DNA from: Candidatus Magasanikiibacteriota bacterium
Lineage (GTDB): Bacteria; Patescibacteriota; Patescibacteriia; Magasanikbacterales; UBA922
Assembly (NCBI GenBank): GCA_016193335.1
Contig: JACPSK010000001.1
Location: forward strand, 343,424-407,423
DNA length: 64,000 nucleotides
Reading direction: 5' to 3'
Under the pieces are notes generated by a model. That model did no database searches and was not told where the DNA came from. It was given only the letters and a program-made list of their open reading frames with translations. Made by a program: the position numbers and the translations under genes. Positions 1 through 64,000 of this stretch are shown in pieces (the stretch's first letter is position 1; every line of letters starts with the position of its first letter).

Positions 1-64
1 GACATTTTGGTGCTTTTGGGTGATGACTTCCCTGAAGAATAAACAAGGAGTATAATCCCATCCT

Positions 65-1477
65 ATGCCAAGTCCGTCAAAATTGCATACAGACAATCTG
101 CCTGTTATCGTACTTCTGGGACGCGCCAATGTCGGTAAATCGACCTTGTTTAATACACTCGCGGAAGAGCACAAGGCTCTCGTTTCAAGCGTGGCAGGGA
201 CCACCAGAACAAACAATGAAGCCGATCTGCTATGGCGGGGTATGTATGTGCATCTTATAGACACCGGCGGTCAAGACGCTCTTGAAAATGAACCTTTTGC
301 CAAAGGCATCATAGAGCAAGCTGAGCAGGCCATCAAACGCGCAGACATTATGGTACTTGTGGTAGACGCCCAAGATGGATTACTGCCCCAAGAGAGAGAG
401 CTCGCCAGGTCCATGCAAAAACTATCAAAAAAACAAGGCGCCGAATTGTTTCTGGTCGCCAACAAAGTTGACAACCACCGTGTTGAAAAAAAGGTAGAGG
501 AGGAAAATTGGCAGAACTTGGGCATTGGAGACCCCCTGATGGTTTCCGCGGTGAGCGGCAGAGGCGTCGGTGATTTTCTTGATCATGCGTACAAGCTCAT
601 GAAGAATCGGGAAACACAGCCAAAAAATAAAATAGAACTGCCAAGAGACGACACCATTTCAGTGAGTTTAATCGGCAAACCGAACGTGGGCAAATCTTCA
701 TTATTCAACAAACTTATAGGCCAAGACAAAGTTCTGGTAAGCGATCTGGCGCATACCACCAGAGAACCGCACGATACTTTGGTGGAATATACAGAAGAGG
801 ACGAACAAGCTACCCCTCGTACATGGTTCATCAAGTTTGTAGACACGGCCGGCATACGCAGAAAAGCCAAAGTTTCAGGTTTGCTTGAGAGAGAAGGCAT
901 ACAAAAAAGTATCGAGACCGTAGAGAAATCAGATATCATTCTTCTTGTTCTCGACGGAAGTGAACCCATATCGTCCCAAGATCTACAGCTTGGGGGTCTT
1001 GTGATACGGAGAAACAAAAGCGTTATTATCGTGGTAAATAAATGGGACCTGGCGGCCGAGACAAACGACGCGGAGCGCAAAAAAGTAACGAACATGGTGA
1101 GGTCTTATTTCCCTCATCTCGATTTTGCCCCTATCATGTTTAGCAGCGGAAAAACCGGCTATCGAATTCACAAACTGTTTCCCCTTCTCATAGAAGTGGC
1201 GCAGGCCCGCAAAACGGTTATCAGCAATCACGCCGTGGAGGCCTTCATGGAGCGCATCACGCATGCCCACAAACCGTCCCGAGGCAAAGGCACGAGACAG
1301 CCAAAATTGCTCGGCTTTAAACAAGTACACGCCAATCCCCCCATATTCGAATTGTTTATAAAACATGGGACTTCTTTGCATCGATCATACCTCAATTTCA
1401 TTGAAAGGAAATTGAGGGAAGAACATAACTTTATCGGAGCTCCTATCGTGATAAAAATGACAAAGATCAAAAAATAA
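65..1477 (+). CDS. der: GTPase Der (EngA), ribosome-biogenesis GTPase with two tandem G domains plus a KH-like C-terminal domain
   Basis: Two P-loops (GRANVGKSTLFN at the N-terminus; GKPNVGKSSLFN near aa 200), DTAG motifs and NKxD motifs. The 470-aa length and domain order are typical of Der. Confidence 0.85.
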   Translation: MPSPSKLHTDNLPVIVLLGRANVGKSTLFNTLAEEHKALVSSVAGTTRTNNEADLLWRGMYVHLIDTGGQDALENEPFAKGIIEQAEQAIKRADIMVLVVDAQDGLLPQERELARSMQKLSKKQGAELFLVANKVDNHRVEKKVEEENWQNLGIGDPLMVSAVSGRGVGDFLDHAYKLMKNRETQPKNKIELPRDDTISVSLIGKPNVGKSSLFNKLIGQDKVLVSDLAHTTREPHDTLVEYTEEDEQATPRTWFIKFVDTAGIRRKAKVSGLLEREGIQKSIETVEKSDIILLVLDGSEPISSQDLQLGGLVIRRNKSVIIVVNKWDLAAETNDAERKKVTNMVRSYFPHLDFAPIMFSSGKTGYRIHKLFPLLIEVAQARKTVISNHAVEAFMERITHAHKPSRGKGTRQPKLLGFKQVHANPPIFELFIKHGTSLHRSYLNFIERKLREEHNFIGAPIVIKMTKIKK

Positions 1478-1506
1478 AACCGTTGTAACATCATCCCAAA
1501 CGACCT

Positions 1507-2070
1507 ATGAAACTAGTCATCGGTCTCGGAAATCCGGGCAAACAATACATCAAAACGCGACACAACGCCGGTTTTATATTCCTTGATGCGCTTCATGACA
1601 GCCTGCTCAAAACACAGAGCGTCTCCCGATGGGAATTAAGCAAAAAATTCAACGCCGAAATCGCCGAAGGCACTTTTAAGGGACAAAAAATAATACTCGC
1701 CAAACCAATGACCTTCATGAATTTATCAGGACAAACAGCCCAATTAATAAGTCACTACTACAAACTGAAACCGGCAGATACCATAGTGGCGCATGACGAC
1801 AAAGACCTTAAGCTTGGAGACTGCAAAATACAAACCGATAAAGGGCACGCCGGCCATAATGGCGTGCGTTCGATTATAGAACATCTCGGGACCAAGTCGA
1901 TCACCAGAATTCGCTTGGGCATAGCTCCGGAGAATCCCAAAAAAATTAGAGACAGCTCTGTTTTCGTTTTGTCAAAGTTCGCTCTATTGGAAAAAAAACC
2001 ATTCCAGAGTATGATCAAAAAAGCTGTAGAGCTCAGCTTCGGTTTGCTCCAAGACCAGGCTCATAAATGA
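1507..2070 (+). CDS. pth: Peptidyl-tRNA hydrolase
   Basis: The N-terminus MKLVIGLGNPGKQY..TRHNAGF is the canonical Pth signature; 187 aa. Confidence 0.85.
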   Translation: MKLVIGLGNPGKQYIKTRHNAGFIFLDALHDSLLKTQSVSRWELSKKFNAEIAEGTFKGQKIILAKPMTFMNLSGQTAQLISHYYKLKPADTIVAHDDKDLKLGDCKIQTDKGHAGHNGVRSIIEHLGTKSITRIRLGIAPENPKKIRDSSVFVLSKFALLEKKPFQSMIKKAVELSFGLLQDQAHK

Positions 2071-2111
2071 ATCGTCTTTTAGGAAAGACATATTTTAAAA
2101 AAAATTAATCA

Positions 2112-2140
2112 AAACCCTGTACCTTGGTATCAGGGTTTTT
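2112..2140 (+). terminator. Rho-independent terminator after pth
   Basis: aaaaccctgtacc / ggtatcagggtttttt stem-loop followed by a T-run. Confidence 0.5.
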
Positions 2141-2227
2141 TAATCCCGACCAAAATTCGCTCTCGGTCTCTCTTATTAAGGAGAAAGGACACATGAGACC
2201 AATTATCTTCCTGACAGGGATTTTATT

Positions 2228-3328
2228 TTGATTCAAACACACATGAAAAAAGAAATTCTCTTGTCTTACTTCCCCAAAATATCCTACAAGCGCTACCAAG
2301 ATATTCTCCATTCTTTCCCCAATCTGGAACAAAGCTGGGGAGCGCCTCTCGAGGAACATCTGAAACGTTTAATATGGCCGACAGAAACTGTTTTGGAATT
2401 TTATTACTGGAAACAAAAATTGGAACCAGCCAAAATAGAAGCAACACTCAAGAAAGAAAACATTTACTGCGTAAGCATAGCTGATCCTCTTTATCCCACA
2501 CTTTTAAAACACATACCGGATCCGCCGGTCTGCTTGTTTTCCAAAGGGGATCTTCATATCCAGGCTCCGCCTTTGGCTGTGGTTGGAACACGAAAAAACA
2601 GCAACTACGGCGCCAGGATCACCAAGACCTTGCTTGGAGAACTTTTCAAGGAATATCGTATAACGCTCATAAGCGGCTTGGCTTTTGGCATAGACAGCAT
2701 AGCCCACCAGGTAGCACTCGACACAAAGCAGAAAACCATTGCCGTATTAGGTTCCGGAATAGACCCCAAGAGTTTATACCCAAAAGCCCAAGCAGGCCTT
2801 GCCGAAAATATCTTGCGAAACGAAGGCGCGGTAATCTCTGAATGTCCTCCCGGCACAGAAGCAAGTTTGTTTTCTTTTCCAAAAAGAAATCGTATCATAG
2901 CAGGGATGAGTTTGGGAACGCTGGTAATAGAGGCAGGGAAAAAATCAGGCGCGCTCATTACCGCAGACTGCGCTTTGGAATACAACAGAGAAGTCTTTGC
3001 TGTACCGCAAAACATAGATTCGCCCTCTGCCTGCGGGGTAAATGGATTGATAAAAAAAGGCGCCGTTCCCATACTTTCTGCCGAAGATCTGGCTGAGGCG
3101 CTGAATTTGCGCAAATCCACTCAATATGATAACAATCATAAGGATACCGGTTGTTCTCTCATGGAAAAACAAGTGCTGGAGCTTATCTCCCATGAACCAA
3201 CGCATATAGACCAAATTATACGCCAATCAGACGAAACGAGAGGAAACATAAACGCCGCTCTTAGCATCCTCGAAATCAATGGCCTCATCCGCAACGTCGG
3301 TTCTATGATGTATGAACTCGCCTCTTAG
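2228..3328 (+). CDS. dprA: DNA processing protein DprA (Smf)
   Basis: Rossmann-like core (VVGTRKNSNYG ... GIDSIAHQ ... ISGLAFGID) and a C-terminal winged-helix-like tail; 366 aa. Confidence 0.75.
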   Translation: MIQTHMKKEILLSYFPKISYKRYQDILHSFPNLEQSWGAPLEEHLKRLIWPTETVLEFYYWKQKLEPAKIEATLKKENIYCVSIADPLYPTLLKHIPDPPVCLFSKGDLHIQAPPLAVVGTRKNSNYGARITKTLLGELFKEYRITLISGLAFGIDSIAHQVALDTKQKTIAVLGSGIDPKSLYPKAQAGLAENILRNEGAVISECPPGTEASLFSFPKRNRIIAGMSLGTLVIEAGKKSGALITADCALEYNREVFAVPQNIDSPSACGVNGLIKKGAVPILSAEDLAEALNLRKSTQYDNNHKDTGCSLMEKQVLELISHEPTHIDQIIRQSDETRGNINAALSILEINGLIRNVGSMMYELAS

Positions 3329-4031
3329 GCCTAAAAATAATATGAAACAAAAAACAATTCTTATCACCGGGGCGGCAAAACATTTGGGCGCTCACCTGGC
3401 AAAAACTCTAGGAAAACAAAGCGCCTATCGTCTCGTGCTCCACTATCACAAAAGCGCGGACGCGATCAAAAAAGTGGCCAAGCAAAGCAATGCAGTAGGA
3501 TATTATCAAGCCGATCTCACTCAATTGGATCAAGTAAAAACAATGTTCTCGAAAATAGGCCGGGTGGATATTTTGATCAACACGGTCGGCAACTTCATAT
3601 ACAAACCGCTCAAAGAAACAGGCGCGGAAGAATTGAAAGCAATCATGGAAAACAATCTTCTCTCGGCATGGTATTGCATAAAAGAAGCGCTACCCGGGAT
3701 GCGCAAGCGTAGATTCGGACGCATTATCAACTTCGGCTCAGTAGGATGCGATCAAATCACCGTACGACCTCTCACCACTCCTTATTATATGGCCAAAAGC
3801 TCGCTACTTATGCTTAGCAAATCCCTAGCCAGAGAAGAAACCAAAAATGGCATAAGCATAAATATGATTTCCCCCGGGGTCTTGGCGCATGGTGTTTTGA
3901 ACAATACAAAAGATGTACCCACCATACCGTTTGAATCAGTCGGGAGAACTGTGTTATTCTTACTTGATGAAAAAAATGCTCACCTCAGCGGAGCCCATAT
4001 CGAAGTCAGCGCCGGATGGAGACCGGAGTGA
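3312..4031 (+). CDS. Short-chain dehydrogenase/reductase (SDR) family oxidoreductase
   Basis: N-terminal TGAAKHLG cofactor-binding motif, NNAG-like region, YxxxK (YYMAK), about 239 aa. The start may be the downstream MKQKT. Confidence 0.6.
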   Translation: MNSPLRPKNNMKQKTILITGAAKHLGAHLAKTLGKQSAYRLVLHYHKSADAIKKVAKQSNAVGYYQADLTQLDQVKTMFSKIGRVDILINTVGNFIYKPLKETGAEELKAIMENNLLSAWYCIKEALPGMRKRRFGRIINFGSVGCDQITVRPLTTPYYMAKSSLLMLSKSLAREETKNGISINMISPGVLAHGVLNNTKDVPTIPFESVGRTVLFLLDEKNAHLSGAHIEVSAGWRPE

Positions 4032-4083
4032 ATCCGAATCTATTCCAGCCATAAAGCCCGGCATAAGCTGGGCTTCAAACATT

Positions 4084-5388
4084 ATGACATACGTCCAGGC
4101 CGAACAATACCTATATTCGCTTTCCAATCTTCCACGCGCGGAATACATGAATGATCCGAAAGCCTGCAAAAATTATCTCAAACGCACGCAATCGCTCCTT
4201 AACATATTAGGCAATCCGGAATTATCCACCCCCCATTACGTCCATGTGGCCGGGACGAGCGGCAAAGGATCTCTGTGTCATTTTCTTCACAATATAATGC
4301 GCGCGAACGGCCGCAAAAGCGGTCTCTATGTCACACCGCATCCGACAGAGCTCAACGAACGTTGGCAGATCGGAGGCCGGCACATGTCAAAACAGACTTT
4401 TGCAGATCTCAGCAAAATCATGGAAGCCGCGCTCGATATCTACGTCCAAACAATATCAGAAGACCTGCCCTCATTTTTTGAAGTCACCACAACCATGGGC
4501 TTGTACTGGTTCGCTCGTGAAAAGGTGGAATGGGTCATTTTCGAAACAGGTTGTGGCGGACGCTATGATTCCACCAATGTGATACCCTACAAAGACGCGG
4601 CAGTCATCACCAATATTGGCCTGGATCACACCGACATATTGGGAACTAATTTAACTGAAATCGCCAAAGAAAAAGCCGGCATCATCCGCAAAACCAAGCT
4701 TGTCATAACCCAAGAGCAAAATCCGCGACTCCTAAAAATCATCCAAGAAGCATCAGGAAAAAATAAATTCATCCATTCAAAACCTCAATATGAACTATAC
4801 GAGCATAGTATATACGGCAGCGAATTCGCATACAGAGGAACGCATTATCGTATAAAGGCAGCCGGTGGACACCAGATAAAAAACGCCATTCTCGCGATAG
4901 AAACGGCAGAAGCCCTCGGGATAAAAAATCAAGATATCAAACGCGGTCTTGGCCAGACGCGATTTCCCATACGCATGGAGCCGATATCAAAAAATCCCCT
5001 CATCATACTGGATTCCGCTCATAATCCCGACAAGATGAAGACTACCGTAGAGACCATGCTTTCTCTCTTTGATCCAAAACGAAATAATATACATCTCTTG
5101 TTGGGTTTTTCTGAGAATAAACCAGTAAACCAAATGCTCGGTGAACTTGCCCTTTTAAAACCCAAACAAATAACAGCCACCCGTAATTCTTGCCATGCTT
5201 TTCGAAAAGTGGCAGACCCGCGCTCTGTAGCGAAACTATTGAAATTTTACGCACCTAAAATTAAAATAGACATCTTTCTCGAGCCTTTCAAAGCGCTTGA
5301 ACACGCGAAGTCAAAGCTCAAAAAGTCTGATATCTTGCTCATCACCGGCTCAGTATTTCTAAGCGGTCAACTGCGTCCGCGATTTTGA
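4084..5388 (+). CDS. folC: Folylpolyglutamate synthase / dihydrofolate synthase (Mur-ligase family)
   Basis: P-loop HVAGTSGKGS, Mur-ligase central and C-terminal domains. The long ORF from 3913 overlaps the SDR gene; the ATG at 4084 gives a 435-aa product, typical for FolC. Confidence 0.6.
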   Translation: MTYVQAEQYLYSLSNLPRAEYMNDPKACKNYLKRTQSLLNILGNPELSTPHYVHVAGTSGKGSLCHFLHNIMRANGRKSGLYVTPHPTELNERWQIGGRHMSKQTFADLSKIMEAALDIYVQTISEDLPSFFEVTTTMGLYWFAREKVEWVIFETGCGGRYDSTNVIPYKDAAVITNIGLDHTDILGTNLTEIAKEKAGIIRKTKLVITQEQNPRLLKIIQEASGKNKFIHSKPQYELYEHSIYGSEFAYRGTHYRIKAAGGHQIKNAILAIETAEALGIKNQDIKRGLGQTRFPIRMEPISKNPLIILDSAHNPDKMKTTVETMLSLFDPKRNNIHLLLGFSENKPVNQMLGELALLKPKQITATRNSCHAFRKVADPRSVAKLLKFYAPKIKIDIFLEPFKALEHAKSKLKKSDILLITGSVFLSGQLRPRF

Positions 5389-5433
5389 CTGAAACTTGAC
5401 ATCAGGCTCAATCTTATTTATGCTGTTGGCCAT

Positions 5434-7734
5434 ATGCCCAAAACCTTGGTGATCGTGGAATCACCCACAAAAGCGAAAACAATTTCAAAATTCCTCGGCT
5501 CAGAATTCTTGGTCGAATCTTCTTTGGGACATATTAGGGATCTGCCAAAAAGTAAAATGGGAGTCAACACCGAAGACGGCAGTTTCGAGCCTCAATATGT
5601 GATACCGCGCGACAAATCAAAGCATGTCAAAAAATTAAAAGAACTGGCCATCAAAAGCAAGGGCGTGATATTCGCGACTGATGAGGACCGAGAAGGGGAA
5701 GCCATCAGCTGGCACCTGGCCGAAGTCTTGGACATCCCCCTCAAGGAAGCCAAAAGAATCGTATTTCACGAAATCACTAAACACGCTATACAAGAAGCCC
5801 TCAAAGAGCCGAGATCCATAAACCAGCCTCTCGTGGATGCTCAGCAGGCCCGCCGCGTTCTGGACCGCTTGGTGGGATATGAACTTTCTCCTTTGTTATG
5901 GAAAAAAATCGCCCGAGGCTTGTCTGCGGGTAGAGTCCAATCGGTGGCCCTGCGCCTTATCGTAGAGAGAGAGCGAGAAATCCGCGCCTTTAAGAGTGAA
6001 GAATTTTGGAGTCTTGAGGGAATTTTTGCTCCCCTGTCTCTGTCTGGAACTTCCGCAAAGGAAGAGGAAAAATTCACAGCGGCTCTATACAGCGTGAAAG
6101 AAAAAAAACTTGATAAATTGGGCCTTCGCCGTGAGGAAGAAGTACAAAACATTATTTCAGATCTTGAAAATTGCGCGTATCATGTCGGGGAAATAGAAAA
6201 AAAGGAAACAAAACGAAACCCCCCTCCCCCCTTCCGGACTTCTACCCTGCAACAACAGGCAAACCAAAAATTCGGCTTTTCCTCAAAACAGACCATGCGT
6301 CTGGCTCAACAATTGTACGAAGGAATAGAACTCGGATCCGAAGGCCATGTCGGACTTATCACCTACATGAGAACCGATTCCACCAATTTGTCTTCAAAAT
6401 TTTTGAATGAAGCCTCTCAATATATCCAAAAAACATACGGGGCTTCATACAGCCTCGAGAGTCCGCGATTCTACAAGTCCACTGCCAAAGGGGCACAAGA
6501 GGCTCACGAAGCCATACGTCCAAGCGAACCCGAGAGAAGTCCGGAATCAATCCGCGCGCATCTTGAACCAAACCAATTCAAATTATATTCCCTTATCTGG
6601 AAAAGGGCCTTGGCCACTCAAATGTCTGAAGCGCGGCTCAATAAAACAAGTGTGGATGTAAAGGCAAAACAGTACCTGTTCAAAGCACATGGGCAGACTA
6701 TGATATTCGACGGCTGGCTCGCTCTGTATCCAGAAGCGATAAAAGAAGAATTACTGCCAGAATTGACTCAGGGAGAAGAGCTACGCTGTCTTGACTTAAA
6801 AAAAGAACAGCATTTTACTCAGCCGCCTGCTCGCTATTCAGACGCCACCTTGGTAAAAATACTCGAAGAGTACGGCATAGGCAGACCTTCCACCTACGCG
6901 CCCACCATATCCACCATAGAAGCCCGCAATTATGTGGAACGAGACGAAAATAAACGTCTCAAACCCCTCGATATAGCGGAAGTGGTAAACGACATGTTGG
7001 TAGAACATTTCCCAAACATAGTGGATTACCATTTTACGGCCCAAATGGAGGAAAATCTGGACGCCATAGCGGAAGGCACAAAACAATGGCGCCCCGTATT
7101 GTCGGACTTTTATAAGCCCTTCCATGAGCATATCGTAGAAAAAACCAAATCACTCTCCAAAGAAGACATGCTACAAGCAAGAGAATTGGGTCAAGATCCT
7201 GTGACAGGAAAACCGATTTACGCCCGCATTGGACGCTTCGGTCCTTTTGTCCAAAAAGGCTCGAAAGAAGACGAAGAGAAACCCACTTTCGCTTCCTTGC
7301 CAAAGGGAGTATCACTGCAGACCGTTACTTTGGAAGAAGCTCTTAAATTTCTAAGCCTGCCAAAAATACTAGGGCAGGATTCTGAAGGAAACGATCTTAC
7401 GGTAGGTATCGGGCGCTTCGGGCCCTATATAAAATGCCAATCTTCTTTTTACTCAATAAAAAATGCGGATCCTTATCATATCAATCTGGAAAATGCTCTG
7501 GAACTTATCCGAGAAAAACGAGAAGAAGAAACAAAAAAAATCATAGCAGTGTTTAAAGAAGAAAATATACAAATTCTAAACGGCAGATATGGCCCCTATG
7601 TGACCGATGGCTTAAAAAACGCCAGAATCCCAAAAGATACAGACCCTCTCTCACTCGGGCTAGATGACTGCAAAAAAATGCTCAGCACTGCCAAAGAGAA
7701 AAGAGGCAGAAGGAAAAAAATCAAAACTTCCTAA
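5434..7734 (+). CDS. topA: DNA topoisomerase I
   Basis: TOPRIM N-terminus (TLVIVESPTKAKTISKFLG), an active-site Tyr region, and a C-terminus with repeated GRFGPF/GRFGPY/GRYGPY motifs (Topo-I C-terminal repeats without zinc ribbons). Confidence 0.85.
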   Translation: MPKTLVIVESPTKAKTISKFLGSEFLVESSLGHIRDLPKSKMGVNTEDGSFEPQYVIPRDKSKHVKKLKELAIKSKGVIFATDEDREGEAISWHLAEVLDIPLKEAKRIVFHEITKHAIQEALKEPRSINQPLVDAQQARRVLDRLVGYELSPLLWKKIARGLSAGRVQSVALRLIVEREREIRAFKSEEFWSLEGIFAPLSLSGTSAKEEEKFTAALYSVKEKKLDKLGLRREEEVQNIISDLENCAYHVGEIEKKETKRNPPPPFRTSTLQQQANQKFGFSSKQTMRLAQQLYEGIELGSEGHVGLITYMRTDSTNLSSKFLNEASQYIQKTYGASYSLESPRFYKSTAKGAQEAHEAIRPSEPERSPESIRAHLEPNQFKLYSLIWKRALATQMSEARLNKTSVDVKAKQYLFKAHGQTMIFDGWLALYPEAIKEELLPELTQGEELRCLDLKKEQHFTQPPARYSDATLVKILEEYGIGRPSTYAPTISTIEARNYVERDENKRLKPLDIAEVVNDMLVEHFPNIVDYHFTAQMEENLDAIAEGTKQWRPVLSDFYKPFHEHIVEKTKSLSKEDMLQARELGQDPVTGKPIYARIGRFGPFVQKGSKEDEEKPTFASLPKGVSLQTVTLEEALKFLSLPKILGQDSEGNDLTVGIGRFGPYIKCQSSFYSIKNADPYHINLENALELIREKREEETKKIIAVFKEENIQILNGRYGPYVTDGLKNARIPKDTDPLSLGLDDCKKMLSTAKEKRGRRKKIKTS

Positions 7735-7754
7735 AGTGAAACCCAACGGCAAAA

Positions 7755-7849
7755 TTCAGGAGTATTATGTTTTTTTATAGGGTTATCTGTCTGAGCCCGG
7801 CCAAAGTCGGGCGAGTAATGACCCTGTAAAAAAACATAATACTCCTGAA
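7755..7849. repeat. Perfect 29-bp inverted repeat (hairpin with a 36-nt loop) immediately downstream of topA
   Basis: Left arm 7755-7784 (ttcaggagtattatgtttttttatagggtt) and right arm 7821-7849 (accctgtaaaaaaacataatactcctgaa) are reverse complements apart from one G:U position. The loop contains a smaller gcccgg/cgggc hairpin. Confidence 0.6.
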
Positions 7850-7931
7850 TTTCTGCCAATATAAAAACCCGTGCGCCTTAAACAGCGGACGGATTTTTAT
7901 ATGTGGCAAGGGAGATAACCTCAATGCCTAT

Positions 7932-8094
7932 GGTGATGTTAAGGTCCTCCACTCGCCACGAGGAGCAGTATAACAAATGTTTTCGAAAATGCAATACAGG
8001 GGAAACTCTATTTTTTACCTAAAATATAAGAAAACCCCGGTCCGAAACGGACTGGGGTTTCCTCTAAGCGTTTAGGCTGTTACCTTAACATCAC
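7932..8094. ncRNA. Candidate structured small RNA in the topA-relA intergenic region (475 bp without an ORF)
   Basis: A 13-bp long-range pairing (ggtgatgttaagg at 7932-7944 with ccttaacatcacc... at 8082-8094) closes a domain that contains the hairpin ccccggtccg-aaa-cggactgggg (8035-8057) and ctcct/aggag pairings. No conserved family motif could be matched by eye. Confidence 0.3.
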
Positions 8095-8209
8095 TGTGGC
8101 CCACTATAGCATAGTTTATCATATTTGTCAAGGTGGCTAAAACATGATACTTTACCAAAGATAAGATGCCTAAATTAGGTCTAAAATAGAGCCGTAGCGA
8201 GGTCTTTTT

Positions 8210-9709
8210 ATGACAAAAGGAAATAAAAAAAATATAGAGGGTCTCTTAAAAAAAATCAAAGCATACCATCCGGAAGCAGATCTGGACATGGTTCGCCTTG
8301 CTTATGATTTTGCCTTTGAAGCTCACAAAGGACAAATGCGAAAATCCGGAGAGCCATACATAGTACATCCTCTGTCCGCGGCCCATTACTTGGCAGACGT
8401 AAAAATAGACCCCACCATCATCATTGCCACCCTTCTGCACGACGTGCCAGAAGATACTCATGTTACTCTTGACGAAATCAAACAGAACTTCGGAGAAGAA
8501 ATAGCCTCATTAGTCCGCGGAATCACCAAACTCGGCAAACTCAAATATCGAGGCGTGGAGCGTTATATAGAAAACCTGCGCAAAATGTTTGTAGCCATGG
8601 CTGAGGATGTGCGGGTCATGATCATAAAATTCGCGGATCGAATTCACAACCTCAGCACTTTGGCCGCCCTTCCTCCTCAAAAAAGATACAGGATAGCCCT
8701 CGAAAGCTTGGAAATTTACGCCCCGATTGCCAATCGCCTTGGCATGGACGAAATGAGAGGAGAGTTGGAAGATTTGTCTTTTCAATACGTATATCCAAAA
8801 GAATACCAGAGGATAAAAAAAATCAGAGAAGAAAAACTCAAAGGCAAAGAACAGTACTTTAAAAAAATCATTGGAAAAGCCGAACAAGAACTGCAAAAAG
8901 CCAAATTAAAACCCATTTCCATCTACGGAAGAAACAAACGTCTCTACAGTTTATACCAAAAACTATTAAGAAAAGACAACCAAATCGCCAAAATTTACGA
9001 CCTGGTGGCGATACGAATTATCGTGCCCACCGTGGCTGATTGTTACGCTACGCTTGGCATTCTGCACAATCTATGGAAACCGGTGAAAGGCCGTATAAAA
9101 GACTATATATCCCAGCCCAAACCCAATGGCTATCAATCCTTGCACACCACGGTATTTGGAGATGGGGGCGAAGTCATCGAATTTCAAATACGCACTCCGC
9201 AGATGCATGAAGAAGCCGAATACGGAGTATCGGCCCATTGGCACTACGATGAATACGGAGAACGTCTGCCCAAAAAGGAAATAAAATGGGCGCAGGAATT
9301 GGCCGACATTCAAAAAGACATCCTCAACCGTCTATCCGATCTTGAGGAGATGAAAGTGGACTTTCTGCAGACACGCATTTTCGTGTTTACGCCAAAAGGA
9401 GACGTGATAGACCTGCCGGAAGGCGCGAGTCCTGTGGATTTTGCGTACCACATACACACTGAAATCGGCAATAAATGCACAGGCTCTATGATAAACGACA
9501 AATTATTGCCGCTCAGCACTCCTCTCAAAAATGGCGACGTGGTGGATATTGTAACCGACAAAAACAGAAAAGGACCAAGCCAAGATTGGCTTAACTTTGT
9601 AAAAACCCATACTGCCCGCTACCATATTAAAACACAGCTCAAACAACAAGAACGGACAGCTCTTACCAGATGGCTTAAATCAGTATTACCAGGTAAAAAA
9701 AAGGGCTGA
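8210..9709 (+). CDS. rel: Bifunctional (p)ppGpp synthetase/hydrolase (RelA/SpoT homolog), short form
   Basis: HD hydrolase domain (HDVPEDT), synthetase domain (RIKDYISQPKPNGYQSLHTTV), and a TGS domain at the C-terminus. The 499-aa protein lacks the distal regulatory (ACT/RRM) domains. Confidence 0.8.
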   Translation: MTKGNKKNIEGLLKKIKAYHPEADLDMVRLAYDFAFEAHKGQMRKSGEPYIVHPLSAAHYLADVKIDPTIIIATLLHDVPEDTHVTLDEIKQNFGEEIASLVRGITKLGKLKYRGVERYIENLRKMFVAMAEDVRVMIIKFADRIHNLSTLAALPPQKRYRIALESLEIYAPIANRLGMDEMRGELEDLSFQYVYPKEYQRIKKIREEKLKGKEQYFKKIIGKAEQELQKAKLKPISIYGRNKRLYSLYQKLLRKDNQIAKIYDLVAIRIIVPTVADCYATLGILHNLWKPVKGRIKDYISQPKPNGYQSLHTTVFGDGGEVIEFQIRTPQMHEEAEYGVSAHWHYDEYGERLPKKEIKWAQELADIQKDILNRLSDLEEMKVDFLQTRIFVFTPKGDVIDLPEGASPVDFAYHIHTEIGNKCTGSMINDKLLPLSTPLKNGDVVDIVTDKNRKGPSQDWLNFVKTHTARYHIKTQLKQQERTALTRWLKSVLPGKKKG

Positions 9710-9769
9710 CACAAAAGGGCCAGACCCGGGCTTCACATATTCTGCGATATCAAACAGCACCAAAATGTT

Positions 9770-10627
9770 TCATAGCAGTTCTTCCAAAATTCTTTTCAAC
9801 TCTTCTTTGGAATGAAAACTGATCTCTATGCTTCCATGTTCGCCTCTCACGTGGATGCGCGCTTTTGAACCGAAACGTTTTTCAAGCATTTCTTCTTGAA
9901 CCAGTATATTTGGATCCCTGCGCACAGATCCTTTTCTGGATTTCTCTCCTTTGCGCGCCACCGCGGCTTCAACATCTCGCACAGACAGACTCTGCCCTAT
10001 CATGCTTTTGAACAAAGCCATTTGCTCTTGAGGATCTTTTAGACTCAAAAGCGCTCGCGCTTTGCCAGCGCTCAGCGTTCCATCCGAGAGAGCTTTCTGT
10101 ATGTCCTCCGGAAGATCCAAAAGACGGATGGTGTTGGCTATCACCGGTCTGCTTTTGCCCAAACGCTCCGCCAATTCTTGCTGAGTGAGATTAAATTCTT
10201 CTATCAAACGTTTGAAAGCGAAAGCTTCTTCAACAGGACTCAAATCTTGACGTTGTATATTTTCAATGAGAGCAAGCTCTAATTTCTCTTGACGAGTGGC
10301 GCTCCGGACCAGCGCGGGCACGCTTACAAAGCCGGCAAGCTGAGCGGCTCGCAATCGGCGTTCGCCGGCTATCAATTCATAGCCCCCGTCTTCTTTCTCT
10401 GCCACGTTGAGCGGCTGAAGGATACCGTGGCGTTTGATGGATGAAACCAAATCTTGGAGTTCTTCTTCGGAAAAACGCTTCCGAGGTTGCTCTGAATTAG
10501 GCGTTATTTCCGATAACGGAATATGCCAGAGACGCTCGGAATGAGATATTTTTTCTTCACCGGCCGCTTTGCGTTCTTTGCCGGATCTGCTTGGTATAAG
10601 AGAGTTTAGACCTTTGCCAAGAGCCAT
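9770..10627 (-). CDS. parB: Chromosome partitioning protein ParB (Spo0J)
   Basis: ParB box (LIAGERRLRAAQLAG), HTH, GKGLNSLIP N-terminus; adjacent to parA. Confidence 0.85.
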   Translation of the reverse strand: MALGKGLNSLIPSRSGKERKAAGEEKISHSERLWHIPLSEITPNSEQPRKRFSEEELQDLVSSIKRHGILQPLNVAEKEDGGYELIAGERRLRAAQLAGFVSVPALVRSATRQEKLELALIENIQRQDLSPVEEAFAFKRLIEEFNLTQQELAERLGKSRPVIANTIRLLDLPEDIQKALSDGTLSAGKARALLSLKDPQEQMALFKSMIGQSLSVRDVEAAVARKGEKSRKGSVRRDPNILVQEEMLEKRFGSKARIHVRGEHGSIEISFHSKEELKRILEELL

Positions 10628-10729
10628 ATAACGTATAATTACTTAATTATGAAATGTCTTTTTCCAAAACAGCTTCTTCTGTCAACTACCGCGATAAACT
10701 GACCGAGTATGGATAAAGGTAAAAAAATG

Positions 10730-11507
10730 TTACGCCTCAGCCGCCGCATGCTTTTCCAGTATCTCTCTCGCCAAACGTTCATAAGCCCGAGCTCCTTTTC
10801 CTTTTGGATCATACTGAAAAATGGATTGTCCGAAACTGGGAGCTTCGGCCAAACGCACGGTTCTGGGGATCACGGAACGAAAAATCGTGTCGGGAAAATA
10901 TTTGTATAGTTCGTGCATCACTTCTTCGGACAAACGCGTCCTCTTGTCGAACATGGTGATAACAGCTCCGAGCACATTCAATTCTGGTTTTATGTGATTC
11001 TGGACCAAGCTAATAGTTTGCAGAAGCTGGCCAAGACCCTCGAGCGCGTAATATTCAGCCTGGACAGGTATCAAAAGCTCATCCGCCGCGACAAGACCAT
11101 TTATAGTCAGAAGCCCCAGAGAAGGCGGGCAATCTATAATAATGTAATCATACGCGTGTCGAGCTTCCAATAAAACGTCTGACAATTTGTGTTCCCGTCT
11201 CTCCATGCCCACCAGCTCCACATTGGCGCCTGCCAAATCTTGAGTGGCGGGACTGATTCGCAATCCTTCGTGTTTGGTATTATAGACCGTATCGTGCATG
11301 CGCCTTTCTCCTGAGAGAGCCTGGTAAATTCCCCCCGGGATTTTATCCCGAATGACTCCAAGCCCGCTCGTCGCGTTGCCCTGGGGGTCCATATCCACCA
11401 ATAGCACAAATTTGCCTGCTTCCGACAGGGCCGCGGCCACATTTACGGCTGAAGTGGTCTTCCCCACCCCGCCTTTTTGATTTACAACCGAAATAACGCG
11501 TGACATA
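10730..11507 (-). CDS. parA: Chromosome partitioning ATPase ParA (Soj)
   Basis: Deviant Walker A (NQKGGVGKTT). Start taken at MSRVISVV (11507), not the longer ORF beginning at 11614. Confidence 0.85.
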
Positions 11508-11584
11508 TGTTTAATAGTATAACTCAAATTGACATGAGCCACAATACAATATATACTGTCCCAACGTAATCCCAAGCCTCTCAA

Positions 11585-11669
11585 GCCCGAGTGGCGGAAT
11601 TGGCAGACGCGCACGACTCAAAATCGTGTGAAGCAATTCATGTGGGTTCGATTCCCACCTCGGGCACCA
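11585..11669 (+). tRNA. tRNA-Leu (anticodon CAA), CCA encoded
   Basis: Acceptor gcccgag/ctcgggc, anticodon loop ctCAAaa, long variable arm, T-arm gggttcgattccc, 3' CCA. Confidence 0.85.
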
Positions 11670-11718
11670 AAATCTGACTTTTGAATGCGGTCACATAAAC
11701 ACAGCATTCCCAGCGCAC

Positions 11719-12693
11719 ATGGCACTTCAACATATTGTATTTGACATCATAATAACCATACTCATACTCGCAAGCGCCTTGCCGGCGGCTTTTTTATTTT
11801 GGAAAATCAAGCTAAAAAAAGGAATTTTTTACAAATATAAAACTGTAAATTCAATCCTTGCCTGTCTGATGCTGTCCGGAAGCATTATCATATTCTACGG
11901 GAGTTACATAGAGCCGCGCATTATCATAAAAAAACAAAAAGAAATAGATCTCCCGGGCATAGAACAAAGTATCCGAATAGCTCTTATAGCGGATATGCAA
12001 CTGGGCCCTTACAAGCGAGAAAAATTCATGAATCGGATAGTGGAAAAAATAGACGCGGAAAAGCCTGATCTTGTTTTTATTGCCGGGGACTTGATAGACA
12101 ATACAGGAGGCGGCCTGCCTGAGCTTGAATTTTTGAATCCCATACAAAAACTTTCTGGTCGGACCCCTGTATACGCGGTAAACGGTAACCATGAATACGG
12201 GCTGTTTACCGCCAATGACATAGACAAACCGCGAACAAGCCTCGACTTGAGCAAAAAAACTGAAACAAAAATGGAGTCTCTTGGAGTCCGCTATCTGGCG
12301 AACGAACTTGAAACAATAACCGTGAATTCAGAATCGTTTTATTTGTTCGGAGGCGATGAATTCTGGACTCGAAAATTGGATTTGTCTCCACTCGATCGAC
12401 GTTTTGATTCTTCCAAACCCACCATAGCGCTCCTCCACAATCCAGCGGCCACTTGGGACTTGGCCGGGCATGATATAGACCTGGCTCTCATGGGGCACAC
12501 GCACGGAGGCCAAATAAGACTCCCCTTCATAGGTCCCCTCGGCCGAGCAGACCACGTTATACCATCAAAGTGGTACAAGGGATGGTACACCTTTGAAGGC
12601 CTAAAAGTATTTGTTACAAGCGGAGTTGGCGAAAGCGGCGCCAGAGCCCGTCTTTTTAATCCTCCTGAAATCGTGTATCTGACGATAAAATAA
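11719..12693 (+). CDS. Membrane-anchored calcineurin-like metallophosphoesterase
   Basis: N-terminal TM segments, then GDLID, GNHE and GHTHGG metallophosphatase motifs. Confidence 0.7.
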   Translation: MALQHIVFDIIITILILASALPAAFLFWKIKLKKGIFYKYKTVNSILACLMLSGSIIIFYGSYIEPRIIIKKQKEIDLPGIEQSIRIALIADMQLGPYKREKFMNRIVEKIDAEKPDLVFIAGDLIDNTGGGLPELEFLNPIQKLSGRTPVYAVNGNHEYGLFTANDIDKPRTSLDLSKKTETKMESLGVRYLANELETITVNSESFYLFGGDEFWTRKLDLSPLDRRFDSSKPTIALLHNPAATWDLAGHDIDLALMGHTHGGQIRLPFIGPLGRADHVIPSKWYKGWYTFEGLKVFVTSGVGESGARARLFNPPEIVYLTIK

Positions 12694-12699
12694 AATGAC

Positions 12700-13752
12700 T
12701 CAGCCAGCAGTTGGTACTCTCCACTCGTAATTGTTAAATACCCACTCCGCCGCGTCCCTTGCCTCGGTAAAACGTTTCTCATGAGTCGCGGCTCCAAGCA
12801 CGACGACATCAAGCTCCTGTCCCCCTTCAGAACCCACGCGCATCACAAAATTGTATCCGGCCGCCGGAATATATCCTGTTTTCCCTCCGGAAAATTTTGC
12901 GAAAGAATGAGGTATCCAGCCGAGCAGGAGCCAATCGGTATTCCACATGTGCTTTTCATAGTCTCCGTCCAAAGTTTTTATAGTAAATTCCTCTTTTTCC
13001 AGCGAGAGCCGTATTTTATCCTGCCTCATGGCTTCATCAAGAAGTATGACCAGATCTGACGCAGTCGATACATTTTCCTCATCAAGACCAGTGGGATCTC
13101 TAAACACGGTTTGTAGCATACCAAGTTCCATAGCCTTATGATTCATTCGTTCCACAAAAACTTCCCTGGATAACCCCATGCCATCTATAAGAGAAAGAAC
13201 AGCTTTGTTCGAAGATCCGACCAAAGAAGCCTCCCATAAATCTTCTGAGGCGTAAACGCTCCCCGGCATCAAAAAGCTGTCAAAAGTCTGATCAGAAACA
13301 GCAGTGCTTGTGGCCTTCCATTCCTGGCCGTGTTCGAGGATGACCAAAGCGCTCATCAGTTTGCTCACGCTGGCCATTGAATGGGATTCATATTCGTTTT
13401 TTCCAAGAAGAACTTTCCCGCTCTCAATATCCTTTACCAAAAGGCCAACCGCGCTGAAAACCGACATATCCAAATCACCCCCTTCTATTTTAACCGGGCC
13501 TTTCTCTTCAAAAAAAGATTTATGTATCTGAAGATCTCCGCCTTCCAAAGAAGGAGTTATAGTGTTCTCTGGTTCTGGCAAAGACGCTGAATCATTTGAC
13601 GTGTCTGCTCGCGCCGTCTCTAAAATTTGAAAAGACAAATACGGAGAAAAAATATAGACCGAAAAAGCAAGCAAGGCAAAAAAACACAAAACATTGCGAA
13701 AAATATTTTCAAAATACGATGGCGTGGAAAAAGGGTCTGAGATCATATTCAT
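12700..13752 (-). CDS. D-alanyl-D-alanine carboxypeptidase (PBP5/S11-type serine peptidase)
   Basis: Signal/TM N-terminus, SxxK (SVSKLM), SxN (GSSN), KTG (GGKTGY) motifs in the correct order. Confidence 0.7.
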   Translation of the reverse strand: MNMISDPFSTPSYFENIFRNVLCFFALLAFSVYIFSPYLSFQILETARADTSNDSASLPEPENTITPSLEGGDLQIHKSFFEEKGPVKIEGGDLDMSVFSAVGLLVKDIESGKVLLGKNEYESHSMASVSKLMSALVILEHGQEWKATSTAVSDQTFDSFLMPGSVYASEDLWEASLVGSSNKAVLSLIDGMGLSREVFVERMNHKAMELGMLQTVFRDPTGLDEENVSTASDLVILLDEAMRQDKIRLSLEKEEFTIKTLDGDYEKHMWNTDWLLLGWIPHSFAKFSGGKTGYIPAAGYNFVMRVGSEGGQELDVVVLGAATHEKRFTEARDAAEWVFNNYEWRVPTAG

Positions 13753-14300
13753 TCGTTCTCTTTTTCTGTTTCAACAAGAGGACGTATATTTTCATGTTTG
13801 CTCAAAAAATCATAATCAGGCAAGTCCGCGGGACTCGATATGCCTAAAGCCCTCATCGCGTCGATGGAAATATAATACTGAGGAAAAAGCTCGCGCGGAT
13901 CTTCTTTCTCCTCTATCAGACCTCTCTGGAGCAAATTCCTAATAATCACCGCGCAATTCACGCCTCTGATCTGTTCTATGCCAGCTCGCGTAATAGGCTC
14001 TCGGTATGCGATAACCGTTGCCGTCTCCAGCTGCGCGGGGGTCAATTCTCCGGAGCATTCTCGTTTTTTGAAACGTTCAACCTGTTCTGAACAAGCCGGA
14101 TTGCTTAGCATTTGAAAATCAATTCCATTATCCGCTATGCGCACACCCGATTCGGGAACATTGTACTTTTTCTTCAGTTCTTGTATAGCTTCTTGCACTT
14201 CTTCGATCCGGACTTCCAAAATACGCGCTATCTTCTTTATATCCAATGCCTGAGAAGCGACGAATAAAATGGATTCAACTTTGGTTTGTAAGGCATCCAT
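13749..14300 (-). CDS. scpB: Segregation and condensation protein B
   Basis: Winged-helix ScpB fold (ILFVASQALDIKKIARIL); operon with scpA. Confidence 0.75.
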   Translation of the reverse strand: MDALQTKVESILFVASQALDIKKIARILEVRIEEVQEAIQELKKKYNVPESGVRIADNGIDFQMLSNPACSEQVERFKKRECSGELTPAQLETATVIAYREPITRAGIEQIRGVNCAVIIRNLLQRGLIEEKEDPRELFPQYYISIDAMRALGISSPADLPDYDFLSKHENIRPLVETEKENE

Positions 14301-14317
14301 ATGATGTGTCTATTATC

Positions 14318-15019
14318 TTATGTAAGTTTCACTTTGCTCACTATAATATCTCCAAATAAAGATTCCTGGGCGGCGCTGACTTTTTTTTGCTTCAAAAGTT
14401 CCAATACGGCGAGAAAACTGGCTATGGCCTCACTCCGATTATAGGGATTTTTTAGTATAGCAAAAAAATTAAAATTCCGCTTCTTAAGGAGGAGATTTCT
14501 GATCTCCTTCATTTTTTGTTTTACCGAAACGACGCTGTACAGAGTGGACTTCGGCAAAACTTTGGGAGCTTCAAGACGAGTGATAAGTCTCTTCATGGCC
14601 TGCGCTATCGCGTCAATGTCAAAATGCTTGGGGGCTTCGTATGTCTTCGGTCTTTGGAGCGCTTCAATGCGTTCATAGGAAAAGCCTTGCGTGTTCCATA
14701 AACGGTTGACATTTTTCGCGGCCTCAACAAACATTTTATACACGCGCAATTGTTCGGCAAGATCTGATTCTGATTCTTCTTCTGGAAGAAGTTCAGGCAA
14801 AAGAGCCTTGGATTTGATAAGCAGTAGTTTGGTGGCAATCAACAAAAAATCCGCCAATTGTTCCGGTTGCCTTTCCTCGACTGTCTCCAAATGGCTGAGA
14901 TATTGTTCAGTAACCGAAGACAAAGAAACTTCTGTGATACTGAGTTCTTTTTCTTGTATAAGCGACAACAAAAGCTCCAAAGGTCCTGAAAATGATTGTA
15001 ATGTCACGGTTATGCTCAT
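14318..15019 (-). CDS. scpA: Segregation and condensation protein A (kleisin)
   Basis: Size and sequence character (LLELLLSLIQEKELSITEVSL ... FLAVLELLK) typical of ScpA; lies upstream of scpB. Confidence 0.7.
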   Translation of the reverse strand: MSITVTLQSFSGPLELLLSLIQEKELSITEVSLSSVTEQYLSHLETVEERQPEQLADFLLIATKLLLIKSKALLPELLPEEESESDLAEQLRVYKMFVEAAKNVNRLWNTQGFSYERIEALQRPKTYEAPKHFDIDAIAQAMKRLITRLEAPKVLPKSTLYSVVSVKQKMKEIRNLLLKKRNFNFFAILKNPYNRSEAIASFLAVLELLKQKKVSAAQESLFGDIIVSKVKLT

Positions 15020-15232
15020 ATACGACCACGTTCTGTTTATCGTCAGGGAGAATATGAAAACCCGACGGATAAAGCACCGACGATTATTATTTTAGGGCCC
15101 GCGGAGTCAACCCGCTTCGCTCTCGCGCGCGTCCTCGGCCCTCTAAAACAATAATCATCAGTGCGAAACTGCCAGTGTTTTCACACAATGAAAGCCGAAT
15201 AAATAAAGTCAGACGACCAGAACCTAACAAGA

Positions 15233-16966
15233 TCAAATTGAATTCATGTCAAAAACCACATAAGCGTCCGATTCGTAAACGTTCTTAAAATAGGGTTCTT
15301 GAAATAATGAGGCGGGCAAGTTGATCTGGTAAGCTTTAATACCATTGGGGAAATCATCAAGATTAAAATATATTGGATAAAAAATTTTTCTGTCATTAAA
15401 AAAAATAAAACGATCTATGGCCCCAAAAAAACTCCCCTTTATGAGGTTGTGCAATTCTTCCGGCGATTTTGACCTGGCCATGTCCTCGATAAAACCCAGG
15501 CGTTCCGAGAAACGCGCGGCCGGATGCGAAACATGCATATTATAATATATAAATGAATTTAAGGGCAGTAGAGCCTGCAACTGCAATATGCCCGAATGCA
15601 GAGTTACGGTTTCGGGAAGCTTCTCCTGTTTGGACAAAAAATCCCGCAAGCTCGGAATACCCGGAGTGAATGATTTTGCTTGGACTCTAGTTTCATGGAC
15701 GGCCGGATAATCCGAAAAAGCGCCAAAAATGGAACCATGGACAGCAAGAAGAAGAATAAGGATTATACTGATTGAATGCTGATGATATCGAAAAAAAATC
15801 CGCTCTCTGAAACGCCGGCGCAGTCGCTCTATCCCATATCCGACTGCCAAGGCCAAAACCGCATCATTAAAATACATAAAACCCTTTGATTCTTGAAGCG
15901 GTGAAGCGAAAAAAAGAATGGAAACATAGCCCATTAATTGCCAAATATAAGGAACAACAAACAGACAAAGCAAAGAGCGCGCGTAGCGTTCTTTGCGAAA
16001 CCAAAGGAGAGAGGCCAAGCCCAAAAAAGCCGCCAAACCCCTGGGGCTAAAAACATCTGTGGGCAGATCTGTTTTTAAACGATCAATAATAGTAAAACCC
16101 AGTTGCCAATTTTCCGCCCCGAAACTCAGGTAAGCTTGCGCCAAAGGAAACCAATAGGGCAAAGCCACAAGGACCAGACATAGCCCTACTGCCGTGAACC
16201 AGGCATAGCGTTTCAGCCCGACTTTTTCATCCGAAAACAGATTGTAGATGGCCAGGCCAATGACCGCAAGGAAAATCCAAAAATAGAATGTCATAAAGAG
16301 CAAACCGCCTGTTACACCAAAGAAAAGCAAATGTTTATAATTGAAACTTTTCCGATACATGGAATCCAAAAACCAGACAGCCCACAAGACACTGAGCGAA
16401 GCGCTGACAAATTCATATTGTTTTATAATCACCGCGTCCGGATCCACCAAAGCAAAAAGAAGCAGGGCAGAGACAAGCCAAGCAGTCGCATTTGGCAGGC
16501 CTTTGTCTTCTCTGTCTATCTGCCTATGCCAATACCATTTTTGAATGGCATAAAAAAAAGCGGGATACAGAAGGAAAATGGAGAATGTCGCGAGCTTTGC
16601 CAGCTGGATCCCGTTTAAATCAAACCACTGGCCCGGCAATCTGAACAAAAGAAAAAATAAGGGCGGATAATAGGCCGGCAAACTCGGATACACAAAATCG
16701 AAAAAGGGCTTGCCATGAGCCGCCATTTCATATAAAGCGGCTATAAAATTTTCATCGCCGATCATTCCCCAAAACATGAGATCCATACCATCCACTAAAA
16801 TATAATAAGCGGCCGCGGAACAAAAACCAAAAAGAGCCAGAAACCAAATTGGTTTAGCACGCTTATACACACAGACAATTCCGAGCAAAACAAAAAAAAC
16901 AAGACAAAGCTTGATAAGTATAAAATGCTGTAGGTCCGTATAAAAAAGTTCTTGCATGAAAAACAA
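15233..16966 (-). CDS. Polytopic integral membrane protein, possible GT-C-type glycosyltransferase
   Basis: 577 aa, at least 12 predicted TM helices, aromatic-rich loops. No defining catalytic motif recognised. Confidence 0.35.
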   Translation of the reverse strand: MFFMQELFYTDLQHFILIKLCLVFFVLLGIVCVYKRAKPIWFLALFGFCSAAAYYILVDGMDLMFWGMIGDENFIAALYEMAAHGKPFFDFVYPSLPAYYPPLFFLLFRLPGQWFDLNGIQLAKLATFSIFLLYPAFFYAIQKWYWHRQIDREDKGLPNATAWLVSALLLFALVDPDAVIIKQYEFVSASLSVLWAVWFLDSMYRKSFNYKHLLFFGVTGGLLFMTFYFWIFLAVIGLAIYNLFSDEKVGLKRYAWFTAVGLCLVLVALPYWFPLAQAYLSFGAENWQLGFTIIDRLKTDLPTDVFSPRGLAAFLGLASLLWFRKERYARSLLCLFVVPYIWQLMGYVSILFFASPLQESKGFMYFNDAVLALAVGYGIERLRRRFRERIFFRYHQHSISIILILLLAVHGSIFGAFSDYPAVHETRVQAKSFTPGIPSLRDFLSKQEKLPETVTLHSGILQLQALLPLNSFIYYNMHVSHPAARFSERLGFIEDMARSKSPEELHNLIKGSFFGAIDRFIFFNDRKIFYPIYFNLDDFPNGIKAYQINLPASLFQEPYFKNVYESDAYVVFDMNSI

Positions 16967-17003
16967 CTCTTTCTAATTTCGACCGGACTCGGCCGGCCGG
17001 CTT

Positions 17004-18794
17004 TCAAATTATTTTAATTCCCAACTCTTTCAGCTGTTTTTCATCAACCGGAGAAGGGCTGCCCATCATAGGCTCCTCGGCCTTTTGATTTTTCGGGAAA
17101 GGCACCACGGTTCTGATGCTCTTTTCGCCGAGAAGCGCCATAACCAAACGTTCGATCCCCGGAGCGAAACCGCAGTGAGGAGGCGCGCCAAATTCAAAAG
17201 CTTTTATCATGTGTCCAAATTTGCGATCCACGTCTTCTTTTTTGTATCCCGCGATTTCAAATGCTTTGTACATGATCTCAGGATCTTTGTTGCGGACCGC
17301 TCCCGAAGAGAGCTCCAGACCATTGGCGATAATATCATACTGATGGGCCAATATCTCAAGAGGATTCTTATTCAGGAGAGCCTCCAAACCACCCTGTGGC
17401 ATTGAGAAAGGATTGTGCCCAAAATCAATACGCTGTTCTTGTTCATTCCATTCGAACATGGGAAAATCCACAATCCAAGCCCAGGCAATGAGATTGGGGT
17501 CAGCGAGATTTTGTTTTTCCGCAACAAGAGTGCGCACCGCTCCAAGCGCCTCGCAACTCGTCTTCCAATGGTCCGCGGAAAAAAAGATGATACTTCCCTC
17601 GCCCGGTTTTAATTGTTCTTCCAAATTTCTTAATTGTTCTTCATCAAAAAATTTAACAATGCCGCCTTCGAATGCTTTGCTCGTATATTTCATCCAGGCC
17701 AAACCTTTCGCGTGAGCTCTCATGGCGACATCAGTATATTCTTCATCTATTTCTTTGCGAGTAAATTCAGCCCCGCCCGGTACTGCAAGCGCCCGGATAT
17801 GTTTCGCGTTTTTAAAGACATTGAATTCAGTCTTATGAGCCCAGTCGCTTATGTCTTTTAATTCCAAATCATAGCGCAGATCAGGCCTGTCTCCACCATA
17901 TCTTTCCATGATTTCTTTGTAAGCCAATCTGGGGAAAGGCTTCTGCTTCACCTTTTTCCCGGTCAATTCTTCGGTAAGTCCTATAAATAAAGGCTCCATA
18001 AGATCAAAAAATTCGTCCTGCTCCAAAAAACTGGTTTCAACATCAAGCTGGTAAAATTCACCCGGGCTTCGGTCCGCGCGCGGATCTTCATCTCGCATAC
18101 AAGGAGCGATCTGATAATACCGATCAAAACCCGCGACCATAAGGAGCTGTTTGTATTGCTGAGGCGCTTGGGGTAAAGCGTAGAATGACCCGGGATGCAG
18201 ACGGCTCGGCACCAAAAAATCGCGGGCTCCTTCCGGAGAAGATACCGTAAGTATGGGAGTCGCCACATTCACGAAATTTCTGGATTCCATGAAATTCCTG
18301 ATATAAGACTCCATGCGGGCCCGGAACAAAATATTATTTTTTAACTTTTCTCTTCTGAGCTCGAGAAAACGATATCTGAGACGCAAATCTTCGTCTTCTT
18401 CGCCTTTGCCTGTTTCAAAAATTTCAAAAGGCAGGGTCTTGGCCACGCTCAGTATTTCGAGATTTTTAGCGGAAATTTCTATCTCTCCGGTTGGCAATTC
18501 TTTGTTTATGGTTTTTTCTTCACGAAGAAGCACTTCGCCGGAAACTTTTATGATATATTCATATTTTAAAGTCTCCACCAGTTGGAAATTACCCACTTCT
18601 TCCGGATGAAACACCACTTGAGTAATACCATAGCGATCTCTCAAATCCACAAAAATAAGCCCGCCCAGGTCCCTTCTCTTGTGCACCCAGCCGGACAAAG
18701 TAACCTTCTGCCCTACTTGTTCTTTTTTCAATTCTCCGCAGGTATGGGTTCTGTACATAATTGAGAGTATGAATATTTTAATCAAGTTCTCCAT
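17004..18794 (-). CDS. aspS: Aspartyl-tRNA synthetase
   Basis: N-terminal OB anticodon-binding domain (RTHTCGEL ... GWVHKRRDLGGLIFVDLRDRYG), class II motifs 1-3 (FYALPQSPQ, GFDRYYQIA, GLAPGIERL-like). True start probably MYRTH at 18758. Confidence 0.85.
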   Translation of the reverse strand: MENLIKIFILSIMYRTHTCGELKKEQVGQKVTLSGWVHKRRDLGGLIFVDLRDRYGITQVVFHPEEVGNFQLVETLKYEYIIKVSGEVLLREEKTINKELPTGEIEISAKNLEILSVAKTLPFEIFETGKGEEDEDLRLRYRFLELRREKLKNNILFRARMESYIRNFMESRNFVNVATPILTVSSPEGARDFLVPSRLHPGSFYALPQAPQQYKQLLMVAGFDRYYQIAPCMRDEDPRADRSPGEFYQLDVETSFLEQDEFFDLMEPLFIGLTEELTGKKVKQKPFPRLAYKEIMERYGGDRPDLRYDLELKDISDWAHKTEFNVFKNAKHIRALAVPGGAEFTRKEIDEEYTDVAMRAHAKGLAWMKYTSKAFEGGIVKFFDEEQLRNLEEQLKPGEGSIIFFSADHWKTSCEALGAVRTLVAEKQNLADPNLIAWAWIVDFPMFEWNEQEQRIDFGHNPFSMPQGGLEALLNKNPLEILAHQYDIIANGLELSSGAVRNKDPEIMYKAFEIAGYKKEDVDRKFGHMIKAFEFGAPPHCGFAPGIERLVMALLGEKSIRTVVPFPKNQKAEEPMMGSPSPVDEKQLKELGIKII

Positions 18795-19148
18795 TCCCGG
18801 CTAAGCCGAATTAACTACGAGGGATTATCAACATATTCCTCAATGAGATCACTGATTTGGAAATCCTGCGAAGTTAAACCGCTTCGCTCTGTCACTCGTC
18901 TTTAGGTTTTCCAGATCAGCCGCATCATTGGAGAATACCTATGGGATTTTTCCAATCTGTCTGACCGGTGTTAAATTCGTCTGGTATTGTAACAAAATGA
19001 GACATTTTTGCAATGCCTGAAATTGCTCTTTACATAGGGTAAAAAAATCTCTTTTTTCTCCCCAAAAAGCACCGTCCAAAATTGACAAAACCCATAAAAT
19101 ATGCTCTACTTACTCTGATTTCATGCTATGTATGAATGCTCTTTTACG

Positions 19149-19160
19149 AGCAAGGCGCGG
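19149..19160. repeat. Left arm of the cassette-1 terminal inverted repeat (agcaaggcgcgg)
   Basis: Exact reverse complement of 19849-19860 (ccgcgccttgct), which lies 5 nt after the stop codon. Embedded in the motif gctcttttacgagcaaggcg, which is shared with cassette 2. Confidence 0.7.
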
Positions 19161-19271
19161 ATGAACAATCACAACGTATAACGGTTGCGTTTCCAGCAAA
19201 GATATCTGCTGAAAATGTTACCGTTATACTGTTTGGAATGTTCTACTTTCAGCCACCGGCGGGAGGGCAAC

Positions 19272-19844
19272 ATGATTCGTTTCATCGCGACGTCGCTGTT
19301 TTTGGTCTGCGCTTCTTGCGCAGGAGACGCGGGCACGCCCGCCCCTACCAATGACTTTGACGTAAAGAAACCCGGATATTCACCAGACTCCGGAGTCTGG
19401 TATTCGGCCGAAGTCGCCGACTCGGGTGGAGCTCAAGACACCAAAGGCCTCGAAACAGAGGCGCCTGATCATGGTCCTGAGACGCCCGATGTTGAGCCGG
19501 ACCACTGCAAAAAGTTCGTGGTCTACGGACTGTGCCAGACTTGGTACAAAGACTTTGACTTGACGAGCCCCACTGAAGTGGTCTGCCTTTCCGTGCCGGG
19601 AACCGAATTCGGGCTCGGGACCTGCCGGATCCACATGGGCGCGAACTGGCTAAGCGGAGGCAATATCTTCTTTGGCACCGCTCTGCCGCTCGAGAATGAC
19701 CTCGGCACTATGCAGGTAATGCTGGACTTGACGCTCTGCCCCTCCAAGAAAGAAGGAGCAGACAACAACGAGTGCATGGCCTACCGCGTTCGGTTGACCA
19801 ACAGCACCAAGTGGTTCAGCGTGGATTGGTTTTGGCATCTCTGA
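19272..19844 (+). CDS. GC-rich (about 60% GC) Cys-containing secreted lipoprotein, cassette copy 1
   Basis: SD-like gggagggcaacATG; signal peptide MIRFIATSLFLVCASCAG; acidic Pro/Glu linker; C-terminal Cys/Trp-rich domain. Composition contrasts sharply with the AT-rich flanks. Confidence 0.6.
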   Translation: MIRFIATSLFLVCASCAGDAGTPAPTNDFDVKKPGYSPDSGVWYSAEVADSGGAQDTKGLETEAPDHGPETPDVEPDHCKKFVVYGLCQTWYKDFDLTSPTEVVCLSVPGTEFGLGTCRIHMGANWLSGGNIFFGTALPLENDLGTMQVMLDLTLCPSKKEGADNNECMAYRVRLTNSTKWFSVDWFWHL

Positions 19845-19848
19845 TCCG

Positions 19849-19860
19849 CCGCGCCTTGCT
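19849..19860. repeat. Right arm of the cassette-1 terminal inverted repeat
   Basis: ccgcgccttgct is the reverse complement of 19149-19160. Confidence 0.7.
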
Positions 19861-20016
19861 TCCCAATCGATATCTATTTACTTGAAGGGATAGGCTCCTC
19901 CTATTTATCCACCGCATACACACAGATGTATAAATACTCGCTTGACAGCCTACGGCACCTTATGTTCTACTTATTATGGATGATTCTTTTCGTATGTATC
20001 TTCCGCTCTTTTACAA

Positions 20017-20027
20017 GCAAGGCGTAG
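20017..20027. repeat. Left arm of the cassette-2 terminal inverted repeat (gcaaggcgtag)
   Basis: Exact reverse complement of 20794-20804 (ctacgccttgc), 3 nt after the stop. Differs from the cassette-1 arms by compensatory changes (cgg to tag, ccg to cta). Confidence 0.7.
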
Positions 20028-20149
20028 AAAATACAGTGTTGTGGTGTATGTAGGGAACAAGCCAAATAAAAAGGCAATTGCTCCTTACATACATCACAAC
20101 ACCCAAATCACATCTCTCTCTTTTTCTCCCACTCAGGGAGGAGGGCAAC

Positions 20150-20791
20150 ATGAACCGCTTCGTCGTCTTCTTCGCGGCCTTGGCCGTTTGTCTCGCCGGC
20201 TGTGAAGCCGGCTCTCCGGCCGTTGTTGATCCCCGAGCCGGGGTCAAGACCGTGGGGGGTGAAGACCCCTCGTTTAACAACGGCTTTGAGGCCGCTCCCG
20301 CTCAGGCGTCTGAGACGCCGAGCACTTCGCCGGAGCCCGCCGAGGTTCCTCCTGAGATCGAGCCTGTGCTCGACAACGACCCCAACGATGACTGGGAGCT
20401 CTGCGTCAAGTACAAGGCCTTCGAGGGAAAGTGGTGGACTGTAGAGTTCGAGAATGGGTACGGATTCAAGTACCCGGCGAACAAGGGGTGGTTCGCGTGC
20501 ACCTGCACGCCTGTCCCCGAAAAAACGGCCTGCAACATCAGTTGCTTGGGCGAAGCACCTGCTGATGCCGGTTTGCCGGTGAAGTCCGGGGTCTTCCACA
20601 CGGAGACCTACGACCCGGTGTGGGGCACCACCACCGTTACCGACCAGTGGGAAGAGACCACCTTCGAGCCCTGCTCAAACAGGGTGGTCCCCGGACACCC
20701 GGACTACGAGGAAACCTGCGTAGTCCAAAGAGACTATCTGAATGGCAACTTGGACTCCGAGTGGTGGTGGTCTAGAGCCGCTGCTGACTGA
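20150..20791 (+). CDS. GC-rich Cys-containing secreted lipoprotein, cassette copy 2 (paralog of 19272-19844)
   Basis: Same SD context (gggaggagggcaacATG); lipobox LAGC; acidic PE-rich linker; Cys/Trp-rich C-terminal domain; about 62% GC. Confidence 0.6.
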   Translation: MNRFVVFFAALAVCLAGCEAGSPAVVDPRAGVKTVGGEDPSFNNGFEAAPAQASETPSTSPEPAEVPPEIEPVLDNDPNDDWELCVKYKAFEGKWWTVEFENGYGFKYPANKGWFACTCTPVPEKTACNISCLGEAPADAGLPVKSGVFHTETYDPVWGTTTVTDQWEETTFEPCSNRVVPGHPDYEETCVVQRDYLNGNLDSEWWWSRAAAD

Positions 20792-20793
20792 AC

Positions 20794-20804
20794 TACGCCT
20801 TGCC
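20794..20804. repeat. Right arm of the cassette-2 terminal inverted repeat
   Basis: ctacgccttgc is the reverse complement of 20017-20027. Confidence 0.7.
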
Positions 20805-20821
20805 CCTCACTTCACATAGTC

Positions 20822-20905
20822 AAAAATAAATACACCAAAGTGTATTTTTTTGTTTAAAAAAAATAAAATTACAAAACAAAAGACAAGCCCCAAACGCTTG
20901 TCTTT
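20822..20905. terminator. Bidirectional terminator region between the convergent cassette-2 gene and the giant gene
   Basis: Hairpins aaatacac-caaa-gtgtattttttt and aagacaagc-cccaaac-gcttgtcttttt with T-runs on both strands. Confidence 0.5.
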
Positions 20906-20929
20906 TTGGGATTGTCCCATCCCCAATTA

Positions 20930-23900
20930 TCACTTCTTATAAGGCACCACAATAATACTACCTTTATATTGGGTCCAAGCCTTATCATAATCTTCTTTGG
21001 TTTTTTCCAGTTTTTGCTTTTTCACATCAGACGGCTCAATAGCATCAAAGGCTTTGCCATTGCATTGATCATACAAAACACCATAGACCTTAGCGCCTGA
21101 AATAATTTGTCCATTATATTTTGTATAACACCCCATCTCCGAATTTGGCAGAACACCCCCCGGCATTACTTGGCAGGTGCCATTACACCAACCCCAATTG
21201 TCCAGGACCTGAACTTTGGGTTTGAATTTGCAGACGTATGGAGTGTCCGCGGCCGTATAACCCATGCTCTTGAGAGTAACTTGCTCGCCCTCGGTGAGAG
21301 AACCATAAGACACCACATAATCAAAACCATCTTTACCCGCGAGTGTAACATCAAGCTCAGAGCAACCATAGCCATGGACAAATTCAAAGTATCCTTCTTG
21401 GCAGGCCCTGGGCTGATTGCCAAACAAAGGAGATTTAAGCTCATAATTGACCAAATTGTCCGGGGTCTTAAAATCTATGTTCTTTCGTTCCTCGGGAGTG
21501 GCACACTGAAATTCATCTAATAACATGCAATCATTATCAGCAAGACAGGTAAGACCAGAAAAAATGTAGCCCCCTGTTGTTAATGGAGCTCCGAAACAGA
21601 GCCCTACGGTAGGATCAGAAGCGGCTTCAGCTTCGGCGCAAAAAGGTTTTCTATTTTTGTATCTGCCATACATGTGCTCGTTGAGTATACCCGTGGAATC
21701 GGACCAATCTATCATCACTCGTTTTATAGGCATGCGATTGTCATCGGCCCAGGCAAAAAATCTCAACTTTGCTTCAAGACTGGAAACGCCCACTACCGGC
21801 ATAGGATCATTGGTGCCTGGCACCAATTCTTCGAGTTTTCCGTCTCCGTCGTAATCTGAAACCACACCATTTTGCTCATTTACGGTAATGTTGTTTGCTC
21901 CGGCGGCCACGCAGTCCGGAGTCTTGATGTTACTCCCTTTAAAGAAACAACGGAATGGATTCAGGGAATACACTTTTGGCGCCAGGCCTGTTTTATCCAC
22001 GACATAACTGTAGTCAGGCCCCTCAAACATCGGGGATATTTCATGAAGAAGCCAAGAATCGCGAACTTTGTAAGTACGAGCGAAAAGTTGTCTTAATAAA
22101 TCCGTACCGGCAAGTGTATTTTCAGCAGGGGTAACTAATATCTTCTGGGTTGGATCCGAAGCCGCAAACATTTCATAAGAAGTGCCCTTAAAAGCTCCGC
22201 AACCTATGCCGCCGGGATAATTGGCTGTGCTTGGGGCTATCGTCCCAAATTCATATTCAGGTTTATTCTCTGACGCGGCAGTCCAATAAGGTTCCTTATA
22301 CACCGGAGATTTGCAAGCGTATGGAATGCCTGAGAATAAATCTATCCGATCAAAATTGTACACAGCAAACAAGTTGTCTACCTGCTCGTCCGGCAATTTG
22401 AATTGATTTTCATCCACATAAGTAGAACCATAGGGCCTCACAAAACTGTCTAGCGTGATATTACCAAAAAACTTGGAAATAAAGGCATTAATATCTTTGA
22501 ATATGGGGCCCAGATAATAACCCGCGCCCTGCCAGACCCTGTTTGTCCATGCCTTGCTGGTGGATTCGGAAGGATCTTGCTCGGCGATTCCGGAGTCGTA
22601 GACCTGTTGGAATTCAGTACAGCGAGGATAGTACTCCACTGAGGCGGCGAGCAGTTGGTCTCCTCCCTGCAACAATCTCCAATATTTGATGAATTCTTTA
22701 CTTTTATAATATCTGAAGTCGGTTTGGATAACGCTGTTTGGATTTTGGAATTCTAATTTCAAATTTTGGTCCACATCGTATTTATTGTATACGTTTCCTT
22801 CCAAAGTAAAACGAACATAAAACAACATATACGCTGGCACATCATCGTGGATAGGAACAAAGTCATTCTGTTTGTATCCTTTGCCATTGGCGATAAAACC
22901 TTTGACCCACTCAATGAAGGTTTTAGTATTTTGAACATCACCATTCTTACCCTCCAAATCTTCCAAAGGAATAAACAAACCATACAGATTGCCGCCATCA
23001 GGCATTTTACTTTTGAATCCAAATTGGAATTCCTGGCCCCATCTGGAATCAAGTACTTTCTTTGTATAACGTATAACGCCATTCGGCCCCTCAAATTCAA
23101 GGGCACTCCCTCTGTTCAAAGCATCAAAATCAAGCTCCGCTCTATCTGTTATGTACAGTCTTCTGTCATCTGGTACATAGTCATTTCCTCCACCTACAGA
23201 ATTTGCCCAAATCCTAAACGCGTGAACCACCAAAGGCCCAAAACGAATCTTTCGTATCATGTCTTCCCTCGGAAGAAGTTCATTCATCTCTATGACAGAT
23301 GTTTCACCCAAATCAACAAGCTTTTCATAACCAAGTGTAGGCTTCCAATTCGGCAGACCTACGCTCCCTGCATCATTCCACGCATTATTTATGTAGGTCT
23401 CATATACTGAAGGCTCATTGTGGTATGTTATCCACTCTTTCGGGTTATTCACAAACCACACATGTGAATTTGGTTCTCTAAAAGAAAACCAATTATGGCT
23501 GGACATGTAGGTATAGAGATACTTTTGGTATTCTGCGGCAGACGTTACTGCGCCAAAATTACCTTGCTGAGACGCGGCGGGAAAATGATGGAGCCAAGAC
23601 AGATTCGGCGTTACCGAAAATACAGACGGCACGTCGGGGTCATCATTGCTATTTGGCTCAAAAGAATAACCCCAAGAACGATACTTTTCGTATTCGCTTG
23701 ATTGGTTATTGCCCGGCAAAGCTATAAACAAATCCTTTTTATACTGTCCCAAACCATGAGCGTCTGAATCTGTGCAATATACTTGTCCGCCGATAATAGT
23801 CTTGTCGTTGTTGCTCTTGGACACCGCGTCAACCAGCGGATAGTAACCGGCTAGCGGATCATTATTGTATAGATCCACTTGAGTGGCAGACACATCCACC

Positions 23901-26900
23901 GGCAACCAAGTAAGACAGGCGAATTCGCCTTTTGTTTTGTCTATGGGCCTGCTTAGATCTCGCTCCAAACAAAAACCATATAAACCGGTATGTGTTTCAA
24001 TATTCTCCACGCGCGCGCAAGATCCTCCTGAAACCAGATTCTCATCAACATCATAGGTATTGCAATCTTTCTCCACGGCGCAGGGTTTCTTTTCTTTGTC
24101 TCCTCCAACGCAGATCCCTTGGATATAGCTGTCTTTGCTGCTCGGCCAAAAATCAGGGATAGGCAAACCGTTGTATTCTGTTTTTTTGTAAGAGCAAGAA
24201 CAATCTCCATCCTGGCAAATATTGGCTCCTTCGAATCCAGCCCTTTTCGTCGTAAATTCTTTTCTTGTCTGGCCTTCTACGCTAAACTCTTCCACCTGTG
24301 TGGCGATACTGAACGAATAGGGGCTGTTTTGTTCCGGAGGAGCTTTGCAAGAACCGCCGGTAAGATATCTAGTGATCAAACTTGTGCCGCCATTCGCCTC
24401 CACTGCGTTCAGATCCAAATCAGCGGGCCAAGCACCCTCAACCGGGAAAATGCAGGTGTTATTGTAACAACGCCCGCCTTTAGTGCTCCCAAAACCGCAG
24501 CTGTCCCAATCTTCTTTGCCCGAAAGAGGGCCGCAACCAAGAGCGGGATCAATGTTATCGGTGATCAAGGAAGGCAATTCGTAGACAAGGTAGCTCACCG
24601 GTTCATCTTCTACCACCAACTGTTTGAGATCGTATATTTGGTGCTTGTTAAACAGGGAATAACCTGAATAGTCTTCACCAAACCAAGATGTGTCGCGCTT
24701 TACGTACACGCTTTCGCCGAGAGGCGTAAGATCAAAATCTCCGGTTCCTACCCAATCTACGCATTCCACGCCTTTTACCGTACTCCTGCAAGCGTCAAAA
24801 TTATAACAAACGGATTTTTGGGTCCCATCAGAATTGGAAATGACAGATTTATTCTTGCAAGCCAGCCATTCACTACAGATTCTGTCCCTATCCACTTTTA
24901 AGATCAGATTTGCGTCTTTATCCTGGCCTTCAGATACCGGAGCCACGAGCGCGTATTGCGGTTTTGCTTTTTCACTGAGTTCATAGGTCTTCGCGCTGTC
25001 ATAGAGTTTGTTGGGCTGGTCGGTTCTGTTGAACAAAACGCAACCTTCTTTGAGACTCACTTTTCCTTCGCAATCACCGGCTTTGGAAAGCAGCTGCTGG
25101 TCTACAATAACATAATAAGAAGACCCTTCGGGCTTAAGCTCAGAAGAATCTGCCGGATCAATAAGTTCGGTACACAGATGATGATTCTCCGAGCAAAGGC
25201 CGACAAATCCGTCATACTTTTCCGAATCATTGGACCAAATGCCATATTCCCCTCCGGCTTTCACAAAATTGCCATAACATTCGATTTTCCCTTTATCCAC
25301 GCATTCAGCATTCTCTTCTTCGCCGCATTGAACATTTTCAGAGCAGAGCTGTTCGAGATTATTGGAGCAACGTCCTACTCCATCTTTGAACCAACCAAAT
25401 TTAACTTGGCCGTTTATATCTTGTTGCTCTTTGTATGAACATATTTTGTGCGCGGTCAAAGCGGGATCTTTGAAATACAGCAAATCATTGCCGGACTTGT
25501 ATTCTGAACAACCGAGAAGATCGGATCTACAGAGAGTTTGTTCATAGTGAGCCGGATCGTTTTTTACCAAAGTGGCATTGAAGGCGTAAGAACCGCTCTT
25601 TTCATCGGGCACCAAATGGTCTTCGAGACCGGTGGCCTGACAGCCTCTAAACTGAGACTGACAGACAAATTCATTACGATACGTCAAAAATATCGGACTT
25701 TCTTCGGGCGTGTCTTGAGGCACTACCACGCTTGATTCTTTTATCCAGGAACTTTCCAAATCCGCAAGCGTCGGCACGATAACCGGAGAACTTATATAAC
25801 AGCCTTTTTGTCCTTTTAAGATTTCACAGGAGCCCAAGTCTTGTCCGTTCTTTGATAGCGTACAAGTTCCTTCCGCGTCCGAAGCGCACCATGCATTGTG
25901 CACGCGAGCTTGCTCTTCGTCTTCCATATCCACGGTATTGTAAGTATCGTACAAAGCCATGCAACCGGCGGCCTGGGGTCTGCAGAGTTTGTCGAAACCG
26001 GTGGCGTACACAGGCTCGCTGAATTCCACATCCGTATATTCTCTGCAACCAAGGGCGGAGCCGGGTAATCCATCATCCGGTTTGTCATCGCAACTTAAAG
26101 GCACGTCTGCTGTAACAGTCTCGCCGTTGAGATCAATCCGTTGTTTCCAGGAATTTTTGACATAATGATCTTGACTTTCCACTTCTATAATACGCAGCGA
26201 ATCTATAAAATACGGGCCCGAAGCGCCCACGAACGAGCGTTCGAAAATAAGATGGCTTTTTTTGGATCCATCGCCAGAAAAACGCACCGGCCCAAGCCTA
26301 TAACTCTGCCAGGCCTCGCCAACAGGAACTTTAATTTGTTTGCCCGGCACACTCGGATCTGCGGTGAAATCGGCTTTTATAATATCTCCTGCCTCTGTGT
26401 CTCCTCCGAGAAGTTGCGTTATCTGTATGGAAAGATTTTGCGGCGTGCCATGAGCCCAAAATTCAAGCTCATACCACTTTTCGCTTTGTATCACGTCAGG
26501 CTCAAAGGCATAAGCAAGCATGCTGTCATTAACTTGCAAAGAATACAATCCCACTTGCGTGGCATCCGGCTTTACGGCGATGGGTCCGTCTTCTTGAGCG
26601 CCGAACCAGCCAGCGGCCGCTTGATTCAAAGCATCTTCAGAATCAGCCTCCGGCTCAAAGCTGAAATATTCGACTGTCCTTATGTTGTTGCCGAAATTGC
26701 CATTAAAAGCGCGACAGCCGTTAAACTCGGCAGGACAAGATTCCGCTTCACTGGTTATACTCCAATATACGCAAGAGCCATCTTTGTACTCTCCGCCATT
26801 GAAACATCTCTTGCAGATTCCGGTGGCTCCGCTTCCGGTCCACATTCCCTTTTTGTCCAAGCACAGAGCTTCATTCCCTTTCAAATTATCATCTTCTTCA

Positions 26901-29809
26901 AGAGAAGCTTCAGTAATGCGCAAAGGATGACAATCTTCTGACACGCTCACCGTATCATTAAGCATACGGTAATAAATATGACCTTCTTCATCATACAAGG
27001 CTCTGCAATTCGAATTGGCCGCTTCTAAATCATAAGGATTATTTATCAAAACCGTATAATTTATCTCATTACAAAAATCATAAGCATTTTGCAGTGAAGC
27101 TTCACTATCATTCGCGAAAGCCGGAGCACCCGGGCCAAACACTGAAGCCGAACTGTCGCCCACATTAAGGGCAAGATTCAAAGCAGAGATATATTGAGAT
27201 TCTTTTTGATCAATCTGGAGCATCCGATGGACACGAAGCACAAAACCTTCGCTGGCCGAACCTTCCCATGAGTAATAGGTGCGTTCATTGGCTCCACTCG
27301 GTTTCTGACAATACTTGATGTCTTTGTAATACTCCAAACCTTCTCCCCCGGACAGGGCGGTGTCTATATTGGTAAATTCACTGCAGCCGTTGTAAGTGGC
27401 AGAGCAAGCGGTGGCCTGAGAAGGAATAAAATACAAGGGGAACACAGAAGCCTCAAAAGGAGCTTCTTCTTGTCTAAAGGTGTCATACCCCAGACATTCT
27501 TCTTTGCAACTGTTGCCACCCACCACCGCCACAAAATTCGAGCCTTCGGTTTTTGGCTGATATTCAATACAGCCTTCTTCTTCGGGCAGACATACTTGGG
27601 CGTATTGATTGCAGGCCTCGGGACGCTCGCTTAGTTTTTCCAAGTCCAATTCGTTGACCGGCCAATTTACCACGCCTTTGCTCAGAAGATTGATATCATA
27701 ACAACCCAGATACTCAGGAGCCTTTTTGAGATGAACCTGGTCTGTGGTCTTTTTGTAGCTGTCTGTGTTCAAGTCAAATCCGGCGATATAAAAAGTACTG
27801 CAACCAATGGAATCCGGCGGACAATTATTAAACTGCTCAACGGCACGGTTGAAGAAAATAGTCTGGTTAATCCCCTGTTTTTTGAGAGCAAGATCTATGG
27901 CGCCGCTATTCGTCCATGCGTCCCCTTCCTGATACATACTGTATGCTCTGCACCCCACGGCTTCTTGGCTACATTCACCGGCGTCAAGAGTTCTCGTTAA
28001 ATAAGATGAAACCGTGTTTGATTTGGTATTTATAAAGGTACGACAGGTGCTAAACTGCGCAGGACAGCTATTCCCGCCCACGCGCCACACATTTTGCTCA
28101 CGCAAGCAATATCCATAATTACTGAGACAAGCTCCATTTTCGTCCTGCTGCAAGCAAGTGGAAATGTCCACGCATTCCTGCTGTCTTTGTGGAGCTTCAG
28201 GGGTGACCAAATTGGGCCCAAAAACCTTTGCCTCGCAACGAGGTTCAGGTAAACGGATAATCCATTTGGGATCAATAAGATGACAAAACGGAAATTCGGA
28301 ATTTGGAGCGCCATTCGGCGCACAATCGTAAAACCCCTTTACCACCGCGCCCAAAGTCCATTTTTGTGGCGCATCCGGATCGGCCTTCAAAGCCGCGATC
28401 TCAAATCCAAGAGGTACGATGCGAGCTTTGCGGAGTTTTTGTATATTCGCATAACAATATTTTCCGGAAGAACAAGCGCGCACCGCGTTTATGCCCTCGT
28501 GGTCTATGGTGCGACGAGGCGAGATAAGAGGCCAATCTTCGTGGAGAAGCCCCTGGGCCAAAGCCTGCTCTATAGTGAGGGGAATTCCAACATTTGCCCG
28601 CTCCACAGCCTGCCTCAACCCCGCGTCTATTACACAATTATTTAAGCCCGGATTCTCCGGACAACTGGAATATTGGTCAAGCAAAGGATAGATATTGATT
28701 TCTTTGATTGGCACTGAAGTAAACAAAAAGTTAAAGCTGTTTTCAGCGGCCTTCCTATTCACATTAAGTACAGACGCGAATTCACTAACGACCGAATCCG
28801 CTATAGAAGTATCTGTACCCTTGTCTCCCACGTCAGTAGCATCCGGAAAAAGTCCTTCTGTCAGAAGCTGGTCGAGCAAACTGGAAACAAGGGTATTTAA
28901 AAATACCGAGAGCGCGGATGGAATAACCTGGAGCATCCCAGAACCGTAAATTCCCGCCACTTGGCCGGCGCTCAACTGACCCTGATGTTTGGCTGTCACG
29001 GCTTTGGTTTCTTCTTGAATTATCTGAGCCGGTGTTTTTACTTTTCCTTGAATCAAGTTGCTAAGAGGCTTAAAACCCTGCCCTTCAAGACGATCGGTAT
29101 CTGCGCCCTTTTTGGCATCCACGGCTACTCTGCCCACCTGAGCGCTGAGGCCGAGAGCTATGCCAAAATCAGACTGGTCGACTTTTACCGCGTTCGCGAA
29201 GGCTCCTGAAATCGTGTCATATGGAGTATCACCCAATTGATTGCCAAATTCTTTCCAGCTTTCGCTAAATTCATTCCACTGACAACGAGGTCTCGGTCCG
29301 CCTTTGCCATCTATGTCGTCGTATAATGAGCGGAGACCAACCTGTATAAAGACTTGAGCTTCTAAATTGGGAGGGCGGCACAAGCTAACGCCAAAAAGAC
29401 CTTCTCCAAACTGATCTATGGCTCCGGCCGCTGTGTCCAAAGCAACACTTTTGAAATATTCTCCAGCGCCTTGTTCAAAAGCGAGAGCTCCCTGGCCTTT
29501 GCCTCCGGAAGCCACCCACTTGGCGCTATCGTACGCGAGTTTGCGTGTAAAATATGAGGTGGCATTCACCAAAGTACCCAAAGCGACAGCCAACAAAGCA
29601 TCGCCTATGGTATCCATGATATTGGTTGTCTTTTCCGGGATGCTTTCAATAACGCTTACCGGCAGACCGGCATAGGCAGGCCGCGCGAAGGTGCCGAGCC
29701 CTATCACCTGCACAGACAAAAACAAAACTATGAGGCCGATTAACGCGAATCTGGTTCTTCTTTTTGTGGTGCCATGCATACTCATAGCTACTGTCTTCTT
29801 AAGCTTCAT
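20930..29809 (-). CDS. Giant (2,959 aa) Cys-rich secreted/surface protein with an N-terminal signal-anchor
   Basis: Single uninterrupted 8.9 kb ORF. N-terminal TM/signal (FALIGLIVLFLSVQVIGLG), then a very large extracytoplasmic region with many closely spaced Cys (e.g. CVDISTCLQQDENGACLSNYGYCLREQ...SCPAQFSTC). No enzymatic motif recognised. Confidence 0.8.
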   Translation of the reverse strand: MKLKKTVAMSMHGTTKRRTRFALIGLIVLFLSVQVIGLGTFARPAYAGLPVSVIESIPEKTTNIMDTIGDALLAVALGTLVNATSYFTRKLAYDSAKWVASGGKGQGALAFEQGAGEYFKSVALDTAAGAIDQFGEGLFGVSLCRPPNLEAQVFIQVGLRSLYDDIDGKGGPRPRCQWNEFSESWKEFGNQLGDTPYDTISGAFANAVKVDQSDFGIALGLSAQVGRVAVDAKKGADTDRLEGQGFKPLSNLIQGKVKTPAQIIQEETKAVTAKHQGQLSAGQVAGIYGSGMLQVIPSALSVFLNTLVSSLLDQLLTEGLFPDATDVGDKGTDTSIADSVVSEFASVLNVNRKAAENSFNFLFTSVPIKEINIYPLLDQYSSCPENPGLNNCVIDAGLRQAVERANVGIPLTIEQALAQGLLHEDWPLISPRRTIDHEGINAVRACSSGKYCYANIQKLRKARIVPLGFEIAALKADPDAPQKWTLGAVVKGFYDCAPNGAPNSEFPFCHLIDPKWIIRLPEPRCEAKVFGPNLVTPEAPQRQQECVDISTCLQQDENGACLSNYGYCLREQNVWRVGGNSCPAQFSTCRTFINTKSNTVSSYLTRTLDAGECSQEAVGCRAYSMYQEGDAWTNSGAIDLALKKQGINQTIFFNRAVEQFNNCPPDSIGCSTFYIAGFDLNTDSYKKTTDQVHLKKAPEYLGCYDINLLSKGVVNWPVNELDLEKLSERPEACNQYAQVCLPEEEGCIEYQPKTEGSNFVAVVGGNSCKEECLGYDTFRQEEAPFEASVFPLYFIPSQATACSATYNGCSEFTNIDTALSGGEGLEYYKDIKYCQKPSGANERTYYSWEGSASEGFVLRVHRMLQIDQKESQYISALNLALNVGDSSASVFGPGAPAFANDSEASLQNAYDFCNEINYTVLINNPYDLEAANSNCRALYDEEGHIYYRMLNDTVSVSEDCHPLRITEASLEEDDNLKGNEALCLDKKGMWTGSGATGICKRCFNGGEYKDGSCVYWSITSEAESCPAEFNGCRAFNGNFGNNIRTVEYFSFEPEADSEDALNQAAAGWFGAQEDGPIAVKPDATQVGLYSLQVNDSMLAYAFEPDVIQSEKWYELEFWAHGTPQNLSIQITQLLGGDTEAGDIIKADFTADPSVPGKQIKVPVGEAWQSYRLGPVRFSGDGSKKSHLIFERSFVGASGPYFIDSLRIIEVESQDHYVKNSWKQRIDLNGETVTADVPLSCDDKPDDGLPGSALGCREYTDVEFSEPVYATGFDKLCRPQAAGCMALYDTYNTVDMEDEEQARVHNAWCASDAEGTCTLSKNGQDLGSCEILKGQKGCYISSPVIVPTLADLESSWIKESSVVVPQDTPEESPIFLTYRNEFVCQSQFRGCQATGLEDHLVPDEKSGSYAFNATLVKNDPAHYEQTLCRSDLLGCSEYKSGNDLLYFKDPALTAHKICSYKEQQDINGQVKFGWFKDGVGRCSNNLEQLCSENVQCGEEENAECVDKGKIECYGNFVKAGGEYGIWSNDSEKYDGFVGLCSENHHLCTELIDPADSSELKPEGSSYYVIVDQQLLSKAGDCEGKVSLKEGCVLFNRTDQPNKLYDSAKTYELSEKAKPQYALVAPVSEGQDKDANLILKVDRDRICSEWLACKNKSVISNSDGTQKSVCYNFDACRSTVKGVECVDWVGTGDFDLTPLGESVYVKRDTSWFGEDYSGYSLFNKHQIYDLKQLVVEDEPVSYLVYELPSLITDNIDPALGCGPLSGKEDWDSCGFGSTKGGRCYNNTCIFPVEGAWPADLDLNAVEANGGTSLITRYLTGGSCKAPPEQNSPYSFSIATQVEEFSVEGQTRKEFTTKRAGFEGANICQDGDCSCSYKKTEYNGLPIPDFWPSSKDSYIQGICVGGDKEKKPCAVEKDCNTYDVDENLVSGGSCARVENIETHTGLYGFCLERDLSRPIDKTKGEFACLTWLPVDVSATQVDLYNNDPLAGYYPLVDAVSKSNNDKTIIGGQVYCTDSDAHGLGQYKKDLFIALPGNNQSSEYEKYRSWGYSFEPNSNDDPDVPSVFSVTPNLSWLHHFPAASQQGNFGAVTSAAEYQKYLYTYMSSHNWFSFREPNSHVWFVNNPKEWITYHNEPSVYETYINNAWNDAGSVGLPNWKPTLGYEKLVDLGETSVIEMNELLPREDMIRKIRFGPLVVHAFRIWANSVGGGNDYVPDDRRLYITDRAELDFDALNRGSALEFEGPNGVIRYTKKVLDSRWGQEFQFGFKSKMPDGGNLYGLFIPLEDLEGKNGDVQNTKTFIEWVKGFIANGKGYKQNDFVPIHDDVPAYMLFYVRFTLEGNVYNKYDVDQNLKLEFQNPNSVIQTDFRYYKSKEFIKYWRLLQGGDQLLAASVEYYPRCTEFQQVYDSGIAEQDPSESTSKAWTNRVWQGAGYYLGPIFKDINAFISKFFGNITLDSFVRPYGSTYVDENQFKLPDEQVDNLFAVYNFDRIDLFSGIPYACKSPVYKEPYWTAASENKPEYEFGTIAPSTANYPGGIGCGAFKGTSYEMFAASDPTQKILVTPAENTLAGTDLLRQLFARTYKVRDSWLLHEISPMFEGPDYSYVVDKTGLAPKVYSLNPFRCFFKGSNIKTPDCVAAGANNITVNEQNGVVSDYDGDGKLEELVPGTNDPMPVVGVSSLEAKLRFFAWADDNRMPIKRVMIDWSDSTGILNEHMYGRYKNRKPFCAEAEAASDPTVGLCFGAPLTTGGYIFSGLTCLADNDCMLLDEFQCATPEERKNIDFKTPDNLVNYELKSPLFGNQPRACQEGYFEFVHGYGCSELDVTLAGKDGFDYVVSYGSLTEGEQVTLKSMGYTAADTPYVCKFKPKVQVLDNWGWCNGTCQVMPGGVLPNSEMGCYTKYNGQIISGAKVYGVLYDQCNGKAFDAIEPSDVKKQKLEKTKEDYDKAWTQYKGSIIVVPYKK

Positions 29810-29821
29810 GAAACTAAAAAC

Positions 29822-30526
29822 CTATTGCCCCTCAGCCTCTGATCCGAAAAATAAGGATTCCACCTTTTGATCCTTTATCAAAGATTGAACCATGCCGAGC
29901 AATTCTTGATCAGAAAATTTTTCCAATTCTTCTTTTTTGATTTTGCCGGTGCTCATGAGAATACTTCTAAGTTGCGCCGGATCTTTGAGCAGGGTATCAA
30001 TTTGAGAAACAGAACTCCCCGCGTCTGGAGCTTCTTTGCCGAACAAAACTTCGCCAACGCTCGGAGTGCTTTCCAAAAGAGGAGAACCTATGGAAGCTTT
30101 GGGAGAGGCTCCGCTCGCGGTCTCAGTGAGAGCGCATACAGACCCCTCCGGACACAGAGGATCTGTTCCGCTATCAATTTCCTTTTTGTCTTCCACGCCA
30201 TCAGAATCCGTATCCGGCAAGTAGGGACTTGTTTCATAAAAATTTAATTCCTCATAATCATTGATGCCGTCTTGGTCTGTGTCAATTCTCTGAAGACGGA
30301 GCGTTTCATCCAGAAAGAGTTCATTCTTGTTCAGATCATCTTTGGAAGACATTTTCGCGAAAGGGCCATAAATGGTATTTCGAAGCTGAAGAGCTCCAAG
30401 ACTTACCGTGAGAATAGCAAAAAGAAGTAGGAAGACAAAACCTACCTTGCGTTCACGCGTAAGCGGATGAGGATCATTTTGATTTTGAACCATATCCGTG
30501 TAAGAGACTATGAGACAGTATAACAA
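29822..30526 (-). CDS. Membrane-anchored protein with thrombospondin-type-3-like Ca-binding repeats
   Basis: TM anchor (VGFVFLLLFAILTVSLGAL), then two DxDxDGxxDxxE motifs (DTDQDGINDYEE, DTDSDGVEDKKE). Stop lies 12 bp upstream of the giant gene start, so it is in the same operon. Confidence 0.6.
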   Translation of the reverse strand: MLYCLIVSYTDMVQNQNDPHPLTRERKVGFVFLLLFAILTVSLGALQLRNTIYGPFAKMSSKDDLNKNELFLDETLRLQRIDTDQDGINDYEELNFYETSPYLPDTDSDGVEDKKEIDSGTDPLCPEGSVCALTETASGASPKASIGSPLLESTPSVGEVLFGKEAPDAGSSVSQIDTLLKDPAQLRSILMSTGKIKKEELEKFSDQELLGMVQSLIKDQKVESLFFGSEAEGQ

Positions 30527-30675
30527 AAAATAAAAAAATAATAAAGCGAAATAGTGCTGCCGAGATTCACCGCTTGAGATATATGATTGTTTTCCCGGAA
30601 TTTCATTCCGACCAAATCAAAATCCCAAGTCGAGACAAAAATCTTGACTGACAAAATGTATGGTCCAGATCCGGC

Positions 30676-31506
30676 TCAATCCAATCGCTGAAATAAATCC
30701 TTCCACTGCGCAAGACTGAGTTCTTGAGCTCGTATTTTTTCGTTTCCGGCTACTTCAAAGAGCTCCCCCTTAACTCGTTCTTGAGGTATATTCAAAACCG
30801 TGCAGATATTTCTCCAGGCTTGTTTGCGTTTATTGGAAAAAGCCGCACGGATCAGATTGAAAAAAGCCTCGTTGTTTTGGTTTCTATGTATATCTGTAAT
30901 TAAAATAATAGAAGAGTCCACCTTTGGCTGAGGCCAAAAAGCGCCTCTCGGTACTTGGGCTATAACCTGAGGATGGCCAAAATATTGTACTGAAACAGAC
31001 AAAATACTCATGTCTCCCGCCTTGGCGCAGATCCGTTCTGCCACTTCCTTTTGAACCATACAGGCTACAAGCCGTGGCAGGTTCTTGAGTTCAAAAAGCG
31101 TTCTAAAAGTCTGAGACGTTATCTGGTACGGGAGATTGGCCAAAACTTTGTATGGCCGAGTCTCAATATCCGGAAAAACAGGCAGGGCATTGAGAGCATT
31201 GCCCCATATAATATGTATATTTTTATGTTTCTCCGTTAGACCCTCCCAATACGGCTTGAGTCTCTGCTCAATTTCAAAGGCATACACGCGCTCGACTTTC
31301 TCTGAAACCGGAAGAGTCAAAGATCCAAAGCCCGGCCCTATTTCCACAATTGTGTCAGTGTTTTTGAGGTCGGCGGCCTTCATCATTTTTGCGACAGGAG
31401 CGGGGGAAATCAAAAAATGCTGGCCATAACGCTTGCTCGGACTGAACCCGTATTGCGCGCACAATTCTTTTAGATGAAAAGGTTTATATAAAAAATCAAA
31501 GTCCAT
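30676..31506 (-). CDS. rsmA: 16S rRNA (adenine1518/1519-N6)-dimethyltransferase
   Basis: GQHFL motif and SAM-binding VEIGPGFGSLT; 276 aa. Confidence 0.85.
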   Translation of the reverse strand: MDFDFLYKPFHLKELCAQYGFSPSKRYGQHFLISPAPVAKMMKAADLKNTDTIVEIGPGFGSLTLPVSEKVERVYAFEIEQRLKPYWEGLTEKHKNIHIIWGNALNALPVFPDIETRPYKVLANLPYQITSQTFRTLFELKNLPRLVACMVQKEVAERICAKAGDMSILSVSVQYFGHPQVIAQVPRGAFWPQPKVDSSIILITDIHRNQNNEAFFNLIRAAFSNKRKQAWRNICTVLNIPQERVKGELFEVAGNEKIRAQELSLAQWKDLFQRLD

Positions 31507-31598
31507 ACTTTAATACTGAATACCGATTAAACTAGAGCCCCAGCTCAAAAGGCTGTCTTAATTTTTAATTTGAAATTTTCAATTTTTAAACTCCAATT

Positions 31599-32756
31599 TT
31601 ATGGGGAGTCAATCTTTAATCCTGCTTCTGTATAACGATTGGCCGCGTTCCACAAAAGCCAGCCCCCCTTTGTGTATTGTTCCACCGTGTCAATTTCGGC
31701 TCTTATTTTGTCCGCGTCATAATAAGCTCCCAGATGAAAAGCTTGAATCCACGGTCTCAATTTCGCGCGTTTATCTTGAAAAAAACCAATACCTTTTTTC
31801 ATTCCATTATCTATAACAGCGGCCGGGTGTTCAGCAGGATTTGCCAGCCCCAAATGTCCGGTAGGATAATGGGAGGGATACATCATCGGCGAGATGTAAT
31901 CCACATAATCCACCGCGTCTTCGAGACGCTGGCCTATAGACATGCCGTCGTAGCGCTCCATGACAAAACCGAACATATCAATGGAAATCCAGGCCGGTAG
32001 ATCGGAAAGTTGTTCATCGAGATAGCTAAAAAATGCTTTCATTATTTCGTGACGTTTTTGCGCTCCATTAGAATAAACCACAAGGCTTATGTTCCCATCC
32101 GAAGGGAAGCGGACATAGTCAAAATTAATTTCGTCAAAGCCCAAACGAATGGCCTCCTTCGTGAGCGCCACATTATAACGCCATACTCCTTGTTCAGTAG
32201 GGTCTACCCAGGCAAGACCCAAATTGTCTCTCCACAATCCCCCCTTTTTGCTTTTAATCGCCCATTCGGGTTTGCGCTCCGCCAGAATCGGATCCTGAAA
32301 CACGGTCTGCCGCGCGATAACATATATATCGTGTTCATGAAATTTTTTTATAAGAGCTCCCAAATCCCCTATTCTGTTTTCTTCCGTTTTGAGCGTGTTT
32401 ACCATAAGCAGATTGCTGTCATAGAGCACTTTCCCGCTGTAATCTTTTATATCAATAACCACTGCGTTGAGTTCCGTACGATCCATGAGATCTATAATCT
32501 TATCGACGGTCCCAATATTTCCCGCTGAATAAGCGGTAAGATAAAGGCCTTTAGCTTCTCGCTTGGCAGGCTTCATTTTTTTCTTCTGCAAAATAAGTTC
32601 AGGCCGATTTTTGACAACAGGCGTTATGTCTGCGGTGAGAGATACTTCTTCGGCGGCCTGCAGGGCTTCAGTCCATTGCCAGACAATCAACAAAGCAGAG
32701 CCCAGAGAGACTGCCAGCAACACTATGGCGTAGAGCCTTGGGTGTTTTGTATTCAT
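31599..32756 (-). CDS. Membrane-anchored putative glycoside-hydrolase-like TIM-barrel protein (TM1410/GHL-type)
   Basis: N-terminal TM, then a LYLTAYSAG..LNAVVIDIKD..GKVLYDS pattern. Family assignment made by eye only. Confidence 0.4.
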   Translation of the reverse strand: MNTKHPRLYAIVLLAVSLGSALLIVWQWTEALQAAEEVSLTADITPVVKNRPELILQKKKMKPAKREAKGLYLTAYSAGNIGTVDKIIDLMDRTELNAVVIDIKDYSGKVLYDSNLLMVNTLKTEENRIGDLGALIKKFHEHDIYVIARQTVFQDPILAERKPEWAIKSKKGGLWRDNLGLAWVDPTEQGVWRYNVALTKEAIRLGFDEINFDYVRFPSDGNISLVVYSNGAQKRHEIMKAFFSYLDEQLSDLPAWISIDMFGFVMERYDGMSIGQRLEDAVDYVDYISPMMYPSHYPTGHLGLANPAEHPAAVIDNGMKKGIGFFQDKRAKLRPWIQAFHLGAYYDADKIRAEIDTVEQYTKGGWLLWNAANRYTEAGLKIDSP

Positions 32757-32762
32757 AGCTCT

Positions 32763-33374
32763 CTAAACAAACTCAAGAATAATTTCTCCTTGTCGAATAA
32801 TTTCAGCCTTCCCGTTGCGGATCCGCACAACCGTGGATGGACTATTGTATGGAAGCTCGCCCGCGTCAATGATGATATCAGGTTGGAGATTTTGATTCTG
32901 AAACATGGCGATAACATCCTCAATATGATAAGGGTTCTCGAATGAAGCCAAATTCGCCGAGGTGGAGACGAGGGGCTTGCCCAATCTTCGGCTTATCTCG
33001 GCGGCGAACTCGTGCTTCGTAATTCTAAAAGCCAAACTTCCGTCCGAAGCGACGACTCCATTCGCGAGAGAGGAAGAATGTTTTGCCGGAACCACAACCG
33101 TGAGAGGGCCGGGCCAGTATTTGCGCGAAATCTCTTCAAGCGCCGGACTCCAATCCACATATTCAGCCATCATGGCAGGGTCGCTCGCCACCACAAGCAA
33201 AGGCTTGTCCTTTTGTCTATTCTTAATTTCAAAAATACGGTTCACGGCTTCTTGGTTTCCGGCGTCACAGCCCAAACCGTAACAGGTTTCAGTGGGATAA
33301 ACCATAGACGCGCCTTGTCTCAGAAGCTCGAGCAATTCATCTATAGATGTTTCCGTTTTTTTTATTAGACGCAT
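32763..33374 (-). CDS. tsaC: L-threonylcarbamoyladenylate synthase (YrdC/TsaC)
   Basis: YPTETCYGLGCDAGNQEAVNRIFEIKNR signature; 203 aa. Confidence 0.8.
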   Translation of the reverse strand: MRLIKKTETSIDELLELLRQGASMVYPTETCYGLGCDAGNQEAVNRIFEIKNRQKDKPLLVVASDPAMMAEYVDWSPALEEISRKYWPGPLTVVVPAKHSSSLANGVVASDGSLAFRITKHEFAAEISRRLGKPLVSTSANLASFENPYHIEDVIAMFQNQNLQPDIIIDAGELPYNSPSTVVRIRNGKAEIIRQGEIILEFV

Positions 33375-34380
33375 AGTGCAATCCCTTTGCTATTCCATAT
33401 AATCTGTAAACGCCAGGTCGTAAAATCACATCAAAGGCATCCGGATACTGAAAAGGTTTGCCGCCAAACCCCGCTTTAAATCTGGTAATACCGCCCCAAG
33501 GATGCCCTTGAGACCAACATAGCCCATTAAAACAGATTTTCACGTCTGAACCTGAAGGCGACGAGTCTGCTTCCTGGTTTGTTGGAGCTATGCCCCAAAA
33601 ATCGAAGGTTTTCGCTCCCAACACTTCTGCCTTTTTTATAGCCGTCCACATCAAGAGATAAGGGGCCATGGCGTTTCTGTGTTTGTCCGAGGAAGCTCCA
33701 TGCAGATAAGTGAAACGGTCTGCGCACCATATATATATATTGCTCGCGATTGTCTCCCCTTTCCAACGCGCGTTCAGTTGAAAAATGGAATCCGTTTCCA
33801 GCATCTTCTTGTAATACTCCTTTGGATGTCCACCGAAACCGTCCCTTCGCGATGTCTCTTTGTGTAAAAGCCAAAACAAATCCGCGTTTTTTTCTTCATC
33901 TATTTCCAAACCTTTTTTAAGGGCCAAACCTATATTATACCGTGTCTTATGATGCATCTCTCCCAAAAGCTCCTTTTCCGATTTATCCAAATCCAAAAAA
34001 AGCGTGGAGGCGGGCTGTCTTGGATGTATATTTCGGATTTCTGGGTCAGGGGAAATATCGCGACTCTGCCATTCGGCCGGCTCTATTCTCATAAAAGAAT
34101 AAGAACGAGAAAGGCAACGATCCCGAAGATTCCTTAGCCAGATTTTAGAGCATACGACGCGGGGTATATATAAGTACTTTAGACCCAAAGCGAGCCGGTG
34201 CTCAAAACCCTGAAATAAAGCCACTGCCTCCCCTCGCTCTTCTCCAACGAGACGCAAGACTGTCTTGCCGGTCTTTTTTTGAAATTCTCCCCATTCCCAG
34301 GATTGCAAAAATTCCTTCACGCTCAGATCCGCGAAGGCCGTATTCCATTCATTTTTGTCGTAAACTTCGCGGAGATTCAT
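33337..34380 (-). CDS. FemAB-family peptidoglycan peptide-bridge aminoacyltransferase
   Basis: FemAB N-terminal signature (FLQSWEWGEFQKKTG), GNAT-like duplicated fold length of 347 aa. Overlaps the tsaC start. Confidence 0.65.
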   Translation of the reverse strand: MNLREVYDKNEWNTAFADLSVKEFLQSWEWGEFQKKTGKTVLRLVGEERGEAVALFQGFEHRLALGLKYLYIPRVVCSKIWLRNLRDRCLSRSYSFMRIEPAEWQSRDISPDPEIRNIHPRQPASTLFLDLDKSEKELLGEMHHKTRYNIGLALKKGLEIDEEKNADLFWLLHKETSRRDGFGGHPKEYYKKMLETDSIFQLNARWKGETIASNIYIWCADRFTYLHGASSDKHRNAMAPYLLMWTAIKKAEVLGAKTFDFWGIAPTNQEADSSPSGSDVKICFNGLCWSQGHPWGGITRFKAGFGGKPFQYPDAFDVILRPGVYRLYGIAKGLHYASNKKNGNIYR

Positions 34381-34502
34381 GTTGCTATGATAGCCAAAAT
34401 TGCCCTATTTGGCAATGGAGGAGATAGAGCTTTGGCCAGGGCTTGATTTTTCTATCCTAACAGTATATAGTGTGTCTTGTAATTTATATAAATCATATTG
34501 AT

Positions 34503-34739
34503 ATGGGCTTACCGTCAAAGCGACGCACCAGGACCTCTAAAAGACAGCGGGCATCTCACTTTGCTTTAAAAGAATCAAATCTCAGACGCTGCGACAACTG
34601 TAAATCCCCCATTATCCCCCATCAGGCTTGTGGAAAATGCGGGAATTACCGAGGCAGGACAGTGCTCAACGTCAAAAAAAGAACAGAGCGATCCTTACGA
34701 AATAGACCCCGAACTCGAGAAAAAATGAAAGAATCCTAA
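34503..34739 (+). CDS. rpmF: 50S ribosomal protein L32
   Basis: [23 protein letters not shown] ... [23 protein letters not shown] is the L32 signature with a zinc ribbon. Start set at ATG 34503. Confidence 0.8.
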
Positions 34740-34740
34740 T

Positions 34741-35178
34741 ATGTCCAAAAGACATCTTGCTCGTGAAATTATAATACAGTCTCTCTATCAGTGGGATTTC
34801 CGCGACCGACCCACGGCCGCTCTGCCCGCAATCATAGAGCAAAATGTTTCTGAATTTGGAATGGGTATAGAAGACAACCTGGATTATATACAAAAAACAA
34901 TAGAGGGCATCACAGACAAACAAGAAGAAATAGATCTTATTATCGCCGAGTACGCTTCAAATTGGCCTCTTGACCAAATGACATTGGTGGACAGAAACAT
35001 ACTCAGACTTGGCATATATGAAATGAAATATAATGATGATATACCGCCAAAAGTGGCCATAAACGAATCCATAGAATTGGCAAAGGCTTATGGGGGTCCT
35101 TCTTCAGGCAAATTCGTAAATGGCGTTTTGGGAGCTTTTTACCATAAAGTATTTAAAGAAAAAGAAACTCATTCATAA
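34741..35178 (+). CDS. nusB: Transcription antitermination factor NusB
   Basis: [20 protein letters not shown] ... all-helical, 145 aa. Confidence 0.8.
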
Positions 35179-35369
35179 ATAAAGCATCCGATTTGCCAGC
35201 ATCTAACATAATAATGAATGTTAGATGCTGTGAATTAGGAAACGGACATGCACGAGAATATACGCGGGGCAAAGCCTAAAATAAAAAAGGCAAAATCCAC
35301 CACGCAAAAGCTCACATTTCCTAATTCACAGTATAGGCTGAAAATCGCGTGTTAACATAATAATATCTT

Positions 35370-36131
35370 ATGGCTGTCCCGTCCTATACTGAAAAAAATT
35401 TCAAGGCTCTGGAAGAATCCATCGGAATTTCATTCAAAAATCCAGACCATATCGTCCAGGCTCTCGTACACCGATCATTCCTCAATGAAAATAGAGAGTT
35501 TCCCCTCGCGCATAACGAACGATTGGAATTTTTGGGAGACGCGGTGCTTGAACTTGTAGTAACAGAATTTCTCTTCGAAAACTATCTCAACCCTGAAGGA
35601 GAACTCACCAACTGGAGGGCGGCTTTGGTAAATTCCAAAATGTGCGCGAGCGTGGCGAGGGAAATAGGGTTTGAACCGTATCTTTTCTTGAGTCATGGAG
35701 AATCAAAAGACGAAAACACCAAAGCCCGCGACTATATTTTGGCGAACGCTTTGGAGGCTGTCATAGGATCTATTTATATAGATCAAGGCTGGGACATCGC
35801 GAAACAATTCGTAACTCGCTGGGTTATCAGCAAACTGCCGGAAGTCTTGGAGCATGGTCTTTGGATGGATCCAAAATCACGCTTCCAAGAAGCGGCCCAG
35901 GAAATTATCGGCATCACGCCGACTTATAAAGTTATAAAAGAAGAAGGGCCAGACCATGCGAAAGAATTTCTTGTGGGCGTTTTCCTAGGCAAAGAAGAAG
36001 TGGCAGAGGGCCAAGGAGGAAGCAAACAGGAAGCTCAAATCGACGCTGCCGAGCATGCTCTTAAAGTTAAAAAATGGAAAGGGCCAAAAGTAGACATCCT
36101 GGAAAGAAAACCGGAGGACCCAATAGGCTAA
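35370..36131 (+). CDS. rnc: Ribonuclease III
   Basis: Catalytic signature ERLEFLGDAVLELVV plus a C-terminal dsRBD. Confidence 0.85.
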   Translation: MAVPSYTEKNFKALEESIGISFKNPDHIVQALVHRSFLNENREFPLAHNERLEFLGDAVLELVVTEFLFENYLNPEGELTNWRAALVNSKMCASVAREIGFEPYLFLSHGESKDENTKARDYILANALEAVIGSIYIDQGWDIAKQFVTRWVISKLPEVLEHGLWMDPKSRFQEAAQEIIGITPTYKVIKEEGPDHAKEFLVGVFLGKEEVAEGQGGSKQEAQIDAAEHALKVKKWKGPKVDILERKPEDPIG

Positions 36132-36180
36132 GCCAAAAAAATACGCGCGTCGTGACATATAATACAAGCGTCCGTGGTAT

Positions 36181-36253
36181 GGGTCGCTAGCTCAGCTGGT
36201 AGAGCAGTTGCCTCTTAAGCAAACGGTCCCGGGTTCGAGCCCCGGGCGACCCA
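36181..36253 (+). tRNA. tRNA-Lys (anticodon CTT)
   Basis: Acceptor gggtcgc/gcgaccc, D-arm agctcagctggtagagc, anticodon loop ctCTTaa, T-arm gggttcgagcccc. No encoded CCA. Confidence 0.75.
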
Positions 36254-36298
36254 CTCGTCTTCGCCAAGCTTGCCCGGCCTAGTTTTAGCGAAGCCTGT

Positions 36299-36373
36299 GC
36301 CCTCATAGTTCAATGGATAGAACATCGGTCTTCGGAACCGAATATGGGGGTTCGATTCCCTCTGAGGGCACCA
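36299..36373 (+). tRNA. tRNA-Arg (anticodon TCG; anticodon assignment tentative), CCA encoded
   Basis: Acceptor gccctca/tgagggc, T-arm gggggttcgattccctc, anticodon stem tcggt/accga with loop ctTCGga, 3' CCA. Confidence 0.6.
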
Positions 36374-36417
36374 AAATCTGACTTTCTGCAAGCAAAATTC
36401 AGCAAGCAGTACTTTTT

Positions 36418-37776
36418 ATGGCAACAGACACCGACAGGCGCGGAAGCGCGTATAGCTTAGTATTTTTTATTATCGCGATGGCATTGTTTTTTGCCTCGCA
36501 CCCGGCCGCCGCTCAAACCTGCCCGCTTGGGACGCAACAAGCGTATAAAGCTCCGGGGGCATCGTCAGTGTATTATATAACCGATGCCTGTACCAAGCGT
36601 GCGTTTACAAACTCCAAAATATTTTTTACTTATTTTCCAAAATGGGATTATGTGGCGGGCGCGCCGGTACAACTGTTTCAATCCATTCCAAATGATCCGC
36701 TCGGTTTTATGCCATATGGACCCTTATACGATCCGCAGTACGGCGCTCTGGTGAAAATCGTGAATGATCCAAAAGTGTATTTGCTCCTTGGCGGAGAAAA
36801 ATACTGGATCAGGTCTGAAGAGGTGTTTAACGCACTCAATTATCAATGGGATTGGATCGAAGATATTGATACGCGCCTGCTCGACAAATACGCGACCGGA
36901 AGTGAGATCACTGACACCACGCGACACCCGAATTTTACGCTTATAAAATACGCGGACAGTCCGAATGTATATCGGCTTGAGGATAAAAATGCTGCGCAGA
37001 TAAAACGCCACATCACCGACGAAACAGTATTCGCCAAACTTGGTTTCCGGCTGGACCGCATTGTAACGATTCAAAAATCCGAAGCCTATCCTGACGGCGC
37101 GCCGCTCACAGACAAAGATGTGAAACCAGCGCCGCGGGCAGACGAAGCCCTGCCCTGGGGGGAGCTGGCCTGTGAAAAAAATCCGAATCCGGTGTTTACG
37201 CGCATGATCGTTGAACCGGCTATGGTCACGAATATCCTTCCTCCGCCCAATATCCATAAAGCGAGCGGCCATCTGAAAACACACAGCTACATTAGCACAA
37301 CAAAAATCGGCGTCCCCATTTATGCACCCGTTGATATGGAACTTTTCAAAGGATCACATTATGTGGGAGGTCCCTACTATTTGGATTTTAGGATAAGCTG
37401 TGAAGTGCGCCTGCGCGTGGCCCACATAGATCCGGTGCAAAAAATAAAAGACTTCTTCCCCGCTGAGGCAATTCTCAACGCTCCGGAAACCGAAATTAAA
37501 CCGGCGATGAAATTCAAAGCAGGCGATGTGATCGCGTATGTGTATCAGGACCAAGGAGTTTTAAACGTTGGCTTGGATTTCGGCGTATACCATTCCGAGC
37601 GTCCGAACAAGTATGTCGAGAGCTCTGACCCTATCGTCAAACAAAGCGACATTAACACGAATGCCGTCTGTCCCTATAGTTTCTTTACCAAAATACTCGA
37701 GTCCGCGTACCGCGCGAAATTCAATCTCGAAATCCATGAGGGGATGAAAAAAGATGGATCTTCGTTTTGCGAGTAG
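36418..37776 (+). CDS. Secreted hypothetical protein
   Basis: Signal peptide (FFIIAMALFFASHPAAAQTCP); 452 aa; no motif recognised with confidence. Confidence 0.4.
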   Translation: MATDTDRRGSAYSLVFFIIAMALFFASHPAAAQTCPLGTQQAYKAPGASSVYYITDACTKRAFTNSKIFFTYFPKWDYVAGAPVQLFQSIPNDPLGFMPYGPLYDPQYGALVKIVNDPKVYLLLGGEKYWIRSEEVFNALNYQWDWIEDIDTRLLDKYATGSEITDTTRHPNFTLIKYADSPNVYRLEDKNAAQIKRHITDETVFAKLGFRLDRIVTIQKSEAYPDGAPLTDKDVKPAPRADEALPWGELACEKNPNPVFTRMIVEPAMVTNILPPPNIHKASGHLKTHSYISTTKIGVPIYAPVDMELFKGSHYVGGPYYLDFRISCEVRLRVAHIDPVQKIKDFFPAEAILNAPETEIKPAMKFKAGDVIAYVYQDQGVLNVGLDFGVYHSERPNKYVESSDPIVKQSDINTNAVCPYSFFTKILESAYRAKFNLEIHEGMKKDGSSFCE

Positions 37777-37929
37777 AATATACTGAAGATATACCTGAGT
37801 GACTTCGAAAAATCGAACAAAAATTGACCAAACTTTTGAGAGCCAAGATAATAAGCGGCATGCAGTGCCGCCTATTATTTTATTAGAAAAATTCAGAAAT
37901 TTAGTATCCTGACACGATAAGGTAAAGCC

Positions 37930-39933
37930 TCATTCCAATAAAATTTCATCACCTACCACGATAAAAGACCTGCCGGTCTGAATATCAAGGGCCTGCCCGC
38001 GCACATGCGAAGTAAGATTGGATTGAGTGGGATTTCTTTTATTCAAACTTATACTGAATTCCAAAGCTAAAACATCAAGACTTCTTGGCATGGAGTCAAT
38101 ACGCCAGATCAACTTTTTATCTTCTGCTTTGTACTCAATTTTGCCCGCAGGAATCGAAACGCTCGATTCGTCAAAACTAAGATCTCCGTATAGGTCTGTT
38201 GAAAGTTCAATATCCTTTAAATCATGAAAACTATTTTTTAGAAGCCAGGTAATGTTGTGTTTTTCAACTCCGTTTTTTTGCTCTTTCTCATCGCGGACTT
38301 CTACGCGGGTATCGGAATGAAAACTGAGCCCGACCGTATTACTGCTCAAAGTCTCGACCTCGTCCGAATCTGGTTTGCTATAAGCCAGCTGGGTTGAAAT
38401 TGAACCCACATAAGATAGAAAAGCGCCAAGATCAATTTGTTCGCTGTCGCGAACCGGCAATCTGACATCAATAGTGATTTTTTCTCCCGGAGAAAGTTGA
38501 GCCAATTCTGGCTGATGTTTTTTGGACCAACTGATATATCCTCTCCTCAATTCCTCGCTTGTCTGCTCCCCCACGATATCTCCGTCAAGCGGATCTTCGA
38601 GCGACTGCCAGGCGTATATACTGCTTTTATTGAATGAAGGGCCCTCAAACATGGTCCGGAGTTTAAGTTCTTCAAAAGTTATGGTTCCAGAATTTTCGAG
38701 GATTATGCTGACGTTGAGAAAATCTCCGGGTTGGGTATCCAAATCCTCCGCGCTTCCGTTTACAATGGTCCTAAGCAGAATGTCGAGATCATTAAGTTTA
38801 ATTTCCCGCCGCTCCGAAAGGTATAAAACTTCGCGATCAGGATATAAACCGCTCAAACTGAAACGCAGAGCCGGAGCGGCTTCCTCAGAGCCTGTCGCGG
38901 TAAATACACCTTTTATCGATATGGATTGAGCGGCTTTTAATTCACTAAAAATCCATTCTTGTTTTGTCTTATCAGCAAGCTCTGGCTCGGCCGACAGTAT
39001 GGAAAACTCCCCCTCCGGTTCCAGACGCAAAACAATTTTGTCGGGTTTTTGTCCCGTCAAAAATTCAGGGACTGACTCTAGGACCACTTCATAGATTTCT
39101 TCAGCTCCGGCATGAGTTTCTGAAGGAGCTTTAAGCGCCAAAGTATAAGGGGCCCCCGCCAGCTTTGTCTCGGCTGTCTCCACTTTTTGGAAAGTGGAAC
39201 TGAAATTTTCCGGCTGATAATTGAAAAATAATCTAAAAGAATGATTCGACCCTGCATCTCCTATCAAAACACCCCGTATATCAAAATACCCGCTTTCTTG
39301 AGGACCCAAAAAACCAAGATCCCAATGACTATTGTCCTCGTTCGAAGCTGGCTTGGTGCTGCTTACAAAACGAAATTGTTCAGGATATTTTATGTCAAGC
39401 CCGGCCTGTTTTAGGGCAAAATTTTGAGCGTTTCTATAACGAACGCGATAATTCAATTCCTGGCCTATCGCGGCCTCTTCCGGGCCGGAAATGCTTATAA
39501 CGATGTCCTGCTCGGAAAACTGGCTCCTGGGCTGTAAAACCGCGAAACCAAGCCAAGAAACTCCGATCAAAAACAAAAGCGAAAAAGCAAGAAAAACAAA
39601 GGCCCGTACTTTTCTTTTTTTCTTACCCCGAACAAAAGTCTTCATATCAGGCAAATTTCCGTTTTCGTCTTCATAAATAGCCGCTAATTCTTCCCCAACA
39701 GTTTTTTGGCTATTGATACCTTTCGTTTTAGAAAAATACTTCTTGTGCCCTCGCCGCGGTATGACAGAATCCTTTTTCTCTCCGGGTTTCTCTGTGTCAA
39801 GAACATCTGCGGCCGAAGACTCTATATCTTTTTTTTCTTCTGAATCCGGAAGTATTTTTTTTACAAAAATATGAGATTCATGATGAATCTCTGCTTCTTC
39901 TTTTTTTGGCGTTTCTTCTTCAAGATGAGACAT
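37930..39933 (-). CDS. Bitopic membrane protein with a Lys/Glu-rich cytoplasmic N-terminus and a large extracytoplasmic domain
   Basis: Single TM (AFVFLAFSLLFLIGVSWLGFAVL) followed by about 540 aa of beta-rich sequence. Same strand as, and adjacent to, the gene at 39962-42469. Confidence 0.4.
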   Translation of the reverse strand: MSHLEEETPKKEEAEIHHESHIFVKKILPDSEEKKDIESSAADVLDTEKPGEKKDSVIPRRGHKKYFSKTKGINSQKTVGEELAAIYEDENGNLPDMKTFVRGKKKRKVRAFVFLAFSLLFLIGVSWLGFAVLQPRSQFSEQDIVISISGPEEAAIGQELNYRVRYRNAQNFALKQAGLDIKYPEQFRFVSSTKPASNEDNSHWDLGFLGPQESGYFDIRGVLIGDAGSNHSFRLFFNYQPENFSSTFQKVETAETKLAGAPYTLALKAPSETHAGAEEIYEVVLESVPEFLTGQKPDKIVLRLEPEGEFSILSAEPELADKTKQEWIFSELKAAQSISIKGVFTATGSEEAAPALRFSLSGLYPDREVLYLSERREIKLNDLDILLRTIVNGSAEDLDTQPGDFLNVSIILENSGTITFEELKLRTMFEGPSFNKSSIYAWQSLEDPLDGDIVGEQTSEELRRGYISWSKKHQPELAQLSPGEKITIDVRLPVRDSEQIDLGAFLSYVGSISTQLAYSKPDSDEVETLSSNTVGLSFHSDTRVEVRDEKEQKNGVEKHNITWLLKNSFHDLKDIELSTDLYGDLSFDESSVSIPAGKIEYKAEDKKLIWRIDSMPRSLDVLALEFSISLNKRNPTQSNLTSHVRGQALDIQTGRSFIVVGDEILLE

Positions 39934-39961
39934 ATTTTGTGAAAAACCTTATAATGCGCGG

Positions 39962-42469
39962 CTATAAACGCTCCATAACCAAACCATAGGATCGGTCTTG
40001 ATCCAAAATCCCGGAAAACATAATCCCGTTACTGCCGGCTTCGATGTTTTCGCCAGAATACCACACCGGCCTCCAGGCATCGGGGAAAATAAGCGTCGAA
40101 TCGAATTCACTATTTGTGCCTGACTGTTTTTGCACCAAGAGCGAATAACGCGCTGTCTCTGCTCTCTTGCCAGCGCCAAAACCTTGCCACATTGTTTCGG
40201 CGTAAGAAGAATCGCCTTGCTCTTGTTTATTAAAATCAAAATTAAAGGGAAGCCGATAAACAAAAAATACTTCAGAGTCTTCCCCCGGCTTTGTCCGTGT
40301 CCAATTCCCGAATGCCGTCTTGCCAAATTCCTGAGTAATGCCAGTACCTGTGTTCACATGCAGAGTCTGAGTATCAGCTATGGCCTTCAGATCCGGGTCA
40401 TTCTCATACCAAGGCTCAGGAGCCAAAAAAGATTCCTCTTCAGGAAAAGAAAAACCGCCGGCATCTAAAAGCTCTGAACCCAAGGGCACATACACTCTCA
40501 AATAATTAATGTTCGGAGCTCCATAAAAATCTTCACCCGGCCTGCCCTCATGTTCTCGTTTTATTTTAACATAAGCTATGGCGCTGCCATCCGCCTGTAC
40601 CGCAACCTGATGGCTGATATGCTGACGAATCCGGGCGTCACTTTTTTCTCCGCCGATATTTGAATTCACTACCATGAGATAGTCTTGGTTATCTTGGGTA
40701 GGAATAATTTCGCCGGACCAACCGAATGTCTTGATTTTTTCCTGAACTTTTTCATCAGTAAAATACAATTGAATTTCCTTTTCTTGCAGAGCTCCATGCA
40801 ACTCCACGACCAGACGCAAGAGCTGATCAGGTTCGAGATTCCGCGTTTCAAGGATGAGCTGATCCAGCACCGAAGCCAAAACTTCCTTTGGCTGATTTTT
40901 TTCTTTGTCATAGCTGTTTTCCACTTCGTCTTGCAAAACATTCAGGCTCTTGTCTGCATCCAAATTAATATCAAAGGCTTCATTATACACAGGACCAAGC
41001 ACCTTGAGCACTCGTTCCAAAACAGAGGCATTGATGGCAATAACTCCGTCCACCGAAGTCCCGCGGCTATGCTGGTAAAACCAAGACATTTTTTTTGCTG
41101 TAGCCGGAAAATCCGGAAACCAATTGGAATCGTGGAATTCCCAGCGGCCGTTTACCAACTGCAAGGGCAAGGGCGGTTTTAAAAAGGTATCAAGTTGCCC
41201 CTGGACCTCGTAGGCCCCGCCGCCGGGCAGATCAAGAGAAAGCAATTTGCCTTTTTGCAAATCCATGACCGCGAAACTGCCCATAAATCCGCCGCTGGCG
41301 CGGAGTTCATGATTATTTTGAAATACAAGGAGGTAACGCTTGAAATCATCAGCGCCAAGGATCATATTCAAGCCCTCAAGAACTTGATTCATGTCTTCCA
41401 TATCATCTATAAAAGCCCCGAACAAAATTTTGAACTCATCAAAAACAGATTGGTATTCCACGGGAAGACTCGCGTTATCAACACGCATCAATTCTTCCAA
41501 GGCGGCTTGATATTGTGGCAAAGCGCTTCTTATATGCGCTCTAAATACGGACAATCTATCCGTGGGACTCAGGTCTTTTGCACGGGTCATTTCATCAACT
41601 CCTTTTACCAAATAGGTATTGCCAAGCGCCACATGATGACCGGCCTGCAACAAATCTTGCCTGCTTCTCACTTGTTTGCCAACGACGGGCAAAAGCTCAA
41701 CAACATACAAAAGGGCTTTATATTGTTTATCAATGATAGATTCGGTCTCGGCAAAAGAATTAAGAGCTTCGTTCAAATCATATTGAGCTTGATCAATATT
41801 GCTCGACAAAGCAGCGATGGTAGAAGACTGGAGAGACAAAAAAGCGTCAACACTTTTTTGAACCGCGTAAGAACTGTCCGACTTGATCTGGCGATAATAT
41901 GAAAGAGTCGGGTAAGGCAAAGTGACAGAAACAAACAAAACGATGAATCCATAAGAAAGACGTTTTAGGTCAAAATGTTGCCGTAAAGCGGCAAGGGGAC
42001 GATTTAGGATCATTTTCAACTCTCGAAGTGAAAAAAAAGAAACATGAAACCCGAGGAGCTGTGTTGAAAAAACGCGGGATAGTATTTTTTTGAGCGGAAA
42101 AAAATGCTCGCCTTTCCTGATTGGTGCAGAGGCCCGTTTCAGAGACTTTTCCGGTTTCAAAGGATTGTTGGCTTGTCTTACCAAAGCGGCGAAATCAATG
42201 TTTTGTCTTTTTTCAGTGAAAGACTGTTCTCGGTAAACCTCTACTCGTTCGGAGTGCCTTGGCTTCAGACTCCCAAGGTCAACGAGGTGGGGAGAGCTGA
42301 GCGGTTTTTGGTGCGCGTTAACAAAAATATACGCCGGCCCCTTGTCTTTGCTCTTTCTATTCTCGCAAGTCAATTTTGTATGACCCGGGATACGACAAAC
42401 AGAGCATTTTCGCTTTGCCCTTCCTTCTTTCCGACCGGCTTCCTTTTTTAACTTACGAGAACTACTCAT
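39962..42469 (-). CDS. Membrane protein with an N-terminal CCHC zinc knuckle and a large extracytoplasmic domain (DUF4012-like)
   Basis: CSVCRIPGHTKLTC matches CX2CX4HX4C exactly. A TM follows (YGFIVLFVSVTLPYPTLSYY), then about 650 aa. Confidence 0.4.
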   Translation of the reverse strand: MSSSRKLKKEAGRKEGRAKRKCSVCRIPGHTKLTCENRKSKDKGPAYIFVNAHQKPLSSPHLVDLGSLKPRHSERVEVYREQSFTEKRQNIDFAALVRQANNPLKPEKSLKRASAPIRKGEHFFPLKKILSRVFSTQLLGFHVSFFSLRELKMILNRPLAALRQHFDLKRLSYGFIVLFVSVTLPYPTLSYYRQIKSDSSYAVQKSVDAFLSLQSSTIAALSSNIDQAQYDLNEALNSFAETESIIDKQYKALLYVVELLPVVGKQVRSRQDLLQAGHHVALGNTYLVKGVDEMTRAKDLSPTDRLSVFRAHIRSALPQYQAALEELMRVDNASLPVEYQSVFDEFKILFGAFIDDMEDMNQVLEGLNMILGADDFKRYLLVFQNNHELRASGGFMGSFAVMDLQKGKLLSLDLPGGGAYEVQGQLDTFLKPPLPLQLVNGRWEFHDSNWFPDFPATAKKMSWFYQHSRGTSVDGVIAINASVLERVLKVLGPVYNEAFDINLDADKSLNVLQDEVENSYDKEKNQPKEVLASVLDQLILETRNLEPDQLLRLVVELHGALQEKEIQLYFTDEKVQEKIKTFGWSGEIIPTQDNQDYLMVVNSNIGGEKSDARIRQHISHQVAVQADGSAIAYVKIKREHEGRPGEDFYGAPNINYLRVYVPLGSELLDAGGFSFPEEESFLAPEPWYENDPDLKAIADTQTLHVNTGTGITQEFGKTAFGNWTRTKPGEDSEVFFVYRLPFNFDFNKQEQGDSSYAETMWQGFGAGKRAETARYSLLVQKQSGTNSEFDSTLIFPDAWRPVWYSGENIEAGSNGIMFSGILDQDRSYGLVMERL

Positions 42470-42645
42470 GATATGAGTTCATTTTTTATTAAGTATACCA
42501 CAAAAAATATAGGGTTCACAAACCTCGTAGAGTGTGTGTGATTAGTAATTTTTAATTTGTAATTTATAATTTTTAATTCCGAGACGCGAGTATAATCTAT
42601 TATGATTTGCTAACAGAAACCTTGGTTCTCTCACCATTCCAACGT

Positions 42646-43797
42646 TCATCCCGTTTGATCGAGATAAACATTCCTGGTAATGCCGGCCAGAGTATCCCAT
42701 GAATATCTAAGCAGCTCAGACCGGGCGGCTTGTCTCAGCTCATATCTTAGATCAGAATCGCTGAGAACTCGGTGTATGGCATCTGCCATCTGATCGGCGC
42801 TCATGGGATCCACATACGAAGCGGCCCCGCCCAAAATTTCCGGAATGCTACCCGCGTGAGAACTGATTACCGGCAATCCTCTGCTCATGGCTTCAAGCGG
42901 AGGCAAGCCGAAACCTTCATAGAGACTGGGGAACACAAAACATTCGGCTTTTTTGTACAAAAGGTCCAGATCCGCGTCAGAGACAAAACCCGTGTATAAA
43001 ACTTGTTTTGTCTGCACGCCGCGATTAAGCCCGCGAAATAGTTCCGAGTCAGTTAAATTTTTATAAGCGAAATCTTCTTTCCCTACTAAAACAAGCTGCC
43101 GTAGATTGCCATAGCGCTCACCATATACGTCCCAAGCCTTGAGCAATGTGTTCAAATTTTTGTGCGGATAAGCCGCTCCCACATAGAGAATAAAAGGCTT
43201 CTGAATTCCATGCACAGACAGTGTCGTTTCTTCATTTCCACTTTTATTTTCATAAGAATGCTCAAGACCGAAAGGAGCCTGGTATGTTACCTGTATCTTA
43301 TCTGCGGATACGCCAAGCATACCCACTATATCGTGCTTGGTATATTCACTGGTGGCAAATATATGACGCGCCGAGCCTGCCGCGTGGCGCAAGACCGATT
43401 TATACGCAAGGTGTTTAAATTTATAATACAAAGGGTTCAGAGTGCTGGCGCTCTCGTCCGGATAATGCAAGAGCAAAAGATCATGGATAGTGAGCACAAA
43501 GGGTTTTCTATATGAAAGCGGTACATTCCAATGCGGAAAATGCATCAGATCAACTCTTTCTTGTTGGAAAATTTTTGTGAGTTTGGTCTGTTCTTCCCAA
43601 CCATACCAATGAATATCAGCCAAAACTTTTTTGAAACACGGATTCTTGGGTTCGTATTCTCGCCAATTATCTTTTTTGAAAAATAAAACATACTCGTGTT
43701 CTCGTTCGATTTTCTCAAGATGCAAAACCAATTGCTGTATATAGCGCCCTATGCCGAATCCACTTCCCCACATACGAGCGTCTATGCCTATTTTCAT
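42646..43797 (-). CDS. Glycosyltransferase family 4 (GT-B, GT1/GT4 clan)
   Basis: C-terminal EGFGLPPLEAMSRGLPVI (E-X7-E region); 383 aa. Confidence 0.75.
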   Translation of the reverse strand: MKIGIDARMWGSGFGIGRYIQQLVLHLEKIEREHEYVLFFKKDNWREYEPKNPCFKKVLADIHWYGWEEQTKLTKIFQQERVDLMHFPHWNVPLSYRKPFVLTIHDLLLLHYPDESASTLNPLYYKFKHLAYKSVLRHAAGSARHIFATSEYTKHDIVGMLGVSADKIQVTYQAPFGLEHSYENKSGNEETTLSVHGIQKPFILYVGAAYPHKNLNTLLKAWDVYGERYGNLRQLVLVGKEDFAYKNLTDSELFRGLNRGVQTKQVLYTGFVSDADLDLLYKKAECFVFPSLYEGFGLPPLEAMSRGLPVISSHAGSIPEILGGAASYVDPMSADQMADAIHRVLSDSDLRYELRQAARSELLRYSWDTLAGITRNVYLDQTG

Positions 43798-43981
43798 AGA
43801 TTTCAGTTAATCGAAGTAATCCTACCATTAGGCTTTATTCAGAGTCAAAAAAGTGTCCAACCCATAAAGAGCCCAAAGCTATGTACAAAAAACCAACACT
43901 GTGTTAAAGTCATTTGATTCTTCAAAATCAACGAAGAAGAATCGTGGACCAACCGGGCCGAGTGTCAGGACGGAGGAGAGC

Positions 43982-44665
43982 ATGAACATCAAACCTGTAT
44001 CCGTGGCCTGCCAAGAAGGCGTGGAAGATTGGGAGCGCGAGGCCGTGCTCCATGCCATACGCCTGGTCTTGGAAACCGGACGGGTGTTGCATTCTACGGA
44101 GATCGTGGACTGCGGTCTTTGGCGGAGTGATGCTTGGCTTTCCTCTCAAGGAGAGCTAAGCGCTTGGGAGAGCGTGGATTGGTATATCTCCCACGCTCGG
44201 GCCGAGAGCTCGAGACCCACTCAGCTCAACGGGCACACGCTGATGCGGCTCCTCCTGGCTGAGCCATGCCGACGTGAAAAAGACGGAGACCACTACGACG
44301 CGCTGGTCGTTGCAGACGACATGTACGACGGGGGCGAGACCAACTTCGTGCTCGGCCTCGGAGCCCCGGGACTTGGTACTGTGTTGTCGGTCAACCGTCT
44401 TCGGAGTCTGGAGCCTGAGCTTGCGAGCCTCTGCATCAGCACGCTTGCTCTGCACGAATTCGGACATGCTTGCGGTTTGATCGCGGACGACCGAAGAGAG
44501 AACTTCGAAACCTCGCTCGGACGACATTGCACGAATCGCTGCGTAATGCGCCAGGGCCTCTATGTGCCGCAGGACTGGATCCGCTTCACTGAGGAACGTC
44601 TGGAGGAAGGCCGAAACTTCTGCGCCCAGTGCAGGGACGAGCTGGGCCGTTGGTTTCGGAGATAG
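43982..44665 (+). CDS. Archaemetzincin-like (M54-type) zinc metalloprotease, GC-rich island
   Basis: HEFGHACGL...RHCTNRCVM...FCAQC approximates the archaemetzincin HEXXHXXG...CX3-4CXM...CXXC pattern. About 58% GC versus about 40% in the flanks; opposite strand to the surrounding GT genes; SD ggaggagagcATG. Confidence 0.5.
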   Translation: MNIKPVSVACQEGVEDWEREAVLHAIRLVLETGRVLHSTEIVDCGLWRSDAWLSSQGELSAWESVDWYISHARAESSRPTQLNGHTLMRLLLAEPCRREKDGDHYDALVVADDMYDGGETNFVLGLGAPGLGTVLSVNRLRSLEPELASLCISTLALHEFGHACGLIADDRRENFETSLGRHCTNRCVMRQGLYVPQDWIRFTEERLEEGRNFCAQCRDELGRWFRR

Positions 44666-44672
44666 GAGACAC

Positions 44673-44708
44673 GAATCTCACTCGCGAGGGTGAGATTCTT
44701 CATTTTAT
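44673..44708 (+). terminator. Rho-independent terminator after the metalloprotease gene
   Basis: gaatctcac-tcgcgagg-gtgagattc perfect 9-bp stem followed by ttcatttta. Confidence 0.55.
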
Positions 44709-44928
44709 GGACCCTAGAAATAATCTACTATTTTCTACGGATGCCGATAAAACTTTGTGTCTAATGCTGAATTACAAAAAATAAAATCCTTCTGAAAATC
44801 CCCCACCGGGGAAGATACCACGAAAACATTAAAACAAAATAAACCTTATTTCTAGAGCCTCACCTCAAAAATAATTTTGAGCTGGAGTTCTAAATACTCT
44901 ATCCCAAACTAACCAAGAATGAATTACA

Positions 44929-46062
44929 TCACATAGAATGGATAAGAGACAAAAATTGAAGCGCTGTTTTCTCCCAACTGAAAAAAATAGACCTAACCAA
45001 AGCCTTTTGGGAATAATAGCCGGCCAAGACAGTATCCTCTGCCAGAAGTTTTATGGCATGAGCAAGTTCAGAAACATTATATGGATTCACGAGATAAGCA
45101 GCGTCTGAAACGAGCTCTGGTAATGAAGAACGGCTACTTGTGATAACCGGAAGACCGGCTGACATAGCCTCGAGCACGGGGAACCCAAAGCCCTCATACA
45201 AACTTGGATACACAAAAATACGGGCCAATTTATACAAAGCGCATTTATCTTCATGTTTTACATAGCCTACATACCGGGCCTTCCGAGTCTCTGCCATTGC
45301 CCGGTGTATCGAATGTGTTTTCCATCCTTCCGGCCCGGCGATGATAAGATGATAACCCTTGTCCGCCAGTCTGCTCAATTCAAAAGCCTTGAGCAGAGCT
45401 TGAATATTTTTTCGAGGTTCCAAAGTCCCAAGAAAAAAAAGATATTTCTCCGGCAAAGCATAAGCTTGCCTGACTGCTTCTAACCCGGAATTCTCTCGTT
45501 TCATGGCTGAAGAAATACCGGGATATAAAATCTGTATTTTGTCTGCTTCCAAAGCATACTGCGTGATAAGATCTTGCCTCGTATTTTCTGACGGTACGAA
45601 TATACGATCCGCTCCAAGGCACTGCGAGCGCGGATTGATAATTCTGTGCCGCCATTGTTGTTTGAAGGTAAAACAGTCCGGCAACAATTCAAAAGAAAGA
45701 TCATGAACAGTCAATATGACTTTGCTTGTCTTTGACCACGAAGAGAAATGGAGATTCGGGAAAAACATACAATCAATCTTTCTGCCAATCTTTGATTCCA
45801 AAAAACGGTCAAGACGCGGATGGCCTGAAATCGCGATGCTCCCATGCAAAAATTTATTGGGTAAACGAGTGGAAACATATTGTACATTATCGTAATTCCA
45901 CTTTGGTAGATAGCTAGAAACGTCTTCAAACGAATTATAAAAAAGAACATAATGATTGCTCCGGTCAATCGAAAAGAGAGCGGCAAGAAGCTCAAAGGTA
46001 TATTCCCCAACACCCGTACGCAAGGGGCTTGCGAGACATCTGATGTCAATGGCTATAACCAC
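44929..46062 (-). CDS. Glycosyltransferase family 4
   Basis: EGFGFPVLEAMSAGLPVI motif; 377 aa. Confidence 0.75.
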   Translation of the reverse strand: MVIAIDIRCLASPLRTGVGEYTFELLAALFSIDRSNHYVLFYNSFEDVSSYLPKWNYDNVQYVSTRLPNKFLHGSIAISGHPRLDRFLESKIGRKIDCMFFPNLHFSSWSKTSKVILTVHDLSFELLPDCFTFKQQWRHRIINPRSQCLGADRIFVPSENTRQDLITQYALEADKIQILYPGISSAMKRENSGLEAVRQAYALPEKYLFFLGTLEPRKNIQALLKAFELSRLADKGYHLIIAGPEGWKTHSIHRAMAETRKARYVGYVKHEDKCALYKLARIFVYPSLYEGFGFPVLEAMSAGLPVITSSRSSLPELVSDAAYLVNPYNVSELAHAIKLLAEDTVLAGYYSQKALVRSIFFSWEKTALQFLSLIHSM

Positions 46063-46300
46063 AGATTAAAATTTTTAATTTATAATTTGTAATGACACAA
46101 TTTCTAATGAGGTAAATAAAACACTGTCATCCGAAAGATACCGCAGAGATTCAGTCATTAGAAATGAATCACTTCGCAGCAAGCTAACGAGGTATCAAAT
46201 ACCAAACTCAGGAAGAAATTCGCAGCAGAGCTGCGGGGAACTAACCCCGAAGGGATTAGAAATTAAGAGAATAAATTATAAATTGGAAATTGTTTACAAA

Positions 46301-47470
46301 TTAAAAATTAAAAATTTTGTTATTATTTACATAAAAATCCAAACGGCATTGATTCAGCCCGCGCAAAAATTCTTCATAGTGGTTTTCCACATAGCGCCGC
46401 ATTCGCTCTTTGAACTGTTTCTTGTCAAAACGTTCGGCCCAGTGACGAATGTCCTGGCTATTCCATGCGTAAGGGTCAAAATTAAGCACAGCGTCATATA
46501 AAGATTCCCAATTCTGTTCATGAAAAAAAATACCTGTTCTGCCCGGAATCAAAGTCTCGGTAACGCCTCCCTCTCTATACGCTATCACCGGCCGTCCGCT
46601 TGCCATAGATTCGATGGGCGTAATGCCCAGGTCTTCCACCTGAGGATGCACAAAGGCTTTTGCCCTGCTCAACAGGTCTGCTTTGTCTTTTTCATTGATT
46701 TTACCTAAAAACTGAATATTTCTTCTGGCCCTCTTTCGGAGGGACTCCAATTCCGGCCCCGAGCCGAAAATTTTGAGAGGAACCTTGAGTCTATTGAAAG
46801 CCTGAACCAGCAAATCAAAACGCTTGTAGGGGACGAGCCTGCCGCCGGAAACAAAATAGCTTCCTATATCATTTGATATATAAAATCGTTCCACATCCAC
46901 CGGCGGGTAAATCACATCGCTTTCACGGCGATAATACTTCGCGATTCTTCCCTGTACGGTCCTCGAGTTCGCGATAAAACGATCCACCCGGTCTACGCTC
47001 ATTTTATCCCAAAGCCGAAGTTTATGAATCAAACGAGGCAAAAGAGACTTCACCACGCGGTTGTACTTGAGATCTGCCAAATACTTGTAGGTATCAGTCC
47101 ACAAATAACGCGTTGGCGTGTGGCAATACGACACATGAAAAGTATCAGGCCGCGTAAGAACCCCTTTGGCGAAAGCGCTGGTGGATGACAAGACAACGTC
47201 AAAGCGATTTAAATCATGCCGTTCCGTGGCCAAAGGCATCCAAGGAAGATACCATTGATACCGCGTTTTCCCAAAAGGCATTTTTGCGATAAAAGACTGG
47301 CGCACATCCGCGTCTTTTGAAAAATCACTGATTTTTTTGCGGTCATGAAACAACACAAAAATCGGAGCCTCGGGCCACAATTCATGAAAAGCTTGAAGCA
47401 CGCGTTCCGCGCCGCCGTCCTGAGAAAGATAATCATGCACCAAGGCAATTTTCATAATGTGATAAGGCAA
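46301..47470 (-). CDS. Glycosyltransferase family 4
   Basis: IESMASGRPVIAYREGGVTE region, GT-B fold length of 389 aa. Start may be MKIALVHDY at 47455. Confidence 0.7.
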   Translation of the reverse strand: MPYHIMKIALVHDYLSQDGGAERVLQAFHELWPEAPIFVLFHDRKKISDFSKDADVRQSFIAKMPFGKTRYQWYLPWMPLATERHDLNRFDVVLSSTSAFAKGVLTRPDTFHVSYCHTPTRYLWTDTYKYLADLKYNRVVKSLLPRLIHKLRLWDKMSVDRVDRFIANSRTVQGRIAKYYRRESDVIYPPVDVERFYISNDIGSYFVSGGRLVPYKRFDLLVQAFNRLKVPLKIFGSGPELESLRKRARRNIQFLGKINEKDKADLLSRAKAFVHPQVEDLGITPIESMASGRPVIAYREGGVTETLIPGRTGIFFHEQNWESLYDAVLNFDPYAWNSQDIRHWAERFDKKQFKERMRRYVENHYEEFLRGLNQCRLDFYVNNNKIFNF

Positions 47471-47643
47471 GATTGGAAATACTGAAGATGCTTATTAAAA
47501 AAATCCGCAATCCAGAGCCACTTTATGAAGCAACTCATAAGGAAATCCGTTTTAGATTGACTCAACGCTATTTCGGAATATATTCTGATTATTGCTTAGC
47601 CGGTTCTTACACTAAAATTGTTTAAAAATGAAAAATAAAAACT

Positions 47644-49062
47644 CTACAAAGCCCGTCTTTTTTTAAATAGAATAAAAGGAGTTTTGAGAAAAATAATCAT
47701 GTCCAAAAATAAACTCCAACGCTCCATATACAAAATATCCAACTTCATCTCCTCTTCAAATGAAAGATCACTGCGCCCTGAAATCTGGGAAAGTCCGGTA
47801 ATCCCGGGCTTAATGGAAAAAATCGACTTATGATGTTTTTCATAAGCCTCCACTTCCCTCGGCTGGTGAGGTCTGGGGCCCACCAGACTCATCTCCCCTT
47901 TTAAAACATTATAAAACTGGGGCAATTCGTCCAAGCTCCAACGCCTTATGAAGGCTCCCACTTTTGTCACGCGGGGATCATCACCTATTTTGTAAATGGG
48001 TCCTTCTTTTGTGCCTTGTTTCCGTATCAATTCTTGTTCTCGCTCTTCGGCTTTTTTGCCCGAACTGCCAAATTGAGCGCCCGTGCATTCATCTTGGTAC
48101 ATGGAACGAAATTTGAAAGTAAAAAAATGCTTCCCTCTAAGACCCACGCGTTCATTTTTGTAAATAACCGGAGAACCTGTTTCTGCGTACACGGCCAAAA
48201 GCACCAAAATCATAAGAGGCCCAAGCGCAATAAGCGCTACAAGGCTCAACAAGGTATCAAAAACTGTTTTGATAACAGAACCCCAGCCGTCCAGACGCAC
48301 CCGTTTGAGTTCCACTATGGGGATACCGCCCACCGGATGGACCGACATGTTGCTGGTATAGGTGGAAAATAAATCAGCTGAATACTTAAATGTTATATGG
48401 CGCTCATTGCAATAATCCAAAGCTTGGATGGCCTCCTCTTCATGCGCACGGGGATTGGCAAACAAAAATTCATCTATCTCCATGCCGTCGAGTTTTTTTA
48501 CCAGAATTGAATCATAGCAAGGAAAAATGCCGAGCACGCGATATCCGAATTCAGGCCTCTCGCGAAACGTGGACGCGATCGTTTCGGCGAAACGCTGATC
48601 GCCCACGATTACGATAGTACGAAGTCCAATAGACAAACGGTACAAAATACCTTTCAGACCTCGCATCAAAAGACGACCCAAGACAACATACACAAGCGCG
48701 AAAAACCAGGCCGCGGCCACCAAAAACCGTGAATCAAAAAGTTGCTGACTAAACATCAAATACATGGCAAGAAAAGCAAGGCCTGTGGAGCAGGCGACAA
48801 AAATTCTGTTCAGGATATTGGAAAACCTCCGATTCGGGTTTGGAGAATACAAACCAACCATAGCGAATATAAGAAGCCAGACAGTCGCCATCCAAAAAAC
48901 AATACCCATGAATTCGGAAAGATCCAACTCAAACATAACCGGACGCAAAGCCAAAGCCCAATCGCTAAAACGGGCATAATAGGCCGAGAGACCCGCCAAA
49001 AGCAACATAAACAAGTCTACGGGGACCTGCAAAACCATGAGTAAAATCTCTGTTTTTTTCAT
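47644..49062 (-). CDS. Undecaprenyl-phosphate sugar phosphotransferase (bacterial sugar transferase, WbaP/EpsL type)
   Basis: N-terminal TM bundle, then the C-terminal 'bacterial sugar transferase' signature PGITGLSQISGRSDLSFEEEMKLDILY. Start set at MKKTEILLM (49062). Confidence 0.75.
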   Translation of the reverse strand: MKKTEILLMVLQVPVDLFMLLLAGLSAYYARFSDWALALRPVMFELDLSEFMGIVFWMATVWLLIFAMVGLYSPNPNRRFSNILNRIFVACSTGLAFLAMYLMFSQQLFDSRFLVAAAWFFALVYVVLGRLLMRGLKGILYRLSIGLRTIVIVGDQRFAETIASTFRERPEFGYRVLGIFPCYDSILVKKLDGMEIDEFLFANPRAHEEEAIQALDYCNERHITFKYSADLFSTYTSNMSVHPVGGIPIVELKRVRLDGWGSVIKTVFDTLLSLVALIALGPLMILVLLAVYAETGSPVIYKNERVGLRGKHFFTFKFRSMYQDECTGAQFGSSGKKAEEREQELIRKQGTKEGPIYKIGDDPRVTKVGAFIRRWSLDELPQFYNVLKGEMSLVGPRPHQPREVEAYEKHHKSIFSIKPGITGLSQISGRSDLSFEEEMKLDILYMERWSLFLDMIIFLKTPFILFKKRRAL

Positions 49063-49302
49063 AGCTTTTGATTCATTGATTTTGTTGATTACATAATACT
49101 CAAATACACCCCCAGGGTCAATGGAAGCAAGACCCTGGATTTTGCTCCGTTTGCCATAAAAGAGACTGCAGCGCCGAACCGTTCTCATTGTTATAAATCA
49201 TGCCAATTTAGTCTCAAAAATTAAAATCGTAAATTAAAAATCAAAAATTTTGTTCAGTCCCTAACAATCTTGACCAAGCATCCGATTTGTGTTATATTTG
49301 GA

Positions 49303-49719
49303 CCGTCTTACTCACGGAAGACAGTCGATCCGGCACATGCCGGATAGGAAAGTCCGAACTCCTTATGCGAAAGCATGGACAATAGATAGTGGGTAACGCC
49401 CACCCCCGGCTCGGCGACGAGTTAGGGCGGGAAAGTGCCACAGAGACGATACTATCCCGATCTAATCGGGAAAAAGGTGAAACGTGTGAGGGTGTGTTGA
49501 TAGGCCGGAGCATATGCGCCATATCAACGCTACTTCACTTCCCGGCTTAGCCGGGATGGCAAACCCTATCTGGAGAAAGAGCAGCCCTTCCCGATTAAAT
49601 CGGGATTGGAAAAGTTAGCTCGTTTGAGCCTAGCAGCAATGCCAGGCCTAGAGAAATGACTGTCGCTCCTGATGAAAATCAGGATGTCACAGAATTCGGC
49701 TTACCTGTGGGTAAGATAA
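49303..49719 (+). ncRNA. rnpB: RNase P RNA, bacterial type A
   Basis: P1 (cgtcttactcacgg with cctgtgggtaag), P2 (gacagtcg with gactgtc), P3 hairpin (atccggcacatgccggat), P4 aggaaagtcc...; conserved gggtaacgccc, gccacagagacga, aggtgaaac, cctagagaaatgactgtcgc and cacagaattcggcttac blocks in canonical order. Confidence 0.85.
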
Positions 49720-49721
49720 TA

Positions 49722-49755
49722 AAAACTCGGCTTTTGATAAGCCGAGTTTTTATTA
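49722..49755 (+). terminator. Rho-independent terminator after rnpB
   Basis: aaaaactcggctt-ttgat-aagccgagttttt followed by a T-run. Confidence 0.6.
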
Positions 49756-49774
49756 TTTTCTGAAATTTTTTATC

Positions 49775-50995
49775 TTAAGTCTGCAAGGCATTCTTTAACT
49801 TTGAAATTTGTTCAATAAGCAAAGTGTTTGCCGCCAAAATGATAATAAAAATAAGAATAAGGGAATTACTGCCCAAAAAAATTCCACCCATAATAGCCAC
49901 TATAGCCGCTCCCAGAGTTGTGACGATATTATCCATGGCTACTCCCACAACAGCATCGCCAATACGACCCTTCGGATGAACTGAAAAATTGTGTACCACG
50001 AGCATTTCGCCAAAACAACCGATAAGCCCGGCCAAGATGCCGGTAAGCACAAAAGGAATATGCGTAATATGCGAAAAAACCTCCATTGCTTTGACCATAC
50101 TTTCCGCGGCAAACAGAATAGCTATACCGGAAAAAACAAGATCAAGCCAAATCCGTGTTCCCTTTTGGCCGGCATAGTATCGTTCCTCTTCCGCAATCTC
50201 TTCAATGGGTGATTCGGGACGATGACTCTTGCGGAAATAATAGAGTACAGCGGCGCAAAGGATAAATAACATGATACCTAAGGGGAGAGTGAGTCTATAC
50301 AAATCACCTGCTATTTTTTCGTCCGCTCCCTTGACCTGGCCGAACAAAACCATACTGACGGCGACAAAAGCGGTGAGGAGAGTTAAGGCCGTTAAAATCC
50401 GAATTGCGGAATCCATTTCTATGAGAGATGGCTTTACCGTATGTTTTTCAAAAGGCGTCAGACTTCCGCCGATTTTGAATGGCGGGAACATAAGCACTGT
50501 TTTGCGCTCTGTGTTTGCCAGGTTCTGTCGGTACATGCACCAGACGGCGTGTACAATATTATAGATATTAGAGCCAAAAGTAGTGGAGGCCGCGATTATA
50601 GAGAGATTGATAGCGCGCACATAATCTATATCTCTTACCTGCAAGGCGGTAAACGCGGCCACCACGCCAATCACCATATCCGGGAAAGCGGTTCCAAAGG
50701 ATTGGAGAAAGCCGCCGGCCAACTTTGTCCTGTCTTTCAGAACATCGGTGGTTTCCTCGATCACTTTCGCCGTTCCCCGAAAAACATAGCCAATCCCAAT
50801 ACCAAAAATTAATATAATGAGCAAGGCCTGGAGCCAGACAAGTTCAGTATTTTCCAAAATTCGATCCACAATTACAAATCGCAGACCAAGAGCCAAAAAC
50901 ACGTACACGACAATTTTAAGAAATTGATTTTTTGTCCGCATAGGATCGGCTATTTTATTCTGGAAAAGTTTTGTTCTAATGCTGTAATTATACAC
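49775..50995 (-). CDS. Ca2+/cation antiporter (CaCA family, YrbG-like) membrane protein
   Basis: Two internal repeats with alpha-repeat-like motifs (GTAFPDMVIGV resembling GTSLPE; FGSNIYNIV resembling GSNIFNIL); about 10 TM. Confidence 0.45.
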   Translation of the reverse strand: MYNYSIRTKLFQNKIADPMRTKNQFLKIVVYVFLALGLRFVIVDRILENTELVWLQALLIILIFGIGIGYVFRGTAKVIEETTDVLKDRTKLAGGFLQSFGTAFPDMVIGVVAAFTALQVRDIDYVRAINLSIIAASTTFGSNIYNIVHAVWCMYRQNLANTERKTVLMFPPFKIGGSLTPFEKHTVKPSLIEMDSAIRILTALTLLTAFVAVSMVLFGQVKGADEKIAGDLYRLTLPLGIMLFILCAAVLYYFRKSHRPESPIEEIAEEERYYAGQKGTRIWLDLVFSGIAILFAAESMVKAMEVFSHITHIPFVLTGILAGLIGCFGEMLVVHNFSVHPKGRIGDAVVGVAMDNIVTTLGAAIVAIMGGIFLGSNSLILIFIIILAANTLLIEQISKLKNALQT

Positions 50996-51047
50996 TTTTT
51001 CACTTTAAGCAAACTATCTTACTCATTCTCTTTATTAAATTAATTAC

Positions 51048-51506
51048 TTAATGGCTTGTTTTCAGAGAATCAACCTTTTCCAAGGACATAGACAATTTCT
51101 GGGCCAGATAAGAAGAAAACGGCAACAAAAAGGTCATCTGCACGATTGGCGCGAGACCAACCCGCAGATACGAGATAATCGGCATTTCGCTGCCGTAGCT
51201 CCACCTTCCAGTAATGATTGCATGCTGTTCTACGAGAATAGCAACCAAAAAACCAAGAATCGCAAGTGCGATAAAATCGGTCCAATTAAATCGTGCAAAT
51301 TCTGTCCGCTTAACCAAAATTATAAAAAATAACGCTCCAATGCTAATTACCACATCACCCAGCGCGCCCCTTAAACACATTATAAAATGATCAGGAAAAG
51401 AAACGAATCCGGTATATAGAGGTGCCTGAATATTTTCCCAAAAAATATGGAGTACAAAGGAAATTACCGCGAAAAGAAAAAGATAATGAAGATTAAGACT
51501 TTTCAT
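51048..51506 (-). CDS. Small integral membrane protein (4 TM), function unknown
   Basis: 152 aa and hydrophobic. Confidence 0.35.
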   Translation of the reverse strand: MKSLNLHYLFLFAVISFVLHIFWENIQAPLYTGFVSFPDHFIMCLRGALGDVVISIGALFFIILVKRTEFARFNWTDFIALAILGFLVAILVEQHAIITGRWSYGSEMPIISYLRVGLAPIVQMTFLLPFSSYLAQKLSMSLEKVDSLKTSH

Positions 51507-51509
51507 AAC

Positions 51510-51719
51510 CTACACGCCGAGTAAAAAATCCAACACAAAAGCCAACACAATACAGACCATCCCAACGTAGCCAAAAAACTGTTCCCAACGCATCGCTACA
51601 AATGTATGTCGGTCAATTTTTTCTTCACGCAAAACCCGATGGTGAACTTTGAGTGCGGCAACCGCGATTAACAAGGTTCCCAGAGTCTGCAGAAAACTGA
51701 CTGCCAAATGTATGTTCAT
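51510..51719 (-). CDS. Small membrane protein (2 TM), function unknown
   Basis: 69 aa, immediately downstream of the gene at 51048-51506, suggesting coupled expression. Confidence 0.3.
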   Translation of the reverse strand: MNIHLAVSFLQTLGTLLIAVAALKVHHRVLREEKIDRHTFVAMRWEQFFGYVGMVCIVLAFVLDFLLGV

Positions 51720-51786
51720 GGATTTAGATAATTGTCCCCGATACTCAAGTATGGTACTATTTTAGCATACATTAGCAAAACTTCCT

Positions 51787-52437
51787 ATGCTCCAAAACAT
51801 AATATTCCTGGTTGACGTAGACAATACACTCCTCAATAATGACCTCGTAAAACAACAGATTAAAAAATCCCTCGCGGGTGTGCTCGGCGCGGCCGAAGCC
51901 GCTCATTTCTGGCAGCACCATGATGAATTCAGATCATACCAAAAATTGGTCGACTTCCCGGCCATAACGCGTCAGTACTGTTCTGAACAGCATTCGGACA
52001 GATGCGAGATACTGGTGGGTGACATATTCACGGAGATCAGGTTCGCCGATGCCCTCTACCCGAAAGCACTCCACGTGCTACAGCATCTTAAAACACTTGG
52101 CACAGTTCTCATTTTTTCCGAGGGAGACATGGTGTATCAAAAATTGAAAATTGAACAAAGCGGCATTGCCGGGACTGCCGACGGTGTATTGCTCTTTACT
52201 CACAAACTTGACCATTTGCCGGAAATAATCAAGCAATACCAATCTAGCCATTTGGTTTTTATCGACGACCGCGATGACAAACTTATGGAAATTAAAAAAC
52301 AGGCGCCTGAAGCCATAACTATCGTCGTGTGCCAGGGACATTATGCCAAACCGGGTTGTCTCATGGAGCACTCCGCTGACCGGGTGCTTGGTTCGGTGGC
52401 AGATCTACTGAAGCTTACCGCGGAACAACTGCTCTAA
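51787..52437 (+). CDS. HAD-superfamily hydrolase
   Basis: Motif I DVDNTLL at the N-terminus, motif IV-like FIDDRDD; 216 aa. Confidence 0.6.
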   Translation: MLQNIIFLVDVDNTLLNNDLVKQQIKKSLAGVLGAAEAAHFWQHHDEFRSYQKLVDFPAITRQYCSEQHSDRCEILVGDIFTEIRFADALYPKALHVLQHLKTLGTVLIFSEGDMVYQKLKIEQSGIAGTADGVLLFTHKLDHLPEIIKQYQSSHLVFIDDRDDKLMEIKKQAPEAITIVVCQGHYAKPGCLMEHSADRVLGSVADLLKLTAEQLL

Positions 52438-52498
52438 ATCAGCGAGACTGCCGACGCCATTTATTTCGTCGGCCGATACCAATACTGTGGCCGTTCCT

Positions 52499-54889
52499 TT
52501 ACTTTTTTTTCCTCGGCTTCTTGGCGACATCATGGCCGCCAAATTGATTACGAAGCGCGGACACTACCTGGCCCGTGTAATTCGGCCGTTTTTTTGATCG
52601 ATTACGGAATAAAAGCGCCTCATGAATGACTTTGTCGGCAACGCCCATTTCGTGAGCTGTTTTGACGGTCCAGGCGCCTTCACCAAGCCCGTCAACGGAT
52701 CCAAAAATTGGTTTGAGATTTTCGCCATACATTTCAAAAGCATTTTTAAGCCACCCGATAAGGCGAGACTCTATGACGCTACCCTTGTTGTAAATATCAC
52801 TCACGCGGGTGAGATCAAGTTTAAAATGAGCTTTTTTAAGAATGGTAAATCCCTCCGCGATGGCTTGCATCATTCCGTACTCAATACCATTATGAACCAT
52901 CTTTACAAAATGACCGGCTCCATGACCAGCGAAAAATTGATACCCGCCGGGCAAGGCAAAATCGCGGAATAGTTGTTCTACAAGTTCAAAATCTTTTTGA
53001 ACTCCGCCGATCATAAGACAGGCACCACGGCGGGCGCCTCCGGGGCCACCGGATGTTCCCGCGTCTAAAAATTTGATCCCATATTTTTTTAACTTTGCTG
53101 CGCGTCGGGTAGTGTCCTTGTAATAAGAATTACCACCGTCAATTACCATGTCACCCTTTTTGAGATACTTGGTAAGACCATTTTTACCAAATAAAACTTC
53201 ATCCACCGGCTTTCCGGCCGGGATCATAAGCCACACAATCTTTTTTGGTGACAATTTTTTGATTGCTTCCCCAATACTATATGCCGGCACGAGACCTTCC
53301 TTTGCCAATACTTCGGTGGCATCCGGAGTATGGTTGTATCCAACTACTTTCCAATTTTGATCCATCATTCGCCGCGCCATATTTCCACCCATTTTTCCCA
53401 AACCGATAATAACCATTTCCTTGCATAACCCATTAGTTGGTGCCTTAGTTCCAATTCGATTGGCATCCACAATCATTTTGTTTGTTCCCGGCGCGTAATT
53501 AACAAGTGGAACTATATTTTTTCTCCACGCGTTTTCTACGGGGTCGGTAAACTTCCACTCCGCCATTATTTCTCGTTCGGAAACAAAACTGTCCAGGTCG
53601 CCCATTAAACAATTAAAGATAAGTTCGGCATATTCTTCGACGTATTGAGTTTTTTGCGCGTGCTCGTAAAGAAAAAAATTAAAAACACGTTCTTCAAGTT
53701 TTTTTTCAAAACCCGGAGTCTTGGTCCAGAAGTGAATGGAGATGCGATCTTCCGGCGCCAAACTAAATACCACTTGATTATGTATGTGACGGTCTGGAGC
53801 ACACGCCACGCAGAGGCTTGGATGCTTCATCGTAACCACAATTTCTTTTTTGGACTCAGGGCAACGTTTGCCCGCCTCAAGAGTGACGGGAATACCCTGC
53901 CAAGCTGGATGAGTAAGTTCGGTTTTCAACTTAAAATAGGTTTCAGTCCCGGATTTTGGCGACACCCCCGCGATACTTTTAAAACCGTCGTATTGAGCGC
54001 GGAAGGTATTGTGTTTGATATCTTGGCTTGTCCACAATGCAAGTGATTCCAAAATTTCCGCCCGGCGCGCACGGTGTGTTTCGGCGTTCATATCGCGCGG
54101 TATGTCCATGGTGAGAGTCGCAAGCATTTGCAGTAAATGATTTTGCCCGACATCTTTAAATGCCCCTACGGCATCGTAAAAAGCGCCCCGATCTTCAGCA
54201 CCGATGGTTTCGAGCAGCCGCACGTCGATGCGTTCGATTGAACTTTTATCCCAGGAGCGCTCAAATAAGTTGTTTGAAAAACGAAAATGTAAAATAGCTT
54301 GTACGATCTCTTTGGCTAAATAATGGTCGATTAAGTATAATTGTTTTTCTTTAAAGTATTTTTTTAAAAGAGTAAATAATTTTTTTGCACTTTTTTCATC
54401 AGCCCCAAAAGGCTTCTCAACCAAAAGGCGTGTCCAGCCCAACTCGCCGCCGCAGGGAATATTTAATCCCACCTTAGCCATGTTTTGAAAAATAATTTCA
54501 AAATGTTCCGGTGGTACTGCCAGATAGAATAATTTATTGGTGCACACACCCCACTCATTATCAATATTTTCTAATTCATTTTTAAGATTAGCAAAAGATG
54601 TGGCGTCAGAAAATTCTCCGGTTGTGTAGCTGAATCGTTCTATGATTTCATTAACCATTTTTTTATCGGCCTCGAGTATCCGCTCTTGAATGTCAGCGCG
54701 CATTTGCTTTCGGAATTGATCGTTCGACATTTCTCTTCTCGCCATACCCACCACGCGAAAACGTGTAGGGAGTCGTTTGTTAATATAAAGATGATAGACC
54801 GAAGGCGCGATTTTTTTCTTTACCAAATCTCCGGTTGCGCCAAGCACGACCAGAATAGTGGGGATTTCAATGGTAAGCGGTGCTTTCAT
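52499..54889 (-). CDS. zwf-gnd: Fusion protein: glucose-6-phosphate dehydrogenase (N-terminal, about 480 aa) plus short-form 6-phosphogluconate dehydrogenase (C-terminal, about 300 aa)
   Basis: N-terminus VVLGATGDLVKKKIAPSVYHL and the EKPFG active-site region are G6PD signatures. The C-terminus has a Rossmann IIGLGKMGGNMARR and a 6PGDH catalytic region (GHFVKMVHNGIEYGMMQAIAEGF). One ORF without an internal stop. Confidence 0.7.
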   Translation of the reverse strand: MKAPLTIEIPTILVVLGATGDLVKKKIAPSVYHLYINKRLPTRFRVVGMARREMSNDQFRKQMRADIQERILEADKKMVNEIIERFSYTTGEFSDATSFANLKNELENIDNEWGVCTNKLFYLAVPPEHFEIIFQNMAKVGLNIPCGGELGWTRLLVEKPFGADEKSAKKLFTLLKKYFKEKQLYLIDHYLAKEIVQAILHFRFSNNLFERSWDKSSIERIDVRLLETIGAEDRGAFYDAVGAFKDVGQNHLLQMLATLTMDIPRDMNAETHRARRAEILESLALWTSQDIKHNTFRAQYDGFKSIAGVSPKSGTETYFKLKTELTHPAWQGIPVTLEAGKRCPESKKEIVVTMKHPSLCVACAPDRHIHNQVVFSLAPEDRISIHFWTKTPGFEKKLEERVFNFFLYEHAQKTQYVEEYAELIFNCLMGDLDSFVSEREIMAEWKFTDPVENAWRKNIVPLVNYAPGTNKMIVDANRIGTKAPTNGLCKEMVIIGLGKMGGNMARRMMDQNWKVVGYNHTPDATEVLAKEGLVPAYSIGEAIKKLSPKKIVWLMIPAGKPVDEVLFGKNGLTKYLKKGDMVIDGGNSYYKDTTRRAAKLKKYGIKFLDAGTSGGPGGARRGACLMIGGVQKDFELVEQLFRDFALPGGYQFFAGHGAGHFVKMVHNGIEYGMMQAIAEGFTILKKAHFKLDLTRVSDIYNKGSVIESRLIGWLKNAFEMYGENLKPIFGSVDGLGEGAWTVKTAHEMGVADKVIHEALLFRNRSKKRPNYTGQVVSALRNQFGGHDVAKKPRKKK

Positions 54890-54893
54890 ATGG

Positions 54894-55502
54894 CTACGAA
54901 ATTACGGGCAAACCCGCTAATTCTTCCTTATTAATTTTAATATACAATGGATTTCTTTTCAACGCCGGTTTTCCGTTATGTTCGACCACGTAGTAGGCAA
55001 ACCCGCGCATTTTTTTAACAATTTCGTAATCGGCGTGGCCAGGCATACTAACTGGATTGGCTTCATCGAAATTTACCGGACTGTCGTCGGCCGTGACAAA
55101 ATAAATACTGCCGGTATTAACTGCTAAGTGTCCGTAACCAGGCGACATATAGACGCTGTCGCCGGCTTTGACCGGAATCGCGATAAATTCCTCAATAACA
55201 TCGGGGATGGACTGGCCTTGCTCATCTACCGCCATTTTTTGTTTGAGCACAATCCCCTCGCCAAACAAAACCCAGTAGGTCTCGTCAAGCTGACCGATGT
55301 GATAATGTCCGTACGTTTTGATGTATTCACCACTGATAGTTCCCGGTTCCCACACGGTAATGTTGCGCTGGTCGCTGCCGCCGCGGATCATATAGTAATG
55401 AATGGCCGGGCCGGCGCTATTCGGATCCATAAGAACTTCCCGCATTTTCGCCTGATCACGGGCGGCGTAATGTTTTGGGACGAAAGTGAAATCTATGGAC
55501 AT
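54894..55502 (-). CDS. Cupin-type (archaeal-type) glucose-6-phosphate isomerase
   Basis: TYGHYH...E and SPGYGHLAVN match the cPGI signatures TXGHXHX6-8E and PPXXXHX3N; 202 aa. Confidence 0.5.
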   Translation of the reverse strand: MSIDFTFVPKHYAARDQAKMREVLMDPNSAGPAIHYYMIRGGSDQRNITVWEPGTISGEYIKTYGHYHIGQLDETYWVLFGEGIVLKQKMAVDEQGQSIPDVIEEFIAIPVKAGDSVYMSPGYGHLAVNTGSIYFVTADDSPVNFDEANPVSMPGHADYEIVKKMRGFAYYVVEHNGKPALKRNPLYIKINKEELAGLPVIS

Positions 55503-55511
55503 ATAAAAAAA

Positions 55512-56381
55512 TTATTTGGTTAAGTTATTCCAATCAGCAGAAAATTTAACAATCCCTTTTTGAGTCAAGGGATGGCTGATGTCAAACGTCCACCAAGGAG
55601 CCTCGATGTCATAATTTTCGTATACAATATGTTTGCTACCGAGTACTCCCTCATCAACATCCGGCATGGACGTTGGCACGGGCGAGCCAAGCACGATCCA
55701 ATCTTTGATAATCGAAGTCGGAACAGTAATAATATCGGTTTTGAGATACAATGAATATAATAAATGGTTTACGGTCCGTATGCTTGCGACAAGCAGTTCA
55801 ACGTGTCCATCACCGGACGCATACATTTTTTGAATATTTTTTATTAAATCCATACCGTGTTCGTGCCTGTCGTCAAGCCTGCCGTCAAACGGCGAAATAA
55901 ACACCTGCCCCCTGATTGCTCCGCATGTGGCCGCGTACACGGCCGCCGCCTGTGCTTGCGAAAAGCACAGCGTCATGTTTACGCGTAATCCATCTTTTAC
56001 TAATTTCTCAGCCGCTTCAAGACCGGCGGACGTAATGGGCAGTTTAATATGGGCATTGGGAATCCATTTGAACATTTCTTTTCCTTGAGCAATCATTTCT
56101 TGGGCAGTCGTATGTTCGTCTGCATAGACTTCAATTGAAACCGACCCACGTGGTATCTGTTCGGATATTTTTTCCACGATTCCGCGGTAAAAGGCAAAAA
56201 TTTCTTCACGATTAAATTTTTTACCCACTGTCAAACGTTGCATAGCGTCCGGATTTTTTGCAATCAGCGTCGGATTAGTGGTTTGTCCATCGAGCCATCC
56301 GAGTTCCAAGATTATTTTCTTTGTTTCTTGCGGGTCGCCACTATCGAGAAAAATTTTGGTTGAAAGATTTTTTGGTTTCAT
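55512..56381 (-). CDS. tal: Transaldolase
   Basis: IFLDSGDPQE ... DGQTTNPTLI signature; 289 aa. Confidence 0.75.
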   Translation of the reverse strand: MKPKNLSTKIFLDSGDPQETKKIILELGWLDGQTTNPTLIAKNPDAMQRLTVGKKFNREEIFAFYRGIVEKISEQIPRGSVSIEVYADEHTTAQEMIAQGKEMFKWIPNAHIKLPITSAGLEAAEKLVKDGLRVNMTLCFSQAQAAAVYAATCGAIRGQVFISPFDGRLDDRHEHGMDLIKNIQKMYASGDGHVELLVASIRTVNHLLYSLYLKTDIITVPTSIIKDWIVLGSPVPTSMPDVDEGVLGSKHIVYENYDIEAPWWTFDISHPLTQKGIVKFSADWNNLTK

Positions 56382-56455
56382 ATTTTACATGAAAAAATAA
56401 CATTCGCTGTTGGCGCAGTTTACATGGTCGTGGTGGTTTTTTTACAATTGCTCGT

Positions 56456-56539
56456 CTAGGCTCCAACTTTAGTCGTGCAACCGCAGGTACAGCTGCCGTC
56501 ATTGTTGGTGTGTTCGTGTCCACATTGAGTGCATGTCAT
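56456..56539 (-). CDS. 27-aa Cys-rich (metallothionein-like) peptide
   Basis: Not in the ORF track (shorter than 60 aa). Translates to MTCTQCGHEHTNNDGSCTCGCTTKVGA (6 Cys of 27); shares CGH[DE]H and DG[ST]C motifs with the 60-aa peptide at 58621-58803. Confidence 0.35.
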   Translation of the reverse strand: MTCTQCGHEHTNNDGSCTCGCTTKVGA

Positions 56540-56664
56540 ATACATTCTATTAAAAAAATTTACCGTTAATTATTTACCCCCCCCCCACTTGTTTTTGCAT
56601 CATGGTGCTCAAGCGCACCGGCATCATGATGAGAGCGATTAAAATGCCCGTGAGCATACCGCTA

Positions 56665-57048
56665 TTACTCCCATATGCGTAACAGTTTACCCGTGTATTC
56701 TACCACCACGTATAACCAGACTACATACGCCACCGCGCCAACTGCGAGAGTGATGGCGACGATATTGATAATTTCACTCCGCCGTCGTTTTGCTTGATCC
56801 AGAGTGCAAATGCCTTTGGTTTTTCTTAAGTATAACACAATACTGGCCACGAGTAATAGAAATCCAAGTATTCGAAACCACCACCGATATTCACCATAAA
56901 ATACCGTGCCAAGCGAAGCCGCGAAAGTGACTGAACTTAAACCAAACAAAACCAAAATAACCGGACTCAGGCAACAGAGCGATGCCGCAACGACCGGTAG
57001 CCAGGTGATTTTAAAAATTTCTTTCGCTCTCATATCTTTTTCATACAA
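56665..57048 (-). CDS. MerT-like heavy-metal transport membrane protein
   Basis: TM1 carries SLCCLSPVILVLFG, which matches the MerT ACCLGPLVLIALG vicinal-Cys motif. 3 TM and a loop Cys (GICTLD). Start possibly MRAKEIF at 57033. Confidence 0.45.
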   Translation of the reverse strand: MYEKDMRAKEIFKITWLPVVAASLCCLSPVILVLFGLSSVTFAASLGTVFYGEYRWWFRILGFLLLVASIVLYLRKTKGICTLDQAKRRRSEIINIVAITLAVGAVAYVVWLYVVVEYTGKLLRIWE

Positions 57049-57050
57049 AA

Positions 57051-57803
57051 TTACAAATAATTCAAAAGTTTATCGTAATTAATAAAATTAAACGTCTGAT
57101 AAAAAAAAGACATCCAGGTTCCTAAGTTATTCGTAAGCAATAATATTCCCAAAAAAACTAAAAACACGCCGCCAATGAAAGAAATCGTTTTGAGATATTT
57201 ACTGATTTTGTGAATATACGCGGTGGCTGAACTGAACCCAATGGCCACCAAGAGAAAGGGCACAGCTAGACCAAGAGAAAATACCAAAAGCAGGCCGGCG
57301 CCTTGGAGCACAGTCGTATAGGAAGCAGCCAAGGTGAGCACTGTCCCCAGAATCGGTCCAATACAGGGTGTCCAGCCGAACGCAAAAGCCATGCCAAAAA
57401 TAAGCGAACTAAACGGACGGCCGGGTTTCAAAGCGCTAACGTGAAAGCGTTTCTCGCTATTAAAAAATGGAATCTTGAGGAGGTGCATCATGTAGAGTCC
57501 AAAGATAATGACAAACACTCCACCAATCCGAGCCAGCCAATATCGGTATTCCGCGAGGTATGCTCCGCCAAGTCCAAAGACCGTACCAAGTATCACAAAA
57601 ACCGAACTGAAACCAAGCACGTACAGAAGTCCATTAAAAAATATTTTCCGTCTGACCATTTTGGCTCGGTTTGGATCATTAAGGTCGCCAATCGCGACAC
57701 CGCTGATAAACCCCAAATAACCGGGTACAAGCGGCAAGGTACAGGGCGCGAGAAACGTGAGCACTCCGGCCAGAAATGACGAGAATATAAGAGTAAAATC
57801 CAT
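57051..57803 (-). CDS. ccdA: Cytochrome c-type biogenesis / thiol-disulfide transporter CcdA (DsbD TM domain)
   Basis: Two conserved Cys in TM helices (LAPCTLPLVPGYLGF; GWTPCIGPILG); 6 TM; 250 aa. Confidence 0.8.
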   Translation of the reverse strand: MDFTLIFSSFLAGVLTFLAPCTLPLVPGYLGFISGVAIGDLNDPNRAKMVRRKIFFNGLLYVLGFSSVFVILGTVFGLGGAYLAEYRYWLARIGGVFVIIFGLYMMHLLKIPFFNSEKRFHVSALKPGRPFSSLIFGMAFAFGWTPCIGPILGTVLTLAASYTTVLQGAGLLLVFSLGLAVPFLLVAIGFSSATAYIHKISKYLKTISFIGGVFLVFLGILLLTNNLGTWMSFFYQTFNFINYDKLLNYL

Positions 57804-57805
57804 AC

Positions 57806-57973
57806 TTATTTTTGTTCTTCCGGCAAGGCGTGTTTAATAATATCGAGATTGCAACTCTGATGCGCCGCGCACCAGGCCTCACATTGTTCGGCGATCTTTT
57901 GGTCAACATAATTTAAACCACACACTTCACAGGTATACGCGGGTTGCTGATTTTTTTCAATTTTTTTTACCAT
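57806..57973 (-). CDS. 55-aa zinc-ribbon-like miniprotein coupled to ccdA
   Basis: Not in the ORF track. MVKKIEKNQQPAYTCEVCGLNYVDQKIAEQCEAWCAAHQSCNLDIIKHALPEEQK has CxxC plus a CxxxC pair. Stop lies 2 nt before the ccdA ATG. Confidence 0.4.
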   Translation of the reverse strand: MVKKIEKNQQPAYTCEVCGLNYVDQKIAEQCEAWCAAHQSCNLDIIKHALPEEQK

Positions 57974-57985
57974 ATCAAAATAAAA

Positions 57986-58540
57986 TTACGGTATTAATTT
58001 TTTAACCTTGGCACGCATTTCTTCCAATTCCATTGGGCCCCTTTTGTGGTCAGTAATGTCTCCGCGGACATCAACGAAGATAGTCTCAGGCATTGAAAAA
58101 GCGCCAATTCCCCTATAAAAAGAGTCATCCGGATCAAGTAAATATAAAACATTCCCCAGTCCTGCCAGGCGGTCAGTATATTCCCTGGCGATTTCAAGTG
58201 ATTCACCTCGATTTATAGCGATCACCAAAATTTTTTCGCCAAATTCTTTTTGCAGGGTAATAAAATCCGGCAACTCGTTTTTACAAAATGGACACCATGA
58301 CGCCCAGGAGTTAATTACAAGTGTTTTCCCGACTAAACCGCGTAGACTTACGTCCTTTCCACTGTAATCTTTTAGAACCAGATCGGGAATAGCCGTGCTT
58401 TTTGTTGTTTCACTCGTCGGGGTAGCGGCCGATGGCGGAGTTGAAACTACGGGCTTGCATCCCGCTCCCATGATAACCGATACGGTGAAGAAAGTAGTAA
58501 TGAAAAATATTTTCGACATATATTCTTGACTGTAAATCAT
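57986..58540 (-). CDS. Thiol-disulfide oxidoreductase lipoprotein (TlpA/ResA thioredoxin-like family)
   Basis: Lipoprotein signal (IMGAGCKP) and thioredoxin-fold active site WASWCPFCKNELPD. Confidence 0.8.
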   Translation of the reverse strand: MIYSQEYMSKIFFITTFFTVSVIMGAGCKPVVSTPPSAATPTSETTKSTAIPDLVLKDYSGKDVSLRGLVGKTLVINSWASWCPFCKNELPDFITLQKEFGEKILVIAINRGESLEIAREYTDRLAGLGNVLYLLDPDDSFYRGIGAFSMPETIFVDVRGDITDHKRGPMELEEMRAKVKKLIP

Positions 58541-58620
58541 CCGCCTCCGGTTCTGATTGATCAGAACCAGAAAGAATGTCTAAATTATCCTCAACAGGAT
58601 AATTTAGCTGGCTATTTGTA

Positions 58621-58803
58621 TCAGCAAGAGCACGTTGCGCAGTCGCAGCTGCCGCAAGTCCCATCACCATCTTTATGCTTGTCGTGGCCGCATGATGAAC
58701 ACGAACCACCATCGCTTGTTTTCATGCCACACGTGTGTGTTGCGCCCTCGACTCCGGCGCAGGCCTGGCATGAACCGGCCGGCATTGGTTGAGACTGATC
58801 CAT
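58621..58803 (-). CDS. 60-aa Cys-rich metallothionein-like peptide
   Basis: 13 Cys of 60 aa (SCQAC..THTCG..GSCSSCGHDKHKDGDGTCGSCDCATCSC). Low-complexity metal-binding character; sits in the redox operon. Confidence 0.45.
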   Translation of the reverse strand: MDQSQPMPAGSCQACAGVEGATHTCGMKTSDGGSCSSCGHDKHKDGDGTCGSCDCATCSC

Positions 58804-58846
58804 AGTATATATAGTTACAAGTTACATTAGTAAATTCGACCTTTGG

Positions 58847-59797
58847 CTATTTAAACAGTTCCGTATCCGGATGCGCCGCTGCCCAACTGAACCAGTAGAC
58901 GGCCACGGGGTTCAAACGCTCGAGCGTCCCGTCCGGTTTCTTTTCAAACAATCGGACCGCTTCGATGTCGGTATCGTACTCTCCTACTATTATTTTCCCG
59001 GCAAGGCTGTCTTCAATTTTCCCGGCCCTCTGAATGGCGACCGGATAATAGGCCTTGGCGTGACCATTTACCACCAAACCGAGAACAAGTTCTTTATCGT
59101 CCAATCGATTGTCAGTATGATTTATCGGGAAGTACGTCCCAGACGTGGTGTAATAATTTCCATATGGGTCGGTGCCGTAATCGCGAATCTGACCGGTGTT
59201 ACGAGACAAGACTTCGCCTTGTGGGAATGCTCTTTTCCAAGCGCCAAAGCGAATGATGTCCGATGCTAGTACCTTAAGTTTTGTACCCGTCATGTCCCCG
59301 ACGATCGCCTCACCAAGCACTTGGGACCACAAACTATGTGTTTTTCGGTCATACATCACGAGGTTTGAATTCCATAATTTCCCCGAAGTGCCAAATTCAA
59401 CGCGTTCACCGGCCACTACCGGATCAAATACAATGCCCGAACGACAGAGCGGACAATAGGTCACGAGCACGCGAATATCATCGAACAAGTCATTCACTAT
59501 TTCGTGCCATACCAAAATTTGAAAAGGATAAAAACGAGACCGGCCTTTATAATTAAGTGCCAAACCAATTTCAGCTTCACTTAAAAATTTTTCCGCTTCA
59601 TCAATTGCAACAAATTGCGGGTGGTCAATCGGAGGAATCCCGTCGGGCGGCGGGCCACCGTTCACAATTTCATCCAAAGGAACACTACGCTTTACCCCGC
59701 CAAAAAGACGAACCTGTTTTTCATAACCCCGCCAAACCAGCAAGCTTGGTACCAAGAGCGCAATTGCTATAATGGCATAGGTTATTTTTTGCGACAT
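58847..59797 (-). CDS. DUF3179-family protein (secreted or membrane-anchored)
   Basis: N-terminal TM/signal and the conserved GGPPPDGIPPIDHPQF block typical of DUF3179. Confidence 0.6.
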   Translation of the reverse strand: MSQKITYAIIAIALLVPSLLVWRGYEKQVRLFGGVKRSVPLDEIVNGGPPPDGIPPIDHPQFVAIDEAEKFLSEAEIGLALNYKGRSRFYPFQILVWHEIVNDLFDDIRVLVTYCPLCRSGIVFDPVVAGERVEFGTSGKLWNSNLVMYDRKTHSLWSQVLGEAIVGDMTGTKLKVLASDIIRFGAWKRAFPQGEVLSRNTGQIRDYGTDPYGNYYTTSGTYFPINHTDNRLDDKELVLGLVVNGHAKAYYPVAIQRAGKIEDSLAGKIIVGEYDTDIEAVRLFEKKPDGTLERLNPVAVYWFSWAAAHPDTELFK

Positions 59798-60768
59798 ACA
59801 GATTTTACTTTAGACATGGTCGGCCGGGCATGCCACGGACACAACTCGCCGTGAATCTTGTGATCGTCATAGGCAGACGTAGCCGCCACCGCGCCCGTTG
59901 CCGCCGCGGTAATATCTTGCTTGAAGGCGCCGAAGTGATTCACTGCGTCCCCAGCCGAAAAAACGCCATCCACGTTTGTTCCCATCAGATTGTCAACTTT
60001 TATATAGCCCTTCTCATCGAGCTCAAGCCCAAGTTGTTTAGCCAGTTCGATATTCGGAACCGCGCCAATTTCCACAAATAAGCCATCAACAACAAGTTCA
60101 GATGATCCATTATATTGTTTGGATAGGGTAATTTTTTCCAACTGCTTTTCACCAACTGCCGCAGTGACCTCAGTTTCAAAAAGTACCGTAACCTTATTGC
60201 CGAGAGCCTGCATCCGTTCATAGTTAATGGGATCAGCCTTAACTTCTTTGCCGCGGACAATCAAATAAATTTTACTCACGTATTCGGCGGCTAAATTTAA
60301 TCCTTTCACGGCCGCGTCACCGCTACCAACGAGCGCGATCGTTTTATTTCGGTACAACGGTCCATCGCAGGTCACACAATAACTAATACCATGGCCGGTT
60401 AATTGTTTTTCATTCGGCAACCCCAGTTTACGACGTTCCGCGCCCTGAGCCAGAATAATTTCGTGCGCTTGATATATCTTGTCGCCAGCGGTGACTTCAA
60501 AACAATGCTCGGCACGCTTTATCGACGTAACTTTAGCGTCGACAACAGGTGTATCAAGAGCGACGGCTTGTTCTTTGATAAGACTCATAAGTTCAAAGCC
60601 GTCCACAGCTTTGAACCCTGGATAATTTTCAATCTTCCCCGCCAGCGCAGTTTCGCCACCAAGGGTTTCACCGATCACTACCGTCTTCAAACGATAGCGG
60701 GCGGCGTAAATTGCTGCCGAAAGACCAGCCGCGCCCGAACCAACAATGATCAGATCGTACATTTCCAT
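59782..60768 (-). CDS. trxB: Thioredoxin reductase
   Basis: FAD site DLIIVGSGAAGLSAA, redox-active CVTCDG, NADPH site GSGDAA; 328 aa. Confidence 0.85.
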   Translation of the reverse strand: MEMYDLIIVGSGAAGLSAAIYAARYRLKTVVIGETLGGETALAGKIENYPGFKAVDGFELMSLIKEQAVALDTPVVDAKVTSIKRAEHCFEVTAGDKIYQAHEIILAQGAERRKLGLPNEKQLTGHGISYCVTCDGPLYRNKTIALVGSGDAAVKGLNLAAEYVSKIYLIVRGKEVKADPINYERMQALGNKVTVLFETEVTAAVGEKQLEKITLSKQYNGSSELVVDGLFVEIGAVPNIELAKQLGLELDEKGYIKVDNLMGTNVDGVFSAGDAVNHFGAFKQDITAAATGAVAATSAYDDHKIHGELCPWHARPTMSKVKSVCRKK

Positions 60769-60769
60769 A

Positions 60770-61003
60770 TTAAACGCCGAGTAACGCGCTCAGTTTGGCT
60801 TTGTCAAAACCAAGCACTAATTCACCATCAATATCAATCACCGGCACGCCCATTTGTCCGGAGCGTTTCACCATTTCTTCACCCGCGGCCTGGTCGGCCG
60901 AAACATCTTTTTCTTCGTAGGCGACATTGTGCTCTTTAAAAAAGGCTTTGGCCATTTTGCAAAAACCACAGGTTGGCGTCGTATAGATAAGGACTTTATG
61001 CAT
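60770..61003 (-). CDS. Glutaredoxin/NrdH-like small redoxin
   Basis: VLIYTTPTCGFCKMAK active site; 77 aa. Confidence 0.8.
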   Translation of the reverse strand: MHKVLIYTTPTCGFCKMAKAFFKEHNVAYEEKDVSADQAAGEEMVKRSGQMGVPVIDIDGELVLGFDKAKLSALLGV

Positions 61004-61041
61004 ATGGTTGTCTGTTAAAAAAATAAATAAGTGAAGTAAAT

Positions 61042-61341
61042 TTAGCCGCAGATAAGTTTCTCCAGTTGCTTGGTGAACTCATTTCTGATGAGCATATAGC
61101 AGACCATATTACCAATTCGATGCGTTTCAAAATAGCCGTTGTCGCGCATGATCTGTAGGTGATGCGAAACCGCGTTGACACTCATATCCAAACTTTCGGC
61201 AATGTCCGAAACACAGGCTTTGTCGTACTCAAACATAAAACAAAGAATGCGCATTCGCGTTGGGTCGCCGGCCAGTTCGATCAGACGAGCTTTTTTGATC
61301 AATTCAGGATGAATGGGTATTTTTTTATAGTTTGGTTTCAT
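61042..61341 (-). CDS. ArsR/SmtB-family metalloregulatory transcriptional repressor
   Basis: Winged-HTH LAGDPTRMRILCFMFEYDKACVSDIAESLDMSVNAVSHHLQIMR; start set at MKPNYKK (61341). Confidence 0.75.
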   Translation of the reverse strand: MKPNYKKIPIHPELIKKARLIELAGDPTRMRILCFMFEYDKACVSDIAESLDMSVNAVSHHLQIMRDNGYFETHRIGNMVCYMLIRNEFTKQLEKLICG

Positions 61342-61363
61342 AGTTGCTATGGAGTGGTGATGT

Positions 61364-61405
61364 AAGTATACAGTATTCCAATATACATTGGAATACTGTA
61401 TACTT
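61364..61405. promoter_or_regulatory. 19-4-19 perfect palindromic operator, candidate ArsR-family binding site
   Basis: aagtatacagtattccaat-atac-attggaatactgtatactt. The arms are exact reverse complements, and the site lies 23-64 nt upstream of the ArsR start on the minus strand. Confidence 0.55.
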
Positions 61406-61927
61406 AATCCTGTGGATAAACAAAAAATTACGCCGAATAGCGCAAATTCCCCTGTTTCCTCGGCCATAATGCCGAAATCAAGGACAAAACGCTTTCAATC
61501 AATTAAGACGATCCGAAATTTTACGGCGAAAACAAAAGCGGATTTTGCTATTAATCCAAAAAGTTACTTCTGGTGTATCTATACCACCACGCTCGAACCT
61601 ATTTTAGCAAGAATTTTTGAAATGGACGAACGCTCCGCCCCGCCGCCAGCCGCCGCAAAGCGGCGGCCTGCCTCGCAGAAAAACTTTCTTTACAATTTTT
61701 GATTTTGCGCGCGCCACCACTTTTTCTTCTAAAAGGAAAAGAAAGTTTTTCTGCTCGGCTCCGCGCTCAATCGTGCGGGGCGGCGGGGCTTCGCTTCGGC
61801 TCAGGCGGCTTTTTTTTCGGCGGGCTTACCCTTTCCTTACCCCTCCCACCCTGCGCGGAAAAGGTTAAGGAACTCCCTGTGCATAAAATACTTGTTGCGC
61901 CTTTTCTTTTTGTTTGCTATCATTTGA

Positions 61928-62251
61928 ATGTGTATGCAAATGAAAAATATTCAAAAAATTAGAAAAGAACTGAACGACAGGAAAGCGATTCTCCGCTGTG
62001 CCGAGGAATTTAACATGGTGGGCGACCCGACACGGCTCAAAATTTGCTATCTCTTGTGTCGGCACAAAGAACTATCAGTGGGCGAGATTTCAGAAATTAT
62101 CGGCGTTTCCATTTCGGCTGTTTCTCATACGCTCAAAAAGTTGCAAAAGGCGGGCATGGTTGAAAACCGCCGAGAATTCCGAACGGTATATTACAAACTT
62201 AAACAAACGCCCCTTGCCGATATGCTCAAGGAACGACTCAATACTTTATGA
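61928..62251 (+). CDS. ArsR/SmtB-family regulator (probable regulator of the mer operon)
   Basis: VGDPTRLKICYLLCRHKELSVGEISEIIGVSISAVSHTLKKL winged HTH; first gene of the merT-merA operon. Confidence 0.7.
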   Translation: MCMQMKNIQKIRKELNDRKAILRCAEEFNMVGDPTRLKICYLLCRHKELSVGEISEIIGVSISAVSHTLKKLQKAGMVENRREFRTVYYKLKQTPLADMLKERLNTL

Positions 62252-62278
62252 ATAATCTAAAGTCATCAAAAAAAAAGA

Positions 62279-62500
62279 TTGAGTTGTGCAATTACCGGTA
62301 CGTTACTTGTGGCGCTGTGCTGTTTTACCCCTCTTCTAGTTATCGCGCTGATAACGATAGGACTTGGGGCATTTACACCATATCTTGATTACATTTTATT
62401 TCCAGCATTGGCAGTAATGGTCATTGTGACATATCTCTCGTATCGCAAATACAAAAGCGAGTGCGCCAGTTGCGATGTTATAAGTAGCAATAAACAATAA
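62279..62500 (+). CDS. merT: Short MerT-like mercuric ion transport protein (2 TM)
   Basis: TM1 has ALCCFTPLLVIALI, matching the MerT ACCLGPLVLIALG motif; C-terminal CASC pair. 73 aa (MerT is normally about 116 aa). Confidence 0.5.
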   Translation: MSCAITGTLLVALCCFTPLLVIALITIGLGAFTPYLDYILFPALAVMVIVTYLSYRKYKSECASCDVISSNKQ

Positions 62501-62509
62501 CAAGTAATT

Positions 62510-63913
62510 ATGAAAAAATTTGACTTAATAATTATTGGCGGAGGAGCAGGCGCGTTTGCGGCCGCTATCCGTGCCAATGAGCTGAAAGCCAAAACGGCGA
62601 TTGTGAACGCTGGACTTCCGCTTGGCGGCACCTGCGTAAATGTCGGGTGTGTGCCGTCAAAGACACTTCTGTACGCCGGTGAAATGTTACACCACGCCAA
62701 ACATCACGGCGTTGCCGGTGTTGAGCTTGAAGTGAAAAATTTTGATTTTCAAAAAGTCGTGCAAGACGAACTCTCGCTCGTAGAAAAATTGCGCCAAGAG
62801 AAATACGAGAAGGTGCTAAAAAATTTAGAGTATGTAACAGCAATCGAGGGAAAAGCAAAATTTGTTTCTCAAAATGAGATAGAGGTGAACGGCGAAAGAT
62901 TGAGTGCGAAAAAATTTATTATCGCCGCGGGCTCCACCGCCAATGTGCCGCCGATTGAGAGAATCCGTGAGGTGGGCTTCGTTACGCACATTGAAGCGTT
63001 GCGCCTTGAAAAACAACCGAAGGAATTAGTCGTCATCGGTGCAGGCCCTGTCGGCTTGGAGTTTGCCCAACTGTTCAGCCGTTTTGGCACGAAAGTAACT
63101 ATTTTACAGCGCGGCGATTCAATTTTTCCGCACTCTGAAAAAGCTCTTACTGATCAGCTCGCCGAAATACTTTCAAAAGAAGGAATCATTATCAAAACAA
63201 ATGTTGAGGTGAAAAGTGCGCGTAAAGAGAACGGTAAAAAAGTCATCTTGTACACCATAAACAGCATGCAAGAAGAAACGGCCGCGGACGAGATACTTTT
63301 AGCGGCAGGCAAAACACCTAACACGCGAGGGCTTGGCCTCGATGTTGTTGGCGTTGAAGTGAACAAACAACAAGCGGTCGTCGTAAATCAGCATTTCCAA
63401 ACATCCAATCCGAAAATTTTTGCCGTCGGCGATGTAACGAGCGGACCCTTGCGGCTTGAGCCAACTGCCGGACGCGAGGGCACGCTTGCCGCAGAAAACG
63501 CCCTCAAAGGTACAACGCTTTCCATTGATTACAACGCCGTGCCCTATACTATTTTTACCGACCCCCAGCTTGCCGGTGTCGGCTTTACCGAAGATGAACA
63601 AATGAAGCAAATGGGGGTGTGCGCCTGTCGTACGGTTTCGTTTGAGGATGTGCCAAAAGCGATTATCATGCACCGCACCGAGGGAATGATAAAAATGGCG
63701 ATTCATCCGCAAACAAAGCAAATTCTCGGAGTTCACATTCTCGCGCCAAACGCCGGAGAGCTGATCGCCGAGGCGATGATGCTCATAAAAAACAAAAACA
63801 CGATTGACGATGTAACAAATTCCTTGCCGATGTTCCCAACGCTTTCCGAGGCGATAAAAATCGTCGCGCTTTCTTTTACCAAAGATATTTCTAAATTGAG
63901 TTGTTGTATCTAA
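62510..63913 (+). CDS. merA: Mercuric reductase MerA (core form without the N-terminal HMA domain)
   Basis: FAD site IIIGGGAGAFAAA, redox-active GGTCVNVGCVPSK (identical to the MerA motif), pyridine-nucleotide-disulfide oxidoreductase dimerisation domain. The C-terminus ends in a vicinal Cys pair (KLSCCI), the MerA hallmark. Confidence 0.7.
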   Translation: MKKFDLIIIGGGAGAFAAAIRANELKAKTAIVNAGLPLGGTCVNVGCVPSKTLLYAGEMLHHAKHHGVAGVELEVKNFDFQKVVQDELSLVEKLRQEKYEKVLKNLEYVTAIEGKAKFVSQNEIEVNGERLSAKKFIIAAGSTANVPPIERIREVGFVTHIEALRLEKQPKELVVIGAGPVGLEFAQLFSRFGTKVTILQRGDSIFPHSEKALTDQLAEILSKEGIIIKTNVEVKSARKENGKKVILYTINSMQEETAADEILLAAGKTPNTRGLGLDVVGVEVNKQQAVVVNQHFQTSNPKIFAVGDVTSGPLRLEPTAGREGTLAAENALKGTTLSIDYNAVPYTIFTDPQLAGVGFTEDEQMKQMGVCACRTVSFEDVPKAIIMHRTEGMIKMAIHPQTKQILGVHILAPNAGELIAEAMMLIKNKNTIDDVTNSLPMFPTLSEAIKIVALSFTKDISKLSCCI

Positions 63914-64000
63914 AAATATGAGTCAAATATTAAACACCTTGTGGTTTGGTATTCGTGAGCCATTCAAGAAAATGACTTATGCTTATCTTTTTCTCGCCTC

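Follow-up and report, generated by a model that had tools for sequence, protein, structure and literature searches.

The locus analysed here raises the question of why a run of thiol-redox genes headed by an ArsR-type regulator should be interspersed with very small, cysteine-rich reading frames, and whether the latter are genes at all. It lies in a stretch of 64,000 nucleotides (the window) from a MAG of Candidatus Magasanikbacteria, an uncultivated, ultra-small (CPR) bacterium. Ten ORFs run head-to-tail on the minus strand, co-directional and tightly packed, in the order ArsR, glutaredoxin-like (Grx), TrxB-like, DUF3179, 60-mer, TlpA-like, DUF7128, CcdA, MerT-like and 27-mer; their coordinates bear out the order proposed in a first-pass annotation, and the successive intergenic gaps (38, 1, -16, 43, 80, 12, 2, 2 and 125 nt) include the 2-nt gap claimed 3' of the stop of the 55-aa ORF (DUF7128). 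The first-pass annotation had made the reality of the three small ORFs hang on conservation of their reading frames in related genomes; such conservation was found for all three, which are thus genuine conserved genes. We infer that the ten genes constitute one operon, headed by an ArsR/SmtB regulator and read as a putative single transcript. The reading we favour, at a probability of about one half, is that the operon represents a mosaic, ArsR/SmtB-repressed 'thiophilic-stress island', which would combine thiol-redox functions with mercury-type metal stress and in which the peptides would act as metal buffers.

The first gene of the operon (61042-61341, minus strand) encodes an ArsR/SmtB-family regulator of 99 aa (Pfam HTH_5, E=9e-14; NCBIfam NF033788, 63.7 bits against a cut-off of 55), the short start being favoured by alignment of the orthologues. 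SmtB is its closest solved structure; Cys43 (CVSD, alpha3) aligns with Cys61 of the alpha3 site of SmtB, and among 52 island regulators Cys43 and Cys81 (wing) are each kept in 90% or more. The palindrome previously noted 5' of this gene is indeed perfect, with arms of 20-4-20 in place of 19-4-19: TAAGTATACAGTATTCCAAT-gtat-ATTGGAATACTGTATACTTA, an exact inverted repeat at 61363-61406, 23-66 nt 5' of the ArsR ATG, which occurs as a single copy within the window (0.05 expected). Its inner half-site, TATTC[CT]AAT, resembles palindromes 5' of ArsR orthologues in four other loci (L027, L028, L015 and L043), and the palindrome is presumed to be a promoter-overlapping ArsR operator.

The regulator gene is followed by a YruB-family glutaredoxin-like gene (60770-61003, minus strand; 77 aa, CGFC active site; Pfam Glutaredoxin, E=1.7e-21; TIGR02196, 96.1 bits against a cut-off of 88.55) and, 1 nt 3' of it, by a gene for a thioredoxin-reductase-like flavoprotein (59782-60768, minus strand; 328 aa, CVTC; Pfam Pyr_redox_2), which scored 296 bits against TIGR01292 (E=2e-88), under the equivalog cut-off of 343. 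The 1-nt spacing suggests a dedicated reductase/redoxin couple. In Clostridium pasteurianum, Cp34 and Cp9 form such a couple of a TrxR-like flavoprotein and a glutaredoxin-like protein, which reduces a peroxiredoxin; the gene pairing is alike, but no AhpC-type peroxidase is encoded here, and CcdA is the likely acceptor.

The TrxB-like gene overlaps by 16 nt the gene for a DUF3179 protein (58847-59797, minus strand; 316 aa, N-terminal membrane anchor, CPLC; Pfam PF11376, E=8.6e-86). It is the island's most conserved gene, with 41-71% identity over the 80 loci kept; a search of solved structures found no homologue, and the family contains UxxC/T selenoprotein forms (PMC9312934). The TlpA/ResA-like thiol:disulfide oxidoreductase (57986-58540, minus strand; 184 aa, WCPFC; Pfam Redoxin, E=1.5e-17, and AhpC-TSA) has a lipobox-like N-terminus (GAGC), and its best NCBIfam matches, TlpA and ResA, are both under cut-off. 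CcdA, a DsbD-type membrane electron conduit of 250 aa (57051-57803, minus strand; Pfam DsbD_TM, E=6e-17), keeps both transmembrane cysteines, in LAPCTLP and WTPCIGP. The chain of TrxB-like protein, YruB-type Grx-like protein, CcdA, TlpA-like lipoprotein and DUF3179 is intact, all redox cysteines being kept, and the redox logic first proposed for TrxB, Grx, CcdA and an extracytoplasmic TlpA holds at the level of their CxxC or Cys motifs.

Pathways of the CcdA-TlpA/ResA/Etrx type serve cytochrome c maturation (system II), sporulation (StoA) and surface MsrAB repair, and ScsB/C/D serves copper tolerance. The present operon shares with these a DsbD_TM-type conduit, a lipoprotein of thioredoxin fold with a WCxxC site, and a Trx-type donor on the cytoplasmic side; it differs in having DUF3179 as a conserved partner, putative ArsR control, Mer-type transporters and Cys-rich peptides. 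To our knowledge, c-type cytochromes are generally absent from CPR bacteria.

The ninth gene encodes a MerT-like membrane protein of 122 aa from an ATG (56665-57033, minus strand), or of 127 aa from a TTG at 57048. Its match to Pfam MerT (E=8.6e-5, 23 bits) is under the cut-off of 32.9 and that to NCBIfam merT_RC607 is weak; the CC pair in TM1 (SLCCLSP) and the loop cysteine (KGIC) are kept in 9 orthologues. Adjoining the operon, divergently oriented, is an ArsR-MerF-MerA module (61928-63913, plus strand), composed of a second ArsR-type regulator (61928-62251; NF033788, 80.4 bits), MerF (62279-62500; NF033565, 75.7 against a cut-off of 50) and a core MerA (62510-63913; TIGR02053, 524 against a cut-off of 454) without an NmerA domain, its residues 4-467 covering positions 1-464 of the 465 in the model.

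The tenth gene (56456-56539, minus strand) encodes a Cys/His miniprotein of 27 aa, or 29 aa from an alternative start at 56545, with the pattern C-x2-C-G-H-E-H-x5-C-x-C-x-C and five cysteines, not the six first counted. It was the sole match (E=9.6e-10) among 1848 window ORFs to an HMM of module B, drawn from 68 independent homologous modules, and all seven ligand residues are intact. Homologues are conserved in many genomes, single-module relatives among them (P0093, P0114, P0115 and those in loci L012, L032 and L043), and the core has a pooled pN/pS of 0.15, with synonymous sites saturated. By its sequence, the 27-mer clearly belongs to an undescribed, putatively metallothionein-like family of more than 150 miniproteins, each labelled hypothetical, whose organism labels are all CPR wherever the source or the sampled loci give a name. 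Modules A, B and C occur as A+B, B+B, C+B, A+A, C+A+B or B alone, with the motifs C-x2-C-G-H-E-H-K-x-D-G-x-C-D-C-G-C and C-M-A-C-x-C-P-C-E-x-H-x-E-H-x-H, and each module of about 20 aa holds seven ligands, namely five Cys and two His or four Cys and three His. The label 'metallothionein-like', given at first pass, is a reasonable functional one by the family's composition (Cys 14.5%, His 8.6%, F+W+Y 0.5%, L+I+V 3.8%) and Mer-type neighbours, although neither Cys-rich peptide has a match among the metallothionein models of Pfam and NCBIfam, and profile searches of Pfam, NCBIfam and the PDB found no relatives of the family. AF2 gave a pLDDT of 62 with neither secondary structure nor fold, as expected for metal-dependent folding. 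These properties fit a metal-dependent, metallothionein-like family with putative metal binding, novel in sequence and of a functional kind already known.

The fifth gene (58621-58803, minus strand; GenBank HYY51_01765, hypothetical) encodes a 60-aa miniprotein with 10 Cys, where 13 had been claimed, 3 His and no aromatic residue. It occupies the slot between DUF3179 and TlpA that family peptides usually take in other loci, and its one homologue among 1.84 billion representatives (P0002, 56% identity) indicates purifying selection (dN/dS ~0.2). The two peptides had been called paralogs on the strength of shared motifs: DG[ST]C does occur in both, but the 60-mer reads CGHDKH, in which a lysine interrupts CGH[DE]H. 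The 60-mer went undetected by the module-B HMM, with a score of -5.3 that 1.1% of shuffled sequences reach or exceed, and hhalign gave 50-61% probability against the family, so that paralogy has moderate support and is not statistically shown; the 60-mer is probably a family member on this moderate profile similarity, an assignment which is not statistically secure. The third small ORF, the seventh gene (57806-57973, minus strand), encodes a conserved DUF7128 protein of 55 aa (Pfam PF23447, 30.8 bits, cut-off 25.7) with the pattern C-x2-C-x12-C-x3-C-x5-C; DUF7128 occurs 29 times in 89 loci, archaeal ones included, and all five cysteines are kept at 90% or more.

How far this arrangement extends was surveyed in 80 DUF3179-sampled loci, 57 of which carry DUF3179, TlpA and CcdA together. 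Within these 57 core loci, ArsR is found in 45, Grx in 42, TrxB in 15, DUF7128 in 17, a Cys-rich peptide in 19 and MerA in 8. The core conserved across CPR phyla is ArsR-Grx-DUF3179-TlpA-CcdA, and TrxB, DUF7128, MerT/MerC-like transporters, MerA and Cys-rich peptide genes are variable accessories; look-ups starting from peptides reached the same island type in four of five cases. Mosaic islands of this type are widespread in CPR, a point absent from the first-pass annotation, and the locus is one example, not a peculiarity of its genome. MerC/MerT-like genes accompany 7/20 loci with a peptide and 4/60 others (Fisher p=0.004, ignoring phylogeny and truncated contigs), and several peptide genes are directly followed by a MerC-like gene that passes the Pfam MerC cut-off of 27.6 with 33 bits. 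Since about 49 of the 57 islands are without MerA and about two thirds without a peptide, mercury cannot be the universal function; further recurrent accessories (a DSPc/CX5R phosphatase, DoxX, FMN reductase, DUF3105 and a Glu-dehydrogenase-like gene) fall outside a pure mercury model and may point to stress by arsenic, sulfur or oxidants in general.

Under the favoured reading, ArsR would leave the operator in response to a thiol oxidant or a soft metal, of which Hg(II) is the most likely and Cu, Cd and As are further candidates. Electrons from NAD(P)H would then pass from the TrxB-like to the Grx-like protein, CcdA and TlpA, so that surface thiols, those of DUF3179 included, stay reduced, and metal would cross the membrane via the Mer-type transporters. 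The Cys/His miniproteins, having no hydrophobic core, would fold only around metal ions and serve as a cytoplasmic metal buffer, with possible hand-over to the MerA that itself lacks NmerA; the 27-mer would be a single-module family member, and the 60-mer would either be a diverged member or occupy the canonical slot as an analogue.

An unlikely but substantial alternative is that the island encodes a general extracytoplasmic thiol-repair or reducing pathway that is not metal-specific, comparable to the CcdA-thioredoxin-like systems for surface methionine sulfoxide reductases or cytochrome maturation, in which the miniproteins would be redox substrates, or thiol buffers of the cytoplasm, in cells lacking glutathione synthesis. 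The invariant DUF3179+TlpA+CcdA(+Grx) set is also found, unaccompanied by mer genes, in DPANN archaea and Methanosarcinales, MerA is missing from most loci, the selenocysteine forms of DUF3179 are typical of redox enzymes, DoxX, DsbA-like and second TlpA genes recur, and one A-module peptide adjoins genes resembling those for low-molecular-weight-thiol biosynthesis. Against this, the regulator falls in the metal-sensing ArsR/SmtB subfamily with its alpha3 Cys position kept, MerT-like, MerC-like, MerF and MerA genes are recurrent neighbours enriched at peptide loci, and the invariant histidines beside the cysteines, in GHEH and H-x2-H-x-H, are residues typical of metal coordination and not of redox chemistry.

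Rather less probable is that the miniproteins are structural-zinc (ribbon or knuckle) regulators or adaptors, that is, Zn-thiolate redox switches or partners of membrane proteins in place of metal sinks. In its favour, the operon also encodes the DUF7128 protein, which is zinc-ribbon-like and has five cysteines. The weak similarity to rubredoxin and zinc ribbons that the CxxC...CxxC spacing yields (PDB profile search, E 0.1-0.8), the fusion of module A to a C2H2-type zinc finger in some members (P0091, PF13894) and the close adjacency of peptide genes to a ~120-aa two-TM protein or MerC-like gene point the same way. Seven ligands in about 20 aa, however, exceed the need of one structural Zn and are cluster-typical, the modules are freely shuffled and duplicated (A+A, B+B, C+A+B) in metallothionein fashion, and the AF2 model shows no ribbon fold.

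Among known proteins, bacterial metallothioneins (SmtA/BmtA, PF02069; MymT of Mycobacterium) come close to the peptides in being tiny and modular, with 14-19% Cys, His as co-ligand, near-zero aromatic and aliphatic residues and an ArsR/SmtB-type repressor nearby; smtA is encoded beside smtB, the gene of such a repressor. The motifs differ, Pfam and NCBIfam models detect no sequence relationship, and the peptides, with putative metal binding, sit inside a thiol-redox/Mer-transporter island and not in a two-gene locus. MerP and NmerA (HMA fold) and the TRASH protein of Sulfolobus, where mer operons combine ArsR-type regulators with small Cys metal-binding TRASH proteins (PMC3466566), are likewise small Cys proteins encoded with Mer transporters and MerA, and transfer Hg(II) between thiol pairs. 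The MerA here leaves the NmerA role vacant; Pfam and profile searches, however, detected no HMA or TRASH domain in the Cys-rich peptides, MerA is missing from most peptide-bearing islands, and hand-over is purely conjectural.

The spacer between the 60-aa ORF and TlpA folds into two stable RNA hairpins (58546-58607, minus strand; -38 kcal/mol, z=-6.6, 0/200 shuffles as stable), the second of which pairs with the TlpA GGAGG and AUG; they may act in attenuation or mRNA stabilisation. An attenuator sensing translation of Cys codons could thereby mask the TlpA ribosome-binding site, and the ORFs, short, Cys-rich and resembling some RiPP precursors, would then be regulatory leaders or RiPP precursors as opposed to functional metal-binding proteins. 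We consider this very improbable: a leader requires regulatory codons only, whereas the non-Cys residues G, H, E, H, K, D and G are conserved equally with Cys (pN/pS 0.15); the modules are fused and duplicated, the 27-mer stands at the operon end, and no radical-SAM, YcaO, lanthipeptide or other maturase gene was found in the loci annotated by Pfam or reference-gene similarity.

That the small ORFs are random reading frames or pseudogenes in decay, without a product, as the lack of a Shine-Dalgarno sequence at all of them, the single homologue of the 60-mer and a possible gene remnant with a G10 tract ahead of the 27-mer might suggest, is largely refuted by the HMM match and intact ligands of the 27-mer, purifying selection on both peptides and conserved operon position, the missing Shine-Dalgarno being uninformative where GGAGG stands at TlpA alone among the ten upstream stretches. 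The possible remnant is a hydrophobic 27-aa ORF ending in the G10 run (56574-56657, minus strand), at a position equal to that in loci L003, L004, L012 and L022; it agrees with the C-terminal end of a 121-aa protein of L004 at 9 of 21 residues (tblastn E=0.11), and it might be what is left of the C-terminus of the ~120-aa two-TM protein encoded ahead of the peptide in other islands.

Ten ORFs run head to tail on the minus strand of this 686-kb contig, which belongs to a Candidatus Magasanikbacteria (CPR/Patescibacteria) MAG, with gaps between them of, in order, 38, 1, -16, 43, 80, 12, 2, 2 and 125 nt. The first encodes an ArsR/SmtB regulator of 99 aa (61042-61341), followed by a YruB-type glutaredoxin-like protein with a CGFC motif (60770-61003; TIGR02196, 96 bits against a cut-off of 88.55) and a flavoprotein (59782-60768) whose TIGR01292 equivalog score of 296 bits lies under the cut-off of 343.45; its CVTC redox motif is present, and the product is best described as TrxB-like. 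Downstream lie a DUF3179 protein with an N-terminal anchor and a CPLC motif (58847-59797; Pfam E=8.6e-86), a 60-aa Cys-rich ORF (58621-58803; the 60-mer, GenBank HYY51_01765, annotated as a hypothetical protein), a TlpA/ResA-like lipoprotein with a WCPFC motif (57986-58540), a 55-aa ORF (57806-57973), CcdA (57051-57803), a MerT-like protein (56665-57033/57048) and a 27-aa Cys-rich ORF (56456-56539; the 27-mer). The first-pass annotation had this outline right, ten ORFs in this order, and went astray in details: the 13 and 6 Cys it counted in the 60-mer and 27-mer are 10 and 5, respectively, the CGH[DE]H motif it ascribed to the 60-mer reads CGHDKH, and the palindrome upstream of the operon is longer than it had stated.

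The operon enzymes belong to known families, and the redox motifs are intact in sequence from the TrxB-like protein through to DUF3179. CcdA (DsbD_TM PF02683, 62 bits against 27.1) keeps both transmembrane Cys, within APCTLP and TPCIGP. The lipobox-like N-terminus of TlpA and the hydrophobic N-terminal anchor of DUF3179 are read as marks of an extracytoplasmic location for both proteins. Canonical MerT carries a Cys-Cys pair in its first transmembrane helix and a pair of Cys in a cytoplasmic loop. The MerT-like protein, which scored under the curated thresholds (Pfam MerT, 23 bits against 32.9; NCBIfam MerT models, 18-24 against 130-180), has the same Mer-type CC motif in TM1 (SLCCLSP, kept in 9/9 orthologues), whereas its loop contains a single, conserved Cys (KGIC). 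The 55-aa product exceeded the DUF7128 gathering threshold (PF23447; 30.8 bits against 25.7, E=2.8e-7) and is a true DUF7128 protein; 29 homologues were present in the 89 loci compared (L001-L089), archaeal loci included, and share five conserved Cys.

The regulator matched Pfam HTH_5 (E=9.3e-14) and exceeded the curated subfamily threshold of NF033788 (63.7 bits against 55), and its closest solved structure is SmtB. A longer, 141-aa reading of the gene (61042-61467) was rejected in favor of the 99-aa start, because orthologues align from the Met of the latter. Among 52 regulators heading the same kind of gene group, two Cys are conserved at >=90%, one in alpha3 (CV[ST][DE]) and the other in the wing ([MI]CY); Cys43 in alpha3 of the window's ArsR aligns with SmtB Cys61, such that one Cys of the CxC pair is kept, and the predicted sensing Cys form a non-canonical two-Cys pattern. 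A perfect inverted repeat, previously reported as 19-4-19, proved to be a palindrome of 20-4-20 at 61363-61406, located 23-66 nt upstream of the ArsR start and occurring once in the window. Scanning for consensus promoters revealed no site of the sigma-70 type where the palindrome lies, so the position of the promoter is only presumed. Palindromes with TATTC[ACT]AA-type half-sites, resembling the inner part of the window's palindrome, precede the closer ArsR orthologues (L027, L028, L015 and L043). Together, the regulator Cys and the shared half-sites support, but do not prove, ArsR control of the operon. Between this gene and a second, divergent ArsR gene lies a 460-nt spacer (61468-61927) that is unusually GC-rich and full of repeats, including an imperfect inverted repeat of 29 nt (61670-61698 / 61731-61759) together with runs rich in GCC/GGC, and has no Rfam match.

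Word-indexed and exhaustive searches with the 60-mer returned only itself and one other protein, and the family described here emerged only when related loci were mined under the guidance of synteny with a C-x2-C-G-H regular expression, which yielded conserved peptide genes mostly between DUF3179 and TlpA. A subsequent profile search extended these to >150 proteins of ~27-85 aa, every named one of which is annotated as hypothetical and only one of which contains a Pfam domain; the family is absent from domain databases, and some members are too short for annotation. Three Cys/His modules of ~20 aa were defined: A (C-M-A-C-x-C-P-C-[ED]-x-H-x-E-H-x-H), B (C-x2-C-G-H-E-H-K-x-D-G-x-C-D-C-G-C) and C (C-x2-C-G-S-x9-G-T-C-C-G-A-E-R), which occur as A+B, B+B, A+A, C+B, C+A+B, B alone, or A joined to a C2H2-like finger. 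The 27-mer consists of one module B, with all 5 Cys and 2 His present; against an HMM of 68 B modules from which the window sequences had been left out, it was the sole significant match among 1848 window ORFs (E=9.6e-10, 35 bits). Across ten genomes the B core gave a pN/pS of 0.15 with saturated synonymous sites, indicating that it is the protein, and not a DNA or RNA motif, that is conserved.

The place of the 60-mer is less secure. An exhaustive phmmer search of 1.84 billion representatives recovered one homologue, P0002, at 56% identity, and a dN/dS of ~0.2 between the two indicates that the 60-mer is coding. The 60-mer occupies the family's usual genomic slot, its N-terminal C-Q-A-C...H resembles the degenerate module A' (C-V-A-C-Q-T-G-K-G-E-H-T-H) of C+A'+B members, and hhalign against the family gave probabilities of 50% (E=1.7e-4, full-length collinear) and 61% (E=8e-5). 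The module-B HMM failed to detect it (score -5.3, a value reached by 1.1% of shuffles), and firm paralogy with the 27-mer is therefore not claimed; the relationship put forward by the first-pass annotation is plausible and falls short of demonstration at these scores. We regard the 60-mer as a probable divergent member of the family, on sequence evidence weaker than that for the 27-mer. P0002 itself (66 aa; L001 509-709) is without the Cys-rich C-terminal tail; its gene lies on a contig of 1.4 kb, outside any redox island, and follows genes for a transaldolase and a membrane protein of 67 aa.

CPR bacteria account for much of bacterial diversity; their genomes are tiny, and few stress defences can be recognised in them. 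A scan for DUF3179 in one genome per species produced 80 loci, most of them from many CPR lineages (among the labels are Saccharibacteria, Wildermuth-, Giovannoni-, Lipton-, Kaiser-, Taylor-, Azam-, Doudna-, Gottesman- and Yanofskybacteria); DPANN archaea and Methanosarcinales contributed a smaller set, and labels such as Gammaproteobacteria, Spirochaetes and Actinomycetes appear on a few records. When the window proteins and recurrent accessory proteins were mapped onto these loci by tblastn, DUF3179, TlpA and CcdA were found together in 57/80; these core loci contained an ArsR-family gene in 45 cases, Grx in 42, a DSPc/CX5R phosphatase in 20, a Cys-rich peptide gene in 19, DUF7128 in 17, TrxB in 15 and MerA in 8. 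Other recurrent accessories were DoxX, the MerT-like protein, a MerC-like protein (Pfam MerC, 33 bits against 27.6), FMN reductase, DUF3105, DUF2703, DsbA-like proteins, a Glu-dehydrogenase-like enzyme and a ~120-aa two-TM protein. This mapping depicts the island as a mosaic around a DUF3179-TlpA-CcdA core. The island, which ranks among the most widely shared CPR accessory islands, would couple a NAD(P)H-driven thiol relay to Mer-type transporters, and the analysis places DUF3179 and DUF7128 in a concrete functional setting.

A CX5R loop, HCxxGxxRA(P)T, marks the DSPc/PTP-fold protein, whose gene usually lies between TlpA and CcdA (e.g. L003 13096-13563, L082 8212-8691); this protein is absent from the window and elsewhere is often accompanied by FMN reductase. 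Its position under ArsR and this frequent companion suggest that it might be an arsenate-reductase-like enzyme. In the archaeal loci (L061-L080; DPANN, Methanosarcinales and Thaumarchaeota), DUF3179 is linked to TlpA-like and often CcdA genes, with DUF7128 following DUF3179 in L061 and L062 and just upstream of it in L075. None of the Cys-rich peptides of the CPR family were found in L061-L080, which indicates a much greater age, or a greater mobility, for the DUF3179 redox triad than for its peptide accessory. In two further loci (L005 12123-12296, L010 9187-9360), a different Cys-rich peptide of 57 aa that looks unrelated (MNESEKKCSTCGGKAAGYKCDSCGVEAAEHDEKHSCGGNHCVAKCANCNQAETKCAC), with a weak zf-HIT match as its sole Pfam match, occupies the slot directly upstream of TlpA; Cys-rich miniproteins can apparently replace one another at this position.

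The genomic context of the peptide genes points to thiophilic metals. Four of 5 look-ups that began from the peptides fell in the same island type; MerC/MerT-like genes accompanied peptide genes in 7/20 loci against 4/60 (Fisher p=0.004, without phylogenetic correction), and a MerC-like gene often directly follows the peptide gene. In the window, a divergent mercury module on the plus strand (61928-63913), 460 nt from the operon, comprises an ArsR-type regulator, MerF (75.7 bits against a cut-off of 50) and a core MerA of 467 aa (524 bits against 454) without an NmerA domain. ArsR-regulated mer operons that include small Cys metal-binding (TRASH) proteins have been described in Sulfolobus (PMC3466566) and are a precedent for ArsR control and small Cys proteins beside mer genes. 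The same ArsR2 and MerA, with no MerF, occur in L008 beside a much more diverged redox island; nucleotide identity there is ~81-82% for the mer genes and 65-73% for the island genes, from which it follows that mer genes may move independently of the island. The MerA of L014 is ~80% identical at the nucleotide level.

The composition of the miniproteins constrains what they can be. Cys makes up 17% of the 60-mer and 19% of the 27-mer, and neither contains F, W or Y; across the family, 14.5% Cys, 8.6% His, 0.5% aromatic residues and 3.8% L+I+V make a hydrophobic core impossible, and seven ligands of the soft or borderline type are available in each module of ~20 residues. The peptides have the low molecular weight, the richness in Cys and the near-zero aromatics that mark the metallothionein class. 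An AF2 model from a 52-sequence A+B alignment had no secondary structure (pLDDT 62, pTM 0.25), an outcome compatible with thiolate-cluster metal binding, yet no evidence for it. No signal peptide was apparent from the polar N-termini, which suggests that the peptides are cytoplasmic. Metallothionein models from Pfam and NCBIfam (SmtA/BmtA PF02069 and others) matched neither window peptide at E<=0.1 nor, at E<=1, any of 52 family members; searching the PDB by sequence and by profile returned nothing significant for the peptides or DUF3179, and no relatives of the family were found in Pfam, NCBIfam or PDB. The kind of protein is already known, namely a small, Cys-rich, putatively metal-binding protein that is encoded next to a CcdA-TlpA reducing pathway and answers to an ArsR/SmtB repressor. 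Our literature search found no description of the peptides or the island, and the family and the island as a unit appear undescribed. The best reading of these sequences is a family, novel in sequence, of metal-dependent, metallothionein-like or metallochaperone-like miniproteins.

We propose that the operon combines an ArsR-controlled redox relay, Mer-type uptake and metal-buffering miniproteins, and give this explanation a probability of about one half. A soft metal or thiol oxidant would free the repressor from DNA; electrons from NAD(P)H would then reach CcdA by way of the TrxB-like protein and the Grx-like protein and continue to TlpA, a relay that would hold DUF3179 and other surface thiols reduced, while Mer-type transporters would take up metal for the miniproteins to buffer in the cytoplasm or pass to MerA. 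Because MerA is missing from most islands and the peptides from about two thirds, a mercury-only reading is disfavored, and the CX5R phosphatase, DoxX and FMN reductase accessories suggest arsenic, sulfur or general oxidative stress. A general extracytoplasmic thiol-repair system, in which the peptides are thiol buffers, is rather unlikely; the association of peptide genes with MerC/MerT-like genes counts against it. Selenocysteine forms of DUF3179 (PMC9312934) say only that its CxxC is chemically active. That the peptides are regulatory miniproteins with structural zinc is improbable. Leader peptides or RiPP precursors are very improbable; such short Cys-rich products could be imagined as precursors, but no maturase (radical SAM, YcaO, LanM and similar) was found in the window operon or the annotated related loci. 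Spurious small ORFs are scarcely credible given the selection on both reading frames, and their missing Shine-Dalgarno sequences are uninformative, since GGAGG was found upstream of TlpA alone among ten stretches examined.

A bolder and rather unlikely form of the combined explanation, offered tentatively, would make the A/B/C miniproteins a new CPR-specific metallothionein/metallochaperone superfamily that replaces low-molecular-weight thiols and the missing NmerA. At the cytoplasmic face of MerT/MerC/MerF-type transporters these miniproteins would pick up Hg(II), or a different soft metal, and deliver it to core MerA or sequester it, within a horizontally shuffled, ArsR-controlled island whose DUF3179-TlpA-CcdA core would be an unrecognised form of extracytoplasmic thiol protection shared with DPANN archaea. 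Should the miniproteins bind metals, they would extend the short list of known bacterial metallothioneins by a new sequence class and provide a testable answer to how Hg(II) reaches core MerA enzymes that lack NmerA; at their length the peptides can be synthesised, so that an inexpensive test of this central claim is within reach.

On the minus strand, the spacer of 80 nt that separates the 60-aa ORF from TlpA (58536-58625) folds into a pair of hairpins, perfect or nearly so (-38 kcal/mol, z=-6.6); the first comes after the stop codon of the 60-mer, and the second pairs with the GGAGG (Shine-Dalgarno) and AUG of TlpA. An Rfam search of 54000-64000 at E<=1 gave no match, so the hairpins are not a known RNA family; as modelled, they could act in attenuation or in mRNA stability and so cause differential expression. 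At 56574-56657 (minus strand), a hydrophobic ORF of 27 aa (MLTGILIALIMMPVRLSTMMQKQVGGG), with a G10 homopolymer at its end, is similar (E=0.11) to the C-terminus (…LLFMMPIRLAKLMKENR) of the ~120-aa two-TM protein, which is without a Pfam match and directly precedes the peptide gene in L003, L004, L012 and L022; this weak similarity suggests that the ORF may be a truncated remnant of the two-TM partner gene. Outside the island, P0116, a family protein consisting of module A and a zinc finger, is encoded in L086 (4552-7180) beside genes for a PIG-L deacetylase, a CysRS-like ligase and a GT4 glycosyltransferase, neighbors that by analogy are reminiscent of bacillithiol/mycothiol-type low-molecular-weight-thiol biosynthesis.
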